A stretch of 32,000 nt of DNA from Cereibacter sphaeroides 2.4.1. GTDB lineage: Bacteria > Pseudomonadota > Alphaproteobacteria > Rhodobacterales > Rhodobacteraceae. The stretch is from NCBI RefSeq assembly GCF_000012905.2, contig NC_007493.2, positions 2,700,001-2,732,000 on the forward strand, given 5' to 3'. Below are positions 1 to 32,000 of this stretch, one piece after another. Under the pieces are notes generated by a model that saw only the letters and a list, made by a program, of their open reading frames with translations, had not been told where the DNA came from and ran no database searches. Each line of letters begins with the position of its first letter. The first letter of the stretch is position 1. The translations under genes and the position numbers were made by a program.

Positions 1-273
1 AAGGCCGCCGAGGCCGATGCGCTGCCGATCACGCCGCGCATGTCGCCGCGCCACGAGGCCGAGGCGCAGTCCCTGCGCGGGGCGGATGACCAGATGTTCG
101 ACGACCTGTATCTTGCAGGCCAGCGACGCGCCATCGACGAGGAGGTCACGCTCTATCAGGGCTTCGCCACCGCAGGTCAGGAAAGCGCGCTGCGCGAGAC
201 GGCGGGCGAGCTTCTGCCGCGTATGGTGGCCGGACAGGAACAGGTCCGCGCCCTTGCCGCGCCGCGCGGCTGA
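1..273 (+). CDS. 3' end of a hypothetical protein, open at the window edge (weak resemblance to DUF4142-type helical proteins)
   Basis: Frame 1 is open from nt 1 to TGA at 271-273. Third codon positions are almost all G/C, as in the confident genes here. Track ORF 40..273 is the in-frame tail. The family guess rests only on the remembered FDxxY...LP pattern. Confidence 0.5.
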   Translation, partial: KAAEADALPITPRMSPRHEAEAQSLRGADDQMFDDLYLAGQRRAIDEEVTLYQGFATAGQESALRETAGELLPRMVAGQEQVRALAAPRG

Positions 274-291
274 CCTCTCCCTCGGATGATC

Positions 292-318
292 GCTCCGGCC
301 GCGAGACGCAGCCGGAGC
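292..318. terminator. GC hairpin between convergent genes (possible bidirectional terminator, no clear U-tract)
   Basis: gctccggc (292-299) pairs with gccggagc (311-318) around an 11-nt loop. It lies between the stop at 273 (+) and the otsA stop at 326 (-). Confidence 0.25.
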
Positions 319-325
319 GCGCCCG

Positions 326-1738
326 TCAATCGCTCTCTCGGGTGAGGGCACCGTTGTCCTCGGGCGCCTCGTTCAGGGCGGCGAGGAACGTGCGGCACCA
401 CCAGAGCACATCGTGGGACTCGAGATGATCCATCATGCGCCGCCAGCGCGCGATCCGCTCGTCGAGCGGCATCGAGAGCGCACGGCCGATGGCCCCCGCC
501 GTCTGCTCGGTGTCGTAGGGGTTGATGAAGATGGCCCCGTCCAGTTCGCGCGCGGCGCCCGCGAAGCGCGAGAGGATGAGGACGCCCGGATCGGCCGGAT
601 CCTGCGAGGCCACATATTCCTTGGCCACCAGGTTCATCCCGTCGCGGAGCGGCGTGACGAGCCCCACTTTCGCCAGCCGGTAGAGGCCCGCCAGCACAGG
701 CCGGGTGAGCGACTGGTTCACATAGCGGATGGGCACCCACTCGATGGTGCCGTGCGCGCCGTTCACCCGGCCGCAATGCGACTCCACCTGCCCCTGCATC
801 TCGAGATACTCGGGCACGTCCGAGCGCGAGTGGGGCGCCACCTGCAGCAGCGTGACCTTGCCCGCCTGATCGGGATTGCGCATCAGATACCGCTCGAACG
901 CGTCGATCCGCGCGGCGATGCCCTTGGAATAGTCGAGCCGGTCAACCCCGATGATGAGCGAACTGCCATGCAGGCTCTGCTGCATGTCGGTGACCAGATC
1001 GAGCCCGTCCGTCTTGGCCGCGAGCCGCGCGAAATCCCCGGTCTCGATGCCGATGGGGAAGGCCGCGGCCGCCACCTCCTTGTCGAAGGCGCGGAGCCAG
1101 CCCGGCGTCGACCAGTCGCCCCAGCCCTCGCGGCGCAGACAACCCACGAAATTGTCGAGATCGTAGTCGGTCTGGAACCCCACGAGGTCGTAGGCCGCAA
1201 GGCCCCGCATGATGATCTCGTAGACCGGCAGAGCGGTCAGGATGTCGGCCGGGGGCCATGGAATGTGGAGGAAGAAGCCGATCCGGTTGCGCACGCCGCG
1301 CTTGCGCAGCTCCTGCGCCAGCGGGATCAGGTGGTAATCATGCACCCAGATCACGTCGTCGGGCTCGAGCATCGGCACCAGACGGTCGGCGAACAGGCGA
1401 TTGACGCGGAAATAGCCCGCCATCTCCTGCCGCGCATATTCGGCCAGATCGAGACGGCAGTGGAAGATCGGCCAGAGCACCCGGTTGGCGAAGCCGTTGT
1501 AATATTCGTCGAGGTCCGCCTGCGAAAGGTCGGTCAGCACATAGCTGATCTTGTCCTGCTCCAGCGTGGTCAGGCCCTGCGGCTCCTCCTCGCCGGTCGA
1601 GCGGCCCGACCAGCCCATCCAGATCCCGCCGTTCTTGCGCAGCGCGGCATGGACGGCGACGGCCAGCCCGCCGGGCGGCGGGTTGCCGTTCTCGTCCGGC
1701 AGCGGCACGCGGTTCGAGACGACGACGAGACGACTCAT
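326..1738 (-). CDS. otsA: alpha,alpha-trehalose-phosphate synthase (GT20)
   Basis: Internal start MSRLVVVSNRVPLP of track ORF 326..2437, with ATG at 1738-1736. GT20 hallmarks are present (WVHDYHLIPLAQELR, FFLHIPWP, DGMNLVAKEY). The ATG overlaps the otsB stop (ATGA at 1738-1735). 470 aa. Confidence 0.95.
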   Translation of the reverse strand: MSRLVVVSNRVPLPDENGNPPPGGLAVAVHAALRKNGGIWMGWSGRSTGEEEPQGLTTLEQDKISYVLTDLSQADLDEYYNGFANRVLWPIFHCRLDLAEYARQEMAGYFRVNRLFADRLVPMLEPDDVIWVHDYHLIPLAQELRKRGVRNRIGFFLHIPWPPADILTALPVYEIIMRGLAAYDLVGFQTDYDLDNFVGCLRREGWGDWSTPGWLRAFDKEVAAAAFPIGIETGDFARLAAKTDGLDLVTDMQQSLHGSSLIIGVDRLDYSKGIAARIDAFERYLMRNPDQAGKVTLLQVAPHSRSDVPEYLEMQGQVESHCGRVNGAHGTIEWVPIRYVNQSLTRPVLAGLYRLAKVGLVTPLRDGMNLVAKEYVASQDPADPGVLILSRFAGAARELDGAIFINPYDTEQTAGAIGRALSMPLDERIARWRRMMDHLESHDVLWWCRTFLAALNEAPEDNGALTRESD

Positions 1739-2517
1739 GCGCCGAGCTCCGCCACGAGGTCGCGGAGCGCCTGCGGCGAGGCGAGCCGCGCCCGGGCCAG
1801 CGTCGGCGCCTCGGTCTCGCAGATCCGCACCGAGAGGCCGCCGCAGGCATTGACCACCCGGAACATCTCCTCGTCGGTCACGTCGTCGCCTATCGCAACG
1901 GGCCTCCGCCCGGCGAAGGGCGGCTCCGTCAGAAAGGCCTCGAGCGCCGTGCCCTTGTTGGCCGAGGCCGGCCGCAGTTCCACCACCATCTTGCCGTGCT
2001 GCAGCACCCAACCGTCTCCCATCACCTTCAAAGCCATTTCCATCATCGCCCGCACATCGGGCTCGCGTTCGGGCGCCTGCCGGTAATGCAGCGCCACCGC
2101 AGCCACCTTGTCCTCGAGGAGGACGCCGGGCATCCGCGCCGTGCGCCGACCCAGATCCTTGCGCAGCGCGTTCAGGGACGGCGCGAGGCCCGCGCGGTCG
2201 AGTTCTCCCGAGGCGCGGCGGCGCTCGACCCCGTGAAGACCCGCGGCAGGAAAGAGATGCGGCCCGAAGTGGGCGTCGATCCAGTCGACCCGCCGCCCGG
2301 TCACGAGAGCCAGAGCCCCCCCGAGCCGGTCGGCCAGTCGCGCCAGATCCTGCGGCAGACTCGCGGCCACGCGCACGTCGTGCGGCTGCTCGGCGATGTC
2401 GACCAGCGTCCCGTCGATGTCGAGAAAGAGCGCCCACTCGTCGGGCGCATCGCGCAGCGCGGATCGCAGGACCGCCGCGCCGTCATCTTGGTCGGGATGC
2501 AGGGCAGGTTGGTGCAT
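1735..2517 (-). CDS. otsB: trehalose-phosphatase (HAD superfamily)
   Basis: Track ORF, 260 aa. HAD motif I is FLDIDGTLVDI and the C-terminal motif is AIGDDVTDEEMF. GGAGG lies 4 nt upstream of the ATG at 2517. Translationally coupled to otsA. Confidence 0.9.
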   Translation of the reverse strand: MHQPALHPDQDDGAAVLRSALRDAPDEWALFLDIDGTLVDIAEQPHDVRVAASLPQDLARLADRLGGALALVTGRRVDWIDAHFGPHLFPAAGLHGVERRRASGELDRAGLAPSLNALRKDLGRRTARMPGVLLEDKVAAVALHYRQAPEREPDVRAMMEMALKVMGDGWVLQHGKMVVELRPASANKGTALEAFLTEPPFAGRRPVAIGDDVTDEEMFRVVNACGGLSVRICETEAPTLARARLASPQALRDLVAELGA

Positions 2518-2683
2518 GAAGCCTCCAGCGAAGTTGCGGACAGAAGGGAACGCTTCAGAGGCCGATCGGGTTCACGGAAAAGTGGGCGAACTCATGGAAA
2601 AGGCGCTCCGCGAGGGCGGAGGAGCCTTGTTCCGCGGGGATCTCGCGCCGCCGGCGCGACCGGAGGCCGCAGGGCCGGCCGCC

Positions 2684-4294
2684 TCAGCGTCCGCCCGTCG
2701 CCAGAACCTCCCGCGCGATCCGCAGCAGGAAGTCCGGCAGCACGTCGAAGGCATAAGGCGCATGCAGGCGCTCGAGCGGCGTGTGATAGGACCGCCCCCA
2801 CGGCCCCACATTCACCGCAGGCAGGTTGGCGATCCGCCCGCTCCAGCCTGTGGCGCCCCAGGCCAGCGTGTTCGCCGCCATGAAGGGCACCTCCGACGCA
2901 TCCCCCTCGCCGAAGAAGGAGAGGTCCGAGATGCCGGGGAAGAACTCCATGGTCCCGATCCGGCAGCCATGCGCGGCCTCGACCGCGGCGCGGGCCCGGT
3001 CGAGCGCGGCCCGCAGGCCCTGCGCCTCGGGCCCGTGACCCAGATGCACCGGCAGGTAGGGGAGCGCGCCGAAGCCCAAAAGGATGGCCGGCCCCGAGCG
3101 GCCCGAAAGCCGCCAGGCCTCCTCGGCGAGCAGCCGGTTCTGGTCGGGCAGCGACAGCCCCTCGCTGCCCAGAGCCGTCGCGCGGGCGGCGAGCCGCTCC
3201 GCCGCCGCCTCGGGAAGGCTCGCCGCCAGCTCCGCAAGGGTCGAGACCGGGATGCCTGGCACCTCGGCCGGTCGGCCCGTCACCGCCTCCTGCCGGGCCG
3301 CGAGGGCCGCGGCCAGACCCGCCGCCGCCTCGAGCGCGATGGCCCGGAAGGCGCCGAGCGTGGCCATCGCGCCCCGCCCCTGCGAGAGCACGTTCCAGGT
3401 CGCGAAGACCGTGGCGGGCGTGGTCACGTCGTAGCCCTCGCGCCCGTCGCGCAGGCTGAGAAGGACGGGCGGGATCCCGGCCGCACCCTCCTGCCCGTCC
3501 GCAAGCTCGGGCGCCCATTCCGCCCGCGCCACCAGCGCCGCGGCGATGGCGCCTGCATTCAGCCCCTCATAGGGCTGGCTCGCATGGGCGGGCACGCCCG
3601 CGACGAGCGCGGTCACCAGAAGCTTGCCCACGCTGCCCAAGGCCACCACCTGCCCGAGGCTGCCGTCGCCCTCGTCGGTCACGCAGTCGCAGTTGATCGC
3701 GGCCCGGACCGCAAGGCCCCTCTCGGCCGCGATCTGCGGCAGCGCCTCGGCCAAGGCCCGCGCGCCGACCGAAGTCACCTCCTCGTCCGGCACCGCGACA
3801 AAAAGGAGGTTGCCCGCGCGCTCGGGTCCGGCGGCCCAGAGTTCCAGCGCCGCCAGCGCCGCGCCGAGACCCGCCTTCATGTCGAGAAGCCCCCGCCCCG
3901 GCAGGAAGTCCCCCGACTCGAGATCGGCCTTCGCCAGCCGCTCGGCGCTGGTGCCGGGGCTCGCCAGACGGCGCAGGAGCGCCCCCGCGAGCGCCTCGGG
4001 CTCGCAGGCCACCGGCTGGAGATCGCCGTAGTCCGCATCCGTCACCGTGTCGAAATGGCCCGTCAGCAGGACAGTATCGGGCCCCTGCCCGCGCACGAGC
4101 ACGGCGCAGCATTCCCGCCCCAGCGCATCGCCGCAGCCGATGGTCCAGACCTCGGCCCCGGCGAGGGCGGGCGTGGCCCGGATCCGCTCGGCGAGCCTCT
4201 GCGCCAGCGCCGCCTCGCCGGGCGTGCCCGTGACCGACCGTTGCCGCGTCAGCCACAGCGCCCAGTCCCGGGCGCGGTCACGATAATGGGCCAT
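2684..4294 (-). CDS. M20/M25/M40 family metallo-hydrolase (RocB-like, 536 aa)
   Basis: Internal start MAHYRDRARDW of track ORF 2684..4612, with ATG at 4294-4292 preceded by AGGAGAGAGAC. Contains LLTGHFDTV (metal-binding H-x-D) and VAVPDEEVTSVGA (PDEE), typical of M20 enzymes. Confidence 0.85.
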   Translation of the reverse strand: MAHYRDRARDWALWLTRQRSVTGTPGEAALAQRLAERIRATPALAGAEVWTIGCGDALGRECCAVLVRGQGPDTVLLTGHFDTVTDADYGDLQPVACEPEALAGALLRRLASPGTSAERLAKADLESGDFLPGRGLLDMKAGLGAALAALELWAAGPERAGNLLFVAVPDEEVTSVGARALAEALPQIAAERGLAVRAAINCDCVTDEGDGSLGQVVALGSVGKLLVTALVAGVPAHASQPYEGLNAGAIAAALVARAEWAPELADGQEGAAGIPPVLLSLRDGREGYDVTTPATVFATWNVLSQGRGAMATLGAFRAIALEAAAGLAAALAARQEAVTGRPAEVPGIPVSTLAELAASLPEAAAERLAARATALGSEGLSLPDQNRLLAEEAWRLSGRSGPAILLGFGALPYLPVHLGHGPEAQGLRAALDRARAAVEAAHGCRIGTMEFFPGISDLSFFGEGDASEVPFMAANTLAWGATGWSGRIANLPAVNVGPWGRSYHTPLERLHAPYAFDVLPDFLLRIAREVLATGGR

Positions 4295-4626
4295 GTCTCT
4301 CTCCTGCTCGTCCGCCGGATCGCCTGCCCGGCTGTGTCTTGTCCGCCCGCACGGTTCTCGTGCGCCGCGCCCCGGCCCATCCTGCGCCGAAGGCCGGGCG
4401 ACCGGAAGCCCCGCGCAGAGCGGGCAGTCCGAAGGCCGGCTTTCCCTGCGCGGGCTCTGCCCGCAGCTATTCCTGCGCCCCTCCGCCGGGAAGCGCCCGC
4501 CACGAAAGCGTGAGAGGGGGCGGCGTGATGTCGCCCATGGGCCGCAGCGTCGCCCTTCGGCTTGACGCACCCCCTGCCGGGCGGCAACGGTGAGGGCTGG
4601 CCCAGCTTGCATCTGAAGGAGGCACC

Positions 4627-4788
4627 ATGCCCGAAGTCTCAGAATTCGCCTTTCGCCTGATGATGGCCGCCGTCATCTTCGTCGGCGTCGGCATCATGTT
4701 CGCCTTCGCCGGCGGTCACTGGTTCGTGGGCCTCGTGGTGGGCGGCCTCGTCGCCGCCTTCTTCGCCGCGACCCCGAACAGCAACTGA
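4627..4788 (+). CDS. small hydrophobic protein, 53 aa, two predicted transmembrane helices (not in ORF track, below 60 aa)
   Basis: Hand translation gives [53 protein letters not shown], with TGA at 4786-4788. GAAGGAGG at 4614-4621 lies 5 nt before the ATG. Third codon positions are nearly all G/C. A hairpin terminator follows 60 nt downstream. Confidence 0.55.
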
Positions 4789-4848
4789 CGGCGCGCCCCC
4801 GGGCTCCGGCCCGACGAGCGAAAACGCCCCGATCACCAGAAGATCACA

Positions 4849-4883
4849 GGGCGCCGCCACGCAGCGGCGCCCTTTCCGTTTCC
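4849..4883. terminator. intrinsic terminator hairpin shared by convergent genes
   Basis: GGGCGCCGC (4849-4857), loop CACGCA, GCGGCGCCC (4864-4872), then TTTCCGTTTCC on the + strand. It sits 60 nt after the small ORF stop and 20 nt after the minus-strand stop at 4892. Confidence 0.6.
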
Positions 4884-4891
4884 GGGGCAGT

Positions 4892-5776
4892 TCAGCCCGG
4901 GGGCAGCGGGATCACATCGACGGCGTGGCTCGTCCTCTGTCGGCCCGCGATGCGCAGGATGCCCGAGACCGGCGCCACATCGCCGTAATCCCGGCCGACG
5001 GCCGCCACGATATGATCGGCCCCCGCGAAACAGCGGTTGGTCGGATCGTAGTCGATCCAGCCCTCGGCCCGGCCGCACCAGGCCCGCACCCAGGCATGCA
5101 TCGCATCCGCCCCTTCGAGCCGCGGGCGGCCGGGCGGCGGCACCGTCCGGAGAAACCCCGAGACATAGGCCGCGGGCACGCCTGCGCCGCGCAGCCCCGC
5201 AATCATGATCTGGGCGAAATCCTGACAGACACCGTGGCGGTGGGCGAAGGCCTCCTCGGGGGGCGTGTCGACCGAGGTCGCACTGCCGTCGAACCGCATC
5301 TCGCGGTAAAGCCGCTGGCCCAGAGCCTCGACCGCGCCGCGCACCGTGGCGGCCCCCGCCATCGCCTCGCGCGCATGGTCGGTGATGGCCGTCACCGGGC
5401 GGATGCGGGGCGAGGCGGGCAGGAAATGGTGCGGCGCGGCGGGGCCCAGATCCCGCACCGCCGCGATCTCGGCGGCCAGCGCCGCGAGCGGGCCCGAACG
5501 GTCGGGGCCCGGCCCCTCGAACAGCCGGTCCACCCTGCAGGCGGCGGTGAAGACGATCTCGGAATGGTCGCAGCCGATGGCCACCTCGACCGTCCGGTTG
5601 CCGAAGAAATCGGTGAACTCGCCCCGCTCAGCCGGACGCGGGCTGATGGCGATCATGTCCTGCGACACCTCCTGCAGGCCCGGCAGATGCGCGGGCAGCA
5701 GCCGCAGCAGGTGCCGCCCCCCCGAGGCGGGCCGGGCATAATGGTAGGTGACGGAGAGGCGGACCTGATAGAGCAT
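4892..5776 (-). CDS. transglutaminase-like cysteine peptidase family protein (Bact_transglu_N + transglutaminase core), 294 aa
   Basis: Track ORF. The N-terminus MLYQVRLSVTYHYARP is typical of Bact_transglu_N. A Cys/His/Asp set occurs in family order: HGVCQDFAQ, AMHAWVRAW, IDYDPTN. The ATG (5776-5774) directly abuts the TGA (5779-5777) of the upstream gene. Confidence 0.9.
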   Translation of the reverse strand: MLYQVRLSVTYHYARPASGGRHLLRLLPAHLPGLQEVSQDMIAISPRPAERGEFTDFFGNRTVEVAIGCDHSEIVFTAACRVDRLFEGPGPDRSGPLAALAAEIAAVRDLGPAAPHHFLPASPRIRPVTAITDHAREAMAGAATVRGAVEALGQRLYREMRFDGSATSVDTPPEEAFAHRHGVCQDFAQIMIAGLRGAGVPAAYVSGFLRTVPPPGRPRLEGADAMHAWVRAWCGRAEGWIDYDPTNRCFAGADHIVAAVGRDYGDVAPVSGILRIAGRQRTSHAVDVIPLPPG

Positions 5777-8161
5777 TCAGCGCAGCCAGCTGTCGGTGAT
5801 GAGGTCGGAAATCTCCCAGATCGCGCCGCGCAGCGCCCAGAGCGCCTCGGTATCGAGCTGCTCGGCCCGTTCGGTGGCAAGGTTGGTGCGGGTGCGCAGG
5901 ACGAGCCGGAGGAGGTCGGGCATCGGGCTCGCCGTGGCGCCGGGCAGAAGGCGCACCTGCTCCTCGATCCCGTCGAGCTGGAACAGGATCGAGCGCGGGT
6001 TCATCGCATCGAGCGCCAGCAGGTCCACCACCGTCTCGCGCGAGGTGGTGACGGCGAAGCGGCGGCGGTGGGTCATGACGCTGTCGCCCACCTCGACCGC
6101 CAGATCGAGCCCGCCATCGGGCGCGAACGGATCGGCCAGCGTGGCCAGCACCGCGGCCATGCCCGCCCCCCGCTCGACATGGCGGCCGAGCTCGAGAAAG
6201 CGCCAGCCGGTCACGCGATACATGTTCTCATGCACGAGGCCCGAGAAGCCGGTGATCTTGCGCAGGAGCGCCGACAGGGCGCGGGCCGCGTCGTCGCCGG
6301 GGGCCACCCGCTCGGCCATGCGCCGCATCGTCTTGTCGAGATCGGCGAGCGAGGACCAGCCGTCGGGCGAGAAGCGGTCGCGCACCTGCCCCGCGCTCGC
6401 GATGGCCGAGCGCAGGGTCTGAATCAGACCCTTGGGAATGCCCTCCTCGGGATCCACCCCCTGCCCGCGGAAGAGGGGCGCCAGCGCCGCGAGAAGCGGC
6501 GCACTCGCATCGCCCGTCTCGGCCAGCCGCACGTTGCGCGCCCGCAGGAGCCGCATGAGGCCCTCGGTGCGCTCGACGTAGCGGCCGAGCCAGAAGAGAT
6601 TGTCGGCCGACCGCGAGGGCAGCGCGCCCTCGCGCGCCTGAAGCTGGCGGCCCTGGGCGGGGATGAGGCTCGCCGCCTCGACCGGGGTCTCGCTCACGAT
6701 CCAGACATCGGCCGCGGCACCGCCGTGCTGCATCGCCACGGCCCGCGGCTCCGGCGTGCGGCCGATCCGGGCGAAGCCGCCCGGCATGACCTGCCAGCCC
6801 GACGGGGTGCGGGCCAGAAACACCCGCAGGCTCATCGGGCGCGGCACCAGCGCGCCGCCGATATGGGCGGGCGTGGTCGAGAGCACCACCGACTCCTGCC
6901 CCACGAGGCCCGCCCCCTCGCGCTCGAGCCAGGCCACCGGATCGCGCGGCGCGGGGCAGCCTTCGGCCAGCGCCGCCAGATCGTCCTCGATCGGCTGCCG
7001 GGTCGAGAGCGCGGGCGAGATCAGCATCCGGGACACGTTGGCCGCGACATGGGCGCGCTCGGCCTTCTGTCCGCACCACCAGGTGGCGATGTTGGGCAGC
7101 CGCAGCTCCTCGCCCAGAAGCGCGCGGGCGATGCGCGGCATGAAGGCCAGAAAGGCGCGGGTCTCGAGCACGCCCGAGCCGAGATTGTTCACGAGCGTCG
7201 TCGATCCGTGGCGCAGCGCCGAGACGAGGCCCGGCGTGCCGAGCTGCGAGCCGCCCTCCAGCTCCAAGGGATCCGCATAGGCGCCGTCGAGCCTGCGCCA
7301 GAGCACCGACACGGGCTCCGGCCCCGCCACGGTGCGGACCTTGAGTTGACCGCTGTCAACCGTCAGATCCTCGCCCTGCAGCAGCATGAAGCCCAGATAG
7401 CGCGCGATCCAGGCGTGCTCGTAATAGGTCTCGTTCAGCGGCCCCGGCGTGAGGATGCCCACCCGCCCCTGCGGATCGGCCTGCCACTCCTGCAGCGCGT
7501 CGCGGAAGGTGCGGAAGAAGCCCGCCAGCCGGTGGACATGGGCCTCGGCATAGAAGTCCGAGAAGACGCGCGAGGTAGCAACCCGGTTCTCGAGCGCGAA
7601 GCCCGCGCCCGAGGGTGCCTGCGCCCGGTCGCCCAGCACCCACCAGTCGCCGTCCGGGCCGCGGCCCACCTCGAAGGCCAGGAAATGCAGATGATGCCCG
7701 CCGCGCGGCGCGATGCCCACCATCGGGCGCAGCCACTCGGGGTTGCCCGCCACCAGCGCGGCCGGCAGGACCCCCTCGGCCACCAGCCGGTTCGCGCCGT
7801 AGAGATCCGCCATCAGCGCCTCGAGCAGATCCGCGCGCTGGATCAGCCCTTCGCCCAGACGCTGCCATTCCGCCTCGTCGATCAGCACCGGCACATGGCT
7901 CAGCGGCCAGGCGCGCTCGTCCGAGCCTTCGGCGGAATACTGGCGGAAGAACACGCCCGCATCGCGCAGATACTGGTCGCCGCGGGCGAAGCGGCGGTGG
8001 AGATCGTCGGGCGAGAGCCCCGCCAGATGGCGCAGGAAGCCGCGCCAGACCGGGCGGATCCCGCCCGCCGCATCCATCATCTCGTCGGGCACGCCGGGCT
8101 GGGGCCGGTAGCCGTCGGCCAGTCCGGTCAGGCCCGGCGCGAGGCGCGTCTTCCGCTCCAT
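5777..8161 (-). CDS. circularly permuted type-2 ATP-grasp protein fused to an alpha-E domain, 794 aa
   Basis: Track ORF. The ATP-grasp body carries the family-typical GSGVLETRAFLAFMPRIARALLGEELRLPNIATWWCGQ. The C-terminal third has the alpha-E signature LPSRSADNLFWLGRYVERTEG. The start ATG shares nt 8161 with the upstream stop (TGATG). Confidence 0.9.
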   Translation of the reverse strand: MERKTRLAPGLTGLADGYRPQPGVPDEMMDAAGGIRPVWRGFLRHLAGLSPDDLHRRFARGDQYLRDAGVFFRQYSAEGSDERAWPLSHVPVLIDEAEWQRLGEGLIQRADLLEALMADLYGANRLVAEGVLPAALVAGNPEWLRPMVGIAPRGGHHLHFLAFEVGRGPDGDWWVLGDRAQAPSGAGFALENRVATSRVFSDFYAEAHVHRLAGFFRTFRDALQEWQADPQGRVGILTPGPLNETYYEHAWIARYLGFMLLQGEDLTVDSGQLKVRTVAGPEPVSVLWRRLDGAYADPLELEGGSQLGTPGLVSALRHGSTTLVNNLGSGVLETRAFLAFMPRIARALLGEELRLPNIATWWCGQKAERAHVAANVSRMLISPALSTRQPIEDDLAALAEGCPAPRDPVAWLEREGAGLVGQESVVLSTTPAHIGGALVPRPMSLRVFLARTPSGWQVMPGGFARIGRTPEPRAVAMQHGGAAADVWIVSETPVEAASLIPAQGRQLQAREGALPSRSADNLFWLGRYVERTEGLMRLLRARNVRLAETGDASAPLLAALAPLFRGQGVDPEEGIPKGLIQTLRSAIASAGQVRDRFSPDGWSSLADLDKTMRRMAERVAPGDDAARALSALLRKITGFSGLVHENMYRVTGWRFLELGRHVERGAGMAAVLATLADPFAPDGGLDLAVEVGDSVMTHRRRFAVTTSRETVVDLLALDAMNPRSILFQLDGIEEQVRLLPGATASPMPDLLRLVLRTRTNLATERAEQLDTEALWALRGAIWEISDLITDSWLR

Positions 8162-11100
8162 CAGAGCCCCGCGGGCCGTCTCAGGTCGAGCGTCATCGGA
8201 AACTCCGGATGCGGCCGCTCGGGCGCGAGCGGCCAGAGGCCGGCACTGTGCCCGTGGGGCTGGAAGCGCGCAAGCCTACGCGCCTCGGCCTCGTTGCCGT
8301 TCACCGGGAAGGTCTCGTAGTTGCGCCCGCCGGGATGGGCTACATGATAGACGCAGCCGCCGAGCGACCGGCCCGACCAAGTGTCGTAGATGTCGAAGGT
8401 GAGCGGCGCATCGACGGGCAGGGTCGGATGCAGCGCCGCGGCGGGCTGCCAGGCCTTGAACCGCACCCCCGCCACCGCGCGGCCATTGGCCACCGGCACG
8501 AGCGGCACCTCGCGCCCGTTGCAGGCCACTCGGTAGCGCGCGGGATCGGCGCCCGAGAGCGTCACCTGCAGCCGCTCGGTCGAGCTGTCGGTGTAGCGCA
8601 CCGTCCCCCCGATGGCGCCGGTCTCGCCCAGCACATGCCATGGCTCGAGCGCCTGCCGGATCTCGAGATGCGCGCCCTCGTAGGTCACCTCGCCGCAGAA
8701 GGGGAAGCGGAACTCGGCCTGCGCCCGGAACCATTCCGGGTCGAGATCGAACCCGTGCGCCCGCAGATCGGCCAAGACGTCCAGGAAATCCTCCCAGACG
8801 TAGTGCTGGAGCATGAAACGGTCGTGCAGCGCTGTGCCCCAGCGGGTGAGCGGCCCCGTCACCGGGTTCTGCCACATGCGCGCGATGAGGGCGCGGATCA
8901 GAAGCTGCTGGGCGAGGCTCATGCGCGGGTCGGGCGGCATCTCGAAGCCGCGGAACTCGACGAGGCCGAGCCGCCCGGTGGGCCCGTCTGGCGAGAACAT
9001 CTTGTCGATGCAGATCTCGGCGCGGTGGGTGTTGCCGGTCACGTCGGTCAGGATGTTGCGCAGGAGCCGGTCGGGCAGCCAGAGCGGCGCGCGCGGATCG
9101 CCGGGACCGGGGATCTGCGACAGCGCGATTTCGAGCTCGTAGAGGCTGTCGTGGCGTGCCTCGTCGATGCGCGGCGCCTGACTGGTCGGGCCGATGAAGA
9201 GGCCCGAGAAGAGGTAGGAGAGCGACGGATGCCGGTTCCAGTGCAGGATCAGGCTGCGCAGCAGGTCCGGCCGCCGCAGGAAGGGCGAATCCGTGGGCGT
9301 GCGCCCGCCCACGACGACATGGTTGCCGCCGCCGGTGCCGCAATGCTTGCCGTCGATCATGAACTTGTCGGCGCCGAGGCGGCACTGGCGGGCCTCCTCG
9401 TAGACCGCCGTCGTGATCGACACGCACTCCTCCCAGCTGGTGGCGGGGTGGATGTTCACCTCGATCACGCCCGGATCGGGGGCCACGCGGATCACGTTCA
9501 GCCGCGGATCGTGCGGCGGCGCGTAGCCCTCGACATGGACCGGCAGGCCCAGCTTGCGCGCGGCCTCCTCGGCGGCGGTCAGGAGGTCGAGGTAATCCTC
9601 GACCGCCTCCACCGGCGGCATGAAGATGCAGAGCCGCCCGTCCCGCACCTCGACGGCGAGCGCGGTGCGCACGGCGCCCTCGTCGCCGAGGATCTGCTCG
9701 ACCATCGTCTGGCCCGGCGCCGAGGCGGTGAAGCTTGCCACCGCGGCATCGGGGGTCTGGAGCGGCACGATCTGCGCCTCGCCCGCGGGCGGCAGCGGCC
9801 CGCGCTCGACCGTGGGATCGGTCGGGTTGATGTAGGGGTAGCGCGAGGCCGGGATGTGGGGCAGCGCGCCCAGCGGCAGGCGGTAGCCCACCGGGCTGTC
9901 GCCGGGCACGAGGAACAGGTGCCTGCGCCGCAGCTTCCACCGCTCGGACCGCCAGCGCGGGCGGGGCGCCTGCGCCTGCCAGCGCTGCACCGGCAGGACG
10001 AAGCCCGAGGGCTCGGTCAAACCGCGCTCGAAGACGCGGGCCATGCGCAGCCGCTCTTCGGGGTCCTTCAGCTCCGAATTCTCGGGCGTCACATTTTCGG
10101 GAAGGTTCGCCTCCTTCAGAAGCCACTCGCCCGGATCCTCGTAGGCGGGCACCACGAGGTCTGGCTCGAGCCCGAGCTCGGCCGCGATGCCCTGCATCAG
10201 CCGCTCCGCCTCGGCCGGGCCCACACCGCCCTGCCCCGTCTCGCCCGCCACCAGCGCGCCGTCGCGCCAGATGGGCGCCCCGTCCTCGCGCCAGTAGAGC
10301 GAGAAGGTCCAGCGCGGCAGGGTCTCGCCCGGATACCATTTCCCCTGCCCGTAATGCAGGAAGCCCCCCGGCGCGAACCGGTCGCGGAGCCGCCGAATCA
10401 GCCGGTCGGCGAGGACGCGCTTGGTGGGGCCCACGGCATCGGTGTTCCACTCGCCCGATTCGAAATCGTCGATCGAGACGAAGGTGGGCTCGCCCCCCAT
10501 GGTGAGCCGCACGTCGCCCGCCCTCAGCGCCGCATCGACCCGGTGGCCCAGCGCATCGAGCCGCTGCCAGCTCTCGTCGGAAAAGGGTTTCGTGATCCGC
10601 GGATGCTCGGCCACGCGGGTCACCTTCATGTCGAAGGCGAAATCCACCTCGGCATAGCTCGCCATGCCGGCGATGGGGGCGGCGTTGCGGTAATGCGGGG
10701 TCGCGGCCAGCGGAATATGGCTCTCGCCCGTCAGAAGCCCCGAGGTGGCGTCGAGCCCGATCCAGCCCGCCCCCGGCAGATAGACCTCGGCCCAGGCATG
10801 GAGGTCGGTGAAATCGTGATCGGTCCCCGACGGCCCGTCCAGCGCCTCGAGATCGGGCTTGAGCTGGATCAGGTAGCCCGAGACGAAGCGGGCGGCGAGG
10901 CCAAGGTGGCGCAGGATCTGCACCTGAAGCCAGGCGCTGTCGCGGCACGAGCCGCGCCTCTGGGCCAGCGTCTCCTCGGGGCTGAAGACGCCGGGCTCCA
11001 TGCGGATCACATAGGCGATCTCGCGGGCGAGGCGCGCGTTCAGCCCCACCACCATGTCGACGGTCCGCTGCCGGTCGCGCGGGATCGTCTGAAGGAAGGC

Positions 11101-11484
11101 CTGAAGATGCGGCCCCGCAGGTTCGGGGCTGCGGTAGATCGAGAGATCCTCGACAATCTCCTCGGGATAGTCGAAGGGCCAGTGCTCGGCCGTCTCCTCG
11201 ACGAAGAAGTCGAACGGGTTGTAGACCGTCATGTCGGCCACCAGATCGACCTCGATGCGGAACTCGATCACCGGCTCGGGAAAGACCACGCGCAGCAGCC
11301 AGTTGCCGTAGGGATCCTGCTGATGATTCTCGAAATGCCCCCCCGGCGAGACCTTCAGCGCATGCGAGATCACCCGCGTGCGGGAATGGGGCGCGGGGCG
11401 CAGGCGGATCAGCTGCGGCCCGAGCGTCACCGGACGGTCGTAGCGGTAGTGGGTCAGGTGGTGAATGCTCGCCTTGATCGACAT
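8161..11484 (-). CDS. large transglutaminase-family protein with C-terminal DUF2126 (putative amidoligase) region, 1107 aa
   Basis: Internal start [19 protein letters not shown] of track ORF 8161..11688, with ATG at 11484-11482 and AAGGAA 8 nt upstream. Transglutaminase-core residues are [18 protein letters not shown] and GLDATSG, followed by about 700 aa of DUF2126-type sequence. Confidence 0.9.
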
Positions 11485-11717
11485 GTCGCGCGTTCCTTGC
11501 CCGGTCCGGTCGACGGTTTCACGCATCGCGGCAGGCTGCCAATGGCCCATCGCCCGGGCGCGGCGAAAAAACCGGCGGCGCGGGGCGGAGCGCCCAAATC
11601 CTGTGCGTCCGCGCCCGAGAGGCCGGGGCCGCACCCGCGCAAGGCGGCGGGGGCCCCCCGGCCGGCCGGGGACCAGCCGCACCCGCAAGATGGGGGGTGC
11701 GGCCCCGGGCGACCGCC

Positions 11718-13289
11718 CTACTTGCGGGTGATGCGGCCCTCGATCACCGGCGTGTAGGGGGCATGGGCCACCAGATAGTCCGCCGTCACATCGGCGAGGT
11801 CCGGGCCGAAGTCATAGGCATTGGCCGCATCGACGAACATGGCAAAGCCGTCGCCGCCCTGACGGACATAGTTGTTGGACACGACGCCATAGGTTTTGGC
11901 GAGATCGATGGGCTGCCAGCCGCCCTCCTCCATCACCATCACGTCCGAGATGCGCGCGCCCACCGGCGCCGCCGGGTCGAAAGCATATTTCAGCCCGGCC
12001 ACCTGCGCGAAGCGGCCCGCCCCCTCCTCGAGCTCGCTCACCCCGTTCTCGAGCGCCGCCACCACGGCCTCGCCCTTGACCTGAAAGGTCGAGAGCGTGT
12101 TCTGGAACGGCAGCACGGTCAGCACGTCGCCCATGGTGACCGTGCCCGCATCGATCGAGGCGCGCAGCCCGCCTCCATTGGAAATCGCGATCTGGATGCC
12201 CTGATCGCGCACCCGGTCGAGCATCGCATCGGACACGAGATTGCCCATCGCGCATTCGCCGCTGCGGCAGCTCTCGCGCGAGCCGTCGATGGGCGCGCTG
12301 ACCTCGGCCACCACGCGCGAGCGGATCTCTTCCAGCGGCGCCGCCAGTTCCTTCACCCGCGCAACCGTCGCCTCATCCTCGGCCACGGAGGCGTCGAGCA
12401 GCATCGGCGCGCCCTCGGCCGAGACGATCCTGCCCGCATCGTCGAAGGTGACGTTCAGCTCGCCCAGATACTTGCCATAGGCATAGGCGGTCACGATCGC
12501 CACATCGCCCACCATGGTGGGATAGGGGCCGGCCGCCGCCCCATCCTCGTTCGACAGAAGCGTGTGGGAATGGCCGCCCACGATCACATCGACATTCTTC
12601 AGCGCCGAAGCGATCTCCTTGTCGGCCTCGTAGCCCAGATGCGAGAGCAGCACGATCTTCGTCACCCCCTCGTCCGTCAGCCGGTCCACCTCGGCCTGTG
12701 CGGCCTGCACCGGCTCGGTGAAGATCACGTTCGGCCCCGGGCTCGCGAGTTCCGCCGTGTCGAGCGGCGTCAGCCCCACGATGCCGATCTTCTCGCCGCC
12801 CTTCTCGACCACCACCGACTTCTGCAGCTCGGCCCGCAGCCCGGGCTCGCCGGTCAGATCGGCATTGGCCATCAGAAGCGGCGCCTCGAGCTTTCTCGCG
12901 AAGTCGGTCAGCACGGCGGGGCCGTCGTCGAATTCGTGGTTGCCCACCGTCATGGCGTCGTAATCGAGCGCATTCATGAATTCGGCCGCCAGCTCGCCCT
13001 TGTAGCGCGAATAGAACAGCGAGCCCTGGAACTGGTCGCCCGCATCCACGAGAAGCCGCGTTCCGCCCTGCCCGCGCGCCTCGGAAATCGCCGTCACCAG
13101 CCGCGCGATGCCCCCGAAACATTCGCCCGCCGTATTGTCCTCTGGCGGACAGGTCGAATCGTATTTCGAGATCGGCTCGAACCGGTCGTGGAAATCGTTC
13201 GTGTGCAGGATGGTGAGCGCGAAGTCGGCCCGCGCCGCGCCCGTGGTCAGCGCCACCAGCGCCGCCGAGGCGAGAAGGGTGGATTTCAT
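11718..13289 (-). CDS. bifunctional metallophosphatase/5'-nucleotidase, secreted or periplasmic (523 aa)
   Basis: Internal start [21 protein letters not shown] (signal peptide) of track ORF 11718..13397, with ATG at 13289 and GGGAG upstream. Calcineurin-like motifs are [16 protein letters not shown] and GNHEFD, followed by a C-terminal 5'-nucleotidase domain. Confidence 0.9.
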
Positions 13290-13447
13290 GTCAAAGCTCC
13301 CGGTCTGGACAGGTGCCGACACAGTGCGGGGACGCCCGCCCCCTGTCAAAGGCCGAGGCCCGGATGACGTTGAGGCAGGTCCTTCGGCGGAGGTCATCCG
13401 CGAAGGGCCATATTGACCGCCGCACGGTCCGGGTGCATGAGGCTTGC

Positions 13448-13786
13448 ATGCTGATCTTCAAGATTTTCCGCCGCTCCGAATGGGATGACTTCCGCCGCGC
13501 CGGCGCCACAGCCGGAGCTCCCGTCGATCTGGCGGACGGCTACATCCACTTCTCGACGGCAGCGCAGGTGGCCGAGACGGCCGCCAAACATTTCACCGCC
13601 GAAAGCGATCTCGTGCTGGTGGCCATCGATCCCGACCGGGCCGGCCCCGACCTGAAGTGGGAACCCTCGCGCGGCGAGCAGCTGTTTCCGCATCTCTACC
13701 GCAGACTGACGCTCGACGACGTGGTGTGGGACAAGTCGCTCCCGCTCGGCGCAACCGGCCATATCTTCCCCGAGGGGCTCTGGTGA
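13448..13786 (+). CDS. DUF952 domain-containing protein (112 aa)
   Basis: Internal start [15 protein letters not shown] of track ORF 13313..13786. Length and N-terminus fit DUF952 proteins. The stop TGA (13784-13786) overlaps the pyrD GTG start (GTGA). Confidence 0.8.
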
Positions 13787-14847
13787 ACATCCTTGAACGC
13801 GCGGCGCTGACGGCCCTTCACCGGATGGACCCGGAGAAGGCCCATTCCCTCTCGCTCTCGGCGCTGCGATCGGGCCTCGTGCCCCTCCCGGGTCCGGTCA
13901 CCTCGCCGCGGCTGGCGACCGTTGTCGGAGGGCTCGTGCTGCCGAACCCGGTGGGGCTCGCCGCGGGCTACGACAAGAATGCGGTGGCGCTCGCCGCGCT
14001 GATGCGGGCGGGCTTCGGCTTTCTCGAAGTGGGCGCGGCCACGCCCCGGCCGCAGCCCGGCAATCCGCAGCCGCGGCTCTTCCGGCTGACCGAGGACCGC
14101 GCGGCGATCAACCGCTTCGGCTTCAACAACGACGGCGCCGCCACGATCTGCGCCCGCCTCGCCATGCGGCCGCGGGGCGCGGTGCCGGTGGGGCTCAATC
14201 TCGGCGCGAACAAGGACAGCCCCGACCGGGCCGCCGATTTCGCCGCCGTGCTGGCCGCCTGCGGCCCCCATGCCGATTTCGCGACCGTCAATGTCTCCTC
14301 GCCCAACACCGAGCGGCTGCGCGACCTGCAGGGGCGGCAGGCGCTGACGGCGCTGCTCGAGGGGGTGATGCAGGTGCAGGCCGGCTTCGCGCGGCCGGTG
14401 CCGGTGTTTCTCAAGATCGCGCCGGACCTGTCGGACGCGGATCTGGCCGAGATCGCCGAGGTGGCGCTGGCATCGGGCATCGCGGGGATCGTTGCGACCA
14501 ACACGACGCTGGCGCGCGACGGGCTGCGCAGCGCCCATGCCCGCGAAACGGGCGGTCTGTCGGGCGCGCCGCTCTTCGAGCGGTCGACCCGCGTTCTGGC
14601 GCGGCTGTCGGAGCTGACCGAGGGGCGGCTGCCGCTGATCGGCGTGGGAGGCGTGGCGAGCGCCGAGGAGGCCTATGCCAAGATCCGCGCCGGCGCTTCG
14701 GCGGTGCAACTCTACACCGCGATGGTCTATCAGGGCATCGGGCTGGCCGCGCGCATCGCCCGGGGGCTCGATGCGCTCCTGCTGCGCGACGGCTTCGGCT
14801 CGGTCGCCGAGGCGGTGGGCACGGGGCGCGCCGACTGGCTGACGTGA
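13783..14847 (+). CDS. pyrD: quinone-dependent dihydroorotate dehydrogenase (class 2), 354 aa
   Basis: In-frame GTG at 13783 within track ORF 13657..14847 gives (M)[20 protein letters not shown]. Motifs present are [35 protein letters not shown] and IGVGGV. The start codon choice is inferred. Confidence 0.9.
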
Positions 14848-15018
14848 GGCGCACCGGCGGCTGAAAAAGCATTCCGTCGCCGAACGTGGCCCCGCTTTGG
14901 TGTGGTCCGCTCTTTTATCACGAGGCGGCTCGCCTCTCCGCCCGTGCATCATTGCGCTGCCGGAGAGGGTGAGGCTGCCTGTCCCTGTTTTTGATAGAGG
15001 CAGGCTGTTCCAGACGTC

Positions 15019-15255
15019 TCAGAAGGCCTTGAAGGTCATCGTGGTCAGGGTGCGCTGGATGCCCGGTATATCGAAAAGGTTTTCCGAGAGAAACCGGCCC
15101 ACGTCCTGATCGGCCGGCACATAGACCTTGGCGATGAGGTCGTAGTCGCCCGAGGTGGAATAGAGCTCCGAGACCACCTCGCGGTCGTAGATCGCATCGG
15201 CCACCTCGTAGGTCTTGCCGGGCATGCAGCGGAACTGGACGAAGACGCAGCGCAT
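15019..15255 (-). CDS. stand-alone Lrp/AsnC ligand-binding (RAM) domain protein, 78 aa, no HTH
   Basis: Track ORF MRCVFVQFRCMPGKTYEVADAIYDREVVSELYSTSGDYDLIAKVYV... matches the AsnC_trans_reg fold pattern. GGGAG lies 8 nt upstream of the ATG at 15255. Confidence 0.8.
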   Translation of the reverse strand: MRCVFVQFRCMPGKTYEVADAIYDREVVSELYSTSGDYDLIAKVYVPADQDVGRFLSENLFDIPGIQRTLTTMTFKAF

Positions 15256-15363
15256 GTGCTTGCTCCCTGAACGTTTGCCGGACCTTAGCCGCCTCCGCAG
15301 CCGAAGTCACGCCCGCCCGCGCGCCGGGCAGAGGCAGGGTCCGTGGACGGCGAACTGGGTGCG

Positions 15364-15493
15364 GTGAGCCGAGAGCCGAGAGCCGAGAGCCGAGAGCCGA
15401 GAGCCGAGAGCCGAGAGCCGAGAGCCGAGAGCCGAGAGCCGAGAGCCGAGAGCCGAGAGCCGAGAGCCGAGAGCCGAGAGCCGAGAGCCGAGA
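15364..15493. repeat. heptanucleotide microsatellite (GAGAGCC)17, perfect, with degenerate flanking units
   Basis: Direct count gives 17 uninterrupted GAGAGCC units over 15371-15489. They are preceded by GTGAGCC (15364-15370) and followed by a partial GAGA. The tract is intergenic, 34 nt 3' of the helicase stop (15527) and 109 nt 5' of the ATG at 15255. Confidence 0.98.
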
Positions 15494-15526
15494 CGGTCCC
15501 GGCGGGCGGGGGCCGTCAAGGTCGCG

Positions 15527-17065
15527 TCAGGGCGTTTCCGTCTCGGACTGGAGCTTCAGCTTCGGCGCCGTGCGCGGCAGGTCCTCGACCGACAGCGGCT
15601 GCTGCGGCAGGGCGAGCCGGTTGCGGACCACCCAGACGAGGCGTTTCTCGGCGCGGGTGATCGCGACATAGGCGAGGCGTTTCCAGAGCGGGACGCCGGC
15701 CTCGGACCGGCCCGCCTGTGCCGCGGCCCAGAGGTCGGGGGCGAAGACCTGCACCACCTCCCACTGCGAGCCCTGCGCCTTGTGGATCGTGACCGCCGCC
15801 CCGTGCAGGAAGGCCGCCCCCATGCGCGCGGCCGAGGGGATGAAGGGCTCCTCCTCGCCGGGCTTCTCGATCTTGATGATGGAGGCGGCCGAGACCTGCG
15901 GGTCCTCGGCGCCCACGACATGCAGCCGCGCGAAACCCTCGCGGTTGCCGGGGCCGAGATAGATCACCTGAGCGCCCTTGATGAGGCCGCGCGCCTCGAG
16001 GTCGATCCGCTTCTTGCGGTGCTTCAGCGGCAGCTCGATCCCGTCGCAGATCAGCGGCTCGCCGGGCAGGAGCTCGGTCTCGGGCGCACCCTGCGCGGCG
16101 CGGAAGGCGGTGATGAGCCGGATGCGGGTCTGGTTGCGCCAGACGAGGACCGGCGAGCGGGCCATGAGATCGGCATCCACGCGCTGCGCCACCTGCACCC
16201 GCTCGTCCTGACGGGCGGCACGCTCCACCATCGCTTCGAAGGTCTCGAAACTGAGGTCGGGGTCGGCCAGCGCATGGGCGAGGTCGAGGATCGGATTGTC
16301 CTCGGCCTGCCGGTGGATGCGGCTCAGCGTCAGCTTCCGCGCCTCGCCCATCGTGTCGAACACCATCTTGCCCGACTGGCCCACCGGCGCGAGCTGGGCC
16401 GGATCGCCGAACAGGACCAGCGTCGGAAAGATCTCGCGCAGATCGTCGAACTGTCGTTCGTCAAGCATCGAGGCCTCGTCCACGAAGCCCACGTCGAGCG
16501 GTTCGTCCCGTCTTTTCCAGCCCTTGATGAAGTCCGACCCCCTGAGACCGGCCGCGGCCAGCGCGCCGGGGATCGAGGGCACCTGCTCGTAGAAGGCCTT
16601 CGCGCGATCCAGCGCCATCTCGGACAGGCCCTCCACCTCGGGGCGCTTGCCGTTTCCGGCCAACCATTCGGCAATCCGCTCGTACTGCGGATCGTAGACC
16701 GGGGAATAGAGGATGCGGTGGATGGTGGTGGCCGGCACGCCACGCAGGCGCAGCACGCTCGCGGCCTTGTTGGTGGGGGCGAGGATGGCGAGCGTCCGCC
16801 GCTCCTTGCGCTTCCTGCCCTCCCAGTCGCCCGAGACCACCTCGAGCCCGGCCTCGATCAGCGCCTTGGTCAGCGAGGCGAGCAGCATCGTCTTGCCCGA
16901 GCCCGCCTTGCCCACCACCGCCAGCACCGAGGACTTGCCTTCGACCGGCACCGAGAGCGCGCCATTGGCCAGATCCACCCCCATGCCGCGCAGCTGGTCG
17001 GCCACGCGGTCGTAGGCTTCCGCCTGGTCGTCGGAGAAGGACACGGCCTGCATGGGCGCGACCAT
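15527..17065 (-). CDS. RecD/TraA-like superfamily 1B DNA helicase (AAA_30 + UvrD_C_2 type), about 510 aa
   Basis: Part of track ORF 15527..17227. SF1 motifs are present in order: GKAGSGKT (I), ILAPTNKAA (Ia), FVDEASML (II), LFGDPAQLAPVG (III), SRIHRQA (IV), TIHKAQGSQWE (V), AYVAITRAEKRLVWV (VI). The start is uncertain: ATG 17065 (MVAPMQAV) or 17053 (MQAVSF), neither with a clear SD. Confidence 0.85.
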   Translation of the reverse strand: MVAPMQAVSFSDDQAEAYDRVADQLRGMGVDLANGALSVPVEGKSSVLAVVGKAGSGKTMLLASLTKALIEAGLEVVSGDWEGRKRKERRTLAILAPTNKAASVLRLRGVPATTIHRILYSPVYDPQYERIAEWLAGNGKRPEVEGLSEMALDRAKAFYEQVPSIPGALAAAGLRGSDFIKGWKRRDEPLDVGFVDEASMLDERQFDDLREIFPTLVLFGDPAQLAPVGQSGKMVFDTMGEARKLTLSRIHRQAEDNPILDLAHALADPDLSFETFEAMVERAARQDERVQVAQRVDADLMARSPVLVWRNQTRIRLITAFRAAQGAPETELLPGEPLICDGIELPLKHRKKRIDLEARGLIKGAQVIYLGPGNREGFARLHVVGAEDPQVSAASIIKIEKPGEEEPFIPSAARMGAAFLHGAAVTIHKAQGSQWEVVQVFAPDLWAAAQAGRSEAGVPLWKRLAYVAITRAEKRLVWVVRNRLALPQQPLSVEDLPRTAPKLKLQSETETP

Positions 17066-17099
17066 AGCCGCAGGCGCCAGCCAAGGCCAGCGCCGGCGC

Positions 17100-17273
17100 T
17101 CAGTTGGGCCGCGGCGGCGGCTCGTCCTGCTCGGGCACCGGCGGGGCGGCCCCGAGCTCGGCCCGGGCAAGCCGGAGCGTCTCGTCGAGCCCGGCCGCCA
17201 GCTCCGAAAGCGCGTTCCGCTCGGCATAGGCGCGGAGGTCGCTCAGCACGTCGAGGATCCAGTCATGTGTCAT
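17100..17273 (-). CDS. small hypothetical protein, 57 aa (not in ORF track)
   Basis: Hand translation gives MTHDWILDVLSDLRAYAERNALSELAAGLDETLRLARAELGAAPPVPEQDEPPPRPN with TGA at 17102-17100. Third positions are strongly G/C-biased. It ends 35 nt upstream of the helicase start on the same strand. No convincing SD. Confidence 0.45.
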   Translation of the reverse strand: MTHDWILDVLSDLRAYAERNALSELAAGLDETLRLARAELGAAPPVPEQDEPPPRPN

Positions 17274-17382
17274 TGCGGCATCTGCGCCGGAATCGCCTTT
17301 CGGACCGAGGTTTTTCTACCGTAAGGCGAGCGCGACTGGGGCACGCTGTCAATCGCGCATTTCCGCAGAGGGCCAGTAAATC

Positions 17383-17422
17383 CTTAAAATGCAAAGCCGC
17401 CGCGGCCGGGGCCACGGCGGCT
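17383..17422 (-). terminator. intrinsic terminator of ccr
   Basis: On the minus strand AGCCGCCG (17422-17415) pairs with CGGCGGCT (17402-17395) around a 12-nt GC loop, followed by TTGCATTTTAAG. It lies 22 nt after the ccr stop at 17444. Confidence 0.6.
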
Positions 17423-17443
17423 GAGACTTGCGGATCGCTCCGA

Positions 17444-18736
17444 TCAGGCCTTGCGGCCGGCCTCGAGCACGTCGGCGAAGGTGCGCAGCCCCGTGCGCGG
17501 GGCCTGCACCAGCACCGCCATGTTGCCGGGCTTGTGCTGGTTTCTGTACATCTTCGTATGGGCGGCCGGGATCTCGGCCCAGGGGAAGACCTCGGACATG
17601 CAGGGATCGAGGCGGCGCTCGATCATCAGCTGGTTGGCGGCCGACGCCTGCTTGAGGTTGGCGAAGTGGCTGCCCTGCAGACGCTTCTGATGCATCCACA
17701 TGTAGCGAACGTCAAAGGTGCAGTTGAAGCCGGTGGTGCCGGCGCAGATCACGACCATGCCGCCCTTCTTCACCACCAGCGACGAGACCGGGAAGGTCGC
17801 CTCGCCCGGATGTTCGAACACCATGTCGACGTTGATGCCCTTGCCGGTGATGTCCCAGATGGCCTTGCCGAACTTGCGCGCCTCTTTCAGCCACTCGTTA
17901 TATTCGGGCGAGTTCACCTTGGGCAGCTGGCCCCAGCATTTGAAGTCCTTGCGGTTGATGACGCCCTTGGCGCCCAGCCCCATGACGAAGTCGCGCTTGT
18001 CTTCCTCGGAGATGACGCCGATGGCATTGGCGCCCGCCGTGTTGATGAGCTGGATCGCATAGGAGCCGAGGCCGCCCGAGGCGCCCCAGACCAGCACGTT
18101 CTGCCCCGGCTTCAGGTCGTGCGGCTTGTGGCCGAAGAGCATCCGGTAGGCGGTGGCGAGGGTCAGCGTGTAGCAGGCCGCCTCCTCCCAGGTCAGGTGC
18201 TTCGGACGCTTCATCAGCTGCTGCGCCTGCACGCGGGTGAACTGGGCGAAGGAGCCGTCCGGCGTCTCGTAGCCCCAGATCCGCTGGGTGGGCGAGAACA
18301 TCGGGTCGCCGCCGTTGCATTCCTCGTCGTCGCCGTCGTCCTGGTTGCAGTGGATCACGACCTCGTCGCCCACCTTCCAGCGCTTGACCTTATCGCCCAC
18401 CGCCCAGACGATGCCTGACGCGTCGGAGCCCGCGATGTGATAGGGCTGCTTGTGACCGTCGAACGGCGAGACGGGCACGCCGAGGCCGGCCCAGATGCCG
18501 TTGTAGTTCACGCCCGCCGCCATCACGAGAACGAGCACCTCGTGGCTGTCGATCGAGGGCGTCTCGACCACTTCGATCTGCATGGCCTGATCCGGCTCGC
18601 CATGACGCTCGCGCCGGATGGCCCAGGCATACATCTCCTTCGGCACATGGCCGAGAGGCGGCATCTCGCCGATCTCGTAGAGGTCCTTCTTGGGCGCGTC
18701 GTAGGCGACGATATCGCTCTGCACGTCGAGGGCCAT
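17444..18736 (-). CDS. ccr: crotonyl-CoA carboxylase/reductase, 430 aa
   Basis: Internal start MALDVQSDIVAYDAPKKDLYEIGEMPPLGHVPKEMYAW of track ORF 17444..19006, with ATG at 18736 and GGAGG 6 nt upstream. An MDR-family fold with GASGGLGSYAIQL NADPH-binding loop. Sequence and 430-aa length match my memory of Ccr from Rhodobacter. Confidence 0.97.
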   Translation of the reverse strand: MALDVQSDIVAYDAPKKDLYEIGEMPPLGHVPKEMYAWAIRRERHGEPDQAMQIEVVETPSIDSHEVLVLVMAAGVNYNGIWAGLGVPVSPFDGHKQPYHIAGSDASGIVWAVGDKVKRWKVGDEVVIHCNQDDGDDEECNGGDPMFSPTQRIWGYETPDGSFAQFTRVQAQQLMKRPKHLTWEEAACYTLTLATAYRMLFGHKPHDLKPGQNVLVWGASGGLGSYAIQLINTAGANAIGVISEEDKRDFVMGLGAKGVINRKDFKCWGQLPKVNSPEYNEWLKEARKFGKAIWDITGKGINVDMVFEHPGEATFPVSSLVVKKGGMVVICAGTTGFNCTFDVRYMWMHQKRLQGSHFANLKQASAANQLMIERRLDPCMSEVFPWAEIPAAHTKMYRNQHKPGNMAVLVQAPRTGLRTFADVLEAGRKA

Positions 18737-19030
18737 GCTTGCCTCCTGTAGGGCCGAAAGGGATGCGCCGCGTCGCAGAATCGGCAGCGCTGATGGGATG
18801 AGATACGATTGGCCGAGTAACATTGCAATAGTTGATGGTCTCATTTTGTAATAATCTGTCTGCTGCAACGCAGCGTCACCGCGGGCGGGTCCCTTTCCCG
18901 CGTTTTCCGGCCAGGTGTCGGGACGCGCATGCCGCTCCTTCGACCCGGTTTTCGCGGGGGAGCGCGACGCAGGATCCTGTTTTCCGTCGGATGCAACGGA
19001 GGTCACGGAACCATGCCGCGTCGCGGCGAA

Positions 19031-19063
19031 TTGACAGGGACATTATCTTTCGCATAAATGCGA
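19031..19063 (+). promoter_or_regulatory. putative sigma70-type promoter of ecm with an overlapping 14-bp palindrome (candidate operator)
   Basis: Perfect -35 TTGACA (19031-19036), a 16-nt spacer, then CATAAA (19053-19058). The perfect palindrome TCGCATAAATGCGA (19050-19063) covers the -10 region, about 45 nt upstream of the ecm ATG. Sequence pattern only, no transcript data. Confidence 0.3.
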
Positions 19064-19107
19064 CATGCAGCAATATCCTTGCCCTCGTCGAGTGGAGTCC
19101 CCTTGCC

Positions 19108-21066
19108 ATGACCCAGAAGGATAGCCCCTGGCTGTTCCGCACCTATGCCGGCCATTCCACGGCGAAGGCCTCGAATGCGCTCTATCGCACCAACCTCGCC
19201 AAGGGGCAGACCGGGCTCTCTGTCGCCTTCGACCTGCCGACCCAGACCGGCTACGACAGCGACGATGCGCTGGCGCGGGGCGAGGTGGGCAAGGTCGGCG
19301 TGCCGATCTGCCATCTGGGCGACATGCGGATGCTGTTCGACCAGATTCCGCTCGAGCAGATGAACACCTCGATGACGATCAACGCGACCGCTCCCTGGCT
19401 GCTCGCGCTCTATATCGCGGTGGCCGAGGAGCAGGGCGCCGACATCTCGAAGCTGCAGGGCACGGTGCAGAACGATCTGATGAAGGAATATCTCAGCCGC
19501 GGCACCTACATCTGCCCGCCGCGGCCCTCGCTGCGCATGATCACCGACGTGGCGGCCTATACGCGGGTCCATCTGCCGAAGTGGAACCCGATGAACGTCT
19601 GCTCCTACCATCTGCAGGAAGCCGGGGCCACGCCCGAGCAGGAGCTGGCCTTCGCGCTCGCGACCGGCATCGCGGTGCTCGACGACCTGCGCACTAAGGT
19701 GCCGGCCGAGCATTTCCCGGCCATGGTCGGGCGCATCTCGTTCTTCGTGAATGCGGGCATCCGCTTCGTGACCGAGATGTGCAAGATGCGCGCCTTCGTC
19801 GATCTCTGGGACGAGATCTGCCGCGACCGCTACGGCATCGAGGAAGAGAAATACCGCCGCTTCCGCTACGGGGTGCAGGTCAACTCGCTGGGCCTGACCG
19901 AGCAGCAGCCCGAGAACAACGTCTATCGGATCCTGATCGAGATGCTGGCCGTGACGCTCTCGAAGAAGGCTCGCGCCCGGGCGGTGCAGCTGCCCGCCTG
20001 GAACGAGGCGCTGGGGCTGCCGCGGCCCTGGGACCAGCAATGGTCGCTCCGGATGCAGCAGATCCTGGCCTACGAATCGGACCTGCTGGAATATGAGGAT
20101 CTGTTCGACGGCAACCCCGCCATCGAGCGCAAGGTCGAGGCGCTGAAGGACGGGGCGCGGGAAGAGCTGGCCCATATCGAGGCGATGGGCGGCGCCATCG
20201 AGGCCATCGACTACATGAAGGCGCGGCTCGTCGAGTCGAACGCCGAGCGCATCGCCCGGGTCGAGACCGGCGAGACGGTGGTGGTCGGCGTGAACCGCTG
20301 GACCTCCGGCGCGCCCTCGCCGCTCACCACGGGCGACGGCGCGATCATGGTGGCCGACCCCGAGGCCGAGCGCGACCAGATCGCCCGGCTCGAGGCCTGG
20401 CGCGCGGGTCGCGACGGGGCGGCCGTCGCGGCAGCGCTGGCCGAGCTGCGCCGTGCCGCCACCTCGGGCGAGAATGTGATGCCGGCCTCGATCGCCGCGG
20501 CGAAGGCGGGGGCCACGACCGGCGAATGGGCGGCCGAGCTGCGCCGCGCCTTCGGCGAGTTCCGCGGCCCCACCGGAGTGGCCCGGGCGCCTTCGAACCG
20601 CACCGAAGGGCTCGATCCGATCCGCGAGGCGGTGCAGGCGGTTTCGGCGCGGCTCGGGCGGCCGCTGAAGTTCGTCGTGGGCAAGCCCGGCCTCGACGGC
20701 CATTCCAACGGCGCCGAGCAGATCGCCGCCCGCGCCCGCGACTGCGGCATGGACATCACCTACGACGGGATCCGCCTGACCCCGGCCGAGATCGTGGCCA
20801 AGGCCGCCGACGAGCGCGCCCATGTGCTGGGCCTCTCGATCCTGTCGGGCTCGCACATGCCGCTCGTGACCGAGGTGCTGGCCGAGATGCGGCGCGCGGG
20901 GCTCGACGTGCCGCTGATCGTGGGCGGCATCATCCCCGAGGAGGATGCCGCCGAGCTACGGGCGTCGGGGGTAGCGGCGGTCTATACGCCCAAGGATTTC
21001 GAGCTGAACCGGATCATGATGGATATCGTGGGTCTGGTGGACCGCACCGCCCTCGCGGCGGAATAG
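19108..21066 (+). CDS. ecm: ethylmalonyl-CoA mutase (B12-dependent acyl-CoA mutase, MeaA type), 652 aa
   Basis: Internal start MTQKDSPWLFRTYAGHSTAKASN of track ORF 18832..21066, with ATG at 19108 and GGAG 10 nt upstream. A mutase TIM-barrel domain is followed by a C-terminal cobalamin-binding domain with GLDGHSNG (DxHxxG). Divergent from ccr. Confidence 0.95.
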   Translation: MTQKDSPWLFRTYAGHSTAKASNALYRTNLAKGQTGLSVAFDLPTQTGYDSDDALARGEVGKVGVPICHLGDMRMLFDQIPLEQMNTSMTINATAPWLLALYIAVAEEQGADISKLQGTVQNDLMKEYLSRGTYICPPRPSLRMITDVAAYTRVHLPKWNPMNVCSYHLQEAGATPEQELAFALATGIAVLDDLRTKVPAEHFPAMVGRISFFVNAGIRFVTEMCKMRAFVDLWDEICRDRYGIEEEKYRRFRYGVQVNSLGLTEQQPENNVYRILIEMLAVTLSKKARARAVQLPAWNEALGLPRPWDQQWSLRMQQILAYESDLLEYEDLFDGNPAIERKVEALKDGAREELAHIEAMGGAIEAIDYMKARLVESNAERIARVETGETVVVGVNRWTSGAPSPLTTGDGAIMVADPEAERDQIARLEAWRAGRDGAAVAAALAELRRAATSGENVMPASIAAAKAGATTGEWAAELRRAFGEFRGPTGVARAPSNRTEGLDPIREAVQAVSARLGRPLKFVVGKPGLDGHSNGAEQIAARARDCGMDITYDGIRLTPAEIVAKAADERAHVLGLSILSGSHMPLVTEVLAEMRRAGLDVPLIVGGIIPEEDAAELRASGVAAVYTPKDFELNRIMMDIVGLVDRTALAAE

Positions 21067-21150
21067 GATCCCTCGCGTCCCGGCTCTCTTGGCCGATCGG
21101 CCGGGACCCTGAGCCCTGCGCCCACGGGCGCGGGGCGAGGCGAAGGGCGT

Positions 21151-21187
21151 GACGCCTGGCCCCGCGGGGCCAGGCGTCTCCGTTTGG
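21151..21187 (+). terminator. intrinsic terminator of ecm
   Basis: GACGCCTGGCC..GGCCAGGCGTC inverted repeat (21151-21178, about 11 bp stem with CCGCGG loop) followed by TCTCCGTTTGG. Confidence 0.55.
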
Positions 21188-21212
21188 TGAGCGGTCTCAA
21201 GGGAAGGCCCCC

Positions 21213-21246
21213 GAAAGCGAAGGGACCGGTCGGGGGGACCGGTCCC
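21213..21246 (-). terminator. intrinsic terminator of lpdA
   Basis: A 10-bp inverted repeat (gggaccggtc and gaccggtccc in + strand orientation) with a 5-nt loop spans 21222-21246. On the minus strand it is followed by TTCGCTTTC. It lies 22 nt after the lpdA stop at 21268. Confidence 0.55.
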
Positions 21247-21267
21247 TGTCGTTCCTCGCGGAAGGGA

Positions 21268-22656
21268 TCAGGCGTGGATCGCGCCGTCGCCGCAGGCCAG
21301 CGCCGCCTCGCGCACCGCCTCGGACCAGGTCGGGTGGGCGTGGCAGGTCATGGCCAGATCCTGCGCCGAGGCGCCGAATTCCATCGCCACGCAGACCTCG
21401 TGGATCAGGTCGCCCGCCGCCGGGCCGATGATGTGGCAGCCGAGGATCCGGTCGGTCTCCTTGTCCGCGATCATCTTCACGAAGCCCTCGGCCTGGAAGA
21501 CCGCCTTGGCGCGGGCATTGCCCATGAAGGGGAACTTGCCGACCTTATAGGCGCGGCCCTCTTCCTTCAGCGACTCCTCGGTGCGCCCGACGCTTGCCAC
21601 CTCGGGCGTGGTGTAGATCACGCCCGGGATCACGCCGTAGTTCACATGGCCATGCTTGCCGGCCAGGATCTCGGCCAGCGCCACACCCTCGTCCTCGGCC
21701 TTGTGGGCGAGCATCATGCCCGGCACGCAGTCGCCGATGGCATAGATTCCCGGCACGCTGGTGCGGAAATGGTCGTCGATCTTCACCACGCCCCGCGGCA
21801 GCATCTCGACGCCCAGAGCCTCGAGCCCGAGCCCTTCGGTGAAGGGTTTGCGGCCCGTCGCCACCAGCACCGTATCGACGGTGAGGCTGGTTTCCTTGCC
21901 GTCCTTCTTCGCGGCCCAGGTGACGGTTGCCTTGCCGTCGGACACCGTCGCGCCCTTGACGGCCGCGCCGAGGACGAAGCTCAGCCCCTGCTTGGCGAGG
22001 ATGCGCTGGGTGGTCTTGACCACCTCGGCATCCATGCCGGGCAGGATCGCCTCCATATATTCGACGACCGTCACCTTGGTGCCGAGCCGGGCATAGACCG
22101 AGCCGAGCTCGAGCCCGATGACGCCCGCGCCGATCACCACCATGGTCTCGGGGATCCTGCCGAGGCTGAGGGCGCCGGTCGAGGTCACGATCACCGACTC
22201 GTCGGCCTCGACGCCCGGCAGGCTCGCGGGCTCGGAGCCGGTGGCGATCACGATGGACTTGGCCTCGTGGATCTCCTCGCCCACCTTCACCTTGCCCGGC
22301 TCGGGGATCGAGCCCCAGCCCTTGAGCCAGGTGATCTTGTTCTTCTTGAAGAGGAACTCGATGCCCTTGGTGTTGCCGTCGACGACCTCCTGCTTGTAGC
22401 CCTGCATCTTCGACCAGTCGACGGTCGGATGGGCGCCCATCAGGCCCATCTTCTCGAAATTCTCGTGGACTTCATGCAGGTTGTGGGTCGCGTGCAGCAG
22501 CGCCTTCGAGGGGATGCAGCCCACGTTGAGGCAGGTGCCGCCCAGCGCCTCGCGGCCCTCGACCACGGCGGTCTTCAGCCCGAGCTGGGCGCAGCGGATG
22601 GCGGAGACATAGCCGCCGGGGCCCGCGCCGATGATGATGACGTCGAAAGTTGCCAT
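21268..22656 (-). CDS. lpdA: dihydrolipoyl dehydrogenase (E3), 462 aa
   Basis: Track ORF. FAD-binding loop is [10 protein letters not shown] and the redox disulfide is [13 protein letters not shown], with C-terminal [14 protein letters not shown] precedes the ATG. Confidence 0.97.
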
Positions 22657-22770
22657 GATGGCCTCCGGGTTGCGAGGCGCCCTGCGGGTCCGCGGGCGGA
22701 GAGGCGGGGGGCTGTCTGCCCCCCGTGCCCCCCGAGGATATTTGAACAGAGTGAAGGGGCGCGGAAAGGG

Positions 22771-23166
22771 TCAGACGAGCGCGGCGAGAAGCATCGCCAC
22801 GGTGGCTACGAAGCCCGCGGCCCAAATGGCCGAGCGCCAGGGGCGCCAGCCGAGCACATAGGCCGGGACATAGAGGATGCGGGCAGCGAGGTAGATCCAG
22901 GCCATGGCGGCGGTGAAGCCGGTGGACTGGCCGCCGAGGGTCACGACGACGACCGCGAGCGTGAAGAGGATCAGACCCTCGAAATGGTTGTTGAGCGCGC
23001 GCTGGAGCCTGCCCGGCACGGTGGAGAGCGGCTGGTTCGGCGGCTCGTCCCGCGGTCCGGTCGTCCATTTGTAGCCGAGCTCCATATTGGCGAGGAGCGC
23101 GAAGGGCAGGAAGGTCAGGGCCTGCAGCAGGCCTGCCAGACAGAGGGCGGTGAGTTCGGCGGTCAT
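22771..23166 (-). CDS. MAPEG family membrane protein, 131 aa
   Basis: Track ORF. It has a four-hydrophobic-segment architecture and the RALNNHFEGLILF motif typical of MAPEG/glutathione-transferase-like membrane proteins. It sits between sucB and lpdA on the same strand. Confidence 0.85.
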   Translation of the reverse strand: MTAELTALCLAGLLQALTFLPFALLANMELGYKWTTGPRDEPPNQPLSTVPGRLQRALNNHFEGLILFTLAVVVVTLGGQSTGFTAAMAWIYLAARILYVPAYVLGWRPWRSAIWAAGFVATVAMLLAALV

Positions 23167-23186
23167 CTTGGTCCCCGGACGCGCGC

Positions 23187-23211
23187 GGGCCCCGGGACGG
23201 TCCCGGGGCCC
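23187..23211 (-). other. strong 11-bp GC hairpin between sucB and the MAPEG gene (attenuator, processing or stabiliser candidate)
   Basis: gggccccggga (23187-23197), loop cgg, tcccggggccc (23201-23211). No U-tract follows on the minus strand. It lies 10 nt after the sucB stop. Confidence 0.35.
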
Positions 23212-23221
23212 TGACTTCGGT

Positions 23222-24754
23222 TCAGAGGTCGAGCAGCAGGCGGCGCGGATCCTCGAGCGCCTCCTTGACGCGGACGAGGAAGGTCACCGCGCCCTTGCCA
23301 TCGACGATGCGGTGATCGTAGCTGAGCGCGAGATACATCATCGGGCGGATGACGATCTGGCCCTTCTCGACCACCGGCCGCTCCTGGATCTTGTGCATGC
23401 CGAGGATGCCCGACTGCGGCGGGTTCAGGATCGGCGAGGACATGAGCGAGCCATAGACGCCGCCGTTCGAGATGGTGAAGCTGCCGCCCTGCATCTCGGC
23501 CATCGAGAGCTTGCCGTCACGGGCACGCAGCCCGAGTTCGGCGATCTTCTTCTCGATCTGGGCGAAGCCCATCTGGTCGGCGTCGCGCACCACCGGCACC
23601 ACGAGGCCCGAGGGGGTGCCCACCGCCACGCCCATGTGGACGTAGTTCTTGTAGACGATGTCGGTGCCGTCGATCTCGGCATTGACCTCGGGCACTTCCT
23701 TCAGCGCATGGCAGCAGGCTTTCACGAAGAAGGACATGAAGCCCATCTTGGTGCCGTGCTTCTTCTCGAACGCGTCCTTGTATTCGTTGCGCAGGCCCAT
23801 GACGCCCGACATGTCCACCTCGTTGTAGGTGGTGAGCATGGCGGCGGTGTTCTGCGCCTCCTTCAGGCGGCGGGCGATGGTCTGGCGCAGACGGGTCATC
23901 TTGACCCGCTCCTCACGCGCCGCATCGTCGGCCGGGACCGGCTGGCGCGGCAGCGCGGGCTGCGGGGCGGGCGTGGGGGCCGCGGCCTGCGAGGCGCCCG
24001 AGACGGCGCGGGCTACGTCGTCCTTCATGATGCGGCCATCGCGCCCGGTGCCCTGCACCGCGTCGGGCGAGAGGCCGGCCTCGGCCATCGCCTTCCTGGC
24101 CGAGGGTGCATCCTCGACATCCTTCTTCGGCGCGGGCTCCTGCGCGGGGGCGGCCTCGGTCTTCTTCGGCGTCTCGGCCTTCGGCGCGGCGGCCACGCCC
24201 TGCCCGTCGGACGAGATCAGCGCGAGCTTCGAGCCCGCGGCGACCGTCGTGCCCTCGGTCACGAGGATCTCGGCCAGCACGCCCGCGGCGGGCGCCGGCA
24301 CCTCGACCGAGACCTTGTCGGTCTCGAGCTCGCAGAGCATCTCGTCCTGCGCCACGGTATCGCCCGGCTTCTTGAACCAGGTGGACACGGTCGCCTCGGA
24401 CACCGATTCCCCAAGGGCAGGCACCATCACGTCGATCATCTTGCTCTCTCCCGCGCCGGCCTTCGCCTCGGCGCCCGCATGAGTCTTCTCCGGAGCCGGG
24501 TCTTCGCCGGCCTCCGCTGCTCCGATCTGCGCCAGAAGCGCCGAGACCGCAACCGTCGTCCCCTCGGGGGCGACGATCTCGACCAGCCGGCCCGCGACCG
24601 GCGCGTGAACCTCGACGGTCACCTTGTCGGTCTCGAGCTCGCAGAGCATCTCGTCGGCCGCGACCCGGTCGCCCGGCTTCTTGAACCAGGTGGCGACCGT
24701 CGCCTCGGAGACGCTCTCTCCCAGCGTCGGAACCCTTACTTCCGTTCCCATCAT
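23222..24754 (-). CDS. sucB: 2-oxoglutarate dehydrogenase E2, dihydrolipoyllysine-residue succinyltransferase, with two lipoyl domains, 510 aa
   Basis: Track ORF. Two lipoyl domains each carry ELETDKV (K44, K147). An Ala/Pro-rich linker follows, then the catalytic domain with [13 protein letters not shown]. The ATG shares nt 24754 with the sucA stop (TGATG). Confidence 0.95.
24215..24742 (-). repeat. internal tandem duplication encoding the two lipoyl domains of SucB (period 309 nt)
   Basis: Segments 24524-24742 and 24215-24433 align by eye with identical blocks accttgtcggtctcgagctcgcagagcatctcgtc (35 nt) and gcccggcttcttgaaccaggtgg (23 nt). Identity is roughly 80% over about 120 nt. Confidence 0.75.
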
Positions 24755-27717
24755 CAGCTCCCGATCGTCAGCGCGTCATTCACCAGCGCGTCCTGCTCGG
24801 CCTTGTGGCGGCTGGCGAGACCCGTGGCGGGCGAGGCCGAGGCCGACCGGCCGGCATAGATGGCGCGCGTGTGGCTGGCGCCGATCCGCGTCAGCACCCA
24901 TTCGAGGTTCGGCTCGACGAAGGTCCAGCCGCCCTGGTTCTTGGGTTCCTCCTGGCACCAGACGATCTGGGCATTCTTGAAGCGGCCCAGTTCCTTCACG
25001 AGGCTCAGCGCCGGGAAGGGATAGAACTGCTCGAGACGCATCAGGTAGACATCGTCGATGCCCCGCTTGTCGCGCTCGGCGAGGAGGTCGTAGTAGACCT
25101 TGCCCGAGCACATGACGACACGGCGGATCTGCTCGTCGGGCTTCAGCACCGTTTCCGAGTGGCCCTTCTGCGCATCGTCCCACAGCACCCGGTGGAAGCC
25201 CGAGCCGGTGGTGAAATCCTCGGCGTTCGAGATGCAGAGCGGATGGCGCAGCAGCGACTTCGGCGTCATCAGGATCAGCGGCTTGCGGAAGTTCCGGTGG
25301 ATCTGCCGCCGCAGGATGTGGAAGTAGTTCGCGGGCGTCGAGCAGTTGGCCACGATCCAGTTGTCGTTGGCCGACATCTGGAGGAACCGCTCGAGCCGGG
25401 CCGAGGAGTGCTCGGGGCCCTGCCCCTCGAAGCCGTGCGGCAGCAGGACGACGAGGCCCGACATGCGCAGCCACTTCGATTCGCCCGAGTTGATGAACTG
25501 GTCGAACATGATCTGGGCGCCGTTGGCGAAATCGCCGAACTGGGCCTCCCACATCACCAGCGCATTGGGCTCGGCCAGCGAGTAGCCGTATTCGAACCCG
25601 AGCACGGCATATTCCGACAGCATCGAGTCGATGACCTCGTAGCGCGCCTGACCCGACCGGATGTTGTTCAGCGGGTAGTAGCGTTCCTCGGTCGACTGGT
25701 TGATGAAGGCCGAATGCCGCTGGCTGAAGGTGCCGCGGGTGCAGTCCTGCCCCGAGAGGCGCACCGGATAGCCCTCGACCACGAACGAGCCGAAGGCCAG
25801 AGCCTCGCCCGTCGCCCAGTCGAAGCCGCGGCCGGTCTCGAACATCTGCTTCTTGGCCTCGAGCTGGCGCCCGACGGTCTTGTGCAGGTCGAAGCCCTCG
25901 GGCACGCGCGTCAGCGCCTGACCGATCTCCTGCAGGGTCTCGGCCGAGATCGAGGTGCGGCCCGGCTGATATTCGTCGCCGTGCCGGTCGATGTGCTTCC
26001 AGCGCCCGTCGAGCCAGTCGGCCTTGTTGGGCTTGAAGTCCTTGCCGGCCTCGAACTCCTCGTTGAGCTTGGCCTGGAAGGCGGCCTTCATGTCCTCGAT
26101 CTCGCCCTCGGGGATCAGCCCGTCGCGCACCAGACGCTCGGTATAAAGCTGGAGCGTCGTCTTGTGCTTCTTGATCGAGGTATACATCGAGGGGTTGGTG
26201 AACATCGGTTCATCCCCCTCGTTGTGGCCGAAGCGGCGGTAGCAGAAGATGTCGATGACGACATCCTTGTGGAACTTCTGCCGGAACTCGGTCGCCACCT
26301 TGGCGGCATGGACCACCGCCTCGGGATCGTCGCCGTTCACATGGAAGATCGGTGCCTCGACCATCAGCGCGATGTCGGTCGGATAGGGCGAGGAGCGCGA
26401 GAAGGAAGGCGCGGTGGTGAAGCCGATCTGGTTGTTCACCACGATATGGATCGTGCCGCCGGTGCGGTGACCGACGAGGCCCGACAGGCCGAAACATTCG
26501 GCCACGACGCCCTGCCCCGCGAAGGCCGCGTCGCCGTGCAGCAGGATCGGCAGGACCGTGTGGCGCGTCTTGTCGCCGGCCTGCTCCTGCTTGGCGCGGA
26601 CCTTGCCCAGCACGACCGGGTTCACCGCCTCGAGGTGCGAGGGGTTCGCGGTCAGCGACAGGTGGACGGTGTTGCCGTCGAAGTCACGGTCAGAGGAGGC
26701 GCCGAGGTGATATTTTACGTCGCCCGAGCCGTCGACCTCTTCCGGCTTGAAGCTGCCGCCCTGAAATTCGTTGAAGATGGCGCGGTAGGGCTTGGCCATC
26801 ACGTTGGCCAGCACCGAGAGGCGGCCGCGGTGCGGCATGCCCACCACGATCTCCTTCACGCCGAGCGCGCCGCCGCGCTTGATGATCTGCTCCATGGCGG
26901 GGATGAGCGCCTCGCCGCCGTCGAGACCGAAGCGCTTGGTGCCCATGTACTTGACATGGAGGAACTTCTCGAAGCCCTCGGCCTCGACCAGCTTGTTCAG
27001 GATCGCACGCCGGCCCTCGCGGGTGAAGTGGATCTCCTTGCCGTAGCCCTCGATGCGCTCCTTGAGCCAGGCCGCCTGTTCGGGGTCGGAAATATGCATG
27101 TATTGCAGCGCAAAAGTGCCGCAGTAGGTGCGCTTGACGATATCCACGATCTGCCGCATGGAAGCGACCTGAAGACCGAGCACATTGTCGATGAAGATCG
27201 GCCGGTCCATGTCGGCATCGGTAAAGCCGTAGGACTTCGGGTCGAGCTCGGGGTGGTTCGTGGTGTTGCGCAGCCCGAGCGGATCGAGATCGGCGGCGAG
27301 GTGGCCGCGGATCCGGTAGGCCCGGATAATCATCAGCGCCCGGATCGAATCGAGCACGGCGCGCTGCACCTGAGCGTCGCTGAGACTCACGCCCTGTTCG
27401 GCGGCCTTGGCCTGAATCTTCTGCCCGGCAGCCTTCGCCTCCTTGGCAGGAGCGGCGGGCCATTCGCCGGTCAGCGCGGCGGTCAGGTCGTCCGCCGGCA
27501 TCGGCGGCCAGTCCGGCCGCGACCAGGAGGGGCCATGCGCCTGACGCTTGGCGTCGAGCTCGCTGTCGCCCAGCGAACGGAACAACTCCGCCCAGCCCGC
27601 ATCGACGGAGGCGGGGTCTTCGGCATAACGTGCCTGCAACTGGTCAATATACTCGGCATTCTGCCCCTGGAGGAAACTCGAGGCATGGAACTGCGCGTTC
27701 GGAGACTGTTCCGTCAT
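24754..27717 (-). CDS. sucA: 2-oxoglutarate dehydrogenase E1 component, about 987 aa
   Basis: Track ORF 24754..27732. I prefer ATG 27717 ([29 protein letters not shown] 6 nt upstream) over ATG 27732 (MSGAAM, no SD). The 15-nt difference is unresolved. E1o-typical sequence runs throughout. Confidence 0.95.
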
Positions 27718-27737
27718 GGCTGCACCTGACATCTGAA

Positions 27738-27764
27738 GGGTCCGCGACGCGGCGCCGCGGACCC
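27738..27764 (-). other. 9-bp GC hairpin in the sucD-sucA intergenic spacer
   Basis: gggtccgcg (27738-27746) pairs with cgcggaccc (27756-27764) around a 9-nt loop. No U-tract. Possible partial terminator or processing site within the operon. Confidence 0.3.
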
Positions 27765-27771
27765 GGGAAGT

Positions 27772-28656
27772 TTACTTGCCGAGCGCCTGCATCACCGCTT
27801 CGCCCAGATGGGCCGGGCTGTCGGCGACGACGATACCCGCGCTCTTCATCGCTTCGATCTTCGACTCCGCATCGCCCTTGCCGCCCGAGACGATGGCACC
27901 GGCATGGCCCATGCGGCGGCCCGGAGGCGCCGTGCGGCCGGCGATGAAGCCCGCGGTGGGCTTCCAGCGGCCGCGCTTCTTCTCGTCGGCGAGGAACTGG
28001 GCCGCTTCCTCTTCGGCCGAGCCGCCGATCTCGCCGATCATGATGATCGACTGGGTTTCCGGGTCGGCGAGGAACATCTCGAGCACGTCGATGTGCTCGG
28101 TGCCCTTGATCGGGTCGCCGCCGATGCCCACGGCCGAAGACTGGCCGAGCCCGAGATCCGAAGTCTGTTTCACGGCCTCATAGGTAAGCGTCCCCGAGCG
28201 CGAAACAACACCGACCGAGCCCCGCTTGTGGATATGGCCCGGCATGATGCCGATCTTGCAGGCGCCGGGCGTGATGACGCCGGGGCAGTTCGGCCCGATC
28301 AGCCGCGAGGACGAGCCCTGCAGCGCGCGCTTGACCTTCATCATGTCGAGCACCGGGATGCCCTCGGTGATGCAGACGATGAGCTCCATCTCGGCGTCGA
28401 TCGCCTCGAGGATCGAGTCGGCCGCGAAGGGCGGCGGGACATAGATCACAGAGGCGTTGGCGCCGGTGACTTCGCGGGCCTCGTAGACCGAGTTGAACAC
28501 GGGCAGCCCCAGATGCTCGGAGCCGCCCTTGCCGGGCGTCACGCCGCCGACCATCTTCGTGCCGTAGGCGATCGCCTGCTCGGTGTGGAAGGTGCCCTGG
28601 CTGCCGGTGATGCCCTGGCAGATGACCTTGGTATTTTCGTTGACGAGAACGGCCAT
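27772..28656 (-). CDS. sucD: succinate--CoA ligase subunit alpha, 294 aa
   Basis: Track [27 protein letters not shown]. The phosphohistidine loop is RMGHAGAI. The start lies 4 nt after the sucC stop, with AAGGGA upstream. Confidence 0.97.
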
Positions 28657-28660
28657 CGGA

Positions 28661-29854
28661 TTATCCCTTCACCGCTTTGACGATCTTCTGTGCCGCGTCC
28701 GACAGATTGTCGCCCGCGATGACGTTGAGGCCGGAATTCGCGATGATCTCCTTGCCCTTCTCGACGTTCGTGCCCTCGAGGCGCACGACCAGCGGAACCT
28801 GCAGCCCCACTTCCTTCACCGCGGCGATGATGCCTTCCGCGATGATGTCGCAGCGCATGATGCCGCCGAAGATGTTGACGAGGATGCCCTTCACGTTCGG
28901 GTCCGAGGTGATGATCTTGAAGGCCTCGGTCACCTTCTCCTTCGTGGCGCCGCCGCCCACGTCGAGGAAGTTCGCAGGCTCCGCGCCGTAGAGCTTGATG
29001 ATGTCCATCGTGGCCATGGCGAGGCCCGCGCCGTTCACCATGCAGCCGATCTCGCCGTCGAGCGCGATGTAGTTCAGGTCGAACTTCGAGGCCGCGAGTT
29101 CCTTCGGATCCTCTTCGGTCTCGTCGCGCAGCGCCATGACGTCGGACTGGCGGTAGAGCGCGTTGTTGTCGAAGCCCACCTTGGCGTCGAGCACCTTGAG
29201 GTTGCCGTCGGTCATGACGATCAGCGGGTTGATCTCGAGCATCTCCATGTCCTTCTCGACGAAGGCGCGGTAGAGGTTCTTGACCAGCTGCACGCATTGC
29301 TTGACCTGCGCGCCTTCGAGCCCGAGGGCGAAGGCGACGCGGCGGCCGTGGAAGTCCGACAGGCCCGAGGCCGGATCGACCGAGAAGGAGACGATCTTCT
29401 CGGGCGTCGAGGCCGCCACTTCCTCGATGTCCATCCCGCCTTCGGTCGAGACGACGAAGGAGATGCGCGAGGTGCCGCGGTCCACCAGCAGCGCGAGGTA
29501 GAGCTCGCGCGCAATGTCCGAGCCTTCCTCGATGTAGATGCGGTTCACCTGCTTGCCGGCCGGGCCGGTCTGGTGGGTGACGAGCGTGCGGCCCAGCATC
29601 TGCTTGGCAAGCTCGGCCGCTTCGCCCACGGACTTGGCCAGACGCACGCCGCCCTTCTCGCCCGCTTCCGGCTCCTTGAATTTGCCCTTGCCGCGTCCGC
29701 CCGCATGGATCTGCGCCTTGACGACCCAGAGCGGCCCGCCGAGCTCGCCTGCCGCGGATTTGGCTTCGTCGGCCTTCAGCACGACCCGGCCGTCGGACAC
29801 CGGCGCACCGTAGCTGCGCAGGAGCGCCTTCGCCTGGTATTCGTGGATGTTCAT
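28661..29854 (-). CDS. sucC: ADP-forming succinate--CoA ligase subunit beta, 397 aa
   Basis: Track [22 protein letters not shown], an ATP-grasp-type SucC sequence throughout. Confidence 0.97.
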
Positions 29855-29959
29855 TGAACTGTCCCATCGCTGATGATTTGCGGCGTGATGCCACAGAAAC
29901 GGGCGCGATCAAAACGGGTTTTGCGCTACCAAGAGTAATTCCGCGCAAAATTCCGGGTT

Positions 29960-29990
29960 TGTGATCACGGGCTCGAAGGGTGTGATCACA
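29960..29990. promoter_or_regulatory. two copies of the palindrome TGTGATCAC(A) spaced 21 bp apart, upstream of sucC (candidate paired operator)
   Basis: TGTGATCAC at 29960-29968 and the perfect 10-bp palindrome TGTGATCACA at 29981-29990. They lie 106-136 nt upstream of the sucC ATG (29854) and downstream of the mdh terminator. Confidence 0.3.
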
Positions 29991-30027
29991 AGCGTGGATG
30001 CCGCGCCCCTGAGCGATCCAGACGCTT

Positions 30028-30060
30028 AAAGAAAAAGGCGCGCCGGAGATCCGGCGCGCC
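30028..30060 (-). terminator. rho-independent terminator of mdh
   Basis: On the minus strand GGCGCGCCGG, loop ATCT, CCGGCGCGCC (30060-30037), followed immediately by TTTTTCTTT (30036-30028). It lies 24 nt after the mdh stop. Confidence 0.8.
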
Positions 30061-30083
30061 CTGTGAAACTGCGTTGGACCGAC

Positions 30084-31986
<1,903 letters not shown>

Positions 31987-32000
31987 TTTCTGCGCCGCGG

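Follow-up and report, generated by a model that had tools for sequence, protein, structure and literature searches.

The domain set studied here was reportedly flagged by Iyer, Abhiman, Burroughs and Aravind (Mol Biosyst 2009) as a predicted amidoligase/peptidase system, of which we take Rv2566 and its neighbors (the Rv2566-Rv2569c layout) to be the M. tuberculosis type case. An amidoligase/peptidase system had been predicted earlier, also without a Pup-like open reading frame (ORF), by Iyer, Burroughs and Aravind (Biol Direct 2008; PMC2588565). With the cassette predicted in 2008-2009, interest lies in its function. A related arrangement is the Anbu operon of P. putida (PP_2685-2688) and Y. 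bercovieri, which comprises a circularly permuted (CP) ATP-grasp, an Alpha-E protein, a transglutaminase, and the proteasome-like Anbu. It responds to nitrogen starvation, PP_2685-2688 being induced under nitrogen limitation (PMC8050072, PMC3325844, PMC6376114). In gammaproteobacterial five-gene clusters (L084-L086), the Anbu and giant systems are physically joined. Cluster I35_5080-83 (BCAM1233-1236) of B. cenocepacia H111, whose genes encode a CP ATP-grasp, an Alpha-E protein, a transglutaminase, and a "large transglutaminase-like protein", depends on NtrC and sigma-54 under nitrogen limitation; its tabulated values in the ntrC mutant range from -6.0 to -9.4 (PMC5491218). From the annotation name alone, we infer that this large protein is a DUF2126 protein. 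The cluster provides the sole experimentally defined regulation that was found for a giant-containing cluster.

The window, i.e., the whole 32,000-nt stretch of Cereibacter (Rhodobacter) sphaeroides DNA that was analyzed, carries three genes of this type, P1, P2, and P3 (Table 1). The P1 stop and P2 start share bases (TGATG at 8161), the TGA of P2 abuts the ATG of P3 without any spacer, and AAGGAA lies just 5' of the P1 ATG (11484). GC3 values of 0.88 to 0.90, in a genome of roughly 70% G+C, indicate that all three look like real genes. Judged from the sequence, they are one self-contained, tightly packed, translationally coupled operon. The ORF positions, the overlap, and the abutting codons given in the initial annotation match exactly, every protein motif that it quoted (including IDYDPTN) was found in the translations, and a Pfam search recovered the five families it had predicted, namely, Bact_transglu_N, Transglut_core, DUF2126, CP_ATPgrasp_2, and Alpha-E. 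The operon has three of the four component families of the Anbu operon but differs from it by the lack of an Anbu gene, by the fusion of ATP-grasp to Alpha-E, and by the additional 1107-aa giant, which brings one more ligase and one more transglutaminase. Neither a proteasome gene nor an Anbu gene is present in the window. Compared with the B. cenocepacia cluster, in which the gene order is different and ATP-grasp and Alpha-E are split, the window also lacks a sigma-54 site, whereas that betaproteobacterium has a sigma-54-dependent NtrC. Nothing substantive distinguishes the operon from the system described by Iyer and colleagues, of which it is a typical member.

Table 1. Features of the P1-P2-P3 operon and its borders in the window.
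Feature	Position	Strand	Protein (aa)	Description and basis
P1	8161..11484	minus	1107	Transglutaminase-like module N-terminal, fused to DUF2126 putative amidoligase; ORF, Pfam, translation
P1 Bact_transglu_N	11236..11469	minus	6-83	PF08379, E 1e-25
P1 Transglut_core	10747..11073	minus	138-246	Holds Cys/His/Asp triad; PF01841, E 1e-15
P1 DUF2126	8179..10653	minus	278-1102	Putative carboxylate-amine ligase, glutamine-synthetase/GCS2-like fold
P2	5777..8161	minus	794	CP ATP-grasp fused to Alpha-E; ORF, Pfam, translation
P2 CP_ATPgrasp_2	6764..7891	minus	91-466	Pfam E 3.5e-128
P2 Alpha-E	5783..6622	minus	514-793	All-helical; PF04168, E 1.6e-53
P3	4892..5776	minus	294	Bact_transglu_N, E 3.3e-18; Transglut_core, E 7e-17; ORF, Pfam, translation
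Hairpin 3' of P3	4848..4873			G+C-rich, perfect, 11-bp G+C stem
Promoter-proximal leader	11485..11576	minus		Alignment of relatives and sequence
Terminator-like hairpin and T-run (GCCGGTTTTTT)	11577..11594	minus		Between the upstream 5'-nucleotidase gene and P1

The cassette is very widespread among bacteria, and the operon represents it in typical form. The order P1, fused P2, P3 was found in 64 of 73 informative genomes, and order and fusion are conserved in Proteobacteria, Acidobacteriota, and one Nitrospirales MAG. P2 and P3 overlap or abut in most cases: their gap has a median of 3 nt over these 64 loci, with a 4-nt ATGA overlap in 26 of them. The remaining loci (9/73) have P1 without P2 and P3 nearby, which suggests that P1 can work without adjacent partners. 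As the initial annotation had put it, ATP-grasp and Alpha-E are separate genes in many genomes; this holds for Anbu-type and some gammaproteobacterial clusters but not for the present cassette, where they are fused in 64 of 64 complete loci. No fourth partner gene recurs among the surveyed loci, whose flanks vary, and no transporter or deaminase is associated with the cassette neighborhoods. The absence of a precursor peptide gene was likewise upheld by an ORF search, which found no Pup-like or precursor ORF inside or beside the operon. P1 shares 99% identity with a protein of Cereibacter sphaeroides, and its identity of 76 to 79% across several alphaproteobacterial orders argues for a conserved, universal substrate.

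Both transglutaminase-like proteins have a complete catalytic triad. The P1 triad (Cys180/His229/Asp245) is intact and invariant in 81/81 orthologues, and that of P3 (Cys184/His227/Asp244) in 65/65. The two are paralogous (27% identity over the P1 Transglut_core, E 2e-17, with Cys, His, and Asp aligned), and both triads fit the structures of TgpA (6g49) and 3isr, which the P1 core also matched by Foldseek (6e-5 and 1e-10, respectively). When the translations were read by eye, neither a signal peptide nor a membrane anchor was evident at the N-terminus of P1, P2, or P3. As the M. tuberculosis counterpart of P3 we took Rv2569c. According to one report, this small transglutaminase is a protease at the cell surface, and its activity is blocked by AEBSF and PMSF, with E-64 and NEM having no effect (PMC11081392); since serine-protease inhibitors work and E-64 does not, the activity may not stem from the cysteine active site.

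The remainder of P1 covers positions 3 to 826 of the 826-position DUF2126 profile (PF09899; E=0, 1320 bits). DUF2126 has been placed in the carboxylate-amine ligase superfamily together with PafA and Dop (PMC2588565). In an AlphaFold2 model of P1 of medium quality (pLDDT 68.8), the best Foldseek match for the DUF2126 region was YbdK (1r8g, GCS2; E 0.01, probability 0.97, TM 0.34), followed by weaker matches to glutamine synthetase (GS), gamma-glutamylmethylamide synthetase, and Dop (E 0.5). HMM searches gave no sequence link of DUF2126 to GCS2 or GS. A set of acidic, His, and Arg residues is conserved (E332, E387, E652, E675, N677, H722, R772, E775, H820, R821, E823, E843, R845, and E848). The P2 model is better (pLDDT 84.5, pTM 0.82), and its ATP-grasp corresponds to PDB 3n6x by sequence (E 1.8e-63) and by fold (1e-27, TM 0.85). 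Foldseek further matched it to eukaryote-type glutathione and homoglutathione synthetases (1e-10 to 1e-7) and to trypanothione synthetase-amidase (7e-5), and the E-64 pathway ligase Cp1B is also among its closest relatives; all characterized ligases closest to it act on small molecules. In Alpha-E, the "ER" motifs (R527/E530/R531 and E663/R664) are kept in 68 to 69 of 69 orthologues, and its AlphaFold2 model had no significant Foldseek match among PDB folds (best E > 0.28). Together, HMM and fold matches, invariant triads aligned to structures, and the kept gene order support the domain-level reading of the initial annotation, i.e., that the operon encodes two predicted ATP-dependent amide-bond ligase modules and two predicted Cys transglutaminase-like modules. 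The initial annotation further proposed that the modules probably act as one complex; in the related Anbu operon, the only published pull-down yielded no stable partners (PMC6376114).

What these modules do together can be proposed tentatively. We put at roughly 40% the probability that they form a pathway in the cytoplasm in which two ligases and two amidases handle a small conjugate of gamma-glutamyl type, with a role in nitrogen metabolism suggested by analogy. Its enzymes would both form and break non-ribosomal amide bonds, and their substrate would be a small molecule that is universally available; candidates include amino acids, gamma-glutamyl-type peptides, and amines. The GS/GCS2-like DUF2126 of P1 would use ATP to activate a carboxylate as an acyl-phosphate and form the first amide bond; the glutathione-synthetase-like ATP-grasp of P2 would form the second, perhaps assisted by Alpha-E. 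The papain-fold transglutaminase modules, one fused to the first ligase and the other (P3) translationally coupled to the second, would be the matching amidases or transamidases. That the closest folds of DUF2126 and ATP-grasp are small-molecule ligases counts for this pathway. Its two-ligase logic would resemble that of GshA plus GshB, glutathione pathway enzymes likewise comprising a GS-fold gamma-glutamyl ligase and a permuted ATP-grasp ligase, and the pairing of a synthetase with a papain-like cysteine amidase would recall glutathionylspermidine/trypanothione synthetase-amidase. The amidase domain of the latter is CHAP-like, whereas the putative window amidase has a transglutaminase fold, and Alpha-E is without counterpart in glutathione-type enzymes; at 10 to 14% identity, the likeness is one of analogy and distant fold similarity only. 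Points against the pathway are the medium P1 model, the weak YbdK match, and the missing sequence link to GCS2 or GS. Judged by related clusters, its role would probably be nitrogen scavenging or redistribution during nitrogen limitation. Upstream of P1, at about -53, Pseudomonas kielensis (L080) and a related MAG (L072) have a good sigma-54 site (TGGCATAAGTCTTGCG). A further point against is that, over all loci, the region 5' of P1 shows no enrichment of sigma-54-like sites (12/85 loci versus 31/340 controls), with none in the window. No published substrate or product was found in the literature for the operon or its orthologues, and Rv2567, when tested, did not produce GABA-trehalose. The earlier statement that no substrate, product, or phenotype is known calls for qualification, given the Rv2569c protease report, the Rv2567 test, and the nitrogen regulation of related clusters. 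Since Iyer and colleagues had already described the system, the finding is correct but not new, and the interpretation in the initial annotation largely restates theirs (2008/2009).

A possible though more doubtful reading is that the GS-like ligase and ATP-grasp tag proteins, at side chains or termini, with amino acids or with a short non-ribosomal peptide; the transglutaminase modules would remove or transfer the tag, and Alpha-E would recruit the target. Enzymes of the transglutaminase fold typically have protein or peptide substrates, protein glutamine or lysine being their usual target, and together with Anbu in sister operons this favors such substrates. Among solved transglutaminase relatives, the nearest are 3isr and TgpA, which is a protein-glutamine gamma-glutamyltransferase; the ATP-grasp would act as in RimK, and for the Anbu operon tagging has been published as one hypothesis (PMC6376114). 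DUF2126 shares its superfamily with PafA and Dop (PMC2588565), and pupylation likewise combines a ligase with a deconjugating activity. Yet the Dop fold match is marginal and far below YbdK, both ligases are closest to small-molecule ligase folds, and the operon differs from pupylation in having no Pup and no proteasome and in carrying its hydrolase as a separate papain-fold domain. Neither a Pup-like small ORF nor a conserved target or protease gene adjoins the cassette, and no stable interactions were detected for the Y. bercovieri Anbu-operon proteins (PMC6376114).

We consider it unlikely that the operon is mainly a catabolic salvage cycle with no dedicated product, in which the transglutaminases would deamidate or hydrolyze glutamine, gamma-glutamyl compounds, or peptides to ammonia or amino acids and the ligases would recapture the nitrogen. 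Nitrogen limitation induces relatives, ammonia release by the transglutaminase has been discussed (PMC6376114), and GS-like enzymes assimilate ammonia or amines, but a pair of distinct ligases that each consume ATP and are fused or coupled to hydrolases would be costly for simple salvage, and neither a sigma-54 site in the window nor a transporter or deaminase in the neighborhoods accompanies the genes. Very improbable is the view, modeled on the Rv2569c report, that proteins of the P3 type are exported and serve as general proteases against host or extracellular proteins, so that the operon would not be a single pathway: P3 lacks an obvious export signal, C. sphaeroides is free-living, the Rv2569c inhibitor profile misfits an invariant Cys/His/Asp site, and nearly all genomes show translational coupling of P3 to a cytoplasmic ligase. 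An anti-phage or conflict system on a mobile island, suggested by the flanks that differ from genome to genome, is hardly credible given the absence of any PADLOC match, the very high conservation and vertical-looking distribution, the native base composition, and the lack of adjoining mobility genes.

As to the borders of the operon, the 71-nt context of the hairpin 3' of P3 folds at -41.5 kcal/mol (z = -5.2). The initial annotation had it closing the operon; the hairpin is real, but a terminator consensus scan scores it on the plus strand and its T-tail is weak on the operon strand (UGUGAUCUUCUGG). A small convergent ORF, 4627..4788 (+), ends shortly before it. Taken together, these features suggest that it is probably a bidirectional terminator common to P3 and this ORF. 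At the other end, neither a sigma-70 consensus site nor a sigma-54 site was found in the P1 leader, whose blocks GGGCGAT-GGCCATTGGCA and CGTGAAACCGTCG are kept in three other Cereibacter/Rhodobacter genomes where the upstream gene differs. The terminator-like hairpin beyond the leader separates the operon from the upstream transcript, and its T-rich tract is partly kept in relatives.

The cassette comprises three minus-strand ORFs, all found precisely where the initial annotation had placed them: P1, a giant protein carrying a transglutaminase-like module and DUF2126; P2, a CP ATP-grasp/Alpha-E fusion; and P3, a small transglutaminase. The overlap of the P1 stop with the P2 start (TGATG) and the P2 TGA directly abutting the P3 ATG were likewise as described, and every peptide motif quoted from the proteins is present in the translations. 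The G+C content of the window is approximately 70%, and since the third-position G+C reaches 0.88 to 0.90 in P1, P2, and P3, we consider all three to be real genes. Two long antisense ORFs, 7615..11757 (+) (1380 aa, with an Arg-, Gly-, and Pro-rich translation) and 4925..8320 (+) (1131 aa), failed this third-position filter; they are shadow ORFs of high-G+C DNA that could mislead naive gene calling. P1 shares 99% identity with a protein of Cereibacter sphaeroides, as does P2 with a Cereibacter protein. An HMM check recovered exactly the predicted Pfam families, all far above threshold, i.e., Bact_transglu_N, Transglut_core, and DUF2126 in P1, CP_ATPgrasp_2 (E 3.5e-128) and Alpha-E (PF04168/COG2307; E 1.6e-53) in P2, and Bact_transglu_N and Transglut_core in P3. 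The transglutaminase-like PF01841 matched the P1 N-terminus with 58.3 bits and P3 with 62.1 bits (gathering cut-off, 23 bits), and DUF2126 (PF09899) was found full-length in P1 (E=0, 1320 bits, profile positions 3 to 826 of 826). NCBIfam returned no match for P1, P2, or P3.

Features of the operon and its flanks (window coordinates)
Feature	Position	Strand	Description
P1	8161..11484	-	1107 aa ORF
P2	5777..8161	-	794 aa ORF
P3	4892..5776	-	294 aa ORF
G+C-rich perfect hairpin	4848-4873		3' of P3; -41.5 kcal/mol in context, z = -5.2
Small ORF	4627..4788	+	53 aa with two hydrophobic stretches; flanked by P3 and the M20/M28 peptidase gene
Terminator-like hairpin + T-run	11594-11577		Upstream of P1, 3' of the 5'-nucleotidase gene
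Perfect 14-nt inverted repeat	11623-11636 / 11695-11708		P1 upstream spacer
9-bp hairpin	11676-11684 / 11695-11703		P1 upstream spacer
35-nt direct repeat	11628-11662 / 11676-11710		P1 upstream spacer

The hairpin located 3' of P3 had been proposed as the terminator that closes the operon. The hairpin is indeed there, but it probably does not serve the operon strand alone, as it scores as a plus-strand terminator and its T-tail is better on that strand. The small plus-strand ORF, for which no homologue was found in 89 related loci, converges on the operon and stops just short of the hairpin. Given the plus-strand T-tail and the convergent ORF ending there, this hairpin is best read as a bidirectional terminator. 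At the other end, three other Cereibacter/Rhodobacter genomes conserve the approximately 100 nt preceding the P1 start despite having a different upstream gene. This conservation, together with the terminator-like hairpin upstream of P1, makes the operon look like a unit having its own promoter region. No sigma-70 consensus site was found upstream of P1 in the window. The operon neighbors are unrelated housekeeping genes, namely otsA/otsB, genes for an M20/M28 peptidase and a 5'-nucleotidase, pyrD, genes for an AsnC-type protein and a RecD-like helicase, and the mdh-sucCDAB-lpd cluster.

The region between the 5'-nucleotidase gene and P1 varies among close relatives. Rhodobacter sp. CZR27 and NSM (L087 4951..5868, L089 4947..5855) carry a response-regulator gene of approximately 300 aa at this position, and Cereibacter changlensis (L088) a histidine kinase and response regulators. 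The window, which is devoid of that response-regulator gene, holds only a 233-nt spacer (11485..11717), of which the last 100 nt or so before P1 are conserved. The distal part of the spacer (11614..11712) is dense in G+C-rich repeats; these could be stacked terminators, or else a scar or a REP-like element at the place of the response-regulator gene of the relatives.

The Cys/His/Asp sets of both transglutaminase modules had been regarded as catalytic triads, a view supported by their alignment with known positions and by their invariance among orthologues. C184, H227, and D244 of P3 fall on the conserved Cys, His, and Asp positions of Pseudomonas aeruginosa TgpA (6g49) and Cytophaga 3isr. Over its N-terminal 275 residues, P1 is paralogous to P3 (27% identity, E 2e-17), and C180, H229, and D245 of P1 are in register with the P3 triad. 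Among orthologues drawn from 81 genomic loci, the triad is invariant in P3 (65/65) and in P1 (81/81). In the Alpha-E domain of P2, two "ER" motifs are kept in 68 to 69 of 69 sequences. DUF2126 displays a conserved Glu/His/Arg/Asn set (E332, E387, E652, E675, N677, H722, R772, E775, H820, R821, E823, E843, R845, and E848) of candidate metal- and ATP-binding residues; it is kept across the main family down to 42% identity and lost in a divergent subfamily.

Predicted structures were then compared with the PDB using Foldseek. P1 gave an AlphaFold2 model of medium quality (pLDDT 68.8, pTM 0.63), whose N-terminus matched 3isr (1e-10) and TgpA. The best match of the DUF2126 part was the GCS2-type carboxylate-amine ligase YbdK of E. 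coli (1r8g), with an E value of 0.01 and a probability of 0.97 but a TM of only 0.34 on a model of pLDDT 68.8; glutamine synthetases, gamma-glutamylmethylamide synthetase, and Dop ranked below it. Searching PDB sequences with a P1-family profile yielded transglutaminase domains only, with no GS or GCS2 link, and the DUF2126 part alone matched nothing besides DUF2126 in Pfam at E <= 10. The fold match does agree with a published profile analysis that placed Rv2566-type proteins in the carboxylate-amine ligase superfamily (PMC2588565). [quoted passage not shown] For P2, a model of good quality was obtained (pLDDT 84.5, pTM 0.82). Its ATP-grasp half matched 3n6x, a structural-genomics entry named "putative glutathionylspermidine synthase," both by sequence (1.8e-63) and by fold (1e-27, TM 0.85), followed by eukaryote-type glutathione and homoglutathione synthetases, trypanothione synthetase-amidase, and Cp1B, a ligase of the fungal E-64 pathway. 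The Alpha-E half is all-helical in the model and had no significant solved relative in the PDB.

The P1 family is very large, with 12,431 clusters (50% clustering) at E <= 1e-3 and 2,845 at E <= 1e-30. P1 conservation is unusually high, with 76 to 79% identity over the full length (approximately 1,100 residues) across Rhodobacterales, Hyphomicrobiales, and Rhodospirillales, and that of P2 is lower (64 to 72%). One genome per species was scanned, and the best 80 loci plus one Mesorhizobium locus were retained, covering alpha- and gammaproteobacteria, a deltaproteobacterial MAG, Nitrospirales, and Acidobacteriota. Among the 73 loci having enough downstream sequence, 64 display the one-strand order P1, P2, P3, and the ATP-grasp/Alpha-E fusion is present in every one of these (64/64). 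P2 and P3 are a median of 3 nt apart, and 26 loci show a 4-nt ATGA overlap between them; for P1 and P2, the median gap is approximately 20 nt with a tail to approximately 1 kb. P1 stands alone in the other 9 of the 73 (L011, L014, L021, L031, L036, L040, L055, L061, and L079), as judged from the same strand over the 5 to 8 kb or so downstream. The solo P1 is apparently intact in these nine loci; the tblastn match of L031 is split over two frames, which suggests a frameshift.

The initial annotation had seen no precursor peptide gene inside the operon. An all-against-all clustering of flanking ORFs from 82 loci revealed no conserved fourth gene. The clusters that did recur were accounted for by shadow ORFs lying within the operon, by generic families (LysR, ABC, RND), or by an antisense artefact. 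The 5'-nucleotidase, M20 peptidase, AttH, and response-regulator neighbors were also discarded as partners, being merely local synteny within Cereibacter, with the exception of one 31%-identical 5'-nucleotidase match in the Balneatrix alpica locus (L085).

A literature search found no report of a substrate or product more than 15 years after the prediction; full-text searching for "DUF2126" returned no papers, and COG and Pfam identifiers almost nothing. Rv2567 has been expressed, and GABA-trehalose was not made. For the transglutaminase modules, the only published assay found concerns the putative orthologue Rv2569c, reported as a surface protease that cleaves E-cadherin and is blocked by AEBSF and PMSF yet insensitive to E-64 and NEM, in a report silent on the operon (PMC11081392). 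This inhibitor profile is hard to reconcile with an invariant cysteine triad. Assays of interaction and of peptidase activity gave negative results for the Anbu operon, a related system with CP ATP-grasp, Alpha-E, transglutaminase, and the proteasome-like Anbu, whose function was stated to be unconfirmed (PMC6376114).

Regulation is the one consistent clue from the literature. The Anbu operon of Pseudomonas putida is induced under nitrogen limitation (PMC8050072, PMC3325844, PMC6376114). Burkholderia cenocepacia H111 has a cluster of four genes, with the annotations CP ATP-grasp, Alpha-E, transglutaminase, and "large transglutaminase-like protein," that depends on both NtrC and sigma-54 when nitrogen is limiting, with tabulated values of -6.0 to -9.4 in an ntrC mutant (PMC5491218). 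Sigma-54-like sites were not enriched upstream of P1 (12/85 loci versus 31/340 controls), and the window contained none. Pseudomonas kielensis (L080) and a related gammaproteobacterial MAG (L072) do have a good promoter-like site for sigma-54, TGGCATAAGTCTTGCG, identical in both and about 53 nt upstream of P1, which fits the nitrogen-limitation regulation reported for related clusters. Papers on the transglutaminase-like RSP_2417 and RSP_3180 of R. sphaeroides were set aside, as they could not be linked to this locus and probably concern other genes, as was a Caulobacter NtrC paper dealing with the unrelated gene hvyA.

Taken as a whole, the cassette is a widely conserved operon, coupled and self-contained, that encodes four enzyme modules whose active-site signatures are intact and invariant. 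Judging from their modeled folds, both ligases seem to resemble small-molecule amide ligases, one of GCS2/GS type and the other of glutathione-synthetase type, and each appears to have a papain-fold thiol enzyme as its partner, joined by fusion in one case and by translational coupling in the other. Based on these small-molecule-like ligases, on their pairing with thiol enzymes, and on the lack of a traveling tag, target, or protease gene, we tentatively favor, at a probability of roughly 40%, a cytoplasmic pathway that ligates a small gamma-glutamyl-type conjugate in two steps and includes amidases or transamidases to match. The ligases of P1 and P2 would successively make the conjugate in the cytoplasm, the transglutaminase modules would act on it as the matching amidases or transamidases, and the pathway would probably be used under nitrogen limitation. 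Such a two-ligase logic is analogous to that of GshA/GshB, and the combination of a ligase with a thiol enzyme recalls the synthetase-amidase logic of glutathionylspermidine synthetase.

The main rival, direct tagging of proteins or peptides, is somewhat unlikely. In its favor are the substrates on which transglutaminases normally act, the relationship to PafA/Dop, and the association with Anbu. The locus does not have the makeup of a pupylation system, as no conserved small ORF that could encode a Pup-like tag lies in or beside the operon and no proteasome or AAA partner is present in the window, nor is it an Anbu operon, as no Anbu (proteasome-beta-like, PF00227) gene exists anywhere in the 32 kb. 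A more specific version, slightly less probable, is a protein-modification machine dispensing with a tag gene and turned on under nitrogen stress, in which the ligases would build the tag, Alpha-E would select, and the transglutaminases would erase or transfer. The tag could then be short and non-ribosomal (e.g., gamma-glutamyl) and built directly on target proteins, making the cassette a bacterial counterpart of polyglutamylation, or of pupylation without a Pup gene. As a neighboring possibility, the product could be a still-undiscovered gamma-glutamyl metabolite of importance comparable to glutathione or mycothiol. A role restricted to salvage is less likely than the small-conjugate pathway and improbable overall. 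An exported protease is highly improbable, and no signal peptide was apparent when the N-termini of the P1, P2, and P3 translations were read by eye. A defense role is effectively excluded, as none of the three proteins matched the PADLOC defense-system models.

The system to which the operon belongs was reportedly described by comparative genomics by Iyer et al. in 2009. The window operon is a typical member of this already described, still uncharacterized system and is therefore not novel as a finding. By itself, it brings no new knowledge beyond the published comparative genomics, of which the interpretation in the initial annotation, built on an accurate observation, was a fair restatement (Iyer et al. 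2008/2009). The present analysis adds the universality of the fusion and of the P2-P3 coupling, the invariance of the catalytic signatures, the structural neighbors of each ligase, the absence of any further gene that recurs with the cassette, and a literature-based link to nitrogen limitation. Very frequent overall, the cassette occurs in model organisms; according to the literature, it is also found in the pathogens Mycobacterium tuberculosis and Burkholderia, and we saw it in a Pseudomonas species (L080). Discovery of its product would reveal either a new pathway of metabolite synthesis or a new way of modifying proteins, with a probable connection to nitrogen starvation. Being genetically tractable and carrying the minimal three-gene form, C. 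sphaeroides is a good experimental host, and the value of the window operon is that of a clean, minimal, and tractable instance of a long-standing orphan pathway.

Variant architectures were also encountered. A five-gene cluster made of a split ATP-grasp, Alpha-E, the giant, a fused ATP-grasp/Alpha-E, and the small transglutaminase was found in L084, L085, and L086 (about 7530..17040), i.e., in the gammaproteobacterium B. alpica (L085) and two metagenomic contigs. The gammaproteobacterial cluster L086 also has a divergent proteasome-family (Anbu-like) gene upstream and is the sole locus in which such a gene was seen beside the cassette. Second ATP-grasp and Alpha-E matches just upstream of P1 in an Acidobacteriota locus (L078) suggest a five-gene layout there as well. 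These five-gene clusters physically link the Anbu-type and DUF2126-type systems. In C. changlensis (L088, 9352..11741), P2 is spread over two ORFs in different frames (9352..10629 and 10560..11741) with no gene called, a frameshift due to either a pseudogene or a sequencing error. A solo giant was found in L082. Six divergent transglutaminase-DUF2126 giants (P0270, P0276, P0284, P0290, P0308, and P0395) are 36 to 41% identical to P1. The catalytic Cys is absent in 4 of the 5 aligned members and, by eye, in P0395, and most conserved DUF2126 Glu/His residues are gone; from their sequences, these proteins look like pseudoenzymes. In L083 (6651..13333), which has no ATP-grasp or small transglutaminase nearby, giants are arranged in tandem, the divergent one coming directly after the second giant with a 4-nt overlap, and this arrangement hints at an active/inactive pair.
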